DNA from: a virus
Lineage: Duplodnaviria; Caudoviricetes
DNA: 64,000 bases
IMG/VR virus record: IMGVR_UViG_3300031555_004710
Coordinates: 172,672 to 236,671 of that record
Direction: 5' to 3' (one strand)
Below the pieces are notes generated by a model. That model had not been told where the DNA came from. It did not search any database and saw only the letters and a program-made list of their open reading frames with translations. Position numbers and translations under genes: made by a program. This document shows, piece after piece, positions 1 through 64,000 of the stretch. How positions within the stretch are numbered: the stretch's first letter is position 1; the number at the start of each line of letters is the position of its first letter.

Positions 1-21
1 AATAAATTAATTTACAAAAAG

Positions 22-393
22 ATGCTATATGATACTGGTAAAATATCGGATGGATATTATACATTTGATGAATTATATCATCATAGAACAATTTTATTTG
101 CAGTAATATGTAGTATGTATAAAGATAGGTGTTGGAAGTCATATCGTCATCATGCACAAGATGGAGATATGTACAAAAATATGTTTATAGTTGGAATTAA
201 CACTCCCACTGGAACTGCAACATATCATGTTGATATTAAATATTGGGATTCTTTTAATGTTCCAATATACATCCATGCTCCTAAATGGGATGGTCATACT
301 CCAGATGAAGCAATTAAAAGAATATCATCACTCATTGGATATGATATAGATAGTGATAAAAAATATCGAGTTATACATAGAAATTTTAATTAA
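22..393 (+). CDS. Hypothetical phage protein (TFDELYHHR...WDGHT type)
   Basis: 123-aa ORF followed by a terminator; YTFDELYHHR and KWDGHT motifs resemble a widespread uncharacterised phage family. Confidence 0.6.
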   Translation: MLYDTGKISDGYYTFDELYHHRTILFAVICSMYKDRCWKSYRHHAQDGDMYKNMFIVGINTPTGTATYHVDIKYWDSFNVPIYIHAPKWDGHTPDEAIKRISSLIGYDIDSDKKYRVIHRNFN

Positions 394-430
394 AAATAGA
401 GAGTGTTTTTAGCACTCTCTATTTTCTTTT
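394..430. terminator. Bidirectional intrinsic terminator
   Basis: AAAATAGAGAGTG...CACTCTCTATTTT inverted repeat between convergent genes. Confidence 0.75.
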
Positions 431-1610
431 AATCAACTATTCGAACGTGATAGTTTCGGTGTAAATTATCAGTTGCCATCTTTGCAGTATGGTCTATTTC
501 AAAATTTAATCCTTCAATATTACTTGGTAATGGGTAATCTGGTATTAAAGTACCATCTCGGTCTTCAGCTATAACACCCTGTACTCTATCATCGGAATCT
601 ACAAGCAATACATATTCTACTCCTCTATCTTCATATTGTAAGAATTTAGAACCATCATTATCAGTAGATATAGAAGAAGTATTATCGTCACTAAAGTATC
701 TTCTTTGGATTTCTTCATCATCCATCTCATCTGATACCATAACTCCATAATCCGATTCATTATCATTTCTTGCTCCAGAAACTCCTCCATATCCACCCAT
801 AGAATTTACTAAGCCGCTTCTAGAACTTGAAAATATACTCTGTAAGGTATTAGCATTAATATCATTACTACCAGCATTTTCTGACTCTTTTCTAGCAGCT
901 TCTTTTTGACGCATATCAAATATACTTTTACGTAAAGCGTTTACTTCTTTAACTATTGATAATTGAGTACTTTGCATAGAGTTCTTTACACTTATCATGT
1001 CAGCTAATGATTTTCCTCCACGACCAGGCACTCTCATTCTTTCAATATCCTTTTGTAAACTTAGTTTATCTTTATCCAATTCCTCATATAAAGCTTTTAA
1101 TCTTTTCTCAGAATCAGCAAATGTTTTTGTAATCTCTGAAGATTCTTTAGAAACTGAACTATCTCTAGCATATTTTCTTCCTAAGCTAATAAGATTATTT
1201 CTCATTTCAGCATCTTCTTCAGCACTAAATAAACTTTCATCATCTAAAAAGTCATCGAACTCATCAGCTGAAGCTAATTGAGCTGATTGAACTAATTTTT
1301 TAGTGGTTTCCATAATTTCATCTACTTTACGTCTATCTTTAGGTCTATAAGAATCTTCCGAATCTCCAAATAAATATTCATATGTTTTTTGTTTTTTACT
1401 CTTTTTAGATTTCTTTTTACTTTTATAACCGGAATCTTTAAGATAGGAATCGATTGATAATTCCCCAAGATTAAAATCAAAAGGTTCATCATCCACTGAA
1501 TCATTTACAACTTCAAAAGAACTTTCGGAATCAGAAATTCCAGATAATTCTTTATCATATTCAAAAGATGATTTTCCTGCTAAAATATTTAGTTTATTAC
1601 TAAGATCCAT
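429..1610 (-). CDS. Hypothetical acidic/coiled-coil protein (putative late)
   Basis: 393-aa ORF, AAAGGAG RBS, AACA-N6-TA motif upstream at 1657-1668. Confidence 0.75.
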   Translation of the reverse strand: MDLSNKLNILAGKSSFEYDKELSGISDSESSFEVVNDSVDDEPFDFNLGELSIDSYLKDSGYKSKKKSKKSKKQKTYEYLFGDSEDSYRPKDRRKVDEIMETTKKLVQSAQLASADEFDDFLDDESLFSAEEDAEMRNNLISLGRKYARDSSVSKESSEITKTFADSEKRLKALYEELDKDKLSLQKDIERMRVPGRGGKSLADMISVKNSMQSTQLSIVKEVNALRKSIFDMRQKEAARKESENAGSNDINANTLQSIFSSSRSGLVNSMGGYGGVSGARNDNESDYGVMVSDEMDDEEIQRRYFSDDNTSSISTDNDGSKFLQYEDRGVEYVLLVDSDDRVQGVIAEDRDGTLIPDYPLPSNIEGLNFEIDHTAKMATDNLHRNYHVRIVD

Positions 1611-1793
1611 ATGTATTCACGCTCCTTTATATAAAACATAAAATCATCTAGTAGGTTAGCGAAATGTTAAACTAAATTCTTTTTTGTATTATCTTATTTT
1701 AAGAAGTTTTTAATACGAATCTTTCTATTATGTATTTTTTATATGATATAAGATAAATTAATTGATTACATTGAAATAACATTTGATGTAAAC

Positions 1794-3680
1794 GTGAAAG
1801 GAGAAATGATTATGAAATTTTTACCATTAGAGTTAGTGCGTCCACATCTAATACCATTAAATATTGTATACTATAATCCAGTATCTAATGGTGGTACTTT
1901 TTCAGACCCAGATGTATTAACGATAACCTATAAAGACCAAGATTCTGGTCAAAAATTTGTATATGACCTTAAAGAACCAAAAATTGAAATATTTATAGTT
2001 AAACCAGAACATCGAACTTTTAATCACATGAGAGATATGATTACAATGGAAGTATGCGATAAATACACTGTTCCATATAAATCAAGATGGGGTTTTGCTG
2101 CTAAGAAATTAGGTTTAGCAAGCGCCGATGAAGCTAAAGCTTCACCTTATGTATTTAATGCCGATTTACCAATCGAGACATATTATTTGATTCAATTTGT
2201 TATGGAATATTATTCTGATTCTCCAAAAGCTCTTTCATTAGGAAAACTGGATATAGAAAATGATATCATAGCATGTGAAGATTTTCCATTACATGGTGAA
2301 ACTCCAATAAATGCAGTAACATATATCAATATGGAATCAAATGATGTATATACCTTAGTTCTATTAAAAGATAACCTCCCATTATTACCAGAAGGACATA
2401 AAAAATATCAAGAGTATAAAGAATTAAAAGAAAAATTCTATGATCAAGTTGATAAGTTAAATTCAAATCCAGAATATATGGTACAACAATGCCATGAAAA
2501 GTTTGATGAAATGTATCCTGGAATGAAGTATAATCTTTTATATTATACTGAGGAACTACAATTATTAAAAGATTTAATGTATATAATTCATAGTACAGAT
2601 AATGATTATATTGGTATCTGGAATATGCCTTACGATATGCAAAATATAATTGCTAGACCTTCTCATATTGGTGGAGATGCTTTAGAACTTATTCCCGATG
2701 AAAGATTTTCTTTAAAGATGGTATCATTTAAAGAAGATACAAATCCTGTTGCACATAAGCGTCGTCATCAATGTACAACTTCAACTATTCCAACCTTTGT
2801 AGATGATATGGTTCATTATGCAGGTATACGTTCTGGTGGTGGAGTTATTCCGTCATTGAAACTTAATAATGTTGCTAAAACTGAATTGAAAGATGAAAAG
2901 TATGACTATAGTGAAGTAAGTGATATTAAACATCTTTTCTATGACGATTTAGAAAAATTTATCTTATATAATATCAAGGACGTTCTCTTGCTAGTCGGAC
3001 TTGAAAATAAATCAAAAGATACAAACACAATTTATTCTCGTATGTATCAAATGTGTGTATTTCCTAAAGAAGCTTTCACAACTACTAAAGTTGTATGGCA
3101 TTCATTGATAAAGTTTATGTATGAACGTGGATATGTGCCTGGTACAAATAGAAATAAAGGTAAGAATAAAAAGAATATTATTGACTATTCTTCCGCTTTA
3201 AGTAATCAATTAAGTGACGATATTGATGATTTTGAAGAAAGTTTATTTATAGTGGATGAACCGGATTTAGAATCAGAAGGCGATGAAGAAAAAGAAGAAA
3301 AATATCAGGGTGCTTTTGTAATGAATACATTACATATGCAACCAACTAATGTTAAAATAATGGGAAAACCTGCAAAGTATATACACGATAATGTAGCTGA
3401 CCTCGACATTGGGTCAGAATACCCCAGTGCAATTAATACCTGTGATATATCTAATGAAACTTTAGTTGCTAAAGTTTATTTAGAAAATCCTGATGATGTA
3501 GATATTAAAATTCCTGAAGGATTTGTGTTTCGTGGTGATGATAGAGAAAAATATAAGATGGATAAAGGAAATTATCTATTGGAAACTTACACCGAAGGAG
3601 ACATATTTAATTTTAGTAACATCTTCTTAGGACTTCCCACTCCAGATAAAATCTTAAATGAAATTCAAGATTTAATTTAA
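1794..3680 (+). CDS. Family-B DNA polymerase, N-terminal part (3'-5' exonuclease plus motif A)
   Basis: ExoI DIEND, ExoII WNMPYD, ExoIII YNIKD, YQGAFV and motif A DLDIGSEYPS; no motif B or C. True start probably the ATG near 1812 after AAAGGAG. Confidence 0.85.
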   Translation: MKGEMIMKFLPLELVRPHLIPLNIVYYNPVSNGGTFSDPDVLTITYKDQDSGQKFVYDLKEPKIEIFIVKPEHRTFNHMRDMITMEVCDKYTVPYKSRWGFAAKKLGLASADEAKASPYVFNADLPIETYYLIQFVMEYYSDSPKALSLGKLDIENDIIACEDFPLHGETPINAVTYINMESNDVYTLVLLKDNLPLLPEGHKKYQEYKELKEKFYDQVDKLNSNPEYMVQQCHEKFDEMYPGMKYNLLYYTEELQLLKDLMYIIHSTDNDYIGIWNMPYDMQNIIARPSHIGGDALELIPDERFSLKMVSFKEDTNPVAHKRRHQCTTSTIPTFVDDMVHYAGIRSGGGVIPSLKLNNVAKTELKDEKYDYSEVSDIKHLFYDDLEKFILYNIKDVLLLVGLENKSKDTNTIYSRMYQMCVFPKEAFTTTKVVWHSLIKFMYERGYVPGTNRNKGKNKKNIIDYSSALSNQLSDDIDDFEESLFIVDEPDLESEGDEEKEEKYQGAFVMNTLHMQPTNVKIMGKPAKYIHDNVADLDIGSEYPSAINTCDISNETLVAKVYLENPDDVDIKIPEGFVFRGDDREKYKMDKGNYLLETYTEGDIFNFSNIFLGLPTPDKILNEIQDLI

Positions 3681-3682
3681 AT

Positions 3683-3712
3683 ATAGATGAGGTAAATATT
3701 TACCTCATCTAT
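3683..3712. terminator. Perfect-palindrome terminator
   Basis: ATAGATGAGGTAAATATTTACCTCATCTAT followed by a T-run. Confidence 0.75.
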
Positions 3713-3777
3713 TTATTTTTTTCTATATTTAATGATTTTAACAAATTCTTAAAGTCTATGAATGATAACTATTAAAT

Positions 3778-6700
3778 ATGAAAGGATGTGTTTTTATCAT
3801 GGCAATGCCAATTACTAAAGCACGTAAAGAACGTATTGATGTTTTAAATCAAGATATTGATACTAAACTTTCTGAAATTAAATCTACATATGAAAATAGT
3901 GGTTTTGGTTTTGATGCAGTTGCTGCAAATGGATTTAGTAGATCTAATTTAGTACAAGATTTAAATAATAACGTACATGGTATAGCAGTTCCTGAAGAAT
4001 CCGAAATTATATCTTTAGGAAATGTAAACGGATATGAAACTGTAAATGCATTTCCACTTAAAGGTAATTGTAAAAATGGAGTTAAATATGCTGACCCAAA
4101 TAACCCTGCTGAAGTTTATGTAGAAAATAACAGTAATACATTAGTAACTGATAGAGCTGATGAAAATTTAGATATCGATCGTTGGACTTCAAGAACTATA
4201 TTTAAATTCAAATCTGAGAACTATGGATATGATAGATGTGTTTATGTCATTCCAATTGCTGATTTAGCAAATGGATTTATTATTAATAGCGAAAAAGATA
4301 CTCCGCATGGAAATACATTAAAGAATTATCCATATCCAGAAGAAATTATTATGACTTCTCAAAAAACTGAGAAGAATTTTATTCATTTTATAAATGTCCA
4401 ATATACAGATAGTCACTATGGACATTTTAATGGAAGAAATTACAATTTAATGATTGTAAAAAATAGAACTAGATATGGAGTATTAGATGAATCTGGAAAT
4501 AGTTTTAAAGAATATACAAGTGTATATGCAAATGATATAGAAACTGAATTAGCATATGTAGATAACGGATATTTATATTTACCAGTTCCAAGTCCAGCAT
4601 TTGGTGAAGAGATGTTAGATACTCTATGGGATTGTAGAGTTATATGGAGAAGAGATATTCCAGATAGAAATATTTCTATTAACTTAGAGATCAATTCGGA
4701 TTCCAGAGATATTTATGCTAATTGGAAGGATGTTGTAGTTGAGTCTGAAGGAAGATTTTGGGACTCTATATGCTATGGTGATGGAAAATTCGTAGCTATT
4801 GGAAGTACTACTAATCTTACTGATGATACGATATGTGCTTATTCTACAGATTGTATAAATTGGACAGTGACCACAGTGAGTAGTAATAAAAGAATATCGA
4901 GTGACATATGCTATGGTGGTGGAAAATTCGTAGCTATTGGTTCAGGTACGACATTTGCTTATTCTACAGATTGTATAAATTGGACAGAAATTACTGTAAG
5001 TAATACATTTAACCTTTGGTCTTCTATATGCTATGGTGGTGGAAAATTCGTAGCTATTTGTTCAGGTACGACATTTGCTTATTCTACAAATGGTATAAAA
5101 TGGACAGAAATTACTGTATGTAATACAGAGGTATTAGTATGGAAAACCATATGTTATGGTGATGGAAAATTCGTAGCTCTTTCATCTAATCCAAATCTAT
5201 TTGTTTATTCTACGAATGGTATAAATTGGACGGAAGGTACTATAGGTAATATACGTAAATATTGGTCTTCCATATGTTATGGTGATGGAAAATTCGTAGC
5301 TATATCGAGTGGCAATGATTCTAATTCTAGCATAATATTTGCTTATTCTACTGACGGTATTAATTGGACAGAATATACAATAGAATCTGCAGTTAGATTC
5401 TGGGACTCTATATGCTATGGTGATGGAAAATTCGTAGCTATCGCAAATTATTCCCCAAATAAACAATTTATATTTGCTTATTCGACTGACGGTATTAATT
5501 GGACAGAAGGTTCAATGAGTATATATACTACTGGTTGGAAGTCTATATGTTATGGTGATGGGAAATTTGTATCTGTGGGAGCATACCATCCATTCACCTA
5601 TATTAATAGTGATGAAATTAATAGATTTGATGATGTTAATAGTATGCAAATCATCGATGATAGAATTCATTTAGGTTTTGGAAATAAAGATTATATTGCA
5701 TATAATAGAAGTTCCAATCTCAATTTAACTGGAGAATATTACGACATTGTAAATTCAATTATTGATGGTAGGTGTGTTATCACTGATGATGGGACTATAA
5801 AGATTGCACCTCTATTTAATGATAGTTATAATTTGATTCAGCCACTTCAAGATGATAGATTTGAATACTATTGGGGTGTAGGTTGCCCTAATCAAATATT
5901 TAAAATTTCCGATAATAATTATCTCGGTTTTTATTATAAATATTGTGATCATATAGGTGATGATTACATTGATGAAGTAACTCAATTATATTGGGGTATT
6001 TTTGATTCTAGCATGAGAACTATAAATCCCGTGCCATCCGATGATAGTCATATTCCTGAACCATATCCATGCCAATATTATTCATCAGAATTTATGAATA
6101 CTGGAAAAATAATAAAAGTATTTAGAGATAATATCAATGAAGTTACACAGAAATCTTCCTATTTAGTATTTGCTCAAAGAGGAATATATAGATTTAATTT
6201 CTGTATGACGGGGATAGATGCGATAGAACTTACATCAATAGAAACTATACTTACACTCGAATCTAAATATAACCGTTATACATTGTATGATATTGAACGA
6301 ATCTCAGATAGTGAATTTTATTTTATTTATGATATCGAATGTGTTAAGGTAGATATTATTGATAAAACGATGAGTCATATTTGTTCATTGGCAAATATAC
6401 TATTTGGTAGAACTTGTATTGCAGATCTTGGGCTTGGTGAATCAAATATCCAAAGATATTTATATGATAGTAATCAATTGATTATACCAAATAATAGCTA
6501 CTACGATACTGCATTAATTGAATCTGATAGCAAAATTAAATATAAATATGGTATATTTAAAAATGAGAAATATGAACCAATATTACACAAATTAGTAGAG
6601 AAATTTAGTTTCGATAAAGAACTTATGCAGCCTCCGTCGTATTGGATAAGTAGAGAATATACTATAAGCACATCATATAAATATAATGATATCTCTTATA

Positions 6701-7503
6701 GTGATGACAGGTTTATTGCTAAGAATCCTAATCGTAATACATTTGCTTATTCTACCGATGGTATTAATTGGATGGAAAATGAAGTTATTATGAGTGACAA
6801 TCTCAATACAACCTATTCTAGCATATGTTATGGTAATGGTAAGTATGTAGCAAGTAGATATACCGATAATATAGTATACTCTACTGATGGCATTAATTGG
6901 ATAGAAGTATCATTAGATAATTTCGGTGGAAGTTGGAATGACGTATGTTATGGAGATGGTAAATTTGTAGTAGTAGGGGATGCTGCTGGTGCAATAATTG
7001 CTTACTCTACCGATGGTATTAATTGGACACATGCTAGCACTGGTGCTGCTAATCTTAGCTATATAAAATACTGTGATGGTAAATTTATGTCAATCGATGA
7101 TACCAATAATCTCGTATATTCTGATGATGGTATTAATTGGAATTGGCATGAAATGGATATATCTATACCAGTTATCTATGATATGTGCTATGGAGATGGT
7201 AAATTTGTTGCAATTGGATGGGAAGATGACCAGAGTACCGAACCGTGGGGAACAACATCTTTTCTAACATATTCGACTGATGGTAGTACTTGGACAACTG
7301 TCTATATAGATATAGGTATTGAATGGGATTCTATATGCTATGGGGATGGTAAATTTGTAGTAGATAAGGGTTATTATTCTATCGATGGTATTAATTGGAT
7401 GCAGACTGGTACTACTTCACTAAATAGTATCTGTTACGGCAATGATAAATTTGTAGGAGTTAATTATAATTCATCTAAATCCACATTACTAATAGATTTT
7501 TAA
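3778..7503 (+). CDS. Large beta-propeller repeat protein, putative tail/receptor-binding protein
   Basis: Two blocks of seven W-x-S-I-C-Y-G-D-G-K-F-V / Y-S-T-D-G-I-N-W (Asp-box-like) repeats; late-type promoter motif at 3740-3751. Confidence 0.65.
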   Translation: MKGCVFIMAMPITKARKERIDVLNQDIDTKLSEIKSTYENSGFGFDAVAANGFSRSNLVQDLNNNVHGIAVPEESEIISLGNVNGYETVNAFPLKGNCKNGVKYADPNNPAEVYVENNSNTLVTDRADENLDIDRWTSRTIFKFKSENYGYDRCVYVIPIADLANGFIINSEKDTPHGNTLKNYPYPEEIIMTSQKTEKNFIHFINVQYTDSHYGHFNGRNYNLMIVKNRTRYGVLDESGNSFKEYTSVYANDIETELAYVDNGYLYLPVPSPAFGEEMLDTLWDCRVIWRRDIPDRNISINLEINSDSRDIYANWKDVVVESEGRFWDSICYGDGKFVAIGSTTNLTDDTICAYSTDCINWTVTTVSSNKRISSDICYGGGKFVAIGSGTTFAYSTDCINWTEITVSNTFNLWSSICYGGGKFVAICSGTTFAYSTNGIKWTEITVCNTEVLVWKTICYGDGKFVALSSNPNLFVYSTNGINWTEGTIGNIRKYWSSICYGDGKFVAISSGNDSNSSIIFAYSTDGINWTEYTIESAVRFWDSICYGDGKFVAIANYSPNKQFIFAYSTDGINWTEGSMSIYTTGWKSICYGDGKFVSVGAYHPFTYINSDEINRFDDVNSMQIIDDRIHLGFGNKDYIAYNRSSNLNLTGEYYDIVNSIIDGRCVITDDGTIKIAPLFNDSYNLIQPLQDDRFEYYWGVGCPNQIFKISDNNYLGFYYKYCDHIGDDYIDEVTQLYWGIFDSSMRTINPVPSDDSHIPEPYPCQYYSSEFMNTGKIIKVFRDNINEVTQKSSYLVFAQRGIYRFNFCMTGIDAIELTSIETILTLESKYNRYTLYDIERISDSEFYFIYDIECVKVDIIDKTMSHICSLANILFGRTCIADLGLGESNIQRYLYDSNQLIIPNNSYYDTALIESDSKIKYKYGIFKNEKYEPILHKLVEKFSFDKELMQPPSYWISREYTISTSYKYNDISYSDDRFIAKNPNRNTFAYSTDGINWMENEVIMSDNLNTTYSSICYGNGKYVASRYTDNIVYSTDGINWIEVSLDNFGGSWNDVCYGDGKFVVVGDAAGAIIAYSTDGINWTHASTGAANLSYIKYCDGKFMSIDDTNNLVYSDDGINWNWHEMDISIPVIYDMCYGDGKFVAIGWEDDQSTEPWGTTSFLTYSTDGSTWTTVYIDIGIEWDSICYGDGKFVVDKGYYSIDGINWMQTGTTSLNSICYGNDKFVGVNYNSSKSTLLIDF
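4755..5580 (+). repeat. Tandem coding repeats (7 units, about 120-140 bp)
   Basis: Near-identical ATATGYTATGGTGRTGGAAAATTCGTAGCT and GCTTATTCTAC...ATAAATTGGAC cores. Confidence 0.85.
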
Positions 7504-7766
7504 TACTAACTTATATTCATATATTATACATTCAATAATAGCAGAGAGATCATAATGGATAAATTCAGATAAAATCTTAATATACTTATAGTTTCACTAT
7601 CTATTTTACATTAATTTATCTTTTATAATAATCTTTGTGATATTATTTAATTCTATAAATACTTTTAAAATAAATATAAATATATAGCGAGAGTTTAACT
7701 CTCGCTATATATGCTTTTTTATTTAAGTTTTATTCATGTATTATTTTTATGAGGTGATATTATATT

Positions 7767-8135
7767 ATGAAAATTTTTAGATATTATTATAATAAGACAA
7801 AAACTTTTAGAAAAGCTGGTTTTCTTACTAGAGTTGGTGATATAATAGAATTTCATGAAAATCATCGAGATATATTAGAAGCATTGACAAAATATTTTGA
7901 TGATGAATTACCATTTCCAGATGATCGATTATTTGATTTAAGCAGAAATGGTATTAGAATGACAAGTTGGTTTACTTCTGTTGGTAATGAGAAATTCAAA
8001 CTTCATATTTCTAGAATAAATAAATATATTAAGAAGAGATTTAATCAAAATATGATTTGTAATGTGAAAGATATTTCAGAAAATAATAAAGATATTCTTT
8101 ATCAGGATAAGTATCAAGTTACATTAAAAGAATAG
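7767..8135 (+). CDS. Hypothetical protein (putative early)
   Basis: GAGGTG RBS, promoter motif at 7737-7751, terminators on both sides. Confidence 0.7.
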   Translation: MKIFRYYYNKTKTFRKAGFLTRVGDIIEFHENHRDILEALTKYFDDELPFPDDRLFDLSRNGIRMTSWFTSVGNEKFKLHISRINKYIKKRFNQNMICNVKDISENNKDILYQDKYQVTLKE

Positions 8136-8265
8136 AAGATAATTGATATCTTCTATTCTTTTTTATTTTTAATTTAACTTATAAGTAATTGATTTAATAC
8201 CTAGATTTTTTTAATCGGCTTGGTATTAATATATTATTTTTATGTAATAGAAAGGAGTTGCTAAT

Positions 8266-9141
8266 ATGCAAGGGAACATAAAAGGAAAATTTAAAGTAAT
8301 AACACTTTGCGGTTCAAGTAAATTCAAGAAAGAATTTATAGAAGTTGCAGAAAAACTTTCATTGGAAGGAAATATTGTAATTTCATTAGGATTATTTGGT
8401 CATGCTGATAATAAGTTTGCTACAGTGATAACTGATGATGTTAAAGCAATGCTTGACGCAGCGCATAAACAAAAAATTGAAATGTCTGATGCAATTTATG
8501 TAATAAATCCAGGAGGATATATAGGAGACTCAACTAGAAGTGAAATAGGTTATGCAATTAATCTTGGAAAAGAAGTTCATTTCTTAGAACCAATAAAAAG
8601 TATTCAAAAAATCGGTGATATATATAAAGTTATTACTGATAATGATACTCTTGATTCACCTGGAGATCCTATGAATAATGATATTATTACGTATAAAATA
8701 GATGATTTTAAGTATTTTGATGATTTATGTTCATTCTATAGAAATACACCAAAAGAAGAAGTTATAGATAAAAATCTTTTATTTAGAATAACTGCATCTG
8801 GTGGATATGATTATCGTAATAAATATATCGAAGAAGACGATCTTATAAAACCAATTATTGTAGATGGTTTATTGACTTGGATTAAAATACCATTATCATT
8901 TGATGGATTATCATTGTCGACTAGTTTCAAAGACCTTTGTGAAACATTTAATCCACATATACACATGGCTAAATTTGGTAAAGTTTATCAAATTATAAAG
9001 GGTGGAGGAAAAGATTATTATGGTGAGCCTATAATGGATGGTGATTATTTAACATATCATGATACTAAAAAAGGAGTTTATGCATGGAGTAAACTCCACA
9101 GTAAATTATTGGAGGTAATACAAAATGAGCAAATCAAATAA
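8266..9141 (+). CDS. Protein with N-terminal nucleoside deoxyribosyltransferase-like (DUF4406-type) domain
   Basis: ITLCGSSKFK...HKQKIEMSDAIYVINPGGYIGDSTRSEIGYA pattern; promoter motif at 8230-8244. Confidence 0.55.
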   Translation: MQGNIKGKFKVITLCGSSKFKKEFIEVAEKLSLEGNIVISLGLFGHADNKFATVITDDVKAMLDAAHKQKIEMSDAIYVINPGGYIGDSTRSEIGYAINLGKEVHFLEPIKSIQKIGDIYKVITDNDTLDSPGDPMNNDIITYKIDDFKYFDDLCSFYRNTPKEEVIDKNLLFRITASGGYDYRNKYIEEDDLIKPIIVDGLLTWIKIPLSFDGLSLSTSFKDLCETFNPHIHMAKFGKVYQIIKGGGKDYYGEPIMDGDYLTYHDTKKGVYAWSKLHSKLLEVIQNEQIK

Positions 9142-10415
9142 ATGTAATATAGAATACGTTAGAGTAGAAAAGATACCACTTGACTTAGAGTGTTGGCATG
9201 ATATTGCTACTGGCAATGGTATTAGACTTACTTCAGTTGAATCTTTTGATAAAAAGAATCAGAAGATATATAGAGGGCTTCAGTCAGAATTCTTTGGTTC
9301 AGACTTTTCATCAGACTGGGCTTTTAAAGAAAGATATAGTTGTAAATGTGGAAAATATATGGCTAAAGCATATTCTGGAATGGTATGTGATTTCTGTGGC
9401 ACTAAAGTAGAATATCACGATATTGACCTTAAGAAAACTGGATGGGTAATTCTTGATAAGTTCGAAGTTCTTTCTCCTATATATTCGGCAAAACTTACAG
9501 AAGCGTTAGGTAAGGCTGATGGAGAATCTGTACTTAGAATGATACTTAATCGTAGATATCATGAAGAAGGGGTAATTGAGTACTCTGAAAAAGAATTAAC
9601 AAACATAAAGAAGCATCCATTTTCTCAAAGAGGTATGCAGTGGCTTAGAGAGAATATAATGGAAGTATTAGACTTCTACGAAAAGAGAAAACCTGGTAAA
9701 CAAAAACTCTTTGAAGAACTTAGAAATGAACAGGCTAATATGTGGACACATTCTATTCCTATTTACAGTTCTCTTTTAAGAACAGAACTTCCTGGAGAAA
9801 AAGGTTCTAAAAACTTTAAGCTTAAAGTAAACACTCATTTCAAATCAATCATTCGATTAGTAAATGCAATTAATGATATAGACCCAGATGATATGGATTA
9901 TATCACATTAAATTCTATAGATATATATCTTGCAGGAATTCAAAAAGAAATAGACCAAGTATTTGATGTTACTTTTAAAGACCTTACAGATAAAACTGGT
10001 ATTATAACAAGTAAGATACTCGGTGGAAGATATAACTTTAGTTCAAGAGATATTATAGTTCCTGATAGTGGAACTTTAAGGTCTGATGAAGTTATAATAG
10101 GATATATACCATTTCTTGAATTATATAGATATGAAATTCAGAATGAATATAGAAAAATACATGGCTGTACTCCAGCACAAGCAAATACTGCTTGGAAAAG
10201 AGCGACTAATCATTTCGATCCTAAGATTTATGCTATAATAGAGCATATGGTTAATGACCCTGAATATAGAAGATATTTAGGTGTATTGATTAACAGAAAT
10301 CCTAGTATAAACTATGGATCATTTGATTATGTTAAAATCGTTGGTGTTAAGAAAGATATCTCGGATAAAACTCTTACAATACCAACACACATAATAGTTC
10401 CAATGAATGCCGACT
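9125..10415 (+). CDS. RNA polymerase beta'-like subunit, N-terminal part (putative non-virion RNAP), exon 1
   Basis: Zn finger CKCG...CDFC, GGRYNFSSR, NRNPSI, ends at PMNAD; joined to exon 2 it gives NADFDGD (spliced product 488 aa). Confidence 0.9.
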
Positions 10416-10742
10416 TAACAAATCCGTTGAGGTCGGGTACAGTAGTAATATTGTACATGTATCTAGGTGAACGCTTAACCAGCGGTGTCTATTCTATAGG
10501 CTAACGGTAGAAGTTAGATAAGCATTATAGATGTCGAATACGCTTCGTAAGAAAAGCTACGGTCCATTTATAATATGGATAGCAGCCAATACCGTGCCAA
10601 GCTTCTATATACATATAGTTGAAGGTGTAGAGACTAATTATTAGGATATATGATGGAAAGCATATATTCGAAGCGCCTAGCTCCTATGTAAATAGGATGA
10701 AGATATAGTCCACATATTATTGAAAAATAGTAATTATTATTG
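10416..10742 (+). mobile_element. Group I self-splicing intron without ORF (327 nt)
   Basis: Exon ends in U paired with G in P1 (CCGACU/GGUCGG); R element GTAGAGACTA and S element AAGATATAGTCC form P7; terminal G at 10742; removal restores GAC TTC GAT GGC GAT. Confidence 0.93.
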
Positions 10743-10918
10743 TCGATGGCGATTTGCTTAATGTATTTCGTATTATTGGAATGGATTTCCAGAAACGATT
10801 TGAGAAAAATATGAATCCAAGATACAATTTATTTGTATCCAGAGCAGATGGTAAAGTTAACAAAGAGGTCGTACCAGTTAAGGATGAGCTTGTCTGTTTC
10901 TGGGCATTTAATAATTAA
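10743..10918 (+). CDS. RNA polymerase beta'-like subunit, exon 2 (missed by ORF track)
   Basis: Reads (F)DGDLLNVFRIIGMDFQKRFEKNMNPRYNLFVSRADGKVNKEVVPVKDELVCFWAFNN*, followed by a hairpin. Confidence 0.9.
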
Positions 10919-10987
10919 TAAACTAATTTCCAAGTATGTATTTATTTACATACTTGGAAATAAATATTTGTTAAGAGGTGATTTTTA

Positions 10988-11245
10988 ATGTTCATGAAAT
11001 ATACTGGTCCTAATATTGTAGATCATGAATTAGTAAATGGTAAAATATATGATGTCGATAATAGATGGAACTGGCATTATCGTCATATGTCACGTATCAA
11101 GGGGACTGAGGTATGGGTAAATAGAAAATTCTTAAAGCCTCTATATCTTAGATCATCATTATTGCATCTTATAGTAAAATTTATATTAAAGTTATTAATA
11201 GCTACTATATTGGTAACTATTATTCGTAAATTATTTATTAATTAA
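10988..11245 (+). CDS. Small protein with hydrophobic C-terminus
   Basis: GAGGTG RBS; C-terminal TM-like stretch. Confidence 0.65.
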   Translation: MFMKYTGPNIVDHELVNGKIYDVDNRWNWHYRHMSRIKGTEVWVNRKFLKPLYLRSSLLHLIVKFILKLLIATILVTIIRKLFIN

Positions 11246-11257
11246 GGAGGGAGTTTT

Positions 11258-11875
11258 ATGTTTCTTAAATATATAGGAGAACAGCAACCGGGAATATATG
11301 CATTAACTCCAAATAAATACTATCATGTAAACCTTAAGGTAACCGATGATGCATTGGAAGGAACTGATTGTAGAGAAGGTACTAAATATATTTTAGAAAG
11401 AGTGACTGAAGATGGTACTATAGTTAGCTATGTACATTTTAGTATTGATGAAATAAATCGAAATTGGGAAGCATATGAGGGATTTACAAAAACCACAGTA
11501 ATTCATAAACTTGTAAGAGATCGAATCCCAGAAAAGATAATTCATAATGATCAATTGAAAGAAGTACCATTCTACCATAAATTAACTGATAAAAATGAAA
11601 TTCTTCATGCTCTAGAAAAGAAACTTGATGAGGAAGTTAAAGAATTTAAAGAATGCAGAGATGTAGAAGAACTTGCAGACATTGTAGAAGTTATATATGG
11701 TATATTATACCAATTAGAAGTTGACAAAAAATCCTTCTTTGGTATTGTAGATCGTAAACGAGCTCTTAACGGTGGCTTTAAAAATGGTATAGTATTAGAC
11801 TATACTGTGGCAGATGAGTATAATCCTACTGCATCTCCAGTATATTATTTCGTGAGTAGAAAGGAAGATGAATAA
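11258..11875 (+). CDS. MazG-like / PRA-PH nucleoside triphosphate pyrophosphohydrolase
   Basis: KLVRDRIP, KLDEEVKEF, EELADIVEV and R..NGGF motifs. Confidence 0.8.
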   Translation: MFLKYIGEQQPGIYALTPNKYYHVNLKVTDDALEGTDCREGTKYILERVTEDGTIVSYVHFSIDEINRNWEAYEGFTKTTVIHKLVRDRIPEKIIHNDQLKEVPFYHKLTDKNEILHALEKKLDEEVKEFKECRDVEELADIVEVIYGILYQLEVDKKSFFGIVDRKRALNGGFKNGIVLDYTVADEYNPTASPVYYFVSRKEDE

Positions 11876-12516
11876 TGATAAAACCTAAATGTATCATTAC
11901 AAAGGCAAAGACAAAAATTGATAAAACTGCTGAAGAATATAAAAAACTTATAAATTTAGAAGAAGAAAAAATCGATAATGATTCAAAAGATTCTGAAAAA
12001 GATTATCCACGATCATATGGTGGAAGATCGGGTCCATATAATGAAAAAATAGTAGCAAATGCTGATGAAATATTTAATAATGAAATACTTCAGCATGTAA
12101 AATTAACTCCAGATATCAAATGGATAAGTGCTAAAGAAGTAAGATATATTTATGAAAATATGGTTAAAAGTATGGTTAATGAAATAGGTGTGGTATATCT
12201 ACATTTAGAAGAGAAAGATATAGTACAATCGATTTGTTTATCAAAACAAGGAATTGATCCAATTGAGTTAATTGGTAAAGCTACATGTAATCTTGCAAGA
12301 ATAAATAACAAATATTCTACATATCTTGCAGCTACAATTTTTATTACATTATGTAGAGAAAATTCAATTTCAATAAACATTAAGAGTGAAACACTTCTTC
12401 ACACCTTAAATAAAGTAAAATATAATACAGTAACTTATGATAGTTTTATAAATATGATATCTGGAGATTCATCACTTAAATCATGCTCTAGTGGAATGGT
12501 TGCTACTATTTTATAA
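11875..12516 (+). CDS. Hypothetical protein, possible degenerate Doc/Fic-like C-terminal domain
   Basis: WISAKEVRYI...LAATIFITLCREN parallels the 12855 protein. Confidence 0.45.
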   Translation: MIKPKCIITKAKTKIDKTAEEYKKLINLEEEKIDNDSKDSEKDYPRSYGGRSGPYNEKIVANADEIFNNEILQHVKLTPDIKWISAKEVRYIYENMVKSMVNEIGVVYLHLEEKDIVQSICLSKQGIDPIELIGKATCNLARINNKYSTYLAATIFITLCRENSISINIKSETLLHTLNKVKYNTVTYDSFINMISGDSSLKSCSSGMVATIL

Positions 12517-12583
12517 ATAGAATTAATTCCTTTTAAACTATTAATTAATAAAGTATGAATAGTTAGAGGAGGAATGATTAATA

Positions 12584-12811
12584 ATGAGTAATGATAAAGA
12601 ATATATTCAGCTTTTGACAGAGAAAAGAAATATTGAAAGGCATGAAAAAATTTTAAAACAAGTTCCATCTAAAGCAGATTACAAACATTCTAAAAAAATA
12701 TTAGAGGATTTTGATATTACTGATGTTGATATACCAGAGTTTGATTCTAAATTAGAACTAGAACGATTTATAAAAACTACAATTTCTACACATTTAGATA
12801 AATACGAATAA
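12584..12811 (+). CDS. Small hypothetical protein
   Basis: GAGGAGG RBS; palindromic terminator overlaps the stop. Confidence 0.7.
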   Translation: MSNDKEYIQLLTEKRNIERHEKILKQVPSKADYKHSKKILEDFDITDVDIPEFDSKLELERFIKTTISTHLDKYE

Positions 12812-12854
12812 TAGCAATATTGCTATTATTCGTATTTAATAATTAAAAAGGAGA

Positions 12855-13343
12855 ATGATTATGGTTAGGACTAAAGATGTACTTGATATTGCTAAAAATA
12901 TTATAGATGAAAATATAGAGGAGTTTTCATCAATGTTTCATGGAAGAGATCCTAGACATGGAGATATTGAATGGATCACAGTTGATGATGTATTATCAAT
13001 TCATAATGAAATCATCGATAAATTAAATGGCCGTAAAGGAGTTCATAATCTAATTGATTTGAAATATGCAGTTGATTTTCCTATTATGAATATTGAAGGA
13101 TGTCCACCTAAGCCAACATTTGAGAAAATATGTAATTGCGCATATCTTTTAGGAAGATGCTTTGTTGATTGTGGTGCACAGGTTGCCGCAACTGTTTTCT
13201 GTACGCTCTGTAAAAAGAATAACTATGAAGTTAAATTTAAACTAGGAGATATCTATGACATATTTTCAAAAACTATAGGACCAAATATTGAGTTTAGTGA
13301 ATTTCATTATTCATTATCAGAACTCACAAAACGCAATTTTTAA
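12855..13343 (+). CDS. Doc/Fic-fold protein with degenerate active-site motif
   Basis: ITVDDVLSIHNEII..GRKGVHN..LKYAVDFP..FEK..AYLL.RCFVDCGAQVA..F...N follows the Doc family layout, but HPFxDGNKR is replaced. Confidence 0.6.
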   Translation: MIMVRTKDVLDIAKNIIDENIEEFSSMFHGRDPRHGDIEWITVDDVLSIHNEIIDKLNGRKGVHNLIDLKYAVDFPIMNIEGCPPKPTFEKICNCAYLLGRCFVDCGAQVAATVFCTLCKKNNYEVKFKLGDIYDIFSKTIGPNIEFSEFHYSLSELTKRNF

Positions 13344-13443
13344 AAGAGAGTATATAATACTCTCTTTTATTTTTTCGTTTAAATTAAAATTTACACAAAC
13401 CACGAAAATATAACATTTCATTAACTTTTTAAGATAAAACGAG

Positions 13444-14202
13444 GTGATATTTATTATGACAATTGCTGAATATTTACAAAATCCTTATGGAAAAGGCTCG
13501 GCATTTTCGTCGAGCTCAAAACAGAAAGATGATTTGGATAAGCAATTTAAACAAATCTCTGAAAAGATAATTTCAAAAATTTATCGTTATCGTGATTTTG
13601 TTATATATCATGTAATCGTTCCTAGTACCAAAAAAGACTTTGTTAATTATGATGTAGTAATTGAAGTAGAAACAAAGAAACTTCATGAAGGAGCAGCAAA
13701 TTTGGAAGGACTTGAATTTAAAGTATTCTCAAATTGCCCTTCATTCATATTTACATATGCACATGTTTTTAGGGGTAGTGGAATGTTATGTGACTGGCTT
13801 CTTCCTAAATATAATAAAGAAGTTAGGACAAAAGCTCCAGTTAAACGAAATCAATACGGTATCGTAGGCTTAGAAAGAAGTGTGTATTTAGCACTTAAGC
13901 ATTTACATGCTAGTGGAAAAACCCATTTTGGAGTTTATCAAACTGCTGGAAAGAAAGTTCATGGTAGAAATGAGATTATTAATGCCGTTAGAACTCAGCA
14001 GCAAATTATGGATAGGGTTAAGGAAAAAATTCCTGCACATAAAGACCCTTCAGCATTTAGTCCAAAAACAATTGCTACAAATCCCCATGCCAATAAAGAT
14101 AGGACAACTCGAACTACAGTTTTTACAAAATCTGTAAAAAATATAAAGAGTGGAAAAATGACAAAAAGTACAAAAACATCAAAAACGACGAAAAAAATAT
14201 AA
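13444..14202 (+). CDS. Conserved-looking hypothetical protein with basic C-terminal tail (putative late)
   Basis: 252-aa ORF, AACA-N6-TA at 13412-13423. Confidence 0.7.
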   Translation: MIFIMTIAEYLQNPYGKGSAFSSSSKQKDDLDKQFKQISEKIISKIYRYRDFVIYHVIVPSTKKDFVNYDVVIEVETKKLHEGAANLEGLEFKVFSNCPSFIFTYAHVFRGSGMLCDWLLPKYNKEVRTKAPVKRNQYGIVGLERSVYLALKHLHASGKTHFGVYQTAGKKVHGRNEIINAVRTQQQIMDRVKEKIPAHKDPSAFSPKTIATNPHANKDRTTRTTVFTKSVKNIKSGKMTKSTKTSKTTKKI

Positions 14203-14254
14203 ATCAATATATTTTTTTTATGTATATTAAAAAGATTATGAGGAGGCTAAAACA

Positions 14255-15799
14255 ATGGGCAATTTAAAACCACTAGCATTTCAGGAGAATCCTCCACTTT
14301 ATGAGTGGGTACCTAATCCTGGAGAAATATATTATATATATGATGGAGAAAACGTAAAAGCAGACTATGATGGACGTGTTGGAAAGATTGAAGAAATTTC
14401 AACCCTACCAATATTTTACATAAAAAAGAATCATTATAAAACTAGAATGGATGAAATTACTAGAGTATTGAACTATTTTACTAGATTTTATGATTTAGAT
14501 AGAGAATCATTTTTCGCTATGATGGTTGCAAAATATTACTGCGATACACATCTTGATGTATTGCAGAAAGATTTTATAAACTATCTAATGGAAAATGTAG
14601 TTACCTCTAGCTTTGTATCTAAATGTAAAATGATGTCATGCGATTTATATAAATTAAATATAAATGCAGACTCTTCAGGAAAATTCAATAACACTCCAAA
14701 AATCACAAATGCTCAGGCATTTCAAATTGTAGCAGTTTCATTCTGTTTTAAAATATTGACTCCATTAATGTTACATTTCTCAAACGTGAATACTAATTTT
14801 GATCCAGCTGTGAAGACAGAATATTTGAAATGGTTCAATAAGTTATTCAATAAAGTAATCAAGAAATTTGAAGAAGGGGATACACCTTTCTATACGTCTC
14901 TTTGCAAATTCGTTGTATTTAGGGGAGAGAAAATCTCTAGAAATAACTCAACTGCATTTTACCAAAAGAAAATGCTTAGAGGAGATACTCTCGAATTATA
15001 TAATGAAAATTTAATAAAAGAGGTAGTTTGTGTAAAGACTCTTTATAAGTTAGATTACAGACATTCATGTGTAGCATTTATTGATGGAGTTATTCATAAC
15101 TATAATATGAACTACTTAAAAGAAAACTTTAGTAGTAAACCATATGAGATAGATTCTGAAGAAACTTCAAAAGATTCAGATGAATCATTATCTCATGCAG
15201 AAGCTATGGAAATGGCAATGTATAAAAGAGATGAATCTGCCGCAATGGTTGCAGATATCAATGGAGAATATGTAATGAATCAAATTCGAAAATGGTACAA
15301 AGCATTTGATATCAGTAATGAAGAATTTGAGTTCTATTACAATAACTTCTATCCTAACGAAGTTAACCAATCATTATTCAATGATTTTTATGCTGGGAAA
15401 TTTAAAGACCCATATGCTGTAAATAATCTTAATAGAAAAGATACAGTATATCTTTTAATTTGCATGAAGAAAGTATTCCAGACATATAAAATGTATCATC
15501 TTGCACAGATTTGTACTGCTCAGGTATTTCGTAAGTACAAAGAAAATGTAATTAAAAATGGCAAATATATGGAAAGAATAACTTCCTCTAATGTATATAA
15601 GGAAATAGTTTCTAGAAAATATTCTAATATCGTTGAGTTAGGTATGAAAGAGAATCCTATACTTAAAACTCTTGAGACGATTATCAATAGTGTATTTACT
15701 TTAGTAGACTATGAGCCTGAAATAAATGGATATAAACTTGAGCATTTAGATAGAGATGCTATTGCAGATGAATATTTACTTTTCCTAAGTATTATATAA
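14255..15799 (+). CDS. Hypothetical protein, candidate promoter-specificity (sigma-like) subunit of the non-virion RNAP
   Basis: 514 aa, helical, early-type promoter at 14208-14222, acidic DSDESLSHAE segment reminiscent of a sigma finger; function inferred only. Confidence 0.45.
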   Translation: MGNLKPLAFQENPPLYEWVPNPGEIYYIYDGENVKADYDGRVGKIEEISTLPIFYIKKNHYKTRMDEITRVLNYFTRFYDLDRESFFAMMVAKYYCDTHLDVLQKDFINYLMENVVTSSFVSKCKMMSCDLYKLNINADSSGKFNNTPKITNAQAFQIVAVSFCFKILTPLMLHFSNVNTNFDPAVKTEYLKWFNKLFNKVIKKFEEGDTPFYTSLCKFVVFRGEKISRNNSTAFYQKKMLRGDTLELYNENLIKEVVCVKTLYKLDYRHSCVAFIDGVIHNYNMNYLKENFSSKPYEIDSEETSKDSDESLSHAEAMEMAMYKRDESAAMVADINGEYVMNQIRKWYKAFDISNEEFEFYYNNFYPNEVNQSLFNDFYAGKFKDPYAVNNLNRKDTVYLLICMKKVFQTYKMYHLAQICTAQVFRKYKENVIKNGKYMERITSSNVYKEIVSRKYSNIVELGMKENPILKTLETIINSVFTLVDYEPEINGYKLEHLDRDAIADEYLLFLSII

Positions 15800-15852
15800 A
15801 TAAGATGGAGACTGGTAGTCTCCATCTTATTTTTTGTATTTATAAGGATTAA

Positions 15853-15864
15853 AACATTTCCCTA
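15853..15864 (+). promoter_or_regulatory. Representative putative late promoter AACA-N6-TA
   Basis: Same motif at 3740, 13412, 17202, 31054, 44976, 56430 (+) and 1668, 22948, 30304, 43944, 48484, 56391 (-); N7 variants at 28374, 40702, 53938, 63914 (-). Confidence 0.75.
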
Positions 15865-15903
15865 ATAATCTATAATATTTTTTATCCGGAGGTGAAATAA
15901 ATT

Positions 15904-17154
15904 ATGGCTAAAAAATCAATTGATAATGAATACGAAGAAGTTGATTTAGTCGACGATAGTTATCAAATAGACCAAGTTCCAAAAACATATGTTTTATTAG
16001 ATAAATATTGGGATACGATTGAAGATAATTTACCTCGTAATAGATCAGTATTAAAAAGATTTATTGCAACTTATAGAAATAAAAATATTGATAAATTGGA
16101 AACACCATATCCTATCGATTTTCCACCTTGGACTCCTCCTTGTAACAAAATATTTTATGCTGTAACTGGGATTGATGAAGAGGAATTTGTTGAATCTGTA
16201 ATGACTATTAGAGGTCATGAAGGATATCTGGATCCTTATTTAAAAGACAAAGCTCCATATATCTTAGCGTTAATGATTGCTAGATGGTTAATGATACATG
16301 ATTATACTCAAGAATTGACTATAATGCAACATTATATAGGATACTCTCATTATTGGGCAGTATTTAGTGTTTTCTTTTACTCTAATAAAAATAAGAGAAA
16401 ATATAAACCTAAACTGGAAGTAATGAAATATACTATTAATGAGATGAGTTATAAGAGTAGATTAAAAGCTTTAGGCTCAGTTGATAAATGGTTACAAGAT
16501 GGTGTAATGAATGGTATGAATACTTATAAAGAAAGATTGCTTAGAGCATCGGATTTCGAATTGCATTATATAAATGAAAAGATTCGTTCTAAATTTAAGA
16601 GTGCAATGAAAACTTTATATAGAGCTCAAGAAAAGAATGAACGTGAAAAAAATTATATATTTACTTCAAGTAGTCACATGGGTGATGATATAATTGATAA
16701 TACATATGGAGTTGCGGAGGTAATTTCATTAGCAAGCACATTTACTACAAAATTCTTTGCAGACCCTATTACAGAGAAAGCTTTAAAAGGAGCGCTGATT
16801 CCTGGAGGTATTACAGAGAAGGACCTTCGTAATGTAATTCTAATGATTTCTGATGATAAAAAGAATCTAGACGATGTATCAAAATTATATCAGTCGTTAT
16901 TTTATATCTTTTTAGAAGATAATAAATATAAAGTTCGTGATATTGGTGGTAATAGATTCTATTATGAAATGGAAAAATTATATAAACCTGGGAATACAAA
17001 CGACCCAAATAGAAATTACATCAAAACTATTCTTGATAAGTGGTTAAGTATGGGAAGTGCTACTTTTAGATCTACTAATAGGACTGCTACTATAACAACT
17101 TTTAGAAAATCAATCTATGAATATTTTGTATTGAAGATAATGTATGATAAATAA
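15904..17154 (+). CDS. Hypothetical protein (putative late/virion)
   Basis: 416 aa, GGAGGTG RBS, AACA-N6-TA at 15853-15864. Confidence 0.7.
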   Translation: MAKKSIDNEYEEVDLVDDSYQIDQVPKTYVLLDKYWDTIEDNLPRNRSVLKRFIATYRNKNIDKLETPYPIDFPPWTPPCNKIFYAVTGIDEEEFVESVMTIRGHEGYLDPYLKDKAPYILALMIARWLMIHDYTQELTIMQHYIGYSHYWAVFSVFFYSNKNKRKYKPKLEVMKYTINEMSYKSRLKALGSVDKWLQDGVMNGMNTYKERLLRASDFELHYINEKIRSKFKSAMKTLYRAQEKNEREKNYIFTSSSHMGDDIIDNTYGVAEVISLASTFTTKFFADPITEKALKGALIPGGITEKDLRNVILMISDDKKNLDDVSKLYQSLFYIFLEDNKYKVRDIGGNRFYYEMEKLYKPGNTNDPNRNYIKTILDKWLSMGSATFRSTNRTATITTFRKSIYEYFVLKIMYDK

Positions 17155-17256
17155 GAATACCAATTGGTATTCTTATTTATTTTCGTAAAAATAGGCTAAA
17201 AAACAAATTCGTAATCTATGCGAATAAAGAATAGAAAATATGTGAGGTGATAAATA

Positions 17257-20200
17257 ATGGCGAAAAATCCTCTTTATAGAAATGAATATTATTTCTTTTC
17301 TAATATGTATGATGATTCTTTAATTACTGATTTTTATAAAAAGATAACATCTGAATCATATGATAAATCAGTATATTATCAACAACATGCAGTTGGTAGA
17401 AATCGTCATTTTAATGATGATTCAATTTATTATAAATCATCATTGGGAGAATTTGTTATAGATAATAAATATAATGAAATTGCTGGTTTACCTAAAGGAA
17501 CCAGGACATTAAAATTTAACACAATGGTACTCCCTATTCATGATAAACGTAAATATATATCAACGTATGGTATTTCTTATAAAAAAATCCCATTACTTGA
17601 TTTTTATGCAAGAACTGATATATTTGATAAAGCTATATCATTGCAAATAGGCAAATATCAAATAATGTCAGCATATTTAATTGAAAATAATGATAAAACT
17701 ATTACATTAGCTTTTACTGACGGTGCTATAAGCTTTTCTGAGTTTGCTAAACTTAAATCGGAGTATTCTGATTCTGAACCAGTATGGTTATTTACAAACG
17801 AACTTACTAAAACTTATTATCGCCAGGCAACTACTACAGGACTTATTTCTGGTAGAGTTGATGATAATTATTTATTACTTATTCCAGAATCAGCTGAAAT
17901 AAATAAAATTGATAACGGTGTAAATAGTAACGAATCTAATTCTTGGGATTGTTTAATGTCATATGAAGTTATACCTGGATACGACAATTCAAACTTATTA
18001 TTATCGATTCCGTGTACATACACTGGGCAAACTATTAAAAATGGTACTAAATGTGCGACTTTTAGTGTCCCTGCAAATTTTGTAAAGGCTATTATTAGCC
18101 ATTCTACATCTACTAGAGTTAAAGTTTGCTTTATTAAACGTCCAAATAGAATATATATATCTCATTATATTTATTCCGATAATACTTCACCAGTTATTAA
18201 TTTAGATTATATTAATAATCCTACTGGAAATATTAACCTAGAAGTATATGAAACCACTGCGGATATGAGTTATCGAGGACGGAGATTATATGATTCAAAA
18301 TTTATGCAATCATATTTTCCTAACATCTATGATTTTTCTAAATTAAATGTAAATAAATCTAATTTATTAATTGAAGTTACAGAATATGATACAACCCACA
18401 CTAATCAAAAAATGAGAAACTCGATAAAACCATTAATTGACTCTCTAGGTTCTGATTTCTACACAGAATATGTTGTAAATGGTTATGATAAATCATTAGA
18501 TGGAAATTCAATGAACTTAAAAGAATATAATCCAAAAGCATATCCAGCATCATTAGAAGATTATAGATCTAGTGAATACTATGGTGATTATAGAGGTTAT
18601 ATATTAGATAAGATTGCAAAGACAATTGAAAGTGATCCTTATCTACTTTCTGAATATTATGATTTTATGGCATCTAAAAATCAATTGGTTATTAGTAGAA
18701 GTGGAACTCCTAAATATTTTAGGTTTAAAACTGGTAGACTTGGTGAATTCTCTGGTTCTAATAAATTTGTAATGAACACTTCCATAGCATCAATAAACCC
18801 GGATGATATTCAATATTTTGATGAAACCCATTCATATATATCATACTATAGCTCAGGAAATAAATGTCCAGCAAATGTATATATTAATGGAAAGTATATT
18901 AGACCTACGTGTACTAGATATTATATGGGAATGAATTATTTATTTTTCCCAATAGATATAGTAAATAAGGAATTATTAAAATACTCAACTGACGAAGAAC
19001 TTCTTGAAGCTTCACCTATAGTAGTTGATTTTTATCCATATACATATACTTCATTATCAGAAGCTCCAAAAGATATTATTACAATTAATAGTTCATCAGA
19101 TGTAATTAAAATATTTAAAAAATTAGAGAATCCAGTATTTTCCTTAAATGAATTGGTAGCATATGATAATTCTACTGGTAAATACTTAGGTTTACTAACG
19201 GATATATTTAATGTAAATTTATCCGTATCACAGTATAAAATAGACCATCCTGAAGAAACTAATGAGATTTTAATTTCTAAAGGAGAAGAACCGGAATATT
19301 TGATGACAATGATGAATGAAATATATCGTACTATGGATAATGTACCAATAATAATAGGTGGAGATACTGTAAATTTATCATGGAATACATTTATTGATTC
19401 ATTGATTGATGAAGGAGTAATTGATGAAAATGGAAAATCTGATTTAATGAATAAGAAAATAGATTTTACAGATATTGAATTAACTCCTAAAGATTCTACT
19501 TTTATAGGCATGAATATAGTAATATATAGCAGAGCATTCAAACAAGAATATTGTATTTCTGCTATAGATGGAAAATATGATGAGGAAAAAAATGAAACTA
19601 CTTACACGGTAGATGGTAATGTTGATTTTGATTCTAATAGATATATGATATTTAAAGATGGTAGAATGATATCAGATGTTAAAGTATATGTAGATAATAC
19701 ATATGGTGGTAAATTATCATTTAGTATTTATGGTGATAACTATACCACTACAGATGGTGATTTTTTAGTAGTTCATACACCTATCACTTATTATAAGAAC
19801 TGGTATGAAGTTAGCGATAAGGTATTCTACATGAAAAAAGCAAATACGAATGAAACTACTCCTATTGGCATTTGGGACTCTGACTCAGATACCTCTGGTT
19901 TTATCTTACAGTCACACACCGATACATTTACAAATAATGGTCCATTTGAAAATGATATAAATATGAAATTCTCATCAACTGGATTAAGATTGCCTCCACA
20001 TTCTGGTAGCACAAATACAATGTATTCTCAATACTATAGTTACAATAGAGCAAAATGCTATGGTTTAGAAAAAGAAGTAGACAATTTGTCATACTCATAT
20101 AATATTAAAAATGATATCCCATTGACAGATATTGGAAAACAGAATCCAAGCTCATATGAGAACTATAATACATCCAGAGCCACGAATCCATTAGATATCT

Positions 20201-20286
20201 TATTATATTATATCAAATTGATTGATATGCCAGAAATAGAACCAGACCCAGGTGACTTTCCTCCAGGATGGATACCAATAACTTGA
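17257..20286 (+). CDS. Large putative virion structural (baseplate/tail) protein
   Basis: 1009 aa, beta-rich composition, AACA-N6-TA at 17202-17213. Confidence 0.55.
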   Translation: MAKNPLYRNEYYFFSNMYDDSLITDFYKKITSESYDKSVYYQQHAVGRNRHFNDDSIYYKSSLGEFVIDNKYNEIAGLPKGTRTLKFNTMVLPIHDKRKYISTYGISYKKIPLLDFYARTDIFDKAISLQIGKYQIMSAYLIENNDKTITLAFTDGAISFSEFAKLKSEYSDSEPVWLFTNELTKTYYRQATTTGLISGRVDDNYLLLIPESAEINKIDNGVNSNESNSWDCLMSYEVIPGYDNSNLLLSIPCTYTGQTIKNGTKCATFSVPANFVKAIISHSTSTRVKVCFIKRPNRIYISHYIYSDNTSPVINLDYINNPTGNINLEVYETTADMSYRGRRLYDSKFMQSYFPNIYDFSKLNVNKSNLLIEVTEYDTTHTNQKMRNSIKPLIDSLGSDFYTEYVVNGYDKSLDGNSMNLKEYNPKAYPASLEDYRSSEYYGDYRGYILDKIAKTIESDPYLLSEYYDFMASKNQLVISRSGTPKYFRFKTGRLGEFSGSNKFVMNTSIASINPDDIQYFDETHSYISYYSSGNKCPANVYINGKYIRPTCTRYYMGMNYLFFPIDIVNKELLKYSTDEELLEASPIVVDFYPYTYTSLSEAPKDIITINSSSDVIKIFKKLENPVFSLNELVAYDNSTGKYLGLLTDIFNVNLSVSQYKIDHPEETNEILISKGEEPEYLMTMMNEIYRTMDNVPIIIGGDTVNLSWNTFIDSLIDEGVIDENGKSDLMNKKIDFTDIELTPKDSTFIGMNIVIYSRAFKQEYCISAIDGKYDEEKNETTYTVDGNVDFDSNRYMIFKDGRMISDVKVYVDNTYGGKLSFSIYGDNYTTTDGDFLVVHTPITYYKNWYEVSDKVFYMKKANTNETTPIGIWDSDSDTSGFILQSHTDTFTNNGPFENDINMKFSSTGLRLPPHSGSTNTMYSQYYSYNRAKCYGLEKEVDNLSYSYNIKNDIPLTDIGKQNPSSYENYNTSRATNPLDILLYYIKLIDMPEIEPDPGDFPPGWIPIT

Positions 20287-20345
20287 TAAAACTTATATAA
20301 AGAATAAGGATATGAGATTTAAATCTCATATCCTTATTTATATTT

Positions 20346-21467
20346 TTAAAGTTCAAAATCTGAACCACTTATATTATTAATCTCTTGAGGATTGTATTCT
20401 GCTTTATTGGCAATTTTCATATCCTTTTCTGCAGCTTTTTCAGACTTTGTAATCTTATAATCAATTACATCTGTCATATTTTCAAGAGAATTAAGCATTT
20501 TCTTTTGCTTTTCAACCGCTGTAGGACTAGATTCAGATGCAGCATTTACTCTTAATATAGTAGCAGCATTTTTAAGTCTATCTGAAAGCTTTCCAGCGCA
20601 GTTTATGAAGTAATATATTACTCCACGAGCAATGATAAATAATGTTACTAAAATACCAATTATTTTAAATGGATTTGGAATGCCCTTCCAAATTTTCTTT
20701 AATCCTTGACCAAGTTCTGATACTTTTGAAGGTGTACCAGCTTCTTTATCTCCAACAAAAATATTTTTAATTCCATTATTTAATTCAGCTCTTGGAGAAT
20801 TAATTGAAAATGATGCAGATATATCAGCTTCATTTGCAATCAAAGAATGTCCAGCAGATTTAAAGCTCTTCATAAGAGTTGCCCATTGACCACTCTCATA
20901 CATTTTGATAAACTGGTTAGTTGTTTTAGTTACCCATCTCACCTGCTTAGCAGTTGGAGTTGTGAGCTCCATGGATAATTTATTTCTCAAATATTCAGTT
21001 GCATCTACTGCACATACATTTATCATTTCGTATAATGATGTTACCATCAAATTATACATATTAATGATTATGAAGTTATCAGTTCTATAACCAAATGTAA
21101 AATCTTGTCTAGCGTTTAATATGATCTGATGAAGTTTATTCATACTTTCAATATTTGGTGTAGGGTGATCTTCTACCAAACTATTAAGAACATCAATACA
21201 CTTAAACATTTGATCATAGTAAACATATTTTGTGATATCGCCTTTACTATCAGGAATCTTTCCAAAATCAATTTCTTCAACTTTCTGGAAGTCTTTGAAA
21301 AGTTTATTTAAAAGACCTGCCTGTTTAGTAGGATTTGAAAAAGCTTCAGTAACGATATCAACATATCTGATACGGTCTCTTCCTTCTTGAGAAATTGACA
21401 TATCATAAATACCTTCCATAACAATATCATTGCTACGTAATTCCATATATAAACTTTCGTCTCTCAT
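20346..21467 (-). CDS. Putative virion head protein
   Basis: Co-transcribed with the 21485 gene; VMEG/VTEA/ANEA protease-like sites; hydrophobic segment near C-terminus. Confidence 0.55.
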   Translation of the reverse strand: MRDESLYMELRSNDIVMEGIYDMSISQEGRDRIRYVDIVTEAFSNPTKQAGLLNKLFKDFQKVEEIDFGKIPDSKGDITKYVYYDQMFKCIDVLNSLVEDHPTPNIESMNKLHQIILNARQDFTFGYRTDNFIIINMYNLMVTSLYEMINVCAVDATEYLRNKLSMELTTPTAKQVRWVTKTTNQFIKMYESGQWATLMKSFKSAGHSLIANEADISASFSINSPRAELNNGIKNIFVGDKEAGTPSKVSELGQGLKKIWKGIPNPFKIIGILVTLFIIARGVIYYFINCAGKLSDRLKNAATILRVNAASESSPTAVEKQKKMLNSLENMTDVIDYKITKSEKAAEKDMKIANKAEYNPQEINNISGSDFEL

Positions 21468-21484
21468 TTATTATTCCTCCCTTC

Positions 21485-22933
21485 TTAATATTTTCCCATA
21501 GCTAATAAGTTTGCTTCTTTCTTACTATCAGCTACCATAGATCTTAAGGAATAATTAGTGAATTCAGTTTCACCATCATATATTATACTTAACATTTTTC
21601 CTTCAGTATCATAGATACCAAATCCAAGTAAGAAATATTTATCCATCATTTTACGAACATTTGAAACATCTTTAGGATTTACACCACATTTTTCCTGAAT
21701 CATATGTGCATCAGCTTCAGTTATAATGATAGTGCAGTTAGGATTAAGTTTATTACCAAATGCTCTAAATACTTTATCTTTCTTAGATCTCTTACGAAGA
21801 ATTTTAAGCCATCTACGTTCAGCTTTCATATTTGCGTTTTCTCTCGCACTACTTAAGCCTAAGAATAAATCAGCCCATTTAATTTCTCCACGAGTATATT
21901 TAATAAACTTAAATATTACTCTATCCTTGAAAGCTTCAACCATATTAGAAATCATAATTGATTGAGGAAGAAGTCTAGGCATTGCTCTAACACCAATAAT
22001 GAGTTCCTGAGACCAAGCAGAACCAGCACCTTTCTTAATATTGGCAAGGTTCATACGAAGAATTGTAGGTGTAAGACTATTATATTTTTCATCTTTAACC
22101 ATTTCTCCATGATTTCTATTCTTAGCGTCAGATTCAAATTTATTTAGAGAAGCACTATTATCTTTCCAATCGCTCATCTTTTTAGGTTCACCATATTCTT
22201 TTACCATATTATTATATTGATTAGATCCTTTAGAAGGAGCTTCAATATATTGATACATCGGTTCGCCATCTTTATTGGTTAAGATAATATTATTTCCACT
22301 ACCATCAGTCATAATATTCTTATTACTATCTCTTTTATACTCAACTCTCTTGAAGTACTCCTTATCATCTGCTTCCATTGCAACAGATAATTTCGCAGCT
22401 TCAACGGCACGAGTAAGTTTTGCAGCAGTTCTCTGATATGGCAAATACATATCGTTTATAGATTCAGAATCTAATTGCTCTCCAACACAATCCCACATAT
22501 CAATTAATTCTTTATCAGACATATAACCTTCAGAAGCAATAGCTTCAGTTACATCAATATCGCTTTCAAGAGCATCAAAAGGAATGTCATTGTTATTATG
22601 AAATTTGCGAAGGAACTTATTAATATTTTCATACTTGTTACGATCAACTACACCTTCATTAACAATTGCAGTCATTACGATAGCAGCATAGTTCTTTTCT
22701 ATACTCTTAATCATTGGGAATTTTTCATCATCGTTGATGTCAGCATCCATGATAAGAGGGAATTGGAATACTTGATCTTTTGTTAAACGCATCAATGATG
22801 ATTTTGATGTTGCAGATTTAACTTGAATGCCAACATCTGCAATATCTTTTGCTGTATTGACAACGTTTTTAACGTCAGAAGCGTTCATATTCGAAACCTC
22901 CTTAAAATTTAGGTATAAAAACTTTATAAACAA
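21485..22933 (-). CDS. Putative virion structural protein
   Basis: ALES, ASEG, AMEA sites; AACA-N6-TA at 22937-22948; true start likely MNASD (about 22889) after GGAGG. Confidence 0.6.
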   Translation of the reverse strand: MFIKFLYLNFKEVSNMNASDVKNVVNTAKDIADVGIQVKSATSKSSLMRLTKDQVFQFPLIMDADINDDEKFPMIKSIEKNYAAIVMTAIVNEGVVDRNKYENINKFLRKFHNNNDIPFDALESDIDVTEAIASEGYMSDKELIDMWDCVGEQLDSESINDMYLPYQRTAAKLTRAVEAAKLSVAMEADDKEYFKRVEYKRDSNKNIMTDGSGNNIILTNKDGEPMYQYIEAPSKGSNQYNNMVKEYGEPKKMSDWKDNSASLNKFESDAKNRNHGEMVKDEKYNSLTPTILRMNLANIKKGAGSAWSQELIIGVRAMPRLLPQSIMISNMVEAFKDRVIFKFIKYTRGEIKWADLFLGLSSARENANMKAERRWLKILRKRSKKDKVFRAFGNKLNPNCTIIITEADAHMIQEKCGVNPKDVSNVRKMMDKYFLLGFGIYDTEGKMLSIIYDGETEFTNYSLRSMVADSKKEANLLAMGKY

Positions 22934-23010
22934 TATTATTCAGCTGTTTTTATATTTTTAATTATCTTAAGGAACTTCTATATAAATATTGTAAAATAGG
23001 AGGTATTTTT

Positions 23011-23391
23011 ATGGAAATAAAACCTGCTGGGAGAATTCCATATACCGAAAAGGTGTGGAATGAATTTAAAATAAGATTATCAGATACTCTTAGAAATGAA
23101 GCACTAGATAATGAACAGATATTCTCAAATCCCGATTATAAAAATTTTATTGTATCATATGTTGAGTCTGAGTTATTATCTCAGAAGAAAGATAATGAAC
23201 GATTAATATTAGGTACTAATATTAGATTAGCTCATATGGATATCGAAACTTCTGAAGGTACTAAAACGTATCCTATTATAAATGAATATAAAGTTCATCA
23301 TCTTATGAAAACATATTATTTTTATAAAGCTGACGATGGTATTAAAATGGGATGCGTCGAAGTTAATAAAAAATCAATAATAATTACATAA
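23011..23391 (+). CDS. Hypothetical protein
   Basis: AGGAGG RBS, 126 aa. Confidence 0.7.
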   Translation: MEIKPAGRIPYTEKVWNEFKIRLSDTLRNEALDNEQIFSNPDYKNFIVSYVESELLSQKKDNERLILGTNIRLAHMDIETSEGTKTYPIINEYKVHHLMKTYYFYKADDGIKMGCVEVNKKSIIIT

Positions 23392-23405
23392 TTTTATTCA
23401 TATCA

Positions 23406-23420
23406 TATATTATTTATATG
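23406..23420 (+). promoter_or_regulatory. Representative putative early promoter TATATTAT-N5-TG
   Basis: Same motif at 1731, 7737, 8230, 14208, 24299, 28409, 29777, 34120, 46849, 48528, 49469, 57113, 63938 and 46781 (minus); TA-ending variant at 62259. Confidence 0.8.
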
Positions 23421-23453
23421 AATCTAATAAATAAAGGAGATGTTAATTAAATT

Positions 23454-24272
23454 ATGGCTACAATTAATAGGTATGATCAAATTATTGATTCATATATGTC
23501 AAAAATACAAACTGTTGAGGATACTTTATCTAAAAAGATTGATGAAGAAATATCTGCTACAAATAAAAGAATAGATGAAGTAAAAGGGAATCTTAATGAT
23601 AGAATAATACGTTCCAATAATAATACTATTATTTCTTTTAAGAATATTCTCAAAAAATATTTGATCTTATCAGCAATTATAATTGGTATCCTAATATTTG
23701 CTATTATCGTAAGTTTTCAGATGCACTTCACAACGATTTCTAAATATAACGATATGAAGGATAAATATGATTCAATAGTACTGAAAAATATTGAACTTAC
23801 AAAACAACTGGTTTCAGAGGATAAACATTTAAACTTAACTGATATTACATCGCCATCAGGATTATCAGCAGATCAATTAAATGGAATAGTTAATAGTCGT
23901 TTAATTGATGTAAATAAGACTAATAGTAAGATGGTTAATATTGGAGAAACTCTATTTACAATGGAAAATGAGCATCAAATAAATGCTTTATTCTGTATAG
24001 CCGTTGGTTCTTTGGAATCTGGATATGGTACATCAGATGCCGCAATAAAGCATAATAATTTATTTGGTATGATGGTAAATGGAAAGATACGAGATTTTAA
24101 ATCTATTGATGAATGCATTCTCTTTTGGGGAAAACACTTAAAAGATAATTATATTGGTAAAGGATTAAATACAATTGAAAAAATTCAACCGAAATATTGC
24201 CCACCTGATTCTGAGTGGGATACTAAAATTATAAATATTATGAAAACGTATACAGAATACATAAAAATCTAA
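23454..24272 (+). CDS. Membrane-anchored glucosaminidase-family (GH73-like) peptidoglycan hydrolase
   Basis: TM segment YLILSAIIIGILIFAIIVSF; LESGYGTS, NNLFG and KYCP motifs. Confidence 0.8.
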   Translation: MATINRYDQIIDSYMSKIQTVEDTLSKKIDEEISATNKRIDEVKGNLNDRIIRSNNNTIISFKNILKKYLILSAIIIGILIFAIIVSFQMHFTTISKYNDMKDKYDSIVLKNIELTKQLVSEDKHLNLTDITSPSGLSADQLNGIVNSRLIDVNKTNSKMVNIGETLFTMENEHQINALFCIAVGSLESGYGTSDAAIKHNNLFGMMVNGKIRDFKSIDECILFWGKHLKDNYIGKGLNTIEKIQPKYCPPDSEWDTKIINIMKTYTEYIKI

Positions 24273-24347
24273 TATTTATTGAAAAAATAAATAAATCATA
24301 TATTATTTATATGAGACAATAGTAATATTGCAATTTATAATTATTAT

Positions 24348-25007
24348 TTGGAGGTAATGATCATGTCAGAAAACACTTACGTACCCGAATTTCTTGTATA
24401 TAACAATTTCGGGATTAGACCGGTAGAGGCAACTTTTCAGCTTGATTGTAAAAGTTTTACAGAAACTGTACGCAAGATAGCATCTGAAAAAATATCCGGT
24501 ATCGAAGAGGTAACATTACAGAATGATAAGAATGGTAATGTTGCACTATTTATTTGGTTCAATGCGAACTCAGAACATTTCGCAGATAGCAGTACAGAAA
24601 ATACTGCAATTAAAGCAAAATTATCAAGATTATCAAAAGAAATGCAGGAATTTATTGAAAAATTTGGTTGGAATGAAGCTGATGATGACCCGAGAAATGG
24701 AAGCACCAAAATTCATCCTAACAAAATTATTATTAATAATGATAATCCTGAAGTTAAAGGTAAATGGATTGCAATTCATGTTGCTGTTAATCCATTTCTA
24801 CTTATCATGTTTGATATGCAAGGTAATGCATTCAAGAGACAATTTAATAGAAACTCTCCAAAGACTAGAATTCGTCGTGAATGGGTTTGGTCAAAAGGTT
24901 CTAGCGGAAAATTCCATTCTCTTAATGGAATAAGAATCACTAAGATGATATTCAATCCTACAGTATCTAGAGATGGCCTTCATGCTAAGATGCCTGGAAA
25001 GTTTTAA
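24348..25007 (+). CDS. Hypothetical protein (putative early)
   Basis: GGAGG RBS, promoter at 24299-24313, terminator downstream. Confidence 0.7.
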   Translation: MEVMIMSENTYVPEFLVYNNFGIRPVEATFQLDCKSFTETVRKIASEKISGIEEVTLQNDKNGNVALFIWFNANSEHFADSSTENTAIKAKLSRLSKEMQEFIEKFGWNEADDDPRNGSTKIHPNKIIINNDNPEVKGKWIAIHVAVNPFLLIMFDMQGNAFKRQFNRNSPKTRIRREWVWSKGSSGKFHSLNGIRITKMIFNPTVSRDGLHAKMPGKF

Positions 25008-25066
25008 TATTACAATATAAAGAAGCAGTGGGATAAACCACTGCTTCTATTTTTTAATTAACGGAG

Positions 25067-26191
25067 GTGAGTATAATAGAAAGAATCTTTAATGCATATA
25101 AAATTAGATATGCAATATTAAATAATCAAATGCTTCCCATACGAGCTTCACGAAAAATAAGAAATATTAATATCTATATAAATGTAGACGATTTCTTCCA
25201 TAAACTCCATCGTCCTATTACAGATAGAGAATTCCAGACTACTGGAAAAAATGTTTCTAAACAGGTTGTAGCAAATATAATTAACTTAGCTGCTCATTAT
25301 AAACACTGGGCCGTAAAAGAGCATTTATCCCCAACTATATATTTAATATATACAACATCAAAAATATTTAGAAATGATATGACGTTAAAATCATACAGAA
25401 ATCATTATAAAAAAATTACCAATATCGATAATCCTGATTTCTTTTATGTTAATAACGCAATGTCTAATAGTTTCTCAATTTTACAAGTTATCACTAAATA
25501 TATACCAAGAGTGTATGCAATTGACTCAAATTATATAGAACCGTCAACTGTCCCTCTATATTTAAGTGAAATAAATCCTGCGGATTTCAATTTACTTATA
25601 TCTAGAGATGAATATGACCTACAATACACACATCTGGATAAATGGGGAGTAATAACTCCTAAAGGAGAAGTCTCCACTATTATTACAAGTGGTAATTTAT
25701 GGAAATATATCCAGTTGAAAGAGAAATTAGATGATAAGTTTTATTATCATCCAGAGACATTTATATGGGCTAAAGCTATAGTAGGAGATAAATATAGAGG
25801 TATTCCTAAATTAACTCGTACTAGTTGGAAAACTGTAATAAAATATTTAGAAGAATGTAGTTCTAATAATAATGATAGTATTGAAATACTTGAATTACAA
25901 TTAAAAAAATTAGCTGACTATATTGCTAAAAAGAAGATTGAAGATACAGATTTTAATACTAATTTATTTTGCACATCTGTAAAGTTGCAGTTAGATAGGT
26001 TAATGGAAGTTGATAAAATAATGATTAAGCAACAGTTAACCGATATGGAAGATATGCAATCATTACAGCAAGCTAATAATACAATATTTAAAGAATACCC
26101 TTTAAATTTATTATTTCTATTACAAGAAAACTCTTTAAATAATCAACCACATGATGATTATTTCTGGAGACAAAGAAAGGATGTTTATTAA
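25067..26191 (+). CDS. 5'-3' exonuclease / flap endonuclease / RNase H-like protein
   Basis: LISRDEYDLQ acidic motif and H3TH-like AIVGDKYRGIP. Confidence 0.6.
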   Translation: MSIIERIFNAYKIRYAILNNQMLPIRASRKIRNINIYINVDDFFHKLHRPITDREFQTTGKNVSKQVVANIINLAAHYKHWAVKEHLSPTIYLIYTTSKIFRNDMTLKSYRNHYKKITNIDNPDFFYVNNAMSNSFSILQVITKYIPRVYAIDSNYIEPSTVPLYLSEINPADFNLLISRDEYDLQYTHLDKWGVITPKGEVSTIITSGNLWKYIQLKEKLDDKFYYHPETFIWAKAIVGDKYRGIPKLTRTSWKTVIKYLEECSSNNNDSIEILELQLKKLADYIAKKKIEDTDFNTNLFCTSVKLQLDRLMEVDKIMIKQQLTDMEDMQSLQQANNTIFKEYPLNLLFLLQENSLNNQPHDDYFWRQRKDVY

Positions 26192-26693
26192 TATGAGTAC
26201 AAGACACTATATACCAACTACAATTGTATCAGGATTTCCTGCAATAGGAAAATCTTATATTGCGGGAAAATTTCCTACAATGGTAAGGGACTTAGAATCC
26301 AGCGAATATCACTGGACATATGCCGGCGATATTAAAAATCATAAGGTTGTTAATCCTAATTGGCCAAATAATTATATTGAAACTATCGCAGTATTATCTA
26401 GAAGCGGAATGTATAGAATGGTATGTGTTTCTTCTCATGAAGAAATTAGAAAATTAATGAAAGAGGCAAATATTAAATATTCAAATGTGTTCCCAGAAAA
26501 TACTCCAGAGATGAGAAAACTTATTCTTGAGAGATGTAGATTAAGACAAAGCAGTCCAGGTTTTATTGTAAATCTGGATGCTAATTGGGATGAATATATA
26601 AACTCGATGAAAAACGACCCAGGTGCAGTAGCTAAAATTCAGTTAACTCCACAGACAATTGAAATGTGGTCTGGTTGGGGGTTGATGGAGTGA
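26151..26693 (+). CDS. P-loop kinase-like protein
   Basis: IVSGFPAIGKS Walker A; likely starts at MSTRHY (26193). Confidence 0.65.
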   Translation: MMIISGDKERMFINMSTRHYIPTTIVSGFPAIGKSYIAGKFPTMVRDLESSEYHWTYAGDIKNHKVVNPNWPNNYIETIAVLSRSGMYRMVCVSSHEEIRKLMKEANIKYSNVFPENTPEMRKLILERCRLRQSSPGFIVNLDANWDEYINSMKNDPGAVAKIQLTPQTIEMWSGWGLME

Positions 26694-27130
26694 TTAATTA
26701 TATTATCAATATTGCTAGTATCTTATTAATTTCATTAGTTGTATTTACTATAATTAAGAAAAATAAAAAATCTTCAGATTCAAATATTGATTTAGATTAT
26801 ATGGAAATAGTAAAAGTATTACAGGAAATAGCATGTGATTATAGAGTACGTGTTGTTAAATCTGGTTGGGGTGAAGGTATAGATCCATATATTGAAAATC
26901 AATGTCTTTCAGATATGGAAATTGAACATTTATACATGCTAGCTGAAAAATATATAGATAATGATAGTGATGAATACTACTTTATAGGTTTTAAAGTGTT
27001 TGGTAAATACTATCTAACATATGCCAAAAATGAAATGTTAGCATGGGCAAATGTTGTGCGTAAAGCTAGAGAAAGAAGTAGAGACCTATTTGGTAGAACA
27101 GGTTCTCTAGATAAATATAAAATACAATAA
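26666..27130 (+). CDS. Membrane-anchored hypothetical protein
   Basis: N-terminal TM segment followed by KKNKK. Confidence 0.6.
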   Translation: MVWLGVDGVINYIINIASILLISLVVFTIIKKNKKSSDSNIDLDYMEIVKVLQEIACDYRVRVVKSGWGEGIDPYIENQCLSDMEIEHLYMLAEKYIDNDSDEYYFIGFKVFGKYYLTYAKNEMLAWANVVRKARERSRDLFGRTGSLDKYKIQ

Positions 27131-27169
27131 AAATAAAGAGGTGATCATAATCACCTCTTTATTTATTTT

Positions 27170-28318
27170 TTAATTATAAAGCCATCTTAATTTAAATACA
27201 TTTCCTTTATCAGTTTTACAGTGGAAAATTACAGGTCTTCCGACAAAGTTCTTACCAAGGAATGTATCAGCATTATATATTGGAACTGTATGTTTAGTAT
27301 AGTCGAATGGATTTAATTTTTTATCTTTAAAAGCCCCATTCATAGCAGTATAGCCTAATGAATTATATTGAAAATCCATAAGAATATATCTATCCATTTG
27401 CTCACATACAAAGTAAGAAAATGTAATAGAAGTTTTAGTTTCTGCACCACTATTTCTATTAAAACTTAAATCGGACATTGGTACCGCAGTTGGAACACAA
27501 CCTGTATATTTAGCCCAATATACTATATTTTCTCCAGTTTCATCTACGATGAAATCATATATACTTGTAGCATAGTCCAATGCATTATATTGTAAATATC
27601 TATCTTTTGGACGGAAAATATTTCGCATTACTTTATCTTGATAATATATCCATGCATAGAATAATTTATGAATAGAATAATACTTATCTTCCCTGAAACT
27701 AAGATCGAAAGAACCTCCTGTTAGAGATTCTATAGCCGATGTAGTATATGGTATTGTGTATTTAGTATATGGCTGAACTATTGCATTTTGTTTAATTGAA
27801 TAGTCTGGTAGTTGTAAAGATTCTACTCTTGTAGTTATATATGGCATAAATGAATGAAGTGGTAACGGTGTTCCATCAATTGATGTGTTCGATGATTTTA
27901 ACCCCGCGAAATCGCTTGTTAATGATGCAATTATTTCTGGGTGCCATTGAGCAAGATATGTAAAATAAGGATCTACATGTACTCTACTCTCTGAACTTAA
28001 AGTTATTTTTCCATCCGTACACAAATCCGAATTTACTAAATATAAATCTGGTCTACACATAAAAATATAATGTCTACCAGATGGTAATTCATTTTCTAAA
28101 TCGACAGAATAAAATCTATCAAAATCTACCCAAAATTGTTTATGAGATTTATCTTCTGTACCATCATTCATCTGAAGACGCACATTCATATATCTATTAT
28201 GTTCATTTTCAGTGAAATTTGAAGAAAAATATCCAGGTAATAATCCATATTCTCTATTTACTTTACTATTAGATACTTGATACGATGTCGATTTAAACAA
28301 CCAATCGCGTAGAGCCAT
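27170..28318 (-). CDS. Putative tail-tube-fold / baseplate protein
   Basis: RPDL, LPD.S, F.LSFRED, YWAKYTGCVP.AVP pattern resembles tube-like baseplate proteins; late motif at 28362-28374. Confidence 0.5.
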   Translation of the reverse strand: MALRDWLFKSTSYQVSNSKVNREYGLLPGYFSSNFTENEHNRYMNVRLQMNDGTEDKSHKQFWVDFDRFYSVDLENELPSGRHYIFMCRPDLYLVNSDLCTDGKITLSSESRVHVDPYFTYLAQWHPEIIASLTSDFAGLKSSNTSIDGTPLPLHSFMPYITTRVESLQLPDYSIKQNAIVQPYTKYTIPYTTSAIESLTGGSFDLSFREDKYYSIHKLFYAWIYYQDKVMRNIFRPKDRYLQYNALDYATSIYDFIVDETGENIVYWAKYTGCVPTAVPMSDLSFNRNSGAETKTSITFSYFVCEQMDRYILMDFQYNSLGYTAMNGAFKDKKLNPFDYTKHTVPIYNADTFLGKNFVGRPVIFHCKTDKGNVFKLRWLYN

Positions 28319-28500
28319 TTATTACTCCCCCTTTCTATATTTTGGGATTCTAATCGTTCATTATCAAAATTGTTAAAATATAGAAAAATAGAAATTAATT
28401 TTCAATCATATATTATTTTAATGGTGTAGAGTAATAAATTTGAGTTTATTAAAAATGGTTAATTTAGAGACAGAAATCTCACTGTCAATTAAAAGCGATT

Positions 28501-29670
28501 ATGAAAGGAGATATAGCAATGAAATTCTTCACAAAAGTTATTAAATTTGTAAAGAAAGCATTTCGTGCAATTGCAAAAATGTTTAAAGATAAAAATCCTG
28601 TTGAAGTAATCAATGATGTTACAAAAGCATCTGTTGCACTAGCTACAACTGGATTAGCTTTATATACAGGAGTTAATGCTATTAGAGTGCATTTTGCTCC
28701 ATCCACAAAGAAGAATAAAAATTACAATGGTAAATCTGCTCACGAAATAATATTTGAAAATCGTAATGCTGGTTCCATTGATGAAAAACTTGCGACTATT
28801 AGAAAGAATAATTCTAGAATAGGCAAAAAGCATTCCACCACAATAAAATCAGAGGATTTGAAAGTTCTCGAATCTATTGCAAAAACCAGAAATAGTTTCT
28901 TCCAGAGTCTGTCTGCGGAAGAGCAAATGAATGTCCTTGAAATGGAGGATTTTGATTTTAAAGCATACTCAAAAGAGATGAAAAAGAAATCACGTTTTTC
29001 ATTATTTGGGAATAAAAAGTGTTCTAAGAAGCTAGGAGTTTCATCTACTAATAAAGCTTTTCGTGAACCTGTAAATTATGGATTCTTTAATTTCATTTTA
29101 CAGCCAATTGACGACTTTATTCATTGGATAAAGAATGACCCAGTTCCAAAGAAGGTTCCTCAGATTCAAGTAATTGAGCATCCTGAAATTCCTAATGTTC
29201 CTTGTGAGACTGCATTAGATCTAGTTTCTACTGCAAGAAATTTAGAATCCTATTTGAGTCATAACAAAACATTATCATCAGAATTTAATGTCACAACTCC
29301 AGCAGAGAGTGAAGAACAACAAATTCTCGCAGATGAAATATTTAGACACAAATCTTTATCAAAATTCAAAAGGGCGGTGAATAGATGTATGGCACAGTCT
29401 AATTTTAATACTCCAAACATCTTTGATTTAATGGACGATGACAAAAATTTTAAGAAAAAGAAAAAGAATAAAAAGAAACATTCCTACGATGATGATTTTT
29501 CGTTCATGGATAATGACAAACCTAAGAAGAAAAAGAAAAAAGGTATGAGTAAAGAAGATCGTGAAGCTGAAAGCATGGCTGATAAACGAGCAAAAGAATT
29601 ATATAGATACCATTTAGAAAAAGCAATGAAAGGCGAATTTGACAGAAAAGGATATGGATTTGACTTTTAA
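28501..29670 (+). CDS. Hypothetical lysine-rich protein (putative early)
   Basis: 389 aa, promoter at 28409-28423, terminator downstream. Confidence 0.7.
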   Translation: MKGDIAMKFFTKVIKFVKKAFRAIAKMFKDKNPVEVINDVTKASVALATTGLALYTGVNAIRVHFAPSTKKNKNYNGKSAHEIIFENRNAGSIDEKLATIRKNNSRIGKKHSTTIKSEDLKVLESIAKTRNSFFQSLSAEEQMNVLEMEDFDFKAYSKEMKKKSRFSLFGNKKCSKKLGVSSTNKAFREPVNYGFFNFILQPIDDFIHWIKNDPVPKKVPQIQVIEHPEIPNVPCETALDLVSTARNLESYLSHNKTLSSEFNVTTPAESEEQQILADEIFRHKSLSKFKRAVNRCMAQSNFNTPNIFDLMDDDKNFKKKKKNKKKHSYDDDFSFMDNDKPKKKKKKGMSKEDREAESMADKRAKELYRYHLEKAMKGEFDRKGYGFDF

Positions 29671-29790
29671 TTTGAAATCTTAGGAATATTTGCAAATATC
29701 CCTTACAGGATAATAAGAGAGAACTATCAGAGTTCTCTCTTATTTTTTATTTCGTAATAATAAATTTTTTTATTGATATATTATTATTAT

Positions 29791-30154
29791 GAGTAAGTAA
29801 GATTATAATGGTCGGGTGACTCTATAAGTTCTTGCGGAGATAAACATCGGTAAGATTGGAAATCTTGGGATGTCCGGGGAATGACTAGATACCATTATCT
29901 TAAGTGCAATAATCTATCCACCCAATGTCGATACCAGGCAGAGGGACTAGATTAACACCGAGGGTATTCTTATAATGTTAATTTATAAGAATCATTCAAT
30001 CAATAAACGAAAATAGTCGATAATAAGTTGGCAGCTTGCATTGACCACCATACTCAATGCAATACGGAAACCAACTTGACAATCTTCTATAAGTCCATCG
30101 AATATTGAAAGATGATTCAAGTAGATTAATATTTAGAATACTCTCTTACTGCTC
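29791..30154 (+). ncRNA. Putative structured ncRNA (~364 nt), family unknown
   Basis: Early promoter motif 29777-29791; 5' GAGTAAGTAAGA pairs with 3' TCTTACTGCTC; several internal helices; no ORF; downstream T-run. Confidence 0.7.
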
Positions 30155-30184
30155 GAAAATCTAATCTAATTTATTTTTTTTTTC

Positions 30185-30293
30185 AAAAAAATATATGAAG
30201 CGAAATCACGGGATTTCGCTTCATATATAAAAGGAGTAGCTAATGAGCATGACAATAGAAAAAACACATTAAAGTTCAAAAACTTTACGACTT
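30185..30293 (-). ncRNA. Putative late small RNA with anti-Shine-Dalgarno seed
   Basis: AACA-N6-TA at 30293-30304 (minus), 5' hairpin 30270-30287, seed CAUUAGCUACUCCUUUU, terminator hairpin 30191-30228 plus U-run. Confidence 0.5.
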
Positions 30294-30328
30294 ACTTTAT
30301 TGTTATATAGATTTTGCATTATTATACA

Positions 30329-30628
30329 CTATAGTTCATCTATATGAGGACCAGTAATAGTACCATACCAAGCTACTTTACCATCAGTAGTCGTCTGTTT
30401 ACCATAAACTTCCTCACAAATATATTCTTGCTCATCTTCAACTTTAATAACTGATTCAGTGTTATTATTTTTTTCTTTTCTTTCCTTTAATGCTTCTATT
30501 CCCATTTCTAAAGCTTCGATATATTTTTTGACACCATGATCTTGATATCTCTTTTCATATCCTCGTTTTATAAAATCGAGAATATAAATAGCCATATCTT
30601 CATTAGGGCACATTTTATATTCACTCAT
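30329..30628 (-). CDS. Small hypothetical protein
   Basis: AGGAGG RBS; EALEMGIEALKE motif common in small phage proteins. Confidence 0.7.
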   Translation of the reverse strand: MSEYKMCPNEDMAIYILDFIKRGYEKRYQDHGVKKYIEALEMGIEALKERKEKNNNTESVIKVEDEQEYICEEVYGKQTTTDGKVAWYGTITGPHIDEL

Positions 30629-30646
30629 ATAGAATACCTCCTATAA

Positions 30647-30988
30647 TTACCACCATGAATAAAATTCTTGATTCTCTTCATTACCTCTATAAGTCTCAAC
30701 TTCTTCATTTCTTACAATTTTTCCATCCTTAAGAATAAATCCTTTTTTACCAGAGTTTCTGAAATCATATATTTTATATGCTTCAGCGTATACCTGCTCT
30801 TCAATACCCAGTCTCCTTGCAAAAAGTTGCAATTCATAAACTTGGTCAAGTAGCCATGATGAATGATTCTTATCTTTTTTATTATAAAACCATTCATCTG
30901 CTCGCTTTTGTAAATCTGCAATCTCTTTTGCAAATTCTTTTATGATAGTTTTTCTTCTTACTAAAAATTTCATGTAAATAACCTCCAT
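30647..30988 (-). CDS. Small hypothetical protein
   Basis: GGAGG RBS before MKFLVR. Confidence 0.7.
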   Translation of the reverse strand: MEVIYMKFLVRRKTIIKEFAKEIADLQKRADEWFYNKKDKNHSSWLLDQVYELQLFARRLGIEEQVYAEAYKIYDFRNSGKKGFILKDGKIVRNEEVETYRGNEENQEFYSWW

Positions 30989-31108
30989 TTAAGACTTATA
31001 GATTTATTCTGAATTATAAGAATTATTAAACATTCCTTTATTTTATGCTAAAAAACAGCCTCTTAAAGATTAGAGATTATTAATTATATAGAAAGGAGCT
31101 GAGATAAT

Positions 31109-34042
31109 ATGTCTTACTTTACAGTAAGTTTAAGTGAGCTTCTCAGTAATTCTCATATATCAGCAATGGAAGCTAAATCGGAGCCAATTGAAATAATATC
31201 CAAAGTTGAAGATCCGGATGTATCAATGGCGATAGCTCTCATTACTGATAATATTATAATGAATTCAAATTTGAAGCCAGTTACAGATCCAATTGCTCAC
31301 AGTGCTGGAGGAATTCCAACAGATGGTGGATTATTTTCTGATATAATATTTGGCAGAGACCCAGAGTCTAGGCAGAGACAATTTGCGTATATTGATCTTC
31401 ATGAAAAGTTCTTTCATCCATATGTATACGAAATATTAAAAGCATTAATGCCAAAAAGATTTGAAAAATGTGCTCATGGAAGTGGAACGTCATGGAAAAT
31501 TACAAACGATGGTGAATTAGTTGAAGTTAAAAAGGGAAATGCCGATTATAATGAAGATAATAGTGGTATAGCATGGCTTATAAAAAATTACCATAAATTA
31601 AAATTTTCTGAAACTGGTTCTATGATAAGAGGAGATAGAATTAAACTTCTAAAATCTCTTTCAGATAATGAAATATTTATTACTAAATGGATTGTAGTTC
31701 CGATTGTCTATAGAGATATTGATAAAAATTCAAGTATTCATAAATTACCGGAACTAAATACTCATTATAATAAGATTATTCAATATGCTAATAGTCTTAA
31801 AGATGCGACATTTGATTTCTTTAATAATCAAATTAGATATAATCTACAGCAAGAATTGATAATAATTCGTAAATATGGTCAGAGTCTTATTGAGAAGAAA
31901 CATGGGTTTTTCCATAAAGCAATTCTAGGTAAGTCAATAGATAGAGGTTCTCGTGACGTAATCTCTGTACCAACGATGACTAACTTGCAGAGACCTGAAG
32001 ATAATCCTATTGATATTTTTCATAGTGGAATTCCTCTTGCAAAATGTCTTATTCTTGGATATGATTTTGTTTTAAGATATTGCATCCAATTCTTCGCTGA
32101 TAACTTTAGAAATGTAACAGAATATCCCGTGCATAAATTAGTTAACGGTGAGTATAAAATTGTAGGTTCTGTTAAAATAAAGAATCAAGTTGAAAAATTT
32201 TCTTCCGATTATATAAAGAAGAAAATTAATAGATTCAAAAACTCATATGGAACTCGTTTTGAATATATTATGATTGAGACAGAAGACGGTCAGGAAATAC
32301 CTATGCATTTATCTGGCCAGTTTGCACCTATGTCTGAGACAAAACCTATGACATCTACTATTATAAATCGTCCTATGACTTGGACCGATTTGTTCTATTT
32401 AGCTGCAGAAAATACTTTAAGTGATAAGTATGTATATATAACTCGTTTCCCAGTTACTTCTCATAGTAGTATTTTCCCATCTCAATGTAGAGTATTATCT
32501 ACAATTAAAACTATCCCAGCTTATATAGATGGTCAATTTTATAAGTACTATCCTTATATTGATTTAAATACTCCAAAGGATAGAATTTCTAGTGTATTCA
32601 ATGATACAGTTACAATGTCAAATATGTATCTTGCTGCACTTGGTGGAGACTATGATGGTGACCAAACTGCTCAGAAATTATGTTTCTCTATTGAAGCAAA
32701 TGCCGAAGCAAAAGAGATTGCTGAATCTGTAAGAAACTTTGTTTCTCCTGAAGGAAAATTACTACGTACTCTTGGAAATGAAGCATATCTTACATTCTAT
32801 AATATGACTAGAGATAAACCATCCGGAGGTATCTTGTCTAATGAACTTAAGAAAGAATTATTAGCTCTTAAATCTAAAGAGCTTACAATTAATAAAATTG
32901 CTGACCTTTTTGGTAAAACTACATCAATGAATAGTAAGGATAAAAAATCTGTATTTGATGTAAAGGAACCAAAATTTAATCCTCAAGCTAAATTTACTTT
33001 ACAAGCTGGAGAGTATATTAATAAAGAAACTATTACCACTACAGTCGGTATTTTCTTATTTAATAAACTTCTAATTGAAGGGTTACTTGAGGATGTGGTT
33101 CCTGGTGGTTATTATAATGAAATTTGTAATAAAAAGAATTTCAGTAAATTGACTGATATGGTAGCATCTGCTATCATGAGTCAGAAAATTCAAATTAAGC
33201 CTACTTTAGTAGACTTTTTAAATGCAAATGAATTTTGGGGATTGGGATTAGTAGCTATTTTTGGCACTTCTTATTCCATGGAAACTATAGTTCCTAATAA
33301 ACAGTTAGAAGCTAAGAAAGCGGAGTTACTTAAGAATGCTCCAGATAATGACTTGGCTACGTTATCTAAAATAGAGCAAGAATTGATTAAAGAAGCTGAT
33401 AGATTAACTGAAGGCACTCCTGGTAAATTCTTATTTGATTCAGGTGCAAGAGGTTCTTTTAGTAATGACTTTAAGAATATGGCAATCAGTATTGGTCCTG
33501 TAGAAAATCCTATAACTGGAGAATTTGACTTCATGTCTTCTAACTATATGCAAGGTATTAAGAAAGAAGATATTCCTGCTGCTGCTAATAGTATACTTAA
33601 TGCTGAATATCCTAAAGCAATAGGTACTGCAAAAGGTGGTTACATGGGTAAAATCATGTATTCAGTATTCCAAACAATGGGAATTGATGAAGATGGAACT
33701 GATTGTGGTACTAATAATGGTCTAATGGTAACATTAACCAAAGATAATATAAGAGATTATTATGATCAATATATAATGGATGGAAAAAATCTTATTTTAA
33801 TAGATGCTTATCTTCCAGTAAAATATATGAATCATCCCGTAATGCTAAGAAGCCCAATGTATTGTATTAGTGATAAATTGTGTAGTAAATGTGCAGGCAA
33901 GAGATTCTATAAGGTAGGAATTACCGACATAGGTCTTACAGTACCAGCAATGACCGGTTCACTTATGAACGCACAATTGAAAAAAAGGCATAGCATGGAA
34001 GTTAAAATGCACTATATTGACGAGAATGAGATATTAAAATAG
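31109..34042 (+). CDS. RNA polymerase beta'-like subunit (putative virion RNAP), single polypeptide
   Basis: GGLFSDIIFG, ILGKSID..SR.VI, TRFP, GGDYDGD catalytic motif, SGARG, DCGT, RSPMYC..LCSKCAG; late promoter 31054-31065 and N-terminal SAME-A processing site. Confidence 0.9.
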   Translation: MSYFTVSLSELLSNSHISAMEAKSEPIEIISKVEDPDVSMAIALITDNIIMNSNLKPVTDPIAHSAGGIPTDGGLFSDIIFGRDPESRQRQFAYIDLHEKFFHPYVYEILKALMPKRFEKCAHGSGTSWKITNDGELVEVKKGNADYNEDNSGIAWLIKNYHKLKFSETGSMIRGDRIKLLKSLSDNEIFITKWIVVPIVYRDIDKNSSIHKLPELNTHYNKIIQYANSLKDATFDFFNNQIRYNLQQELIIIRKYGQSLIEKKHGFFHKAILGKSIDRGSRDVISVPTMTNLQRPEDNPIDIFHSGIPLAKCLILGYDFVLRYCIQFFADNFRNVTEYPVHKLVNGEYKIVGSVKIKNQVEKFSSDYIKKKINRFKNSYGTRFEYIMIETEDGQEIPMHLSGQFAPMSETKPMTSTIINRPMTWTDLFYLAAENTLSDKYVYITRFPVTSHSSIFPSQCRVLSTIKTIPAYIDGQFYKYYPYIDLNTPKDRISSVFNDTVTMSNMYLAALGGDYDGDQTAQKLCFSIEANAEAKEIAESVRNFVSPEGKLLRTLGNEAYLTFYNMTRDKPSGGILSNELKKELLALKSKELTINKIADLFGKTTSMNSKDKKSVFDVKEPKFNPQAKFTLQAGEYINKETITTTVGIFLFNKLLIEGLLEDVVPGGYYNEICNKKNFSKLTDMVASAIMSQKIQIKPTLVDFLNANEFWGLGLVAIFGTSYSMETIVPNKQLEAKKAELLKNAPDNDLATLSKIEQELIKEADRLTEGTPGKFLFDSGARGSFSNDFKNMAISIGPVENPITGEFDFMSSNYMQGIKKEDIPAAANSILNAEYPKAIGTAKGGYMGKIMYSVFQTMGIDEDGTDCGTNNGLMVTLTKDNIRDYYDQYIMDGKNLILIDAYLPVKYMNHPVMLRSPMYCISDKLCSKCAGKRFYKVGITDIGLTVPAMTGSLMNAQLKKRHSMEVKMHYIDENEILK

Positions 34043-34049
34043 TAAATTA

Positions 34050-34087
34050 ATATAAAGATAGAACCCATATGGGTTCTATCTTTATAT
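34050..34087. terminator. Perfect palindrome, AAGATAGAACC family
   Basis: ATATAAAGATAGAACCCAT|ATGGGTTCTATCTTTATAT. Confidence 0.7.
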
Positions 34088-34173
34088 GTATAAGTATTTA
34101 ATGAATCTGTTTTTATTTGTATATTATTTATATGAGTAATTAAATATATTTATTTTACTAAGGAGGAAAAATA

Positions 34174-34473
34174 ATGATTAACATCAAGGATTTAGACAAA
34201 GCGGAGGTATTAAAAGCTCTATATGATCATAGTCATATTCAGGGCTTAGGTTTTCTACAGGCAGTACCAGAAGGAACTGTTACAGTGGAGCATTGTAGGG
34301 AGTTATTGAAGAATAATGACTCAAAGTATTTTGATTATTTATATGGTAAAGTCTTAAAAGTTCATTTAAGCGACGATGAATTCGATGAAACTCTATATGA
34401 TAGAGATAATGGACCAGGTGCAGCATATGATGCAATCCAGAGTATTATACGTAAAAAAGATGGAGGTCAGTAA
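34174..34473 (+). CDS. Hypothetical protein (YFDYLYG...LYDRDNG type)
   Basis: AGGAGG RBS, first gene after promoter 34120-34134. Confidence 0.7.
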   Translation: MINIKDLDKAEVLKALYDHSHIQGLGFLQAVPEGTVTVEHCRELLKNNDSKYFDYLYGKVLKVHLSDDEFDETLYDRDNGPGAAYDAIQSIIRKKDGGQ

Positions 34474-34476
34474 TAA

Positions 34477-35238
34477 ATGAAAACTATTAAGAATGATTAT
34501 CGAGCTTATCTCGAATTATGGAGAGACTATCCAGAGCTTTCTTTCATTAAAACATATAGTGCAGATGAACCATGTATATTTAAATACATTGATCAATTTG
34601 GTACACATATCATATTTGATGAATGCCCCACAAAATCATTAATGGTGAAAGAATTTAAACTAGCTAATCCAGATATTGATGTAATTGAAATACTAAATAT
34701 TTTTGTCCATCCAGAGCATCGATATAACGGTATTGGTTCTAGATTACTAAAAACAATTGCCACAATGTATGAAAACTATGCAATTCTAGTATTAGTTGGG
34801 GTAAGTGAAAAAGAATATCCAAAATTAGATGAGAAAGATATTCCCAAAATTCTTAAAGATCTACTTCCATTTTATACTAAGAATAATTTTGTCAATGTAA
34901 ATAATATTTATGGCAGTTATTCTAATTTTATACCAATGCTATATACCGGAAATGAAATTGGTAAAAATATAGCAGATAAATTAGGACTTAATTCTATAGA
35001 GAAGAAATACGAAGTGGAATGTCCAGTATGTAAAACATCTGAATTTCTAAAATATGATATGGGATCACATGCTGGTGGCGGTGATGATTGTATTGAATAC
35101 CACCATGAAGATTATTTATGTGATAAATGTGGAGGTGAATTTACTGCAGTATACGAGATTAAAGATAATCAAGTATTGTATCTTAAAATTGATTATAAAT
35201 CTAAAAGAACCGATAGAAGCGGATTTACCCGTGCATAA
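34477..35238 (+). CDS. GNAT-like acetyltransferase with C-terminal zinc ribbon
   Basis: IFVHPEHRYNGIGSRLL acetyl-CoA motif, FYTKNNF; CPVC...CDKC. Confidence 0.7.
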   Translation: MKTIKNDYRAYLELWRDYPELSFIKTYSADEPCIFKYIDQFGTHIIFDECPTKSLMVKEFKLANPDIDVIEILNIFVHPEHRYNGIGSRLLKTIATMYENYAILVLVGVSEKEYPKLDEKDIPKILKDLLPFYTKNNFVNVNNIYGSYSNFIPMLYTGNEIGKNIADKLGLNSIEKKYEVECPVCKTSEFLKYDMGSHAGGGDDCIEYHHEDYLCDKCGGEFTAVYEIKDNQVLYLKIDYKSKRTDRSGFTRA

Positions 35239-35255
35239 GATTGGAGGTATAAAAT

Positions 35256-35546
35256 ATGAATGAAAATAAAAAAGTTATAACTTTAGAAATAACAGGTGCA
35301 CCTTCAGGAGATTACGAAAATAACTGTATTGATGTATCACAAGAAGAATTTAAAAGACTGACAGGATTCGATCCTATAGAGTATGATGAATCGTATTTTT
35401 ATAAGAATCTTTTTAGGTATTACGATGTACTGATTCCTTATAAATATCTTCATAAATACATTGAGGAATCTGGTAAAGGATCTATTTTTAAATTGAAGAT
35501 TACTTGTGAGATTGAAAAAGTCGGAGAAGCTGAAGAGAAAGATTAA
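35256..35546 (+). CDS. Small hypothetical protein
   Basis: GGAGG RBS. Confidence 0.65.
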   Translation: MNENKKVITLEITGAPSGDYENNCIDVSQEEFKRLTGFDPIEYDESYFYKNLFRYYDVLIPYKYLHKYIEESGKGSIFKLKITCEIEKVGEAEEKD

Positions 35547-35584
35547 TAAAACATTTATTTTATTGGGAAAGTGAGGACTGCGTT

Positions 35585-35821
35585 ATGAATTTAGAGATGA
35601 TATGTTCCCTATTTATACTTCTTACAATAATCGAAGTATTTATATTAACACCAGTTTGTGGTATGGATTTATCAATATTAAATCCAATAAGAAATTATAA
35701 TGAATGGCGTAAACTAAATTGGTTTGGAATAAGTGTTATTACTATTATTTTAAATATAGTATGTTTACCATATGCATTTTGTTATTGGGTATACAAATTA
35801 TTTACAGTAGGCAGGAAATAA
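35585..35821 (+). CDS. Small membrane protein
   Basis: Two hydrophobic segments, LNWFG motif. Confidence 0.65.
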   Translation: MNLEMICSLFILLTIIEVFILTPVCGMDLSILNPIRNYNEWRKLNWFGISVITIILNIVCLPYAFCYWVYKLFTVGRK

Positions 35822-35855
35822 AATACACATTTTATCTTGAAAGTTGGTGATTTGA

Positions 35856-36137
35856 ATGTCTTTTGTAAACAAAGAGTTGTTAATACAGAGAGCATCTGCT
35901 TTAAATTCCAACACAGAAGTAGGAAGACGCTATTATGGTTCGATATATCATATGATAATCAATATGCCTATTGCTGATGTTGAAGATGTAAAGCATGGTG
36001 AGTGGATTGATGAAGATAGAAACGATGGTGAAATTTATTGTTCACTCTGTGGCGCCACCGAAAAAATTTCTGATAGTCAGTATAAAAGTCCACGATGTCC
36101 ACTTTGTGGTGCTCATATGATTATTAAAATTAAATAG
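35856..36137 (+). CDS. Small zinc-ribbon phage protein
   Basis: PIADVEDVKHGEW...CSLCG...CPLCGA.M, typical of Firmicute phage accessory genes. Confidence 0.7.
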   Translation: MSFVNKELLIQRASALNSNTEVGRRYYGSIYHMIINMPIADVEDVKHGEWIDEDRNDGEIYCSLCGATEKISDSQYKSPRCPLCGAHMIIKIK

Positions 36138-36149
36138 AATACCCATTTT

Positions 36150-36386
36150 ATGGTGAAAGTTGGTGATATTATGATTGATATAAAAAAGCTTTTAAGTAGT
36201 CCTCATATAACAGTCAGACGATATTGGATATTTACATTTCATAATAAATGTGGCTATGGGCATTGTAGACATGAAACTTGTAAGAATTGTTGTCATACCA
36301 ACTATCATATTCATGTTAGAAATAGTTCTCACGAATATCGATTGCCTAATTGGATGCAACGGATTTTGAGAAAAATATTGAATTGA
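36150..36386 (+). CDS. Small Cys/His-rich protein
   Basis: Likely starts at ATG 36171 after GGTGA. Confidence 0.55.
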   Translation: MVKVGDIMIDIKKLLSSPHITVRRYWIFTFHNKCGYGHCRHETCKNCCHTNYHIHVRNSSHEYRLPNWMQRILRKILN

Positions 36387-36424
36387 CACAATAAATAAAA
36401 ATACATATGTTATGAAGAGAGGAT

Positions 36425-36781
36425 ATGATTAAAATGTCTTATATAGATAATCGTTCCGATATTGATAAAGAAATAGAATCGTGCTACTCGCAGATTGAAG
36501 AGCTTAGAAATAGAATAAAGATTCTTGAAGCAGAGAAAGAGAAAGAGAGTAGAATAGATAATCTCGCCAAGCAGATATCCACAAATGTAGTAAACGATTC
36601 AGTGAAGGATAGTTATCCTAAATATAGTAACAATAGTGGATTATGTGATAGCGCTGGAAATCCATCTGTTGGAGAAGATATAGATTATCTTTTTAATGAA
36701 GTTGAAAATGGTAGAATACCATTAAATCATCTGGATAACACTCTAGACTTAGGTAATGGAATTTTGATTGTACCAAGATAA
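36425..36781 (+). CDS. Small coiled-coil hypothetical protein
   Basis: GAGG RBS; part of the array. Confidence 0.65.
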   Translation: MIKMSYIDNRSDIDKEIESCYSQIEELRNRIKILEAEKEKESRIDNLAKQISTNVVNDSVKDSYPKYSNNSGLCDSAGNPSVGEDIDYLFNEVENGRIPLNHLDNTLDLGNGILIVPR

Positions 36782-36817
36782 ATAAAATACATATTATAAT
36801 AAGAACGAGGTAGTTAA

Positions 36818-37102
36818 ATGAGTAACACTATGAAGGAATTTAAAGAACTGATATCAAATATTAATAAACTAAGAGAAAAAGAAAAATTAATGATAGAATC
36901 TTTTGAAAAATCAACTTGTGAATTATCTGAAATTTTTCATTACATCATAAACTGTGAATTAGATGGAAGGCATCATTGTATGCTTTCCATCGATATATGT
37001 TTACCACTATATGCTAAATCATTAGAAAATATGGGATTTGAAGTACGTGAAAATAGAAATTGTTTTGATGCGTTATGTGGATATGATATTTACTGGGGAT
37101 AG
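36818..37102 (+). CDS. Small hypothetical protein
   Basis: GAGGT RBS. Confidence 0.65.
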   Translation: MSNTMKEFKELISNINKLREKEKLMIESFEKSTCELSEIFHYIINCELDGRHHCMLSIDICLPLYAKSLENMGFEVRENRNCFDALCGYDIYWG

Positions 37103-37120
37103 ATAAGGATGGTGTTATAA

Positions 37121-37324
37121 TTGAGAGAATTTTTAAAGAAGTTATTTTGCAGACATCAATATGTAAAAATTTCATGGATGGCAGAATTTGATGCTCAGCA
37201 AAATATTATGTATTCAGTTAGGATGTACAAATGTAAAAAATGTAATAAAATCATACATGTAGATGGTAGAAGAGATCCGTTTGATAATGTAATATCTCAT
37301 AAATTTTCCGTGGAGGAGGAATAG
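37121..37324 (+). CDS. Small zinc-finger protein
   Basis: LFCRH.Y...YKCKKCNK. Confidence 0.6.
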   Translation: MREFLKKLFCRHQYVKISWMAEFDAQQNIMYSVRMYKCKKCNKIIHVDGRRDPFDNVISHKFSVEEE

Positions 37325-37326
37325 AA

Positions 37327-38124
37327 ATGAAGAAGCGATTGCATATAAATAATTATTGGAAAGGTAAGGATAACTCTAAAGTACCTTATTGTAAAAGTAC
37401 TGCACTTGGAATAGATACTCCTGAATGTAGTGAAGAATGTTGTAAATTTGATAAGTGTACTAGTGATAGAAAAAGAAATTATATTATTAATAAATTTACA
37501 CAAGGAGAAAATAAAGTTACCCATACAGATTCTACGAATAATTCAGGTATTAGTAGTCTTACTATCAATGATAAAGTATATACTTATAAAGAACTAAGTG
37601 AAATTCTCAAAAAACATGAAGTTGAGGAAGATAAAAAATATACTAAATGTGATAGATGTGGAAATAAATATCTAGAAAATACTATGCACGATATGGTAGA
37701 TAATTATTTGAATGAAGAATTGGAACATAGACCAGGTACAGCTTGGGGGTATTCGATTCGACCTATTATAACAGGATTCCAAATAAATTCTACATGTGGA
37801 AATGGTAAAAAGGTTAAATTGTGTGATAACTGTTTATTTGAATTGATAGATTGGTTAGAAAACAGAGGAAAAGTTGAAGCATATGCTAATGTATCAAATA
37901 TATCAAATGAGTGGATAAGTATCATAGAAAGATTACCTAATAGAGAAGAGTATCTAACATTCCTCGATGATGGTTTAAGTTGTTATAAACGATTAAATAT
38001 AGCATACAAAACTGACATAATAGAATACGATATAGGATATTACGATGGTTATAAATGGTTTACTGATCTACACAAAATACAAAATGTTATTGCATGGAAG
38101 CCATTTACAAAGTATGAACCATAA
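37327..38124 (+). CDS. Multi-domain accessory protein with C-terminal DUF551-like domain
   Basis: CDRCG, LCDNC, WISIIERLP...VIAWKP. Confidence 0.65.
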   Translation: MKKRLHINNYWKGKDNSKVPYCKSTALGIDTPECSEECCKFDKCTSDRKRNYIINKFTQGENKVTHTDSTNNSGISSLTINDKVYTYKELSEILKKHEVEEDKKYTKCDRCGNKYLENTMHDMVDNYLNEELEHRPGTAWGYSIRPIITGFQINSTCGNGKKVKLCDNCLFELIDWLENRGKVEAYANVSNISNEWISIIERLPNREEYLTFLDDGLSCYKRLNIAYKTDIIEYDIGYYDGYKWFTDLHKIQNVIAWKPFTKYEP

Positions 38125-38147
38125 TAAATATTTGATAAAATAATGAG

Positions 38148-38348
38148 GTGAATATTATGATGAGTAGTAAACCTTGCGAAGGCTGTTGTCATGATGGGTG
38201 CTGTGGTTACTTCAGTGAATTAAATAAATGTGAGACTGAAGATGAAGCATTTCTTGAATTTTGTGCTGGTTGTGCTTGCGGTGATGGAGCAGAATGTAAC
38301 AGAGACCAAGGATGTGATAACTACGAAACGGAACCAATTATGGGTTAA
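38148..38348 (+). CDS. Small cysteine-rich protein
   Basis: 11 Cys in about 62 aa. Confidence 0.6.
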   Translation: MNIMMSSKPCEGCCHDGCCGYFSELNKCETEDEAFLEFCAGCACGDGAECNRDQGCDNYETEPIMG

Positions 38349-38378
38349 ATAAAACATTTATTCTATGGAGGTATTAGT

Positions 38379-38570
38379 ATGAAAATAACTAAAGAAATAT
38401 GGAAAGAATTATTGAAAATTTTAAATAAACATAAAATTCAGTATACCTCCCATATTACAGAGCTTAAAGGAGATATGGAATATTCAGACAAGACTATTCA
38501 TAATAAACATATTCAAATCAATTTAGTTATCCCAGATTATTTTGAGGAAGGAAGTGATCATAATGGATAA
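38379..38570 (+). CDS. Small hypothetical protein
   Basis: GGAGG RBS. Confidence 0.6.
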   Translation: MKITKEIWKELLKILNKHKIQYTSHITELKGDMEYSDKTIHNKHIQINLVIPDYFEEGSDHNG

Positions 38571-38781
38571 AGCTAAAATGTATGTGCAAGCAAAACGCCC
38601 AGAAATGGAAGCAGAGATGCACGTATTATCTCGTCCAATAATTAAAAATGGAAGTATATTATCAATTGGAGGGAATATTGCTGCTACTAAAGTAAAGGTA
38701 GATCAACACTTTAATTGGTTCCAAAAGAAAATGTGGAAATTATTATTAGGTATTACTATTGAGGATTACCGCGAAGAATAG
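38542..38781 (+). CDS. Small hypothetical protein
   Basis: FNWFQKKMWKLLLG motif; likely start MDKAK. Confidence 0.6.
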   Translation: MRKEVIIMDKAKMYVQAKRPEMEAEMHVLSRPIIKNGSILSIGGNIAATKVKVDQHFNWFQKKMWKLLLGITIEDYREE

Positions 38782-39130
38782 TATTTATAAGGAGATAATT
38801 ATTATGTCAGATAAAGAAAAATTATTGAAGTCCATTGAATCAATTGATGGAAGTTTTGAAGATATTATTATTGCTCATCTCAATACATATTCTTCAGACT
38901 TTACACCTTCTAGATTAAATAATCTTATATCGACAATTTCATCTATTTTAAATGAGAAATTAAGAGCTAATGATTGTGCTATACATAATTCAATAGAATA
39001 CGCTACATATGTAAAAATGTATCTTGAAGGTAAATTATATGCTACAAAAGAAGCCGCAGAGAAATCTGTTGATATTCAAATAGGTCATTTAGATAATATT
39101 CTAAGACTATGCGAAGAGGCATTAAATTAA
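38759..39130 (+). CDS. Small hypothetical protein
   Basis: Likely start MSDKE after AAGGAG; ends at a palindromic terminator. Confidence 0.6.
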   Translation: MRITAKNSIYKEIIIMSDKEKLLKSIESIDGSFEDIIIAHLNTYSSDFTPSRLNNLISTISSILNEKLRANDCAIHNSIEYATYVKMYLEGKLYATKEAAEKSVDIQIGHLDNILRLCEEALN

Positions 39131-39177
39131 AAAGTAAATAAGATATGAAGAATATTCTTCATATCTTATTTTTTTAT

Positions 39178-39254
39178 TGGTCCGAGTAGCAGGATTTGAA
39201 CCTGCGGCATCCTGCTCCCAAAGCAGGCGCGCTACCTAACTGCGCTATACCCGG
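39178..39254 (-). tRNA. tRNA-Pro(UGG)
   Basis: Cloverleaf CCGGGTA/TACTCGG, anticodon stem CCTGC-TTTGGGA-GCAGG, GGTTCAAATCC, encoded CCA. Confidence 0.97.
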
Positions 39255-39260
39255 AATTAA

Positions 39261-39336
39261 TGGCTGGGATGGTTGGATTCGAACCAACGAAATGCAGGAG
39301 TCAAAGTCCTGTGCCTTACCGCTTGGCTACATCCCA
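39261..39336 (-). tRNA. tRNA-Gln(UUG)
   Basis: TGGGATG/CATCCCA, anticodon CAGGA-CTTTGAC-TCCTG, GGTTCGAATCC, encoded CCA. Confidence 0.97.
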
Positions 39337-39413
39337 ATAATTTATAAAAATGTTTATAATATTATATGAAATTAAATAAGGGAAGGATATTAATATCCTT
39401 CCCTACTAAAGTT

Positions 39414-40646
39414 TTAATATATTTCTTTGATATCATCGATTATTTCGATATCATTTGTATTTGCATGTAATACAATTACTCTAACTTGATAAGTTCTTAA
39501 GTCTAAAAATGGACATGCTACCGTATTATTATCCATCTCATAATAGTTACGATCCATTCCCATATTATTGATATTGATAACTCTAGTTTTTTCTAAAGAC
39601 CCAAGGAATAGTCTATTAGGATATTCTTCAAATTTCATATATCGTTTTACATTTATAAAATCATTAAGAATTCCAAAATCATATTTAACTTCAGTAGTAT
39701 TATCTTCTATATAGCTAGTATGAGATTGTATAATCTGAGATATCGCTTCTTCTTCTTTGGCATCCAACGATGGATCATCCCAAGATTCTGCAGCAATATC
39801 AATGTTAGTAGAACTTGCCATTGTGTTTATCATTGATTCAAAAGTTGCAAAGTTCTTCGTTTTTGTAAAATCTCCAGCTTCTTCAAAGAAATTCATATAT
39901 CTATCAAAAGCTACATTATCTTGTAATCCGTAATAATTTACTATAGCCAAGAAATAATATCTTTGACACTCTGGTGATACACTATCATTTCTTTTAGTAA
40001 GATTATCCAAATTAATAAGATTAACTTTATCTATATTATATTTATCATCGAATAATACTGTAGTAAGTGATGTATTCATCATAATTTCTGCAAGATTCTT
40101 TAAAAGTAAATTAATTAAAGTTTCTTTTATATTGACTCCAATATACTGCTTAGCACTTCCTACAATATCTGCATGTAGTGTTTCTTCAGCAGATTCTAAA
40201 TCAGGTCTACGAACCATTTGATCATATGGTACAATAGGAGATGAATTAGTCATAAAGCTTTCAAGATCACCTTTAGCTTTTTGCTCATCTCTAATTTTAT
40301 TAAGATAATTAGAAGCAAATTGTCTTAATGCTTTTTTAATATCTTTATCATATTCTGAAAATGCGTTATCAATCGATATGATAAAATCTTTCATGATATT
40401 TCTCTTTAAATCAGAATATGATACATTACTTTTAATTTTTCTAATCAAATATGATACGTGTACCATTAATTGCATATATTTATTATATTTTGCAATTTCA
40501 TCGCACTCTCTTTCATAGACTCCAGTTTGCATACACATAAATGGGCCATATGCAAACACAAAATTATCATCAACTGATTTAAGTGAGCCTTCTGAATATT
40601 CTCTATATTGATCTAATTTATTATCGATAAATGTATTAATATCCAT
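39414..40646 (-). CDS. Putative virion protein
   Basis: 410 aa; DLES/AAES sites; late motif (N7) at 40690-40702. Confidence 0.55.
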   Translation of the reverse strand: MDINTFIDNKLDQYREYSEGSLKSVDDNFVFAYGPFMCMQTGVYERECDEIAKYNKYMQLMVHVSYLIRKIKSNVSYSDLKRNIMKDFIISIDNAFSEYDKDIKKALRQFASNYLNKIRDEQKAKGDLESFMTNSSPIVPYDQMVRRPDLESAEETLHADIVGSAKQYIGVNIKETLINLLLKNLAEIMMNTSLTTVLFDDKYNIDKVNLINLDNLTKRNDSVSPECQRYYFLAIVNYYGLQDNVAFDRYMNFFEEAGDFTKTKNFATFESMINTMASSTNIDIAAESWDDPSLDAKEEEAISQIIQSHTSYIEDNTTEVKYDFGILNDFINVKRYMKFEEYPNRLFLGSLEKTRVININNMGMDRNYYEMDNNTVACPFLDLRTYQVRVIVLHANTNDIEIIDDIKEIY

Positions 40647-40771
40647 ATTTTAACAACACCCTTTCAAAAATATTTGGTCTTAAAGTCTTTATGAGATTTG
40701 TTTTTATGGTATAAATTACATTAAATTAGAAAGATTTTTTAAGTACAATTTAATAAATATTAGAAAAATAA

Positions 40772-41266
40772 ATGGGAAAGAGGTTGTTTAAAATGTATTA
40801 CTCATATGCAGATATCTTAGAAAGCTATATAATCGAACCTGCAGAAGAAAGTAAGTTAGATGGAATAAAAAATGCTTATAATACTATAAAAAATTCCAAA
40901 GGTGGAAAGGCTATAGTAACTGCAGCGAAAGGTATTGGAGCAGCATATACAATCTATAGTACTGTAAAAGGTATTGGTGGTATTGTAAAGAATAACATCT
41001 CATCTGCTAAAGGTGAAGAAATAGAAAGATTTATAAAAAATAAATTACTTATAAAATATAGACTTATTGGAAAGCTAAAGATAATTTCTGACTATTCACC
41101 AGACAATAGTATTATTTGTGCATTATCGTCACAATCTAATATTAGTGAGGATGATAATGAAAATCTTCATTTATTATTATCGGAACTAAAGCAAAATTAT
41201 AAATTTTTAAAATATCGAATAGGTTCTGATGAAGAACATGAAGTTCTTGTTAAAATATTTTATTAA
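40772..41266 (+). CDS. Putative inner-head protein with YADILES...AEES leader
   Basis: MYYSYADILESYIIEPAEES resembles the leaders of 53295 and 62705. Confidence 0.6.
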   Translation: MGKRLFKMYYSYADILESYIIEPAEESKLDGIKNAYNTIKNSKGGKAIVTAAKGIGAAYTIYSTVKGIGGIVKNNISSAKGEEIERFIKNKLLIKYRLIGKLKIISDYSPDNSIICALSSQSNISEDDNENLHLLLSELKQNYKFLKYRIGSDEEHEVLVKIFY

Positions 41267-41372
41267 AAGATAATATATAGAGACATCAGTGTCTCTATAT
41301 ATTATATCCGACATTTTTAAATGATTAAACCATCTTATAATAGTTTCTAAAACTTTTTATAAAGTAAAGTAG

Positions 41373-42488
41373 GTGATAAAAATGGAATTAAAAGATCTTG
41401 TATTGAAAAATGTTCTATATTATATGCAAACATTTGTTATTACTGCAGGGGAGAAAACATTTGAAGTTCCTAGATCAATGATAGCAAATATAGATATTGC
41501 AAAAGAATATGATACAATGCTTTATCCGATGTGGTATGTTTGTGTAAATGTGCCAAATTGGTTTTATACAGAAATGACAAAAAATCCTAATAATATATCA
41601 GTGTCAATGAATCTACAGTATAGATTAGGTTCAACTAATGAAAAGTTAATATCTAGTACAGGTTCATTAACTACAGAAATATCTGGAAATTTCAAAGCAA
41701 TTATTCCATATACAACTCAAGTAGGAGATCATTCACTTCAGAAAAAAATTGAAAAAGATGATGGTTCCTATAATAATAACTATAGTTACAATGAGTACGC
41801 ATTCGTTGAACTATGTTTATACAATAGTGCAGCATATGCTGCATCATTCAATACATTGAATGCAGTAATATCATCATCAACTCTTACAGATGTGGTAACA
41901 TACTGCTTTAATAAGTGTGGGATAAATAATATCCTTATAAGTAAAGCGGATAATAATACAACTTATTCAGAATTTAAGATATTACCTCAAAGTGGGATGT
42001 TAAATATTCTTAGAATTGTCGAAAATTATAAATTCCATGATAGTGGCTCAACTTTATTCTTTGACTTAACTGAATCATATTTAGTTACAAATAAAATGGG
42101 ATGTCATGCTTGGAAAAATAACGAATATAAGACTACTCACATATTATCATTATCGGAATTTAGTGAAGCATTTGGTAGTGGTGACGGTATTAGCATTGAT
42201 AATAAATATAAATGTAATATAATTGTGGTAAATAAATATGCTTATAATTCTCAAGATATCGGTACATCTCCAGTTGTTAAGAATACAGGAGAGACAGAAT
42301 TATTTTCAGTTACAACTAAAAATGCTTTGATAAGTACGCTTACACCTAATAAAGAATTTATAGTAAATGTAGACTCACCAGATAATAGAAATTATAATGG
42401 TAAGTATAGATTAATGGCAATGTCAGTAAATATGGTTCCAAATGGAGAATTTTTAACTCCGACATTTACATTAACTTTAAGACGATAA
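41373..42488 (+). CDS. Putative baseplate hub-like structural protein
   Basis: 371 aa, beta-rich, LTPNKEF...YNGKYRL C-terminus; function inferred. Confidence 0.45.
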   Translation: MIKMELKDLVLKNVLYYMQTFVITAGEKTFEVPRSMIANIDIAKEYDTMLYPMWYVCVNVPNWFYTEMTKNPNNISVSMNLQYRLGSTNEKLISSTGSLTTEISGNFKAIIPYTTQVGDHSLQKKIEKDDGSYNNNYSYNEYAFVELCLYNSAAYAASFNTLNAVISSSTLTDVVTYCFNKCGINNILISKADNNTTYSEFKILPQSGMLNILRIVENYKFHDSGSTLFFDLTESYLVTNKMGCHAWKNNEYKTTHILSLSEFSEAFGSGDGISIDNKYKCNIIVVNKYAYNSQDIGTSPVVKNTGETELFSVTTKNALISTLTPNKEFIVNVDSPDNRNYNGKYRLMAMSVNMVPNGEFLTPTFTLTLRR

Positions 42489-42541
42489 AAATTAAATAGA
42501 TCATACTCAAATAGAGTATGATCTATTATATTATTTAAAAA

Positions 42542-43981
42542 TTAGCCTTCATAATCAGATGCTTCCGGAGGCATTTTTACGAAAAATTTATAACCAGATG
42601 AGAAACTCTTTTTAGCTAGAGTTGCTTGTCTAAGTTGCTCAAGAGAATCTTTCATTGCATCAATCTTACCAGACCATTTACGTACTAATGACTTATCTGG
42701 TGATATTGCTTCCTCAAAAGTATTAATTCTATCTAAAAGTTCATAAATCAAATCAAGTACAAAAATTCTATCGTGATGATTTGTAATCTTATCAACTTCT
42801 ACAGCAATAGCATCAACTTCATACTGTGAAGGCATCTCTGCTTTTATTTTCTTACGACGATTAAATACCGCTTCGAGAGCAATTGATTCTGAATTCATTA
42901 ATGATTGAAGTTGCTTATCAAATCTAGCAGATTCTAAAGCGTCTACAATTGGTTCATATTTCTTCATTACGTCAGGATCAGATAAAAGTTCTAAAGAATT
43001 TTCTACCACATATCCGGTATATCTTTCTCTCATCTTAAATCCTATTTTATCAAGCAGGATAATTGTGATTGCTTTTACATAATTAGATTTAGTTCTAATA
43101 GCTTTGTAATAAAGCTCATCTTTAAGTTTTTCTTTACGAAGCATTACATCAGAAATATTTTTATTGCACCACTGCATTGATGTATCGAGTTCTGCTTGCA
43201 TTTGATTAGTGTTAGAATTTATTGAACCGAAATGTCTAATTATCTTATTAAAAGCTTCAACTAAGTAATCACCATAACCAAGTTCAACAACTGATTTATC
43301 TGCAATAAGTTCAACGTTTACCTGATTTTTATCATTTACCCAGCGTCTCTGCATGCAAGCAAGTGATAAAGGAATCATGTAAATGTGATACATTAATTTC
43401 TGGGTTGCTCTATCAGAAATAGTCATTCTAACTTTAGCTTCACGATATGCTCTATAGAATCCTTCTATTGGGCTATCTGAATATATCACATGCCCAATTT
43501 CATGAAGGGTAAGAGCTACTAATTCTTTAGGAGTAAAGTTTATAGTATTTCTATTAAAGAGAACTCCATCTAATTCTAAAAACCAAGAATCAATAGTTCT
43601 CCATCTTTTTGATAACTCATTAAATTTAACAAGTTTATCAGATTCTTCATTAACAAGATCTTTACAGAATTCATCAAGTTCTTCAATTTTAGGGAACACT
43701 CTCATTCCAAAGAACTTTTCTGTCATTTTTTGGTTTGTAATCTGTACAGAAAAACTTTTATTTCTACCATCAAATGGCATTGCATTGAGGGCAGTTTCGA
43801 TATCTTTACATAATTGTGATTCAGATGTCGATTTCATTATATATCTACTATATGCATTTTCTAATGAAAGTAAAATTCTTTCAATCACAGATAAACACCT
43901 CTTTCTATAAAAAATATTTGTCATTATACATTTAAGGCAATGTTTTGAAACCCTATAATTTAAGATAAAAAATAAAAGCAA
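42542..43981 (-). CDS. Putative virion protein with zincin HExxH motif
   Basis: ELVALTLHEIGH...E..AD; SLE/ALES/ALEA sites; late motif 43933-43944, so the true start is likely GTG near 43888. Confidence 0.6.
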   Translation of the reverse strand: MLLFFILNYRVSKHCLKCIMTNIFYRKRCLSVIERILLSLENAYSRYIMKSTSESQLCKDIETALNAMPFDGRNKSFSVQITNQKMTEKFFGMRVFPKIEELDEFCKDLVNEESDKLVKFNELSKRWRTIDSWFLELDGVLFNRNTINFTPKELVALTLHEIGHVIYSDSPIEGFYRAYREAKVRMTISDRATQKLMYHIYMIPLSLACMQRRWVNDKNQVNVELIADKSVVELGYGDYLVEAFNKIIRHFGSINSNTNQMQAELDTSMQWCNKNISDVMLRKEKLKDELYYKAIRTKSNYVKAITIILLDKIGFKMRERYTGYVVENSLELLSDPDVMKKYEPIVDALESARFDKQLQSLMNSESIALEAVFNRRKKIKAEMPSQYEVDAIAVEVDKITNHHDRIFVLDLIYELLDRINTFEEAISPDKSLVRKWSGKIDAMKDSLEQLRQATLAKKSFSSGYKFFVKMPPEASDYEG

Positions 43982-44006
43982 GTCAATGACTTGCTTTTAA
44001 TGCGTA

Positions 44007-44246
44007 TTAATTTAAATTACGGATTTTAGAGAAATCCACTTGAACTGAATGGATTAACTCTTTTCCGCAACTTAGACAATTTACTTTTTCATAATAAAAG
44101 TCGACTGTTGGATTTTCTTCTATCGACTTTTTTAAATCTTTCTGATTATAGGAAAATCTAACACCACAGTCACATGTTCGTAAGAATATAATTTCATTAT
44201 TAATATTTTTAAGTTCTGTAACTTTTTCATGTAGCATATAAATCAC
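44007..44246 (-). CDS. Small zinc-ribbon protein
   Basis: CDCG...CLSCG. Confidence 0.6.
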   Translation of the reverse strand: MIYMLHEKVTELKNINNEIIFLRTCDCGVRFSYNQKDLKKSIEENPTVDFYYEKVNCLSCGKELIHSVQVDFSKIRNLN

Positions 44247-44260
44247 CTCATCAATTTAAA

Positions 44261-44593
44261 TTATTGTCCATTTTTATATTCATCGGTTATTACAAATGCA
44301 TCACCATTTCCAACATTGATTTTCTCTATCTTCGTTGTACGAGCATAATCTTCACTAGTCTTACATAACATATTGCTGACTATATATGGGACATAATCAA
44401 TATCACTAGCAAATGCTATGACAATTTTATCTTCTTTAACTGCACCATTATCAAATTCTACATGACATTTATAGATATCTAAATTAGGAACCTGCTTTAT
44501 TCTAGGTAAAGAATCTATATCTGTTACATGTAGATGTGCTACTCCATGCTCACCAAATAAATCATATACATCTTTAGTATTTAAATAAGCCAT
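44261..44593 (-). CDS. Small hypothetical protein
   Basis: GGAGG RBS. Confidence 0.65.
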   Translation of the reverse strand: MAYLNTKDVYDLFGEHGVAHLHVTDIDSLPRIKQVPNLDIYKCHVEFDNGAVKEDKIVIAFASDIDYVPYIVSNMLCKTSEDYARTTKIEKINVGNGDAFVITDEYKNGQ

Positions 44594-44610
44594 AATAAAT
44601 TATACCTCCA

Positions 44611-44940
44611 CTATCTATGAGTTATGACATGTGTAATATCGTTTGCTATATTTTTAATACATGATAACCATCTAGGAGCATTTGTAATAGATGAACCTCC
44701 ACGAGATATTTTAGCAATCTCTGGGGCATGATTTACAAATACTTTCTCAACTTCAAAACTTAATGATTCAGGTATATTTATAACGATATCGTTATTTATA
44801 GGATTAACAAATCCTTTTACTCCACCAGTTGGTTCTTTAGAAAATACCTCGTTAAATGCTTTATTTACTTTCGGGTTTTTCATTGCCTGTAGAAACTTAC
44901 GAAGTTCCTGAAATTCTCTGTTGCTCATTTGAATAGTCAT
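44611..44940 (-). CDS. Small hypothetical protein
   Basis: AGGAGG RBS. Confidence 0.65.
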   Translation of the reverse strand: MTIQMSNREFQELRKFLQAMKNPKVNKAFNEVFSKEPTGGVKGFVNPINNDIVINIPESLSFEVEKVFVNHAPEIAKISRGGSSITNAPRWLSCIKNIANDITHVITHR

Positions 44941-45030
44941 AATACTATTTAGCCTCCTATTTTTATTAATATTTTAACACAAAGTTAATTCAAATCATAA
45001 AATTTAATCATTTGAAAGGTGGTAATTTAA

Positions 45031-45630
45031 ATGCCTAAGAAAATTGAAGAAAGATTAAATATTCTTTCACCTTATAGAGGATTTATTGCTCCTATTAATA
45101 TGATGGGACCTATTGTACATCCTCTTCCAGTTGATAAATCGAAAGTTGCTAAAATTATTGCAAGTGGTGCTAAGGTTTATGAATTTATACCTAAGACAAA
45201 AGAAACCATTGAGCTAACTCTTTCGAATTTAAATAATCCTGATAGATATAATTCAGTTAAAGCTCAGGAAGAAGTAAAGGCAGAAACTAAACCTGAACCA
45301 ATTCCTGTTGAACCTGTTACAAAAGTTGGAGTTCCTAAAATAGAGACTCCCGTTGAAGTAATTGAAGAAGCTGCAGAAGAAGAAACTCCTGTAGAAGAAA
45401 TTGTTACAGAAGAAGTAATTGAAGAAGCTCCTACAGAAGAAACAGTTGAGGAATCAATCGTAGAAGAAGAAACTGCTGAAAAAGATAACGAACTTATCAC
45501 ATTCCAATATAATGAAGATGGAACTGTAGATGAATCAGTTATCGATTGGAGCAAATATACTAAAAACGAAAGAAAATCTATTCGTACTCTTATAAATGAG
45601 CATAACTCATCTATACCAGTAAATGAATAA
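45031..45630 (+). CDS. Glu/Pro-rich hypothetical protein (putative late)
   Basis: AACA-N6-TA at 44976-44987; low-complexity acidic linker. Confidence 0.7.
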   Translation: MPKKIEERLNILSPYRGFIAPINMMGPIVHPLPVDKSKVAKIIASGAKVYEFIPKTKETIELTLSNLNNPDRYNSVKAQEEVKAETKPEPIPVEPVTKVGVPKIETPVEVIEEAAEEETPVEEIVTEEVIEEAPTEETVEESIVEEETAEKDNELITFQYNEDGTVDESVIDWSKYTKNERKSIRTLINEHNSSIPVNE

Positions 45631-45667
45631 TTTTAATAGAAGATAGGAAATTCCTATCTTCTATTTT

Positions 45668-46735
45668 TTATAACTTGAGTTGATATACATATTCGTTTAT
45701 CTTTTCTTTAGATACACCAAAATCTTTTTCATTAGCATATACATTACGATGTATATATACTTTATCAATCCATGTTTGATAGAACGGTTTTCGTAATAAT
45801 GATAAATGGTCTTTATCCGTTTTATCATTATCAGAATATACATGTAGATTAATGTCAGTAGTAACCCCCGTATATATTAAATATTTTAATATGGTACTAA
45901 AACTGTAACCACAGCTAGCGAAAAATAAGGAGTTCTGAGAAGTTTCTGGCTTTAAATTTAAATAAACGCTCAATATATCAAATGTTCCTTCTGCAATATG
46001 AATATTAATTGGTTCTGTATATAATAAATCAAATGTACTCATGAGAGAATAAAATGTATTTGGGCTTCTATTCAAGATATCCAGAGTAACTTTATAATAT
46101 CTACCTAGAAATCCAGAGCTATCTATACTCACATCTCTAAATACAATTTTATTATTATTCGCAGATACAAATCCCAAATATTTTTCATCTAAAGTTTTTA
46201 CAATTGTTGATTTTAAGCATCCACCCATTACATCTGGTACATCTACTGGGATTTTATTTGCATCTATAAATTCCCAGAAGCTTAAAACGATTTTATATTT
46301 TGCACAATCTGAAAATGTTAAATTTGTACCAAGTCGAGTATTTAGATAATTTAATTTACGATAATTTGTACTACTATCACTAGGTACTGGAACTATAAAA
46401 TTCTTTACTTTATCTTTAAAATATGAAGTATTTGAACTCATCCTACTTAGCAACTCAAGTTGCTTATTTAATGATTGATCATATCCCAATTGTAAATCTT
46501 CTAAAACTTGAGGAATTAATATTCCCGACTCATTACATTTTAGACATCTATACAGCATTGGTGCATCTGAATTCAGATCTACCAATATTGAAAAATGTCC
46601 ATGATTGGATTTAACACTGTCGCCACAATACGGACAACGAACTACCCATTGTCTCATATTTGAACTTGGTTTGCAAACTGGTAAAGTTTTTAATTGATTT
46701 ATTACTTGCTCTTTTATTTCTATACCAGGTTTCAC
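45668..46735 (-). CDS. DNA primase (DnaG-like, Zn finger plus TOPRIM)
   Basis: RCPYCGDS..H..CLKC; IAEGTFD and YSDND TOPRIM motifs; early promoter 46767-46781 (minus). Confidence 0.85.
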   Translation of the reverse strand: MKPGIEIKEQVINQLKTLPVCKPSSNMRQWVVRCPYCGDSVKSNHGHFSILVDLNSDAPMLYRCLKCNESGILIPQVLEDLQLGYDQSLNKQLELLSRMSSNTSYFKDKVKNFIVPVPSDSSTNYRKLNYLNTRLGTNLTFSDCAKYKIVLSFWEFIDANKIPVDVPDVMGGCLKSTIVKTLDEKYLGFVSANNNKIVFRDVSIDSSGFLGRYYKVTLDILNRSPNTFYSLMSTFDLLYTEPINIHIAEGTFDILSVYLNLKPETSQNSLFFASCGYSFSTILKYLIYTGVTTDINLHVYSDNDKTDKDHLSLLRKPFYQTWIDKVYIHRNVYANEKDFGVSKEKINEYVYQLKL

Positions 46736-46862
46736 AATTAACCACCACCATTTCTATTAACTATTTCAAATAAATAATACATGATTAAAGTTCATTTATA
46801 TTTAAATTTTCTATGAGCCACGAAAAATTGATAAACGAATTTTAATGATATATTATTTGAGT

Positions 46863-47691
46863 GAGTAGTAGAATAAATATATTGGTTTTTAATAAGTTTT
46901 ACATATATAGGCGTCGTGTATCTATTACTCCATGTTGATGAAAACTTTAGACGAGGATGGCATGCTCGTTGACTATGATGGTGATAGGGAAAGTCACATA
47001 GTTGCACTATAAATATAATGGCCGCATGTGGCGTGGATCAAACGTGGAGGGTCCGTCGTTATATTTATATAGTGAGCTCGGTTCTATCGTGGACTATCAC
47101 GTAGGACAGCATATTGATAGATAGGCTAGGTCGGTCATGTAATGTAGCTCAGTTTACTATATAGTCATAGAATAGACCTGAAAGTCTGAGCGGGCGAATA
47201 TTGAGTGGATAATCTATAATTATCGATGAGGCGAAATATCCCATGACAAAGGATGAGGTGTGGTCAAGGCAGAGAATAACTCTAGGCCTTGGTGTAATTG
47301 AAATTATAGTTATTCACTCGATTAGTAGCTTTAATTACCTTATGATACTTTTATAATACTTATTGCCACATTTGAGTATTATTTAAGTTATAAATAGATA
47401 CCTGAAGTTGCCTAAAGTCTGAAATAAACATTTCAGAAGACAAAGCACGCCAAGCTAAGCGAGTATCGGACTTAGTGGGTTACCGAGTTTCCTGATTGGA
47501 TAGTATACTAAATGACCCTGTTGTACGAAATGGTATCCATCAACTATATTAAAAAATAAATTTATTTAAATATTATGTACTTATAGTTGATGAAAATACT
47601 CGGCGCCATAATAGTGATATTATGGGAAAGTGACTTCTGAGGGGAGGTCACTATATATAAAAACTGTATATAATTTACTTCTTCCCACCTC
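46863..47691 (+). ncRNA. Putative giant structured ncRNA (~830 nt)
   Basis: Early promoter 46849-46863; no credible ORF over 1 kb; visibly GC-richer than flanks; terminal pairing and more than 12 helices readable by eye. Confidence 0.8.
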
Positions 47692-47820
47692 ACTTTTATA
47701 TATCGATACTATATAAAAGTATTATACGTTATGATTTCCTTCTTCCTGGAATTTTATCCCTATTCCAGTGTTTAATCATAATGTATTATTAAATGGTAAA
47801 TTATATACAATATAGTTTTA

Positions 47821-47851
47821 GAGAAAGTATAAAGGGTGCTTTCTCTTTTTT
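47821..47851 (+). terminator. Intrinsic terminator downstream of the large ncRNA
   Basis: GAGAAAGTAT-AAAGG-GTGCTTTCTC followed by a T-run. Confidence 0.7.
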
Positions 47852-47899
47852 ATAAAAAATGTATAGAGAATGAGTATATACTCATTCTCTATATTAATC

Positions 47900-48415
47900 T
47901 TACTTATCGCTAGCTTCTGCTTTAGCTATCTGAGCATCTATTTTACTGGTGATATCTTTACCAGCTTTAGAGTTCATGTTAGCAGCTTTATTTCTAGCAT
48001 TTTTGATAATCTTCTTAGCTTCAATCTTAGCTTTTGCTCCGTATTTAACATATATCTTTTCACGAGTTTCAATAAGAAGATCTCTGTATTTTCTGTATTT
48101 ACTATACATTGCATCATTATTTATCATTGCCATTCTAATAGCAGTACGCTTTGCAATACGATTAAAGTTAGCCACTTTCCAATCTTTTATAACGATTCTT
48201 TTAGCAGCTTCTGTAGCCATGTCTGCATCAGAGATTACATCATACAATGCTAATTCTGTACCAGCAGATTCAAGAACTTCAGAAAATTCTTCATCTGTAG
48301 CGCATTCATTACGAATAGCAGATAAAACTATCTCAGATTCAATAGCAGCATTACCAATAACTGTAACGTCCTCAGCTGTAGGCATCTGCTGAAGTTCATT
48401 CATGATTCCTGACAT
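47900..48415 (-). CDS. Putative head protein with propeptide
   Basis: AIES, VLES, ATEA sites; late motif 48473-48484. Confidence 0.6.
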   Translation of the reverse strand: MSGIMNELQQMPTAEDVTVIGNAAIESEIVLSAIRNECATDEEFSEVLESAGTELALYDVISDADMATEAAKRIVIKDWKVANFNRIAKRTAIRMAMINNDAMYSKYRKYRDLLIETREKIYVKYGAKAKIEAKKIIKNARNKAANMNSKAGKDITSKIDAQIAKAEASDK

Positions 48416-48523
48416 AATGAATAACCTCCCAATTAAAAATAATAAAATAATAAATTAATTTTCATAAACTATTAGTCGGTTGTTTTATAAAAATTAAATT
48501 ATTCGTAAAAAATACAAAATTAA

Positions 48524-49375
48524 ATGATATATTATTTTTATGACGATAATAAAATAATTGATCGTTATACAAAATTATATTATTATGGAGGACTTAAAAT
48601 TATGGAACCTTTCACTATTTATGTAAACTCGAAGGAGATTAATGACATGCAAGAACAGAGCTCATATAGTTTAGCTAGAACAAAAGCTAGACTTAGAAAA
48701 ACTAGAAAAAGATTAAAATTAACTAAGTTTGTAACATTTATTATTTCAGTATTATTTATAGCTAGTTTAATATATAATGTAAATATAATAAATGCTAAAA
48801 ATGAAAAAATAGAAACTCTTTCTGAGCATTGTCAAACTCTTGAAAAAAACTTACAAACATTATTAGATGAATCTATTGAAGACGAGACAACCACAAAAGA
48901 TATAGATTCATTACCTTCAAAATTTGCAGCAATTCCTTTAAGTGATGATTTAAAGAATTACATCTACACATCGGCAATCGAAGCAAATATTCCAGCAGAA
49001 ATTATGTTTAGTATGGCTTGGAAAGAAAGTACATTTAATCCAAATGCAAAATCTGAAACAAATGACCATGGATTATTCCAAATCAACGAATGTAACTTTG
49101 AAAGATTAGCGACGGAGTTTGGTTATACATATAAAGAAATGTGTAAAAAAATCTATGATCCATATGTGAATACCGACTGTTCAATTTACATTATTAAAGA
49201 GTACCGCGATAATTATCATAATGATAATTGGCATCATGTATTAATGAGATATAACATGGGACCTAATAAGGCTAACGCACTATTCAAATCAGGTGTATAT
49301 TCATCTAATTATAGTAGAGCTATAGTTTCATATGCACAAAATAACTTCAATATTTCTGATATTGACGTTAACTAA
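48524..49375 (+). CDS. Membrane-anchored lytic transglycosylase (SLT domain)
   Basis: TM segment; KESTFNPNA, GLFQIN and YNMG motifs; real start downstream of the early promoter 48528-48542. Confidence 0.85.
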   Translation: MIYYFYDDNKIIDRYTKLYYYGGLKIMEPFTIYVNSKEINDMQEQSSYSLARTKARLRKTRKRLKLTKFVTFIISVLFIASLIYNVNIINAKNEKIETLSEHCQTLEKNLQTLLDESIEDETTTKDIDSLPSKFAAIPLSDDLKNYIYTSAIEANIPAEIMFSMAWKESTFNPNAKSETNDHGLFQINECNFERLATEFGYTYKEMCKKIYDPYVNTDCSIYIIKEYRDNYHNDNWHHVLMRYNMGPNKANALFKSGVYSSNYSRAIVSYAQNNFNISDIDVN

Positions 49376-49493
49376 AAAATAGCAAAAGACTTTAGGAAAA
49401 TTTAAAGATAATTTATTATCTCATATTTCCTAAAGTCTTTTCTTTTTTTGTATTCTACACTGAATTAATATATTATTTATATGAGGTGATATA

Positions 49494-51560
49494 ATGAGTA
49501 ATACAGAATTTTCATATTTAAAAGATTGGAAAGAGAAAATGACTCATATTGTAAGATTGCAATATGATGAGAATCAAATCTCTGATAAGAAATTAAATAA
49601 GTTTCTGGATAAAAAGATTGAGGAAGAACTAACGAATCATAAAGTTCTATTAGTAAATAATTATACTAATAAAGTGTCTAGAATGACAATATTAGATATG
49701 ATTGATTTAATTCGTAATAATCGTCTTATATGTGCTGGTGGAGGGTGTTTATTCTTACCACATAATACAAAACGAAATATTCTTATTGAATTTATTATGT
49801 ATATTATGCAAGGGCGTAAAGATGCGAAAAATGAACGTAAGAATTATGATAAGGGAACTGATGAGTGGGATGAAGCTGATAGAAAACAGTTGGCTTTTAA
49901 ATTAATAATAAACTCCCTATACGGTTGCATGGGATATCCTGGATTCATTATGTTTAATATATTCCTTGCAGAAGCAATTACTAATCAAGGAAGACATATT
50001 ATTACAAGTGCTATTAATGCAATTGAAAACTTTCTTGGAGATTCGATGTGGTTTGAAAATGAGTCTGAAGTATTTCATGTAATATCAAATATTGATAAAG
50101 AATTTTATGCTAAGACAAAAGGTCATCTTAGTAAAGAAGCTTTAGATAGATTTGACATTGATTTTGATAGACTTCCACAAATGGTTACTGAAAGATTTAT
50201 AAAACATTGCATATTCCAATATAGCCCAGAGTTTCCTAAAACACTATATGGAATATTTAGTAAAATGAGTACAGATGAGTTGCTACTCATGTACTATAAA
50301 AATAATATGATGGAGTTTAGTAGACTTCCATTTATGAAAGATAAAATCAAAGCATTAATATTAGCAAATGGAAAATTAATATTCTGTGAGGATTATAATT
50401 ATGCTAATGACACATGTTTAGAAATGTTAAATGATATTTGGAGTTTCTATGAATTCTTTGTATTGTATGATTATCCAATATTTGATAGAATTCAAAAAGC
50501 AATGTATCTTGATAAAAATAGAAGCTTATATACAGATACAGACTCAGTATTCGTATCATTAAATGAAGTGGTTAAATTCATAGAAAACGAAGTATTCTCT
50601 TCGCCAGAAGAAGCTGGAATGGGTGCACAGGATTTAACATTTACTGCAGCAAACTTCACATTATCTATAGCAAATAGAATGATTGATAGAGCATTAAAGA
50701 CTCTATGTAAATCTCTAAATATTACTCCGGAATATGCGAAGCTTCTTAATATGAAAAATGAATTCTTCTTCCAGAGAATAATGTTCCAAGATGTAAAGAA
50801 ACGTTATATATCATTAGCACTACTTCAGGAAGGGCAGGTACTTGGTGATGGTAAAGGTTTACCAGAAATTAAAGGATTTGATTTTAAGAAAGCTGGAACT
50901 AAACCATTCGTAAATAAATATTATACTGATTTATGTCTTGAAGAAATTTTATATCCTGAGGAAATTAAACCTCAAAGAATATTTAAAAGAGTTCTTGATT
51001 TAAAGAGACTTATGGAAGATACTATTAAAGATGGAAACATGGAATTCTTTAAGCAGGCAAATGTAAAGAGACCAGAATATTATAAGAATCCTTATAGTAC
51101 TCAGGGAGTGTGTGCAATTATGCTATGGAATACATTATGTCCTGATAAGGCATTAGAATTTCCAACTGATGTTAACATAGTTCCTATTAAAGAGTTAACT
51201 TATCCAAAACCACCAAAGAATAGTCCTAATAGTCCGGTTAATAGAATGGTAAATAAAATGCCAACTGACTATAAAAATATTGCTTGGTATGAAGAAAAGC
51301 ATCCTGAGGCTTATCGAAGATTATTTAAATCATTTTATTCAAGTGATAATGCCTTAATTAGACATATGAATCTATCATCAATAGCAATACCTAAAAATTT
51401 GGATTATCAATTACCAGAATATATAACTGATTTACTTGATATTGATTCTGTTATAAATGACACTATAGGATTGATATTACCGATAATGAAGTGTGTTGGC
51501 ATTAATTCTTTCCAAGTTACATCAACTAAGGAATATATGAGTAACATGATTAATTTATAA
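49494..51560 (+). CDS. Family-B DNA polymerase, C-terminal part (motifs B and C)
   Basis: KQLAFKLIINSLYG, YTDTDS, KKRY and IKG motifs. Confidence 0.9.
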   Translation: MSNTEFSYLKDWKEKMTHIVRLQYDENQISDKKLNKFLDKKIEEELTNHKVLLVNNYTNKVSRMTILDMIDLIRNNRLICAGGGCLFLPHNTKRNILIEFIMYIMQGRKDAKNERKNYDKGTDEWDEADRKQLAFKLIINSLYGCMGYPGFIMFNIFLAEAITNQGRHIITSAINAIENFLGDSMWFENESEVFHVISNIDKEFYAKTKGHLSKEALDRFDIDFDRLPQMVTERFIKHCIFQYSPEFPKTLYGIFSKMSTDELLLMYYKNNMMEFSRLPFMKDKIKALILANGKLIFCEDYNYANDTCLEMLNDIWSFYEFFVLYDYPIFDRIQKAMYLDKNRSLYTDTDSVFVSLNEVVKFIENEVFSSPEEAGMGAQDLTFTAANFTLSIANRMIDRALKTLCKSLNITPEYAKLLNMKNEFFFQRIMFQDVKKRYISLALLQEGQVLGDGKGLPEIKGFDFKKAGTKPFVNKYYTDLCLEEILYPEEIKPQRIFKRVLDLKRLMEDTIKDGNMEFFKQANVKRPEYYKNPYSTQGVCAIMLWNTLCPDKALEFPTDVNIVPIKELTYPKPPKNSPNSPVNRMVNKMPTDYKNIAWYEEKHPEAYRRLFKSFYSSDNALIRHMNLSSIAIPKNLDYQLPEYITDLLDIDSVINDTIGLILPIMKCVGINSFQVTSTKEYMSNMINL

Positions 51561-51602
51561 AAAAGAAGAAAGGTTAATAAACCTTTCTTCTTAAAAAATG
51601 AG

Positions 51603-51998
51603 GTGATTATTAATATGATATATACTAGCTATTTTGCAAAACTTAACAAACTTCCAGACTATGTAATACCAATTTCAATATGTGGGAAATCACCGTCGTG
51701 GTATAATGGACTAGAATACAAAAAATTAGCTCCAAAATATGATTTCTTTATGGAATGGAAGAAGAATAAAGATAATGACTATTATATCAGACATTATAAT
51801 TCTGAAGTTTTAAATAAATTACAAGCAGAATTTGTAATTGCTGATTTAAAGCATTTATGTGATAAGTCTTTATGGGAGAACGTTGATATCTGTTTAATAT
51901 GTTATGAGAAACCAGATGAATTTTGTCATAGACATTTAGTAGCTAATTGGTTACGATTAAATGGATATGAATGTAAGGAATATGAATTTAGATTGTGA
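51603..51998 (+). CDS. DUF488-like protein
   Basis: IYTSYF, YKKLAP, LICYEKPDEFCHRHLV. Confidence 0.75.
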   Translation: MIINMIYTSYFAKLNKLPDYVIPISICGKSPSWYNGLEYKKLAPKYDFFMEWKKNKDNDYYIRHYNSEVLNKLQAEFVIADLKHLCDKSLWENVDICLICYEKPDEFCHRHLVANWLRLNGYECKEYEFRL

Positions 51999-52007
51999 TG
52001 AAAGGAT

Positions 52008-52523
52008 TTGATGTATATGAAAAGAACTACTTATGAAACACACTTTGTTGATAAAATGCCGTCAATTCTTGAGGATGGCATACTTTATATAGCTCCACAT
52101 TATAATTGTGTGATGCATAATTGTATGTGTGGATGTGGTGAAAAAGTTTGCACACCTATAGATGTAGGACAATGGAAATGGAATTATGATGGGAAAAACG
52201 TTTCTCTAAATCCATCAGTTGGAAATTTTCAATACAAATGTAAATCTCATTATTTTCTAGTAGATGGAAAGGTTAAATGGTGTGGAGAACCAGAGATTGT
52301 CGTCAATAAGACACTTTATAAAGAGTGCCAGAGTTGCCCATATAATGAGGTATGTATGATGTTACTAGAATGTGGTGGACAAATAACTCGTGTAAATGAG
52401 AATAATATCCCCAGCGCATGTTTATATGAGAATATAAAAAATAATCCAGATAAAAGACATGAAGAAATTAAAAAGATAATTAATCAAAAATATGGAATAA
52501 AAATAAGGAGTGAATTATTATGA
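52008..52523 (+). CDS. DUF6527-like Cys/His protein with C-terminal extension
   Basis: HNCMCGCG..V.TP, SLNPSVGN...CKSHYF. Confidence 0.65.
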   Translation: MMYMKRTTYETHFVDKMPSILEDGILYIAPHYNCVMHNCMCGCGEKVCTPIDVGQWKWNYDGKNVSLNPSVGNFQYKCKSHYFLVDGKVKWCGEPEIVVNKTLYKECQSCPYNEVCMMLLECGGQITRVNENNIPSACLYENIKNNPDKRHEEIKKIINQKYGIKIRSELL

Positions 52524-53206
52524 CAAATGTAGGTGGAATAGGGAAAGTATTAGATGTAATTACGAATTCTAACTCTCATATAGATACTCCCAAAACAGTT
52601 GCAGAAGAAACCTCGACAATTAAAGATTCTGGCTCAATGACAAATTTTGATAGTGGTGCTAGAAGAGATTATCGAATTGGAAAAGGAAGATGTGATCTTT
52701 TACCATTAGATGTAGTTCGTAACCTATTCGATGAGAGTGAAGATGAGTATACAATCAATATGTTTGATAGGTTTTATAAATTCCAAGAAACTGGTTCATA
52801 TTCTCATCTTATTGAAGCGGTGCAGTATTTTGTAGATGAAACTGAATGGATAAGTTTACCTACAATGCTATTAGAAGTTTCTAAGCATTATGAAGAAGGG
52901 GCCAATAAATATGGAGAAAACAACTGGCAAAATGGCATGCCTACAAATATTTATATTGACTCAGCAATTAGACATTATCTAAAATTCCTGAGAGGAGATA
53001 AAGATGAACCCCATGATAAAGCATTTGTATGGAATCTTCTTTGTTGTATTTGGACATGCATACATAAACCAGAACTAAATACTTATTCTAAACCTAAAGA
53101 TGGATATATTAATAAATCTTTATTAGATATAAATACTCCTCAAATTAATACAAGCAATATGATGGAATATGAAGAACTTCCTGAAATGTCATTTAGTAGA
53201 AACTAA
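52520..53206 (+). CDS. dATP/dGTP diphosphohydrolase-like (DUF5664) protein
   Basis: F.SGARRD..GKGRCDLLP, GANKYGENNWQNG, DSAIRH, DEPH. Confidence 0.75.
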   Translation: MTNVGGIGKVLDVITNSNSHIDTPKTVAEETSTIKDSGSMTNFDSGARRDYRIGKGRCDLLPLDVVRNLFDESEDEYTINMFDRFYKFQETGSYSHLIEAVQYFVDETEWISLPTMLLEVSKHYEEGANKYGENNWQNGMPTNIYIDSAIRHYLKFLRGDKDEPHDKAFVWNLLCCIWTCIHKPELNTYSKPKDGYINKSLLDINTPQINTSNMMEYEELPEMSFSRN

Positions 53207-53209
53207 ATT

Positions 53210-53247
53210 AAAATGAAGATAGAACCAATTGGTTCTATCTTCATTTT
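53210..53247. terminator. Perfect palindrome, AAGATAGAACC family (bidirectional)
   Basis: AAAATGAAGATAGAACCAA|TTGGTTCTATCTTCATTTT between convergent genes. Confidence 0.75.
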
Positions 53248-53294
53248 TTATAATATTGAATATATATTAAATTAGCATTAATTATTTTATCAAT

Positions 53295-53888
53295 TTATAT
53301 AGATTTTTCTATTAAATTTTTCATTTTCGTTATTGCAATAAGAGTTTTACTTATAGTGTTATATACTTCACTAGGCATTGCTTCAGAGTTTGAACTTAAT
53401 ATTGATTGCGTTGTAATTAGGGTTTTTATACCTTTTTCACATAAACTCGTAAGCTTTTTTACAGAATCATTTGGTAATCTAGCACCTTCATTAATAAGAG
53501 TTTCTATTTTTTTAGAAGTGTCTATAAATTTATCATTAAATAATTCATTATTAATTTTATCTATTGCATCATATACACCAACAGCATCTTTTTTAATAAG
53601 AGACTGTAACATCGTTACAATTAAATTATTAGCAGTATCTATTGTCATTAGGTTAGCCATTGAATATGATGCAAGAGCAAAGTTTTTTCTAGCCATCTTA
53701 GTAGCTTTTTCTTCTGCAACTGACGGTCTACCAGTAAGTTTTCTTATAAGATTACGAATTCCTTCTATTACTTTCATAATAAAGCCAACTATAGATTTAC
53801 CAGCTTTCTTTATAGCTTCACCAAATCCTTCTTCAGCTATATCATATATAATGTAGCTTTCAAGTACATCAGCATAGTTAGATGCCAT
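53295..53888 (-). CDS. Putative inner-head protein with shared leader
   Basis: First 31 aa identical to those of 62705..63814. Confidence 0.7.
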   Translation of the reverse strand: MASNYADVLESYIIYDIAEEGFGEAIKKAGKSIVGFIMKVIEGIRNLIRKLTGRPSVAEEKATKMARKNFALASYSMANLMTIDTANNLIVTMLQSLIKKDAVGVYDAIDKINNELFNDKFIDTSKKIETLINEGARLPNDSVKKLTSLCEKGIKTLITTQSILSSNSEAMPSEVYNTISKTLIAITKMKNLIEKSI

Positions 53889-53907
53889 ATTATATCATCC
53901 TTTCATT
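53800..53907 (-). repeat. 108-bp repeat copy 1 (RBS plus leader)
   Basis: Matches 63726-63833 with 2 mismatches. Confidence 0.9.
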
Positions 53908-53952
53908 TCGTTTTTTGTAAGTATTTAATGATTTTGTTAAATCATAGAAAAA

Positions 53953-53982
53953 TGAAGATAGAACCATATGGTTCTATCTTCA
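53953..53982. terminator. Perfect palindrome, AAGATAGAACC family
   Basis: TGAAGATAGAACCAT|ATGGTTCTATCTTCA. Confidence 0.75.
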
Positions 53983-53992
53983 AATATATTAA

Positions 53993-56320
53993 TTAGTCTA
54001 AATCAGAATCATCAATGCCGTCTTCTGCAGCCATAACAGCTATAGCAGCTTCAGCAGCTAATTCTGTAAGATCTTCATCATCGAAGCCTTTACCTTCAGC
54101 AGGTTCAACTTCATCATCATCAACATCTTCACCTTCAACAGTTACGCCTTCAAGACCGAAAGCTAATGATTCAAGGAAAGATTCGGATGCTTTATATTTT
54201 TTATTCATAAATTTAGCAGCTAATGCAGCATTCTTTGCTTTATTACCTACTTCACCTATACTATCTTTAACATTACCAGCCATCTGACTAGCATTGCCCT
54301 TAGTAGTTCTGATAGCAGAAGCAGCTTTTCTAAGAAGTTTTTCACCATTGTTAAGTTCAAAACCTCTATCAGCTTTAGCATCTGCAGCTTTAGAAGCTTT
54401 AGAAGCAATTGCAACAGCTCCAACAGCAGCAGCAGCAACGCCAGCAGCAGCTAAACCGATTTTAAGTGCTTTGCTAAGTTTAGATTTTTCTTCAGGAGTT
54501 TCTGCATTTTCAGCAGCTTCAGCAAGTTCATCAGCAGCTTCGTTAACTTCTTTTTCAGCTTCTCTGATAGCATTAGTATCATCTTCAACTTTAGCTTTCT
54601 TAAGTTTACCGAAAGCTTTTCTAAGTTTAGCGCCGATACCAGAAGCACTCTTAGGAGCAGCTTCTCCTTCTTCTTCGCCTTCTGCTTCCATAGCAGCTTC
54701 TATAGCAAGATCAAGTTCATAAGAATCCATTAAAGATTCCATTGAAGCTTCAAATTCAGCAAAATCCATACCATCGATAGTAGCTTCAGTTGCTTCCTTC
54801 TTCTTACCAAGTTTAAATTTACCTTTTAAACCAGAAAGAGCAGTTTTAATGCCTTTAAGAGCACCTTCACCCTTCTTGGTTTCACCTTTATTTTCGCCTT
54901 TGTTAGATTTTAATTTAGCAGCCTGTGCTTTAGCAGCTTCTGCAACTTTCTTAAATGCGCCAGTTTTAACACCAACACCGATTGCAGCAGCAGTAGCAAC
55001 TACAGCAGCACCAATTGCTAAACCTTTAGCAAGTTTACGATCTGCAGCTTTAAGATCTTCTGCACTATAAGCATCTTCAGCTTCTTTAGCAATTTTATCA
55101 ATAACTTTATTGATTTCGCCTGTAAGCTGATCCATCTTAGCTGTATCATTAGCAGCTTTAGCTTCGTTGAACTGTTCATAAAGTTCTCTAAGCTTCTGTT
55201 CGTTTTCAGATACGCCAGTACCTTCACCTTCAGCTTCTACATCTCCTTCAGCTTCAAAAGCTGCAGAAAGATCGTAGTCCATAAGAAGTTCATCAGCAAA
55301 AGCTTCTGTTGCATACATTAATTCAAAGATTGATTCAACTGCTTCAACATCTTCTTCAGATGTAGCATTTGCCATCTTTTCTTTGTAAGCAGCATCTGCA
55401 TATTTCTTAGCAGATTTAGAAGCCTTAGCAGCAGCTTTCTTACCAGCTTTGATTTTCTTACGTTCAAGTCTTAACTGATCTTTTGTTTCTTTGAAAGTGC
55501 TCTTACCAGCTTTATTTTGCCACTGAAGTTCAAGAGCTTTACAAGAATCTATACGATCTTCGAAGTATGCAATTGCAGAAGCTCCAGAATAATTATCTGT
55601 AACATTCTTATCGAATTTATCTTCGATACCACCGTATTTAACTGTTCTTTCAGATTTATACATGTTACTAGCTTTTTCAACTTTAGCAAGACATTTTTCA
55701 TAAAGTTTCTGAGCATCTTTAAGATACTTAAGAGCTTTATCTTTAGAACCAAGTCCATAAAGTTTCTTAGCCTGATTATAAAGCTGAGCAGCAGTTTTAG
55801 CTTCTGTTGACTTTCTGATTTCAGCAATCTGACTTGCTTCAGTTGCAGGTTCAAAGTTAGAAAGACCAGCTAAAAGGCCTTCATTAGCAGCTTTGCCTTC
55901 GATAGGGCAATCCTGTAATTCTCTCTTTCTATCTGCAACTATATCTTTACAGCCAACAATGTACTCTTTAAGCATTGCGATTTCTTCTTCTGTAATGTCA
56001 TCGCCAGTAGCTTTAACATCAGAAAGAGTTAATGCAACACATTTTTCTTTAAGAGTGGATACGCAAGGAGCGCATTCAGCAAGCATCTCTTCACGAGAAA
56101 TCTCACCGCGTTCGCATTTACGAATTGAGTTGCTCATCGTTGTAAGACAAGCGTTGAATTGTGCAGCTTCTTCAGAAAGTTTGTTTTCAAGAGAAGCAGC
56201 AGCATCTACAGTTTTTACTTTTTCAGCAACGTTAACTTTTACTGATTCAAGTAATGTAGCAGTAGTCTGTTCAGCATCAAACATACTTTCCATAGCACCA
56301 TAGTTATACAAAGAACTCAT
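53993..56320 (-). CDS. Abundant inner-head/scaffold-like protein with many maturation sites
   Basis: Ala/Lys/Glu-rich, strongly biased codons, repeated AMES, ANEG, ATEA, AVES, AFEA, SMES, AMEA, ASES; late motif 56380-56391. Confidence 0.65.
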   Translation of the reverse strand: MSSLYNYGAMESMFDAEQTTATLLESVKVNVAEKVKTVDAAASLENKLSEEAAQFNACLTTMSNSIRKCERGEISREEMLAECAPCVSTLKEKCVALTLSDVKATGDDITEEEIAMLKEYIVGCKDIVADRKRELQDCPIEGKAANEGLLAGLSNFEPATEASQIAEIRKSTEAKTAAQLYNQAKKLYGLGSKDKALKYLKDAQKLYEKCLAKVEKASNMYKSERTVKYGGIEDKFDKNVTDNYSGASAIAYFEDRIDSCKALELQWQNKAGKSTFKETKDQLRLERKKIKAGKKAAAKASKSAKKYADAAYKEKMANATSEEDVEAVESIFELMYATEAFADELLMDYDLSAAFEAEGDVEAEGEGTGVSENEQKLRELYEQFNEAKAANDTAKMDQLTGEINKVIDKIAKEAEDAYSAEDLKAADRKLAKGLAIGAAVVATAAAIGVGVKTGAFKKVAEAAKAQAAKLKSNKGENKGETKKGEGALKGIKTALSGLKGKFKLGKKKEATEATIDGMDFAEFEASMESLMDSYELDLAIEAAMEAEGEEEGEAAPKSASGIGAKLRKAFGKLKKAKVEDDTNAIREAEKEVNEAADELAEAAENAETPEEKSKLSKALKIGLAAAGVAAAAVGAVAIASKASKAADAKADRGFELNNGEKLLRKAASAIRTTKGNASQMAGNVKDSIGEVGNKAKNAALAAKFMNKKYKASESFLESLAFGLEGVTVEGEDVDDDEVEPAEGKGFDDEDLTELAAEAAIAVMAAEDGIDDSDLD

Positions 56321-56515
56321 GGATAATTTACCTCCTTAGAATTCAAAAATAAATTAAAATATTTCTTTTATTAATATTTTAATATTATGTTGATTTTACT
56401 TAATATATTATAACTCCAATATCATAATAAACAAATGAGTAAAATATGTATATAGATATTTTATTTATTTTCCGAGTTTTTAATAACTCCTAATATACCA
56501 TTTACATGGAAAGGG

Positions 56516-57001
56516 GTGAAATATTCAATGTTAGAAACTTTCTTTACTTATTTTGAACGATTTGTAATCTGCATGTCACCAATAATAATAGCGTGGTATG
56601 GAGCTCAGGCTAAAAAGAATAATGATCAACAAAAGAAATATATGAAAGCACAGCAAGAGCTTAAAGATGCAAACGATCTTTTAAAGGTTAAAGAAAAGAA
56701 AGAATTACAAGATCATTTTACAAAGCTGGATAATAATATAGCATCCTTAACTACTCAGGTTAAGAATCTAGAAAAATCTATAAGTAAAATATCAGAGATT
56801 GATAAACGTATAGATAGCCTTGTAGAAATGTCAAATATCAACTTTGAATTTTGTACATCATTGTCAGCAGTGATATCGTCTATTGGTAATGCATTAGATT
56901 CTTCAGATGCAATAGAATCTGGGACATTACAGACTGATTTAGCAGCTCATAAACAGCAAGAGCTTGCTCTGATAGGTAGGATGTGTAAAATTGTCTATTA
57001 A
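56516..57001 (+). CDS. Membrane-anchored coiled-coil protein (possibly lysis-related)
   Basis: N-terminal hydrophobic segment, coiled coil, late motif 56430-56441. Confidence 0.5.
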   Translation: MKYSMLETFFTYFERFVICMSPIIIAWYGAQAKKNNDQQKKYMKAQQELKDANDLLKVKEKKELQDHFTKLDNNIASLTTQVKNLEKSISKISEIDKRIDSLVEMSNINFEFCTSLSAVISSIGNALDSSDAIESGTLQTDLAAHKQQELALIGRMCKIVY

Positions 57002-57144
57002 TATTTTTTAATACTTCGAATAGTAATATTTAAAACTATTCGAAGTATTTTTCTATTTTTATTTGGATATTATTATAATACAAACTCTCAAAATATTTTA
57101 TATTTTTATTCGTATATTATTTGTATGAAGGAGAGTGAAGTATT

Positions 57145-57948
57145 ATGAATAACTCAAATGAAATTAATGAAAAAATTCAAGATCTTATAAATCGTGGAAT
57201 TATTATAGATACAGAGTATCCAAGATCACCACAATTTAAAGATGCTAGTGGAATGATTATAAATAATTTAAAAGTGATTAAATTTGTTGGAATGAATAAA
57301 AGGAGACATGCTTACTATGAAGTTGAATGTCATTGTGGCAATCATTTTATCTGTAGAATCTCTCATATTAATGAAGGTTCTATAAAAAGTTGTGGGTGTT
57401 ATATATCTAAAATATTGCATAGTTCTAAACGAAATATAAAACATGGGTTATCAAGAAGTCCATTATATTATTGCTGGCAATCTATGAAAGCTAGATGTTA
57501 TAATCCTAAAAATCCAGAATATCATAATTATGGTGGTCGTGGTATTAATATATGTGATGAATGGTTAGATAAAGAAAACGGTTTTATGAATTTTTATAAT
57601 TGGTCAATAAATAATGGATTTATTGAAAATAATAAATTATCCATAGATAGAATAAATGTGGATGGAAATTATGAACCAAGTAATTGTAGATGGACATATG
57701 ATAAAGTTCAGGCAAATAATAAACGAACATCGCATTATATTACATATGATAGATACAAATTCACTATTGATCAATGGGCAGATATTTGCAATTTATCTAG
57801 AGATGTAATAGTATCTAGATTACGCAGAGGTTGGGCCGTTGAAAATATACTATTCACTCCAGCAGGAGTTAAACCTGGAGTAAAAACAAAAATACTTGCA
57901 ATACCAATAGAGTATTTAAAATTAAATAAATATATGGAGGTAATTTAA
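57145..57948 (+). CDS. Free-standing HNH homing endonuclease
   Basis: CHCG, KSCGC, W.SMK.RCYN, YGGRGI.ICDEW, SIDRINVDGNYEPSNCRW. Confidence 0.85.
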   Translation: MNNSNEINEKIQDLINRGIIIDTEYPRSPQFKDASGMIINNLKVIKFVGMNKRRHAYYEVECHCGNHFICRISHINEGSIKSCGCYISKILHSSKRNIKHGLSRSPLYYCWQSMKARCYNPKNPEYHNYGGRGINICDEWLDKENGFMNFYNWSINNGFIENNKLSIDRINVDGNYEPSNCRWTYDKVQANNKRTSHYITYDRYKFTIDQWADICNLSRDVIVSRLRRGWAVENILFTPAGVKPGVKTKILAIPIEYLKLNKYMEVI

Positions 57949-57949
57949 A

Positions 57950-58828
57950 ATGGTAAATGAAATGAAAGTCGGAAATGGTAAAGTGTTTCTTATTGCCGGG
58001 GGTGGTAAAACATATTGTGATTTAGCAGCAAGATTCTGTAGAACAGAAAAAGATGTTGAAGAGCTTATAGCATCTCCACAAAGTAAAGAAATTATTAAAA
58101 ATCTTATCAATTCTGGGCATAAGGCTGCTCTTGAATTTGATACTTTTATATTCGGAGTTCAAGGATACGCTAGAGTAACTGAAATACAACTAGCTCGTAA
58201 ACGTCACCAGAGTCTAATGATAAAATCGGGAAGAGTTGATGAAAATGGTAAACGAACAATGGATGTTGTTATACCTGAAAGTATTACAGACTTTAATGCA
58301 AAGCAGATACTTAATCCTGAGAAAGTACTTGTAAAATTCTCAAATCCTAATGGAGTTGCTAAGGTTAAATTAAATGATTGCTTTCCTCTTATGAAACAAC
58401 AGTTTGCTCAAACTGCAGATCCTACAATAGTATACGATTATGATTATAGAGATATATTAAATCTTATAGATACTTGGTATACTACAGGAGTAACTTTAGG
58501 AAAACCAGAAGAAGATTTAAGATATATTAAACCTCAGGCAACTGAATTTAAAGCTGCTATTATGATGAATGCTACAGCTCTTAGAGATTGGGCACTAATA
58601 AGAATGTGTAAGAGAGCTCAGACAGAGATTAGAGATCTCTGTACAAAGATGGTGACTTTAGCTAGAGAAGCTGCCCCAGAATTAATGGAAGGTGTAGGTC
58701 CTAATTGCAAGGTTCTTGGATACTGTCCAGAACTTGAACAGCATGCCGACTGCGTTGGTAAAATTCCTACAAAAGCTCAAGTATTTGATTTTATAAATAC
58801 TCATAGAGATGAAATTATGAATAAGTAA
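57950..58828 (+). CDS. thyX: Flavin-dependent thymidylate synthase ThyX (variant motif)
   Basis: GH.AALEF, R..E.QL.RKR-x7-S.R, EDLRYIKP, MN...R.C.RAQ.EIR. Confidence 0.8.
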   Translation: MVNEMKVGNGKVFLIAGGGKTYCDLAARFCRTEKDVEELIASPQSKEIIKNLINSGHKAALEFDTFIFGVQGYARVTEIQLARKRHQSLMIKSGRVDENGKRTMDVVIPESITDFNAKQILNPEKVLVKFSNPNGVAKVKLNDCFPLMKQQFAQTADPTIVYDYDYRDILNLIDTWYTTGVTLGKPEEDLRYIKPQATEFKAAIMMNATALRDWALIRMCKRAQTEIRDLCTKMVTLAREAAPELMEGVGPNCKVLGYCPELEQHADCVGKIPTKAQVFDFINTHRDEIMNK

Positions 58829-58865
58829 TAAATAAGGATGAGATTTAATCTCATCCTTATTTTTA

Positions 58866-61800
58866 TTACATAGGTCGAAACATTCGATTTATCATCATTT
58901 GCAAAGTATCATTTATCTGATAGATAAAACTTTTAAATTCAACTATTGGGTATTTTTTATAATTTCCCCATTCACCATTCTTGTGCATGTTTTTAATATC
59001 ATCATGAATCGCTTTTAATGAATCATATTCATGAATACCTGTTTTAGGGCTCCATGCATTTTCAAACCAATAATATTTATCATCTTTCTTATAATATACG
59101 AAAGAGTGGGTTATTCCACCTTGACCAAGACTATTTGATTCAATAAAAAACATTGCATTTGCACGAATACCCATTTGCATTAAAAAGAATCGTGCAAAAA
59201 CAGTTTGGTCATGACATGAACCTCTTTTGTCTATTAATATATTCATTGGATTTTTAAGCCTAACGAATGGTGAGTATCTAATATTTGATTTCATCCACTC
59301 CGATAATTCTTCAGGAGTTGTAAACTTATTATCTTTAGAAAATCCTTCTGTAGCTATAGAAACTTTACCAACATTTAATCGTTTTTCAAATTCTACTAAT
59401 CTTTCTTTGAAATTTATAAATGTGTGTAAATGATTTCTAATTTCACAATGGTTTCTATTCATTACTCTCTGCATAGATTTAACCATCGATGTTCTAAGGA
59501 TTATTACACTATCGTTATTATTAATAGATTCAAATGCATCATCACAATATAATTGAATACCTTCCATAATATAATGATTTTCTGGATGTTTCTCAATATA
59601 GTCTAATAAGAATGAGTAGAACTCTTTCATCATTAGTTTATATTTCTCTACATTATTATCAAATATATCATTTGTAAGGTCATATTTAGAATCTAGATAA
59701 TTAAAGATTATTTTATCCCCTTTAGCAACAGCTGGGTGTTCTTTATCTGAATTATCTAAAAACCACATATAGTTTTCAAATTTATCAAGTTCAAATATTA
59801 CGCAGTTATCAATCTTATCCGCAATCTTTTTAGCTTGATATCCTTTACCAGAACCAGATAGTCCTGTAATATATAGAACTTTATTTTCACCATTTAACCA
59901 TTTATCATAGTTTAAGAATAACGGAGTTTCATTAAATAAAAATCCTTCAAGTGCTTCTATATCATTATTCATATCAATATAACTTTCGGTTGCATCTTCA
60001 GTAACCACAGTTGAATCTATAGCACTATGGAACATCTCGGCACTCCATTTCAAAATCTTATCCATCTTAGAAGATAAGTTTAATTGAGGAGTATCCAAAA
60101 TTACATTATATATGAATACATCTTCATCTTGACCTATTCTGTAAATTCTATCACAGCATTGATCATAGTCAGTAGATCTCCAAGGAGGACCAAAGAATAA
60201 CATCTGTGATGCTTCCGTTAAAGTTACACCAGTTCCCATTGATTGGGATGTTGCAATTATTACTCTAATATCGTCATCATGCTTGAAGTCTCTTAGGTTT
60301 TTAGCTCTTACAGCATTGCTAACTTTACCATTAATGGTAACTGTGTTAATTCCATTCATTTCTAATCTATTTTTAATGTGAGTAATTACTCCATAGAACT
60401 GCGAGAAAATTACAGTCTTCTTGATATTATTATTTATCATATCTAAGAAGAAAGATTCATTCTCATCCCATAAAGTATTAAATAATTCAGTTCTTCTAGG
60501 AGGATATATTTTACCTATTGCTTTACCCATAGCAACTTTATCAAAATGGATTAATTTAGATTCCCATTCTAAAATAGTTTTTTCCATTTTAGAAGGAAAA
60601 CTAGGATTTGAAAATACGTAAGTACTTAAGAAAGTTGTAACTTTCTCGGCATCTAACTCATGTAATTGCTCTATACTATAATCAGTATTAGTATCTGCAG
60701 CCTGACAAATTTTATTTATATACCATCTGGTTGCTAATTGACCAGCAGTAGAATATTTATTTACCCAAGTTTGGAAATCTTTAAGAATAGATATATTCTT
60801 ATCAATTACAGATGGGAATACTCTATCATATTCTTCCATTACAGCTTTTCGTACATTCGCTAATAAATAATCATCTGGATTATTTATTTTAATTCTCATA
60901 TCTTCAATAGTTTTATTTGGAAGAGTCAATACATCAGACTTCATCTTACGATATATTACTTTACCAAGTCTGGCAGTTATAATTTCCATCGCTTGATAAT
61001 TATCAAAATTAAAGCATCTATTGTAAATATCTGCAGCTTCTGGTGTAAATAACGGATCTAATAATAAGAATGCTGGAACTAATTCATTTGGTGAAGCTTT
61101 TAGAGGAGTTCCAGACATTGGAAGTACATGTATTGGTTTTAATCTTTTTCTAAGGTCTAGTAATTCTTTAACTCTAGAACTATTTAAGTTTCTAAAGTTA
61201 TGACCTTCATCAACTATTAACATAGTTCTACAAGTATTATCTATATAAGGTAAGATATTCTTAATAGATTCATTATTGGTGATAAATACTCTAGTGTCTT
61301 TATCAGGATTCGTACCTTTACAATCAAAAGGTTTTATTTTACCATCATAGTAATCTAATACTTCATTATACCAGTTAGGTACTAAAGTATTAGGACATAC
61401 TACATATATTTTATCTATATGAAGAGCCATTGCTAATGACATTGCTGTCAAAGTTTTACCAAGACCTTGGTCGAATGCATTATATACTCCTCGAAGATTA
61501 AGCTTAGCTCTCCATTTAGGGTAAGCTTCAATAAATTCTTCTTGATAAGGTTTTAATTGATATTTCGGATTTAATAAACTCTTTGCATAATTTATATCAA
61601 CTCTACCAGGAGTTTTATTATCAGCTTCATGCAACCATGAATCGTTATAGATAGTAGTTGCAATCAATCTATAACTTTTCAATCTATATTTTTTATATAA
61701 TTGAGAGAAAAGAATTGCTAATTCTAAAGCAAAGAACATCGGTGTTATTAAAGAGGTGATTTTCATATCTCCTCTTTTTATTTTCTTTCTATTAAATTTC

Positions 61801-62183
61801 CTAATATCTGAACCATCATATGTTCTATAGAAAATTGTATTAAGTTTCTTTTCACCATATGTATCTAAGATATGCTTGAAAAGTAACTGAAAGTTTATTC
61901 TCTGAATTGAGATAATATTCTTTTTCTTATCTACAACTACTGGTTTCAAAGTAAAGAATATTTGAGCAGTTTCTGGAGCCTTTCCAAATAAGTTCTGAGG
62001 CTCTACTAACATATCTTTGAAACTAGTTAGCTCAGTATATTTAGTCTTTTCATCCACTTTACCGAATGAAAAAATATTTTTCACAAAATCTGTAAGGAAT
62101 GATTCTGTTGCAATTTCATCCACATCGTATCTAAGAGGTGGAATATCAAAATTGTAGTTGGACATCATCTCACATCCTTTCAT
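58866..62183 (-). CDS. SNF2-family helicase fused to P-loop kinase-like and transglutaminase-like domains
   Basis: DQGLGKT, DEGH, SGTP, FSQF, GTGVTL, Q..DRIYRIGQ; then GLSGSGK; then GSCHDQ...THSF...WFE. Confidence 0.85.
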   Translation of the reverse strand: MKGCEMMSNYNFDIPPLRYDVDEIATESFLTDFVKNIFSFGKVDEKTKYTELTSFKDMLVEPQNLFGKAPETAQIFFTLKPVVVDKKKNIISIQRINFQLLFKHILDTYGEKKLNTIFYRTYDGSDIRKFNRKKIKRGDMKITSLITPMFFALELAILFSQLYKKYRLKSYRLIATTIYNDSWLHEADNKTPGRVDINYAKSLLNPKYQLKPYQEEFIEAYPKWRAKLNLRGVYNAFDQGLGKTLTAMSLAMALHIDKIYVVCPNTLVPNWYNEVLDYYDGKIKPFDCKGTNPDKDTRVFITNNESIKNILPYIDNTCRTMLIVDEGHNFRNLNSSRVKELLDLRKRLKPIHVLPMSGTPLKASPNELVPAFLLLDPLFTPEAADIYNRCFNFDNYQAMEIITARLGKVIYRKMKSDVLTLPNKTIEDMRIKINNPDDYLLANVRKAVMEEYDRVFPSVIDKNISILKDFQTWVNKYSTAGQLATRWYINKICQAADTNTDYSIEQLHELDAEKVTTFLSTYVFSNPSFPSKMEKTILEWESKLIHFDKVAMGKAIGKIYPPRRTELFNTLWDENESFFLDMINNNIKKTVIFSQFYGVITHIKNRLEMNGINTVTINGKVSNAVRAKNLRDFKHDDDIRVIIATSQSMGTGVTLTEASQMLFFGPPWRSTDYDQCCDRIYRIGQDEDVFIYNVILDTPQLNLSSKMDKILKWSAEMFHSAIDSTVVTEDATESYIDMNNDIEALEGFLFNETPLFLNYDKWLNGENKVLYITGLSGSGKGYQAKKIADKIDNCVIFELDKFENYMWFLDNSDKEHPAVAKGDKIIFNYLDSKYDLTNDIFDNNVEKYKLMMKEFYSFLLDYIEKHPENHYIMEGIQLYCDDAFESINNNDSVIILRTSMVKSMQRVMNRNHCEIRNHLHTFINFKERLVEFEKRLNVGKVSIATEGFSKDNKFTTPEELSEWMKSNIRYSPFVRLKNPMNILIDKRGSCHDQTVFARFFLMQMGIRANAMFFIESNSLGQGGITHSFVYYKKDDKYYWFENAWSPKTGIHEYDSLKAIHDDIKNMHKNGEWGNYKKYPIVEFKSFIYQINDTLQMMINRMFRPM

Positions 62184-62296
62184 TTTATTTACATTAAGCT
62201 TTATATAAATTGTCCATTGGTGTTATATAATTATCGTATTGGTAAACTATTGTAGTCATATATTATCTAGGTATAAATAAAGAAAAGGAGATTAAT

Positions 62297-62659
62297 ATGA
62301 AAAGTGAAAAGCATTCACAAAGATATTTAGATATTTTAGTAGCATATTCAAATGGAGTTTATAAATTGGCAATGAGTAGACTTCCAGAAGGTATTATAGT
62401 TTTAACAAAAGACAAAAATGGTGATGATACTCTATCAGATGAATTGGTAGAAGAACTTACAAATATTTTATCTGAAGATGTTGATGCTGGTAAAATATCA
62501 ATGTATGAAATGGCATGTATTGCATTATTTCTAGGAGAGCATATATTTGAAATTAATAAGAATCTTAACGAGAATACTATTGAAGGTAAGATATTTGAAA
62601 AACTAATAGAAAATGTGGAGGATAGAAAAATTACATTTCTATTAAATGAGAAAGAATAG
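62297..62659 (+). CDS. Hypothetical protein (putative early)
   Basis: AAGGAG RBS; TATATTAT motif at 62259. Confidence 0.7.
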   Translation: MKSEKHSQRYLDILVAYSNGVYKLAMSRLPEGIIVLTKDKNGDDTLSDELVEELTNILSEDVDAGKISMYEMACIALFLGEHIFEINKNLNENTIEGKIFEKLIENVEDRKITFLLNEKE

Positions 62660-62704
62660 GTAAATTAAATAAAGAAGAGTACATAACGTACTCTTCTTTA
62701 TTTT

Positions 62705-63814
62705 TTATATTGCATCATGTATAGTGTGAATAATCATCTTATCATGAGTTACAAAGCAAGTAAGTATTTCATTAGAAAGGTTTATTGAAGACCTGAGCAT
62801 CTCGATAAAACCGTTGTCTTTAGTAATATTTTGAATAATATTTTTATATGCTGGATTATTTTCTGCACCATTATTCATATCTCTTACCATTTTTTCAAGA
62901 TATTCTATTGTTTGAGTGGCTTGTTTTACAAGAATTTCAAATCCCCTACCAATATCAGAGCTCCATTCAAGATATCCTCCATTTTCTTTAACTTTAGGCA
63001 AATAAGAAAATTTTAATGATTTATATAAGTAACTCCAGTTACCAGAAGCCATTGTTGGAAGGTCTGAATCCCTCTTATCTATAAAGGTATCCTCATATGA
63101 TCCATCTTTACTTTCATGTAAAGATTTTCGATCGGCTCCATCAAATTTTTTAGCTTCTGCAACTAACTTTGGTAAAACTGTATATGCTTTATTAATTTGC
63201 TGAGTTACATGACTTATGAATGTAAGACAAGTTTTTCTAAACTTAGCATAAGTAGATTCAGTATTAGCATTCTTTTTAATGCTTTCAATCTTTTCTTTAT
63301 TCGCAGCAATTTCTTTCTTCAAATCAGCAATTAGTTTAGTAGCTTTTTCTTTCTTTTCAGACAGTTTAGAATTATCTTTTTTCAATGAATCATTTTCTTT
63401 ATTAGCAGAGTATAATTCTTCATTTCTTTGACGTAATTCTTTTAAATTTCTTTCACCATCTTTAGCAGCTCTATCAGATCTTTCTTTATACGCTTCTTCC
63501 CACATTATTGTGGTATCTTTCTGATTCTTTAATGCTCTTTCAAGCATCTGAATTTTATTAGCTTTCTCTCTATTTTCCATATCCAATCTTTCAATTAAAT
63601 CGTTTTTAGATTCTTTCTTATTACCATTCTTTCTAGAAGCTAATTGTCTAAGTTTATTAACCATTCCTTGTAATACTCTCTTTATAGCTTGAATAATTGA
63701 TAATAAAACTTTACCAACAAATTTGCCAGCTTTCTTTATAGCTTCACCAAATCCTTCTTCAGCTATATCGTATATAATGTAGCTTTCAAGAACATCAGCA
63801 TAGTTAGATGCCAT
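62705..63814 (-). CDS. Putative inner-head coiled-coil protein with shared leader
   Basis: Leader identical to 53295..53888; long coiled coil. Confidence 0.7.
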   Translation of the reverse strand: MASNYADVLESYIIYDIAEEGFGEAIKKAGKFVGKVLLSIIQAIKRVLQGMVNKLRQLASRKNGNKKESKNDLIERLDMENREKANKIQMLERALKNQKDTTIMWEEAYKERSDRAAKDGERNLKELRQRNEELYSANKENDSLKKDNSKLSEKKEKATKLIADLKKEIAANKEKIESIKKNANTESTYAKFRKTCLTFISHVTQQINKAYTVLPKLVAEAKKFDGADRKSLHESKDGSYEDTFIDKRDSDLPTMASGNWSYLYKSLKFSYLPKVKENGGYLEWSSDIGRGFEILVKQATQTIEYLEKMVRDMNNGAENNPAYKNIIQNITKDNGFIEMLRSSINLSNEILTCFVTHDKMIIHTIHDAI

Positions 63815-63833
63815 ATTATATCATCCTTTCATT
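63726..63833 (-). repeat. 108-bp repeat copy 2 (RBS plus leader)
   Basis: Matches 53800-53907 with 2 mismatches. Confidence 0.9.
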
Positions 63834-63980
63834 AAAATAAATAATGGGGGGGGGGGGCAATTTTGTATCCCCTAACCCACCAAATATATGTATTAAGTAT
63901 TTAATGAATTTGTTGAAAGTAATTCATTTTATAGTCATATATTATTATATTGATAAATAATAAAAAGGAGTTGTTAATTT

Positions 63981-64000
63981 ATGACAAACAAAAGCTATCA
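63981..64000 (+). CDS. Start of a gene truncated by the window edge
   Basis: Promoter motif 63938-63952, AAAAGGAG RBS, ATG ACA AAC... Confidence 0.6.

Follow-up and report, generated by a model that had tools for sequence, protein, structure and literature searches.

The question raised by this locus is what is produced from an early phage promoter that no protein-coding gene follows. The DNA analysed here (the window, 64,000 nt in full) covers bases 172672-236671 of a 236,671-bp IMG/VR virus record and has a G+C content of 29.7%. An earlier note on this sequence had described a promoter without a following ORF and a structured RNA starting from it. Inspection of the reading frames agreed with the former observation, as no ORF longer than 26 aa was found in the sense frames of the RNA, and none exceeding 42 aa occurs on either strand between the stop codon of the upstream gene at 29670 and the minus-strand ORF at 30329. 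Considering the evidence presented below, we concluded that the 29791-30154 segment of the plus strand is very probably the gene of a structured, trans-acting RNA of an undescribed family. The features of the locus are listed in Table 1.

Table 1. Features of the RNA locus and the candidate target transcript (positions in the window, except in the last line)
Feature	Position	Strand	Description
Promoter of the 389-aa gene	28408-28423	+	Early type, same motif as the RNA promoter
Upstream 389-aa early gene	28501-29670	+	Stop codon at 29670
Intrinsic terminator of the 389-aa gene	29712-29744	+	14-bp stem, then T-run
Early promoter of the RNA	29776-29790	+	ATATATTAT at 29776-29784; 6-nt spacer; G29791 is +1
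Structured ncRNA	29791-30154	+	364 nt, from +1 to the end of closing helix P1; ORF-free, GC-enriched
P1	29791-29802 with 30144-30154	+	5′ and 3′ ends paired
P2, ATAATGGT/ACCATTAT	29805-29812 with 29891-29898	+	Closes the 5′ domain (29805-29898)
"GG-bulge" hairpin, ACATC...GATGT	29844-29873	+	Conserved, inside the 5′ domain
Conserved junction UCUUAAGUGCAAUA and hairpin P3	29899-29958	+	GUG/CAC, then UAAUCUA/UAGAUUA, then inner hairpin
TAATCTA/TAGATTA	29910-29916 with 29948-29954	+	Part of P3
Long irregular 3′ arm, P4	29960-30145	+	From base helix to apical hairpin; in 9/9 independent MFE folds
P4 base helix, GAGGGTATTCT/AGAATACTCTC	29960-29970 with 30135-30145	+	Pairing probability 0.95, covaries
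AAGTTGG/CCAACTT	30025-30031 with 30071-30077	+	Surrounds hairpin TGCATTGA/TCAATGCA, whose loop is CCACCATAC
Apical module of the arm	30025-30077	+	Stem S1, asymmetric internal loop (CAGCU opposite AUACGGAAA), stem S2, C/A-rich 9-nt loop
Conserved loop CUUCUAUAAGUCCAUC	30084-30099	+	Consensus YURUAAGUCC; 3′ side of the arm, largely unpaired; 9/9 members
U-rich tail ending in T10	30155-30183 (T10 run 30173-30183)	+	U-run after P1 in every member
17-bp terminator hairpin	30191-30228	-	Serves the convergent minus-strand genes (99 aa, 113 aa); boundary of the RNA locus
Candidate target transcript	G000:C1:90713-91387 = L232:879-1553	-	155-nt leader, 173-aa ORF

Promoter, termini, and genomic neighbourhood of the RNA gene

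The early promoters of phage AR9 have an experimentally defined consensus, AAATATATATTAT-(6N)-G+1, and are read by the injected virion RNA polymerase (vRNAP) without new protein synthesis (PMC5312081). The promoter of the RNA fits this consensus, with ATATATTAT placed six nucleotides before the G at +1. Because the match is good, the RNA is taken to be an early transcript, and the injected virion polymerase would express it as in AR9. Ordinary genes of the window are preceded by this motif as well (at 34120 and 28408), and T[AG]TATT[AG]TT-N5-+1 lies at an equal distance from the start in all nine members of the RNA family described below.

The gene at 28408 is the upstream neighbour of the RNA, for whose 389-aa product neither Pfam nor PHROG nor the atlas gave a lead and only a poor fold was predicted. 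Since an intrinsic terminator lies between them, the mRNA of this protein is separated from the RNA gene; terminator-equivalent hairpins also stand ahead of the RNA promoter in three relatives (L010, L014, and L006). A conserved sequence similar to GGUGUAGAG stands at the start of the 389-aa gene's transcripts in every relative examined (L003:2715, L005:10629, L095:7820, L096:14542, and L219:10750). At the other side, the U-rich tail following P1 is the probable 3′-end region, and the true 3′-end may lie beyond P1, up to 30183. A terminator scan gave no canonical plus-strand terminator at the 3′-end of the RNA.

The 113-aa ORF beside the RNA (30647-30988, minus strand) belongs to a widespread family of small proteins (86 clusters) with an invariant IYDFRNSG motif. 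None of 79 loci encoding this family contains a copy of the RNA, thus the 113-aa gene is unrelated to it; many gut phage contigs have the family and lack the RNA. Among the flanking genes are those of a tail-tube-like protein and a 977-aa subunit homologous to the beta′ subunit of the AR9 virion RNA polymerase (approximately 33% identity). Among cultured phages, the window phage is closest to AR9/PBS1, BpSp, the Listeria phage LPJP1, Staphylococcus jumbo phages, and the Fusobacterium JD-Fnp phages, while the close relatives, showing 60-99% identity in the 977-aa subunit, are uncultured contigs throughout, originating from gut metagenomes where the record name gives the source. The hosts of this clade are gut bacteria, probably Firmicutes. 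Accessory genes near the polymerase gene in relatives encode a polyphosphate kinase, a Spo0A-like response regulator, and a GGDEF-domain protein (L097:7720-9852; L006:1377-2129, minus strand; L219:8304-8771, minus strand), of which the Spo0A-like regulator hints at endospore-forming Firmicutes as hosts. The beta′ gene, uninterrupted in the window (31109-34042), is split into ORFs of approximately 545 and 412 aa in relatives of 73-80% identity (L008:6001-10320, with the same layout in L010/L011/L012), where a GIY-YIG endonuclease gene on the opposite strand sits between the two parts; this arrangement looks like an intron or homing-endonuclease insertion.

Homologues of the RNA in related phages

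Contigs bearing homologues were fetched through the similarity of their 977-aa polymerase subunit. Eight homologues were collected from related metagenomic phage contigs, and all nine copies are 313-396 nt in length. The contigs of the relatives are available in ENA (ERZ27297683 k141_543197, ERZ964365 k127_100091, ERZ28575233 scaffold_538, ERZ28593828 scaffold_37, ERZ28613749 scaffold_1036, and ERZ24773536 NODE_24) and Logan (SRR28201448_196249 and SRR24018588_1215). The copy in L003 is 82% identical to that of the window, and 22 of the 100 predicted pairs are changed on both sides between these two sequences alone. An HMM and a covariance model built from this pair (R1) matched L010/L011 (77 bits for L010), L014 (45 bits), L006 (40 bits), L095, and L096, while the copies in L219 and L005 were identified from their synteny, promoter, and motif. 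A second model (R2), derived from the 3′ arm core of six sequences, recovered the held-out L219 copy with E = 3e-4.

Directly upstream of each of the nine copies lies the early gene orthologous to that of the 389-aa protein (39-70% identity). Beyond the RNA, the gene content varies between relatives, with either tRNA genes or convergent genes. Four of the nine members have type-II (Ser/Leu) tRNA genes immediately behind the RNA (L010:860-940; L014:7164-7249, minus strand; L095:9702-9884, two genes; L219 at approximately 8780-8870, minus strand), and no tRNA gene adjoins it in the window, L003, L005, L006, and L096. In three of those four (L010, L014, and L095), the tRNA is preceded by an AACA-N6-TA motif of late type. 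The tRNA genes of the window (Pro and Gln; 39178-39336, minus strand) lie 9 kb from the RNA.

Searches in a wider range of sequences gave no further member. No match to the RNA was obtained by blastn among 50,697 phage records; IMG/VR searched with 17-18-mers and the loop pattern gave chance matches inside ORFs (L002 and L015) or nothing, and the same collection searched with the neighbouring proteins gave no relatives. A pattern scan of GTDB yielded more than 120 chance matches, none confirmed by nhmmer. In the cultured phages AR9, BpSp, LPJP1, S6, and JD-Fnp1, R1 found no match, and the weak matches of R2 fell within annotated CDSs, while elsewhere in the genome of the window phage the family HMM had no match. 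In a more distant relative, L097, a GC-rich, ORF-free segment (13452-13791, minus strand) contains loop-like motifs (GCCAAUAUCGCC and ACGAGAGCC) resembling the apical module; both covariance models and nhmmer failed to detect it, and it may be a very divergent member of the family. So far, the RNA is known from a single clade of AR9-like jumbo phages of the gut, in which at least nine uncultured members carry it. As this clade has no cultured member, the RNA can be regarded as a marker for it.

The RNA folds into a four-way junction with a long 3′ arm

The MFE of the plus strand was -106 kcal/mol versus -76.9 ± 5.0 kcal/mol for dinucleotide shuffles (z = -5.77), and that of the complementary strand corresponded to z = -3.12. 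When the RNA was trimmed to the segment between +1 and the end of P1, z decreased to -7.35, and across the nine members it ranged from -1.3 to -7.4, the weakest value (-1.3) belonging to the AT-rich and degenerate L005 copy. Folding beyond shuffled controls, by which the earlier note had wished its RNA to be judged, was thus observed for the window copy (z from -5.8 to -7.4).

Single-sequence MFE folds of all nine members resulted in one plan, in which P1 closes a four-way junction carrying the 5′ domain, hairpin P3, and the long 3′ arm. The helices and the T-run reported before were all found in their places, and in the homologues, compensatory changes preserve these helices. Within the 5′ domain, the GG-bulge hairpin was seen again, built from other sequences, when L003, L014, L006, L095, and L219 were folded independently (MFE); helices 3-5 proposed by RNAalifold for this domain were discarded, as they were based on two sequences only and the independent folds favour the hairpin.

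Two further suggestions made earlier did not hold. The local hairpin ATTCTTATAA/TTATAAGAAT had been thought to compete with the base helix of the arm and thereby to define a second conformer. This hairpin is real; forcing it costs 13.9 kcal/mol, with an equilibrium probability of about 1e-8, and the base helix displaced in such a switch has a pairing probability of 0.95 and covaries, so the local hairpin is at most a co-transcriptional intermediate. The other suggestion concerned a larger, ORF-free and GC-enriched RNA of the window, the 830-nt RNA (46863-47851, plus strand), which has a similar early promoter and no Rfam match at E ≤ 1; the two had been proposed to share a similar 5′-end and possibly to form a joint RNA-based system. 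The likeness of the 5′-ends comprises just GAGUA and purines and is also found in ordinary early mRNAs (GAGTAAT at 34134), therefore it reflects the promoter class rather than a shared module, and the family HMM detected no shared module either. The two RNAs are complementary over at most 9 nt in a row, which is also the mode of the shuffled controls, and their duplex energy (-139 kcal/mol) does not differ from that of shuffles (-142 ± 8 kcal/mol).

Compensatory changes support the fold and the plus strand

In the model-fitted alignment of seven members, 92.9% of the cells pair, versus 37-43% after shifting the partner by one to three columns, though the percentage paired is somewhat inflated because the alignments were fitted to the model. 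In the same alignment, 74 of 100 pairs are changed on both sides, and none of 500 shuffles attained the observed values; in the core alignment of eight members, this applied to 12 of 15 pairs. Since the independent single-sequence folds and the match of the held-out L219 copy agree with these results, the covariation signal is considered real. The comparison of homologues, proposed in the earlier note as a check, thus spoke for its view of a functional structured RNA, along with the conserved promoter and synteny.

The changes are distributed over all domains. The sequence of P1 is almost wholly different between members and its pairing is always kept (AGUAAGA/UCUUACU, AGUGAGA/UCUCACU, CAUAGG/CCUAUG, AAUGUGA/UCACAUU, GGAGA/UCUCC, and AGUAAU/AUUACU), all six pairs of this helix (helix 1) being changed on both sides. 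The same was seen for six of the eight pairs in P2 (helix 2), 12 of 17 in helices 6-8 belonging to the P3 region, and nearly every pair in helices 9-17 of the 3′ arm. G-U and U-G pairs together number 46 versus nine A-C and C-A combinations, an excess indicating that selection acts on the plus-strand RNA. As the stems are kept only as pairs and a few unpaired stretches are kept as sequence, the RNA would act in trans through a defined three-dimensional fold.

Comparison with known RNA families

At the gathering score, Rfam 15 identified two tRNAs only in the window, and nothing relevant was found at E ≤ 10 in the 29600-30350 region or at E ≤ 1 in the whole window. In four homologue loci, the matches were limited to tRNAs and one unrelated fragment of a group I intron; the latter is a partial RF00028 match in L006 (1-162, plus strand; 30.8 bits, E = 4.6e-4), truncated where the locus ends. 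ARAGORN found tRNA-Pro and tRNA-Gln in the window and no tmRNA. The lack of matches at these permissive thresholds, both in the window and the homologues, is in line with the former view that the RNA belongs to no known family, and no description of such an RNA was found in Rfam or in the papers searched.

The exclusion of RNase P RNA and tmRNA, which the earlier note had based on missing sequence elements, proved correct. The RNase P RNA models (RF00010/RF00011) had no match at E ≤ 10 at the locus, at E ≤ 1 in the window, or in the four homologue loci. In RNase P RNA, CR-I (GAGGAAAGUCC) follows P3 and pairs with CR-V (ACAGAA..GGCUUA) near the 3′-end to form P4. The single AAGUCC of the present RNA starts at nucleotide 298 of the 364, and nothing of the GGCUU type follows it. 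Because this motif lies near the 3′-end rather than after P3 and has no GGCUU/ACAGAA partner, the order is wrong and the P4 topology of RNase P RNA is absent on either strand. Neither Rfam nor ARAGORN recognised a tmRNA, and the tRNA-Ala-like ends and the tag reading frame are absent. A group I intron was rejected since RF00028 had no match at the RNA, the upstream ORF has its own stop codon and terminator, and there is no downstream exon. GOLLD and ROOL gave no covariance-model match even at E ≤ 10 or below the gathering score. The 6S RNA had no Rfam match either, and the four-way junction has no central bubble resembling an open promoter. A T-box or riboswitch leader is contradicted by the lack of a co-oriented downstream gene in the window, the varying downstream neighbours in relatives, and the absence of an Rfam match.

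A conserved loop and a candidate mRNA target

The most conserved unpaired loop of the RNA is CUUCUAUAAGUCC, located on the 3′ side of the arm. The element (CUUCUAUAAGUCCAUC at 30084-30099) is retained even in L006, whose apical hairpin is lost, and the AAGUCCA core is predicted to be unpaired with a probability of 0.73-1.0. Examples of its variants in relatives are GGACUCAUAGAA (L010), GGGCUUAUGAAAG (L014), and GGAUUUACGGAAG (L095). Conservation in sequence is also seen on both sides of S2 (AAUACGGAAACC and GGCAGCUU) and at the junction (UCUUAAGUGC / UCUUAAGUGCAAUA). The AAGUCC loop is most likely the business end of the RNA.

A sequence complementary to this part of the RNA was noticed post hoc in the phage genome, outside the window. 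The early promoter at G000:91387 (minus strand; ATATATTAT-TATAGT-G) defines a transcript starting with GGACUUAUAGAAGA, the +1 to +14 positions of which are the perfect 14-nt complement of the RNA segment UCUUCUAUAAGUCC. The transcript encodes a very acidic protein of 173 aa with an Asp/Glu-rich tail, for which no known family was found, and the first 15 nt of its leader are predicted to be single-stranded. When the RNA was shuffled 1000 times with its dinucleotides preserved and compared with 96 early-promoter-like sites, 8 of the shuffles gave a complementary run of at least 14 nt. According to the RNAduplex energy alone, the target site ranks only at approximately the top 0.2% of random 25-mers. 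We regard the match as a lead rather than a finding, and this mRNA as a speculative and rather improbable target.

Three other readings of these sequences were discarded. The second-best R2 match in the same genome (91335-91391, E = 0.38) had suggested a paralogue of the RNA and consists only of the 14-nt match itself. The target leader does not match purine or 2′-dG riboswitches in Rfam, and its motif identity to P1 of the Mesoplasma florum aptamer occurs by chance (PMC2900595). A specifier-codon (T-box-like) reading, in which AGU or UCC of the loop would correspond to the anticodons of the neighbouring tRNA-Ser/Leu genes, was inconsistent among the members.

Proposed function and its alternatives

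As a whole, these data are best explained by a new family of early phage ncRNAs whose arm presents the AAGUCC loop for recognition of mRNA 5′-ends, an explanation that we favour tentatively and hold to be slightly short of evenly probable. If AR9 is a guide, transcription of the RNA from its own unit by the injected virion RNA polymerase would begin right after infection. The pairing of the ends in P1 closes the four-way junction with the 5′ domain, the hairpin, and the rod-like 3′ arm, which may present the AAGUCC loop CUUCUAUAAGUCC as a recognition site. The loop could then clamp the extreme 5′-end (GGACUUAUAGAAGA) of the mRNA of the 173-aa acidic protein, and clamping would control the stability or translation of this mRNA. 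Capture of an RNA 5′-end is our preferred concrete mechanism, one that taken by itself is doubtful. Its more general form, a new class of large structured riboregulators in which a four-way-junction RNA captures the triphosphorylated 5′-end of a specific early mRNA, and where the partner in related phages could instead be a tRNA anticodon or other part of a tRNA, seems still less likely. Against an antisense role, the covarying architecture of 365 nt far exceeds what a simple antisense regulator needs. The loop is kept across phages whose RNA polymerases are only about 60% identical, and binding of a protein or a structural role would account for this at least equally well.

Such a structural role would be that of an architectural RNA of the GOLLD/ROOL type, forming an RNA-only or RNA-protein particle, perhaps multimeric, that acts on tRNAs or the translation apparatus, with the conserved loops making tertiary or intermolecular contacts. 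This, or a related role connected to tRNAs, ranks next after 5′-end capture, and is unlikely but well worth considering: the RNA is phage-encoded and ornate, it combines covarying stems with conserved unpaired loops, and in four of nine members it is immediately followed by type-II tRNA genes. GOLLD and ROOL, whose function is not known, are likewise phage RNAs found near tRNA islands, and form cages via kissing loops and A-minor contacts (bioRxiv 10.1101/2024.12.08.627333). However, no similarity to them was detected at E ≤ 10, the RNA is half their size or less, a self-complementary conserved loop was not seen, and the window copy has no adjacent tRNA. Moreover, as the neighbouring tRNA genes stand behind late-type promoters and the RNA behind an early one, their vicinity does not imply co-expression. 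The early promoter class would suit a decoy or sponge, produced by the injected polymerase as soon as infection begins, that binds a host protein such as a ribonuclease, an RNA-sensing defence protein, RNA polymerase (in the manner of 6S RNA), or an RNA chaperone. The level of host mRNA drops strongly during infection by AR9 (PMC5312081), hence early functions in host takeover are to be expected, and loops conserved in sequence on a stable scaffold, one of them kept across distant relatives, could serve as binding sites. This possibility comes next in our ranking and is somewhat less probable than an architectural role, since no K-turn, 6S-like central bubble, or CsrA-type GGA array was recognised, no 6S match appeared in Rfam, and there is no candidate partner, the always adjacent 389-aa protein having no assigned family.

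Two remaining explanations are unlikely. The size of the RNA and its multi-helix junction with conserved junction nucleotides would suit a ribozyme, either self-cleaving or a free-standing catalyst resembling an intron or RNase P; AR9-like phages are rich in group I introns, and AAGUCC recalls CR-I of RNase P RNA. Nevertheless, no ribozyme or intron model matched the window or the homologues at E ≤ 10, flanking exons are missing, and the P4 topology is absent in either orientation, which makes catalysis quite improbable. The least probable explanation is that no RNA gene exists here and the segment is a DNA-level element (an origin, packaging, or recombination site), part of a neighbouring gene's transcript (its leader or 3′-UTR), or what is left of a decayed mobile element. 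Its location between convergent units and the appreciable folding of the minus strand (z = -3.1) are compatible with this, but pairing is strand-asymmetric (46 G-U versus 9 A-C), the locus has its own conserved promoter and an upstream terminator, the downstream genes differ among relatives, one locus is kept in nine phages with compensatory changes, and neither attached repeats nor an endonuclease gene accompany it.

If the favoured explanation, recognition of mRNA 5′-ends by the arm loop, is true, an ornate fold would be coupled to sequence-specific 5′-end recognition, a mechanism undescribed for any ornate RNA. The family thus comes with a concrete target hypothesis that can be falsified. 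GOLLD, ROOL, and OLE are among the most puzzling genes of bacteria and phages, and each new family broadens the comparative base. The useful traits of the present one are its compactness (approximately 365 nt), clear domain boundaries, one outstanding conserved loop, and its link to the early programme of AR9-like phages, which the injected multisubunit polymerase reads.

Relation to known systems

In Bacillus, RoxS acts on yflS as a trans-acting sRNA that pairs at the extreme 5′-end of the mRNA and shields it from 5′-end-dependent decay; in Firmicutes, RNase J acts from the 5′-end. The RNA described here resembles this type of sRNA in that a loop predicted to be accessible is perfectly complementary to +1 to +14 of an mRNA presumed to be co-expressed. 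In contrast to typical sRNAs, it is three to four times larger, the site is an internal loop of the arm rather than a C-rich apical loop, and the target is a candidate only. With RNase P RNA and tmRNA it shares a similar length, paired ends, neighbouring tRNA genes, and, in the case of RNase P RNA, a motif recalling CR-I, whereas the CR-I/CR-V order and the P4 pseudoknot of RNase P RNA are absent. Like 6S RNA and the phi29 pRNA, it appears to be a stable ncRNA of the abundant type with a long irregular helix encoded near RNA polymerase genes and, as the pRNA, it is predicted to be expressed early; unlike the phi29 pRNA, it has no pair of complementary loops and no Rfam match.

The closest parallels are found with GOLLD (RF01998) and ROOL (RF03087), which are similarly encoded by phages in their own transcription units and have elaborate covarying structures with loops conserved in sequence; adjacency to tRNA genes is seen in four of the nine members. 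The differences are the size, 313-396 nt compared with approximately 580-800 nt, the simple plan of a four-way junction, and the occurrence, so far, in one phage clade. Large structured phage RNAs, often encoded near tRNAs, are therefore a kind already known, and what is new here is the family, the clade, and the promoter class.

Follow-up and report, generated by a model that had tools for sequence, protein, structure and literature searches.

What does a stretch of little more than 100 nt encode when one strand reads as a late promoter, a hairpin and a terminator, and the other as an RBS followed by a start codon? Such a stretch lies between a small gene and a convergent early ncRNA in the genome of a giant phage. 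A sequence-only reading had proposed that its minus strand specifies a late sRNA, in which an anti-SD seed shuts off the early operon that encodes a subunit of the non-virion RNAP, with a plus-strand minigene as the alternative. The best joint explanation of the comparisons presented here, to which we give about an even chance, is that the unit is a real, conserved late small RNA gene with an anti-SD/anti-AUG tract. Gene 8266, the first gene of the proposed target operon, is not singled out as its target.

The window, that is, the whole stretch of DNA that was analysed, comprises 64,000 nt, bases 172672-236671 of an IMG/VR virus record that is 236,671 bp long and has a G+C content of 29.7%. 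The source is an uncultured AR9-like giant (jumbo) gut phage of the virulent AR9 type, and split multisubunit RNA polymerases of the phiKZ/AR9 kind are encoded in the window. Judged by RNAP, the nearest deposited phages are only 27-35% identical (AR9 itself ~33%), and no DNA similarity to deposited phages, AR9 included, was found. No relatives turned up in IMG/VR when the RNAP, an alignment of the 389-aa neighbour or an 18-nt DNA word served as the query; the single IMG/VR DNA match (L008) was rejected as a chance match within an unrelated gene, and a scan of genome contigs gave a 21%-identical relative only. Relatives were recruited via the neighbouring virion RNAP beta' gene and the 108-aa small gene. 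The close relatives are three independent contigs, L003, L066 (= L067) and L070, with ~86% RNAP identity, and the five copies referred to below are those of the window, L003, L066/L067 and L070, plus a paralog in the same genome as the window. (Promoter-bearing sequences are repeated near both ends of the record, genome 63-124 matching 236574-236635 at an offset of 236,511 bp, which points to overlapping ends or to circular permutation of the genome; an exact prefix-suffix test of the record ends was negative.)

How much weight can the late motif carry? In AR9, late promoters mapped by dRNA-seq have the form AACA-(6N)-TA/G, with the start at the last base; seven of them drive antisense RNAs, mostly late in infection, and transcription terminates strongly at predicted hairpin terminators (PMC5312081). 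The genome studied here contains 369 AACA-N6-T(A/T) sites, of which 98 are intergenic, intergenic DNA being 9.9% of the genome, and the intergenic sites show a sharp preference for a position 44-45 nt before the next start codon. The 46 intergenic sites that stand 30-65 nt before start codons, including those of virion RNAP and tail genes, serve as reference late promoters. The base after TA is A in 46/46 and the next one is T or A in 44/46, and the flanks prefer an A/T run at -15 to -12 and T/A at +3. AACA-N6-TAA is thus a genuine late promoter motif of this genome. The bare AACA-N6-TW core, on the other hand, should turn up by chance roughly once in every kb of AT-rich spacer; by itself, therefore, the late motif proves nothing. 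Early promoters form a separate class, with an extended consensus in which TCGTA stands ~20 nt upstream of (C/G)A-TATATTATT-N4-TGA; TATATTAT is found in 32 of the 98 upstream regions that lack the late motif. (There is also a late-promoter subclass, AACA-N-(A/T)TCATT-AAATACTTA, at window 34100, 53927 and 63903, all on the minus strand; the orphan late promoter at 34100 points into the hairpin after an RNAP gene, making a unit of ~51 nt.)

All the parts that had been described on the minus strand are present (Table 1). The candidate promoter has the AR9 late core, AACA-ATAAAG-TA, with an A at +2 as well, and transcription is predicted to start at the A at 30293, but its flanks are atypical. With flanks included it scores 1.9 bits, below all 46 references (at least 2.3, median 12.5) and in the upper fifth of chance matches inside genes, and the G at its +3 position occurs in 0/46 of the reference mRNA late promoters. 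The flanks typical of late promoters in this genome are likewise missing from the other copies, which score from -3.0 to 2.8. The 5' hairpin is followed by an unpaired stretch of ~40 bases, ending in ...AUUAGCUACUCCUUUU / ...CAUUAGCUACUCCUUUU, and then by the terminator, the stem of which has 17 bp, 5 G-C pairs and a 4-nt loop, with a U-tract on the minus strand only. The fold of the predicted 109-nt RNA has z = -5.6, to which the terminator contributes most. An Rfam covariance-model search of window 28000-32000 (E <= 1) gave no match, nor did Rfam searches at the orthologous sites of L003 and L066, and no tRNA or protein-family match was found for the stretch.

Table 1. Features of the small RNA locus and of related sites (window positions unless marked as genome).
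Feature	Position	Strand	Remarks
Candidate AR9-type late promoter	30293..30309	-	TATAT 30309-30305, AACA 30304-30301, 6-nt spacer, TA 30294-30293
Conserved RNA 5' end, AAGUCG	30288..30293	-	Identical in five copies
5' hairpin, UAAAGUU-UUUG-AACUUUA	30270..30287	-	7 bp, predicted fold
Single-stranded tract	30229..30269	-	Anti-AUG CAU 30245-30243, anti-SD CUCC 30236-30233
Intrinsic terminator	30184..30228	-	17-bp stem 30228-30191, then U7 30190-30184
99-aa gene	30329..30628	-	No family match; also in L014, absent from L003, L066 and L070
Conserved 108-aa gene	30647..30973	-	72-76% identity to L003/L066 genes; stop directly before the unit in relatives
Structured early ncRNA with promoter	29752..30183	+	Ends at a T-run abutting the terminator of the unit
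Mini-ORF MSMTIEKTH	30243..30272	+	GGAG 30233-30236, 6 nt upstream; judged not to be a gene
Paralog	genome 156266-156150 (outside the window; L074:250-372)	-	TATAT-AACA-TAAAAA-TAAGTCG
Early promoters (examples)	8230, 23406, 28409, 29777, 48528, 62259

Is this arrangement retained where the surrounding DNA changes? The gene order RNAP, divergent small gene, unit and convergent ncRNA is kept in all three relatives, and AACA-N6-TAAGTCG(T/A)AA lies after the stop of the small gene in each (in L066 and L070 the TAA of this gene overlaps AACA). AACA and TAAGTCG, 11 core bases, are invariant at an exact 6-nt spacing in 5/5 copies, although the spacers vary (ATAAAG, TAAATG, ATTAAG and ATAAAA; TAAAAA in the paralog); the bases that separate the motif from the stop codon are unrelated among copies and cannot be aligned. 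A hairpin stands directly 3' of AAGUCG in 5/5 copies, its stem sequences being unrelated, and CAU-N6-10-C(U/A)CC is also kept in 5/5, with an unpaired probability of 0.64-1.0 for C(U/A)CC. The tract reads UUAGCUACUCC in the window (plus-strand copy AAAGGAGTAGCTAAT), UUUAAUCAUCUCCUUG and UUUAAUCAUCUCC in L066/L070, and UUUUUCUAUCUCCGUA and UUUUUCUAUCUCC in L003; GUC(A/G)UGCUCAUU is common to the window, L066 and L070. The terminators of the relatives are stems of 15-19 bp in the same place, the apical stem sequence varying by copy, and the unit is ~80-125 nt long in these phages. (MAFFT alignments of the five copies are out of structural register.) The U-tract is better on the minus, RNA-unit strand in every copy, and weak in L003 and L066. 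Fold energy favours the sense strand in three copies and the antisense strand in two; a strand assignment from fold energy or G-U pairs was accordingly rejected as mixed. Where RNAP identity falls to 68-74%, the relatives have another gene beside the ncRNA, and the unit is absent from them. As far as seen, the unit appears to be confined to a narrow clade of ~86% RNAP identity. Homologs of the 108-aa gene occur at 51 metagenome loci, mostly in unrelated phages; these loci are uninformative on the unit, because another gene directly follows the homolog. A relaxed search of related jumbo-phage loci (AACA-N6-TAAG plus terminator) yielded one more, doubtful case, at L010:557.

In the paralog, which measures ~105 nt, the hairpin has 7 bp and the terminator 17 bp, with an unpaired ...AUCACCCCGUU... 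tract between them. This terminator is the reverse side of a 17-bp bidirectional one, and the paralog is flanked on one side by a plus-strand gene's terminator and on the other by the next plus-strand early promoter. Since no same-strand gene is found upstream, the paralog needs its own promoter if it is expressed. The pattern TATATAACA-N6-TAAGTCG, with 16 specified bases, has 0 matches in 100 window shuffles, even with one mismatch allowed. The architecture goes beyond chance because it is conserved and recurs in the paralog. With at least one paralog in the genome, the unit would be a member of a small RNA family. (Other large gene-free gaps, at genome 86470-87582, 97477-98681 and 68182-68611 and at window 47008-47899, are probably further RNA genes; several have high-scoring orphan late or early promoters, such as those at genome 86810 (-), 87507 (-), 97790 (+) and 68286 (+).)

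The 99-aa gene is extra in the window relative to L003, L066 and L070, where the 108-aa gene directly precedes the RNA unit; it was inserted between the two, and the unit stayed with the terminator side when this happened. Downstream lies the convergent ncRNA, ~390 nt long, behind a perfect early promoter of the form TCGTA-N20-TATATTATT-N4-TGAG (29752-29800). It is kept in all seven relatives examined, including L003, L005, L012, L013, L066 and L070, and its fold has 121 predicted pairs, 31 of them with compensatory changes among three sequences; a U-G wobble in L003 favours the plus strand. Pairing in trans between the small RNA and the ncRNA is no better than for shuffles. Within the ncRNA region, the 14 bases that are best conserved (window 30083-30096, GGACTTATAGAAGA in the minus reading) have exactly one other copy in the genome, at 91374-91387 (minus; L071). 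That copy forms the extreme 5' end of an early mRNA whose leader is 150 nt long and whose 173-aa product has an extremely acidic tail; the ncRNA, being on the plus strand, would complement this end perfectly. The small RNA tract, too, has its best predicted partner in the gene with the 14-base copy (genome 91234..90713), although this prediction alone is not significant. (In L013 a tRNA gene, 7164-7249 on the minus strand, stands between the ncRNA and the next gene, and L012:561-1162 on the plus strand contains two group I introns, Rfam RF00028, at 56-61 bits.)

Could the stretch be explained in another way? Of the alternatives, the most credible, though itself unlikely, is that it is the long 3' UTR and terminator of the operon 30973..30329, from which an sRNA would arise by processing, with AACA-N6-TA inactive. 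The unit indeed begins only ~24-25 nt after the TAG of the 99-aa gene, and in L066 and L070 it overlaps a stop codon; the low promoter score with flanks fits such an origin, and virulent phages provide a precedent in 3'UTR-derived late ncRNAs without their own start, such as ncRNA1 and ncRNA2 of PAK_P3 (PMC10914365). However, among 77 genes with a recognisable terminator, the terminator follows the stop codon at a median distance of 5 nt (90th percentile, 15 nt), and the 100 nt of the unit is the third largest distance, which argues that it is not an ordinary 3' UTR. (The other outlying distances are 176 nt after window 3799..7503 and 163 nt after genome 51888..52148.) Processing from the operon also leaves aside the exact spacing at which AACA is kept, the position of the unit on the terminator side of the inserted gene, and the paralog, which has no operon to be processed from. 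It is far less probable that the unit is functionless, its motif, hairpin and C-rich tract being leftovers near a terminator that persist through close kinship. The comparison covers just three orthologs, all at ~86% RNAP identity, and the bare core arises by chance at the rate given above; yet the adjacent bases have diverged past alignment while the 11 core bases and the architecture are retained, and 16 specified bases recur, with the same plan, in an independent paralog.

A different alternative places the function on the plus strand: ribosomes would enter at an SD-ATG just after the hairpin, either on the ncRNA's 3' tail or on a mini-ORF, and the minus-strand RNA would be at most a cis-antisense regulator, for which P22 sar is the model. 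This is improbable, standing between the two preceding alternatives. In its favour, GGAG or GGTG can be read 6-10 nt before an ATG on the plus strand in 5/5 copies (four have ATGAGCA), and in distant relatives the ncRNA is followed by a real gene on the same strand with its own SD-ATG. The plus-strand SD-ATG is, however, the mirror of the anti-SD/anti-AUG tract, and what follows it is not kept. The minigene MSMTIEKTH of the sequence-only reading exists, together with its strong RBS, but its stop comes after nine codons, and the corresponding ORFs run to 20 aa in L066, >22 in L070, 18 in L003 and 28 in the paralog; the frame in L070 is shifted against that in L066 by a 1-nt indel, and the peptides share no sequence past the first codons. 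The minigene was rejected because the ORF is conserved in neither length, frame nor sequence, and a type I toxin-antitoxin system because the five copies have no conserved opposite-strand peptide ORF. In the paralog, the SD-ATG falls between a terminator and the next early promoter, with no evident plus-strand transcription or promoter, which counts against both; nor is there a plus-strand U-tract or promoter specific to the mini-ORF. In L005, L012 and L013, the proteins encoded after the ncRNA have N-termini without similarity to the mini-ORFs, so a fossil start of a downstream gene was rejected.

How, then, would the late small RNA act? The non-virion RNAP would transcribe 30309-30184 on the minus strand from the AACA-N6-TA core, presumably late in infection and with a start at 30293. 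The RNA would begin with AAGUCG, fold its 5' hairpin, expose the CAU-N6-10-CUCC tract and end at the intrinsic terminator. Late in infection, the exposed C/U-rich tract may pair with the SD and start codon of phage or host mRNAs, and pairing at such translation initiation regions would block the access of ribosomes.

Which mRNAs would these be? According to the sequence-only reading, the small RNA would be dedicated to repressing, late in infection, two early targets, operon 8266-10504 and the gene at 63981, and would thereby provide feedback on the polymerase. The observations behind this proposal are sound. AAAGGAGTAGCTAAT agrees with the RBS of gene 8266 in 14/15 positions and with that of the gene at 63981 in 13/15, both genes follow TATATTAT early-type promoters (at 8230 and 63938), and 8266..9141 overlaps 9125..10504, which matches the RNAP subunit family phrog_2987. 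The match can be extended over the start codon of 8266 to 18/22, and in RNAduplex predictions for 210 genes 8266 ranks second, at -24.8 kcal/mol. But a match of at least 14/15 to another RBS is reached by 74 of 212 real RBS regions (35%), which makes the 14/15 seed match uninformative: in an AT-rich genome with strong, stereotyped RBSs, such a match carries no information. Local alignment to the start of 8266 scores 25, about the 90th percentile of gene starts compared with each other (p ~0.10), and a partial duplication of the 8266 gene start was rejected on the same figures. The best RNAduplex partner is another early gene, that of the acidic-tailed protein mentioned above (-29.3 kcal/mol), and 15% of pseudo-seeds, made as reverse complements of real RBS regions, reach -29.3 kcal/mol or lower. 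Used as a seed, AAGUCG has eleven complementary 8-mers in the genome, one of them at a start codon against ~0.2 expected, which is not significant. Among the predicted partners, then, neither RBS matches nor alignment nor RNAduplex gives complementarity above the null, and the tract differs between the window and its relatives. A dedicated repressor of the 8266 operon is therefore the least probable of all the readings considered.

The tract pairs slightly better with early than with late initiation regions (medians -14.9 vs -13.3 kcal/mol; uncorrected p = 0.03); for a generic 16S tail it is the late regions that pair better (p = 0.005). The preference of the tract is no more than a weak hint toward late shut-off of early genes. 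A broader activity can be imagined in which a family of small RNAs, transcribed late by the non-virion RNAP, displays a mimic of the 16S rRNA 3' tail and titrates the SDs of early and/or host mRNAs. The 3' tail of Firmicute 16S rRNA is AUCACCUCCUU, and similar tracts are AUCAUCUCCUU in L066/L070, AUCACCCCGUU in the paralog and CUACUCCUUU in the window. We consider such mimicry doubtful, with a probability between those of the 3' UTR and plus-strand alternatives; if true, it would amount to an RNA-based late translational shut-off.

What would a late small RNA gene at this locus mean? To our knowledge, RNA regulators are almost unexplored in virulent jumbo phages that encode their own RNAPs, and we know of no assigned function among the late antisense and UTR-derived RNAs in the transcriptomes of AR9 and phiKZ. 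If the preferred explanation is true, the unit offers a concrete candidate for a regulator that acts post-transcriptionally, either on the switch from early to late genes or on host translation, and promoters of the AACA-N6-TA class drive RNA genes in addition to protein genes.

Several known systems resemble the unit in part. The C-rich sRNAs of Firmicutes (RsaE/RoxS and the S. aureus Rsa RNAs) have hairpins, an unpaired C-rich motif that pairs with G-rich SDs, and an intrinsic terminator; they are host-encoded, and their UCCC or CCCC motifs are often in loops. The unit shares their layout of hairpins, unpaired anti-SD motif and intrinsic terminator, but it is phage-encoded, has a phage-RNAP promoter core and carries an anti-AUG in its tract as well. 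Among phages, P22 sar RNA is an antisense repressor of an RBS. The c4 RNA of P1 and P7 is likewise a small phage antisense RNA that acts on an RBS (PMC12197685). In c4 and sar, as would be the case here, a small phage RNA covers an RBS with exposed bases and blocks translation. Those RNAs, however, have one defined target (ant), belong to temperate phages and are made by the host RNAP, whereas the unit is without a supported specific target and belongs to a phage of the virulent AR9 type. The late promoters of AR9 have the same AACA-(6N)-TA core, with the start at the last A, and are likewise combined with hairpin terminators (PMC5312081). There is no sequence similarity between the two phages, no anti-SD tract is known to us in the antisense RNAs of AR9, and the transcript of the unit is a predicted one. 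In position the unit resembles ncRNA1 and ncRNA2 of PAK_P3 and the candidates from phiKZ, abundant late RNAs of ~90-210 nt that lie between a stop codon and a terminator (PMC10914365). The PAK_P3 RNAs are processed and have no start site of their own; the unit described here differs from them in its conserved promoter core and in its stand-alone paralog.

Follow-up and report, generated by a model that had tools for sequence, protein, structure and literature searches.

Group I ribozymes found in nature are, to our knowledge, introns or portions of introns. A precedent for their domestication is the GIR1 lariat-capping ribozyme, which is derived from a group I intron, has lost P1, and performs a job other than splicing. 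GIR1 is part of a twin-ribozyme intron in eukaryotic rDNA, where a homing endonuclease mRNA follows it, and its P15 junction is rearranged. Other points of comparison are the tandem of a c-di-GMP-II riboswitch and a group I ribozyme in Clostridioides difficile, the IA2 introns of Twort orf142, and the phage-associated RNAs GOLLD and ROOL.

The RNA described here was found in a window of 64,000 nucleotides, which denotes the whole stretch of DNA analysed. With the Twort orf142 IA2 introns it shares the P3-P9 order, the P3/P7 pseudoknot, P7.1/P7.2, a GAUA loop in P7.1, a GNRA L9 loop, the GUAG and CGAAAUG-P3′ motifs, the GCCAAGC P4′/P6 junction, and an A-rich J8/7. Unlike these introns, the phage RNA is intergenic, has no exons, mostly lacks P1 and P2, and possesses its own promoter and terminator; the central pair of P7 also differs, with GAGU/ACUC in the phage RNA versus GACU/AGUC in Twort-type introns. 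By analogy, the RNA may be likened to GIR1 as a group I-derived core minus the splicing substrate helix, although the twin-ribozyme/P15 setting is not seen. The C. difficile tandem resembles it as a ribozyme that does not interrupt a protein gene and that follows a large 5′ structured domain, comparable in position to the 5′ extension termed Module A. That tandem has kept its splicing activity and regulates the ORF that follows it, whereas no ORF lies downstream of the phage RNA and Module A has no Rfam riboswitch match. GOLLD and ROOL share its size range, phage association, ruminant-gut type samples, and ornate multi-helix structure, but neither matches the phage RNA in Rfam at E ≤ 10, and what is conserved in the latter is a group I-like core of far smaller size. 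The reading favoured here, with a probability of roughly 0.6, is that the locus is an accessory RNA gene whose core has a group I IA2-like fold, is not an intron, and most likely acts in trans.

The RNA cassette in a hypervariable slot

The window derives from a 236.7-kb IMG/VR virus record. Its source is an AR9/PBS1-like jumbo phage, whose primase and B-family polymerase share 26-31% identity with their counterparts in AR9, PBS1, BpSp, and Staphylococcus jumbo phages. The cassette lies in a gap of 1164 bp that separates the primase gene from a 171-aa gene (Table 1). Both flanking genes are opposite in strand to the cassette, and the + strand flanks of the RNA are antisense to them. As the initial annotation had described, about 1 kb is devoid of credible ORFs and is richer in GC than its flanks: no ORF exceeds 71 aa in 46736-47899, and GC is 0.41-0.43 at 46900-47300 versus ~0.28 in the flanks, with G exceeding C on the + strand. 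A hidden ORF or recoded gene is ruled out, with TAA, TAG, and TGA each dense in all six frames and no frame opened by stop-codon recoding. RNA-level structure, also proposed at the outset, is borne out by a minimum free energy z of −4.8 against dinucleotide shuffles for 46863-47700 (838 nt) and by G-U pairs that fit the + strand only.

Table 1. Features of the RNA locus in the window and, in the last five rows, of introns in other contigs (coordinates of the named locus).
Feature	Position	Strand	Remarks
Primase gene (PHROG primase)	45668-46735	−	
RNA cassette	46849-47852	+	Early promoter, ~990 nt ORF-free, terminator
Putative early promoter, virion RNA polymerase type	46849..46863	+	TATATTAT-N6-G, predicted +1 G46863; consensus fit, conservation
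Module A, GC-rich 5′ extension	46863..47392	+	~530 nt; ends in P2-like hairpin ATAATACTTA/TGAGTATTAT
Core 5′ half	47397..47537	+	A2 covariation; R1 146 bits
P3	47397-402/47532-37	+	GATACC/GGTATC; encloses P4, P5, P6, P7 5′ strand, P7.1, P7.2
P4	47409-11/47445-47	+	
P5	47417-41	+	
P6	47450-78	+	
P7	47483-88/47598-603	+	CCGAGT/ACTCGG
P7.1	47490-500	+	
P7.2	47503-26	+	
P8	47538..47592	+	AT-rich hairpin in this phage
J8/7	47593-97	+	AAAAU
P9	47606-25	+	Hairpin, GUGA loop
P9.1	47630-51	+	Hairpin
P9.1 hairpin and variable 3′ domain	47630..47819	+	3′ domain closed by AAAACT 47660-65/AGTTTT 47814-19
Intrinsic terminator	47820..47852	+	Hairpin 47820-47846; 11-bp stem then T-run
171-aa gene	47900-48415	−	
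Nested canonical group I core in P8 loop, L005	4560-4700	−	R2
Nested canonical group I core in P8 loop, L045	2558-2697	−	R2
Nested canonical group I core in P8 loop, L050	236-392	−	R2
Nested canonical group I core in P8 loop, L052	221-353	−	R2
Intron example, L072	8897-9120		

Rfam has no match to the RNA region at gathering score, and at E ≤ 10 it returns terminator-like noise at 47800-47900 only, leaving the RNA body without a match. GOLLD, ROOL, OLE, and group II are likewise missing from the RNA body at both thresholds, as are RNase P and tmRNA. ARAGORN finds no tRNA or tmRNA at the locus. Comparison with GenBank phage DNA gives no similarity, the short matches being AT-rich noise, and the RNA is single-copy in the phage genome according to R1, a model built from its core.

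The experimentally defined early promoter of AR9, used by the virion polymerase, is AAATATATATTAT-(6N)-G+1 (PMC5312081). The cassette promoter matches this consensus (PMC5312081), with TATATTAT at 46849-56, 6 nt, and then G46863, the +1 that had been predicted in the initial annotation. The bare octamer TATATTAT is only mildly enriched (42 observed versus 31 expected), but its longer version, TATATTAT-T-N4-TGAG, is found again ahead of many + strand genes in the window. All RNA-carrying contigs keep the promoter block TTTTAATGATATATTATT, which is missing in contigs without the RNA. We infer that the injected virion RNA polymerase probably reads the cassette immediately after infection. At the other end, the terminator expected there proves to be an intrinsic hairpin (47820-47846) with a T-run, kept with compensatory changes in every RNA-bearing contig; a second hairpin close by, at 47862-47893, serves the 171-aa gene as its − strand terminator. 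The proposal of a large structured + strand noncoding RNA with its own promoter and terminator is supported.

Two minor observations concern promoters. A sigma-70-like promoter, TTGATA-17-TATTAT (10/12 matches), overlaps the phage early promoter at 46828-46856 (+); sigma-70-like sites in this region are no commoner than in shuffled sequence. Another early-promoter motif, TATATTAT-TATTAT-G, with no ORF after it, belongs to the stretch 29777-30183 (+), and neither R1 nor R2 (a model of canonical phage introns) has a match there.

Relatives were found via primase homologs leading to syntenic contigs, in metagenome assemblies of ruminant-gut type, and the cassette is carried by eight related metagenomic contigs. 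The slot measures 1143 nt in L044 (primase identity 99%), 546 nt in L002 (82%), 715 nt in L053 (78%; L054 covers that place in another sample), 588 nt in L045 (74%), and 605 nt in L005 (72%). In L004 (162 nt; 77%), L047 (328 nt; 69%), and L007 (140 nt, rearranged; 64%), the RNA is gone together with its promoter and terminator, and in L048/L049 (62%) the slot holds protein genes (PHP, DUF1653). BLAST and alignment identify the promoter, the core (window 47393-47665), the 3′ helix, and the terminator as common to L002, L005, L045, L050, L052, and L053, and only ~270-420 nt (the core, 3′ helix, and terminator) are shared among members. This modular pattern of presence and absence marks the RNA as a discrete cassette in a hypervariable slot. 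Across relatives, the slot flanked by the 171-aa and primase genes is a cargo site that is seen empty, with a 62-aa ORF, with the RNA cassette, or with the PHP/DUF1653 block.

Searches farther afield gave no additional members. The flanking proteins lead to distant phages only in IMG/VR (primase ≤41% identity), none with the RNA, and IMG/VR pattern scans for the core return 0 matches. Six matches in a JGI metagenome scan for the core were discarded as chance matches in coding DNA. R1 finds no homolog in the genomes of the cultured phages AR9, BpSp, LPJP1, and Machias; a 19.5-bit match in Machias lies inside the tape-measure gene and was rejected.

That the locus is no RNA gene at all, being instead a DNA element such as a replication origin or regulatory spacer, or a decayed gene, is suggested by its position in a hypervariable slot that adjoins the primase and is near the DNA polymerase. 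This is highly improbable, since the sequence is enriched in GC and in G rather than AT-rich, contains no iterons, and has no open frame under any stop reassignment, while the promoter and terminator bracket the RNA exactly and the compensatory and G-U-preserving substitutions are strand-specific.

The conserved core and its group I helix order

The structure of the core was derived from alignment A2, which spans P3..P3′ in eight contigs, and alignment A3, which adds P7 and P9. A2 contains 31 pairs that are 94.7% paired, 18 of them with changes on both sides, and A3 contains 45 pairs in 10 helices that are 94.4% paired. The compensatory changes predicted for homologs are present, in 26 of the 45 core pairs of A3 (n = 8). 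None of 500 shuffles reaches these values in either alignment, and slid controls give 31-41% (A2) and 30-41% (A3). G-U pairs are again consistent with the + strand only, and the compensatory structure is maintained across primase identities of 72-99%.

P3 and P7 are each 100% paired with two covarying positions (n = 8); P3 appears in relatives as GATAGC/GCTATC and GATTCC/GGAATC, and P7 as TCGAGT/ACTCGA and CCAAGT/ACTTGG. The two helices cross to form a pseudoknot. P7.1 and P7.2 both covary (n = 8), P9 has five covarying pairs and an invariant GUGA loop, and the P8 closing helix is present yet different in each relative (CAUCAAC.., AAUCCAU.., CUUCCAG.., CCAACAC..). The loop of the optional P9.1 is always purine-rich and Shine-Dalgarno-like (GAGGGG, GAGGGA, GGAGAGAGGGAG, GUGGAG in the window, L002, L050, L052, and L053).

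The following local helices from the initial annotation exist and are kept in relatives: TCTGAAAT/ATTTCAGA, CTAAG/CTTAG, CCGAGT/ACTCGG, CATCAACTATA/TATAGTTGATG, CCATAATA-GTGA-TATTATGG, the CACTATA.. helix, and TTGAGTGGATAA../..TTATTCACTCGA. Two of its long-range closures give way to other pairings. The ends were said to pair at 46884-90/47659-65, and AAAACT 47660-65 instead pairs with AGTTTT 47814-19, with covariation. A 500-nt domain was said to be closed by GTATCTATT/AATAGATAC (46918-26/47393-401), and 47397-402 instead forms the covarying P3 with 47532-37. CCGAGT/ACTCGG was drawn as a helix that simply encloses another spoke; the helix is real, and rather than enclosing the spoke it crosses P3 as a pseudoknot. 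It is the group I P7 that had been deemed unrecognizable (47483-88/47598-603).

The strand order is P3-J3/4-P4-J4/5(UAAA)-P5-J5/4(AAA)-P4′-P6-J6/7-P7-P7.1-P7.2-P3′-P8-J8/7(AAAAU)-P7′-P9. This is the group I core helix order with its P3/P7 pseudoknot, backed by covariation in eight sequences, and P7.1/P7.2 lie between P7 and P3′ as in subgroup IA2. J4/5, J5/4, and J8/7 (5-6 nt) are A-rich and highly conserved in sequence. The invariant GUGA of L9 is found opposite a conserved C-U:A-G in P5, a pairing that Costa and Michel are said to have described in 1995 as the receptor for a GUGA L9.

Sequence motifs also coincide with those of Twort. Between L002 and Twort orf142 intron 2, UCCGAUAGG (P7.1 with its GAUA loop) and CGAAAUGG (the junction into P3′) occupy the same structural positions, and the P7.1 GAUA loop, GUAG, and CGAAAUG motifs are common to Twort intron 2. 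GCCAAGC at the P4′/P6 junction also occurs in Twort intron 3 and in the phage's own intron. P7 with J8/7 reads CGAGU...AAUACUCG versus CGACU...AUAUAGUCUG, the single differing pair being flipped on both strands. R1, with filters off on a 13-kb test set that includes the Twort introns, has its best match in Twort intron 2, where P3..P3′ aligns helix for helix, but with 12.7 bits and E ~0.09. The top three R1 matches spanning at least 90 nt (L056:1270-1403, L059:1661-1752, L056:1547-1704) all lie within RF00028-defined Twort introns, as does a match lower in the list (L060:1835-1969).

The core departs from canonical group I introns in several respects. J3/4 and J6/7 are longer than usual, and P4 is just 3-4 bp. 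The P7 pair that corresponds to the guanosine-binding G-C (window G47485-C47600) is G-C in six of eight members and A-U in L050 and L052, and the adjacent bulged nucleotide of the G site is absent. An intron would have P1 with a U-G 5′ splice site and an internal guide, a terminal G at its 3′ splice site, and flanking exons. The RNA lacks exons, its + strand flanks are antisense to the neighbouring genes, and a terminator comes after it. In L002, L005, L045, L050, and L052, P1 and P2 have no space, because the putative promoter rule places +1 at 2-3 nt before P3.

RF00028, the Rfam group I model with a family threshold of 50 bits, has no match at E ≤ 10 on the window RNA, L002, or L053 and scores the Twort introns at 64-101 bits as a control. 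Its blindness to the cassette RNA is weak evidence, because at E ≤ 0.001 it misses at least one canonical phage intron, that of L072, as well. Model R2 derives from 40 canonical phage group I introns. It detects those of Twort and the ones nested in relatives, but even with filters off it gives no meaningful match to the core or Module A in the window.

A new class of large ornate noncoding RNA unrelated to group I, with a convergent or coincidental likeness, would account for the silence of Rfam at E ≤ 10 and of R2 on the core, the long J3/4 and J6/7, the short P4, the varying G-site pair, and the lack of known relatives for Module A and the 3′ domain. Such a class is unlikely, given ten helices in exact group I order with the pseudoknot, 8-9-mers common to Twort intron 2 at homologous positions, and structured R1 matches that fall in register within known introns, in addition to the failure of RF00028 on L072. 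On this comparative evidence, the core appears to share its fold with, or derive from, group I IA2 introns without being an intron, and the whole of P3-P9, with its P3/P7 pseudoknot and P7.1/P7.2, probably descends from a phage intron of the IA2 kind.

Extensions of the core and nested introns

Module A is found in the window and L044 only (two of eight contigs). The promoter leads directly into P3 in L002, L005, L045, L050, and L052, and in L053 a 36-nt hairpin takes the place of Module A. Module A has no match in Rfam (E ≤ 10), GenBank phages, R1, or R2; short hammerhead-like and glmS-like motifs, noted by eye and without Rfam backing, were dropped. Its window and L044 copies show 91.4% identity and 35 gap columns, compared with 94-98.5% identity for neighbouring genes, and the differences cluster at the tips of hairpins, a 27-nt deletion in one tip among them. 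In these two sequences, A-U/G-U switches preserve the local helices, together with one or two double changes, such as GUGA/UCAC to AGC/GCU at 46981-96. When the L044 substitutions are placed on the minimum free energy fold of the window alone, local hairpins are kept and long-range pairs are not.

An 8-nt direct repeat, TATTATTT, flanks Module A at 46851-58 and 47377-84 with TTGAGT beside each copy, and the right-hand copy resembles a degenerate second promoter box. The repeat may be the footprint of the insertion that made the long form.

The closing helix of the 3′ domain covaries by inspection (AAAACT/AGTTTT, AAAACC/GGTTTT, AAAATC/GATTTT, AAAACTC/GAGTTTT). Its interior of ~150 nt (47666-47813) is present in the window and L044 only, at 99% identity. 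The 3′ domain of the window has stretches rich in C and U. The view that the locus is a single unit of ~830 nt and of a wholly new class has to be revised, since relatives divide it into a ~270-nt group I-like core and lineage-specific additions. From these comparisons, the 'giant' size is a lineage-specific accretion on a conserved free-standing core, made up of extensions of 530 nt at the 5′ end and ~150 nt at the 3′ end.

P8 carries insertions of another kind. R2 matches the P8 inserts of L005, L045, L050, and L052 with E = 3e-7 to 3e-3, placing a second, canonical group I core in the P8 loop and making these four loci twintron-like RNA genes. L053 has a similar, more diverged insert in P8, and the window's own P8 has none. 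Excision of the nested intron of L050 is predicted to leave an outer RNA with a short P8, AAUC-loop-GAUU. Tolerance of an intron inside the outer RNA speaks for the latter being used as RNA. All four loci have the 17-mer GGCAAGTTTAAATACAG in their large P8 inserts, and this 17-mer occurs in 113 IMG/VR contigs (loci L072-L184). Among the matches listed, it is mostly part of P6 of widespread small phage group I introns that apparently interrupt genes (one, L072, was checked). A few, such as those in L074, L082, L086, L099, L113, L125, and L149, look like chance matches outside introns.

The phage probably has a genuine group I intron of its own at ~10480-10732 (+), directly after a 459-aa ORF (9125-10504); RF00028 matches it with 36 bits and E = 1e-8, below the family threshold, and neither flanking ORF has a Pfam match. 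With at least this other group I intron in the phage, canonical cores nested in P8 of relatives, and a P2-like hairpin ending Module A just before P3, the cassette itself could be an ordinary selfish self-splicing intron or twintron in a noncoding transcript, Module A supplying P1-P2 and the 5′ exon and the RNA having no function. This account is distinctly unlikely: in five of the eight members no sequence is left for a 5′ exon or P1/P2, +1 being 2-3 nt before P3, a homing endonuclease gene is absent, the RNA has its own conserved promoter and terminator between opposite-strand genes, and compensatory change keeps its structure over primase identities of 72-99%.

Proposed role of the RNA

For an accessory RNA gene with a group I-like core, the conserved junctions are informative. 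J4/5, J5/4, and J8/7 form the surfaces on which the substrate helix docks in group I ribozymes, and they may serve the same role here. A trans-acting role is favoured because these P1-docking junctions are highly conserved while P1 is missing. The RNA most likely acts early in infection on another RNA or a small ligand, either catalytically, as a ribozyme, or by binding through a tight fold.

A more specific proposal, that the RNA is a domesticated exon-less group I ribozyme that is early-promoted and acts in trans, is tentative and unlikely. Such a ribozyme could, for example, cleave, join, or sequester host or defence RNA, or could soak up a guanosine-type nucleotide signal, and the variable 5′ module, P8 insert, and 3′ module would tune its target or regulation. 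If true, no natural ribozyme of group I type before it would have been known to act in trans, and it would also be a counter-defence or takeover factor made of RNA alone.

A conserved group I fold that is exon-less, lacks P1/P2, and is maintained as an accessory gene would mean recruitment for a non-splicing job. Whether group I ribozymes act in trans in nature, a long-standing question, thereby becomes testable, and an RNA candidate joins the early-expressed accessory genes of these phages. Elsewhere in the window, two adjacent tRNA genes are located at 39181-39336 (−), with Rfam scores of 65-70 bits.
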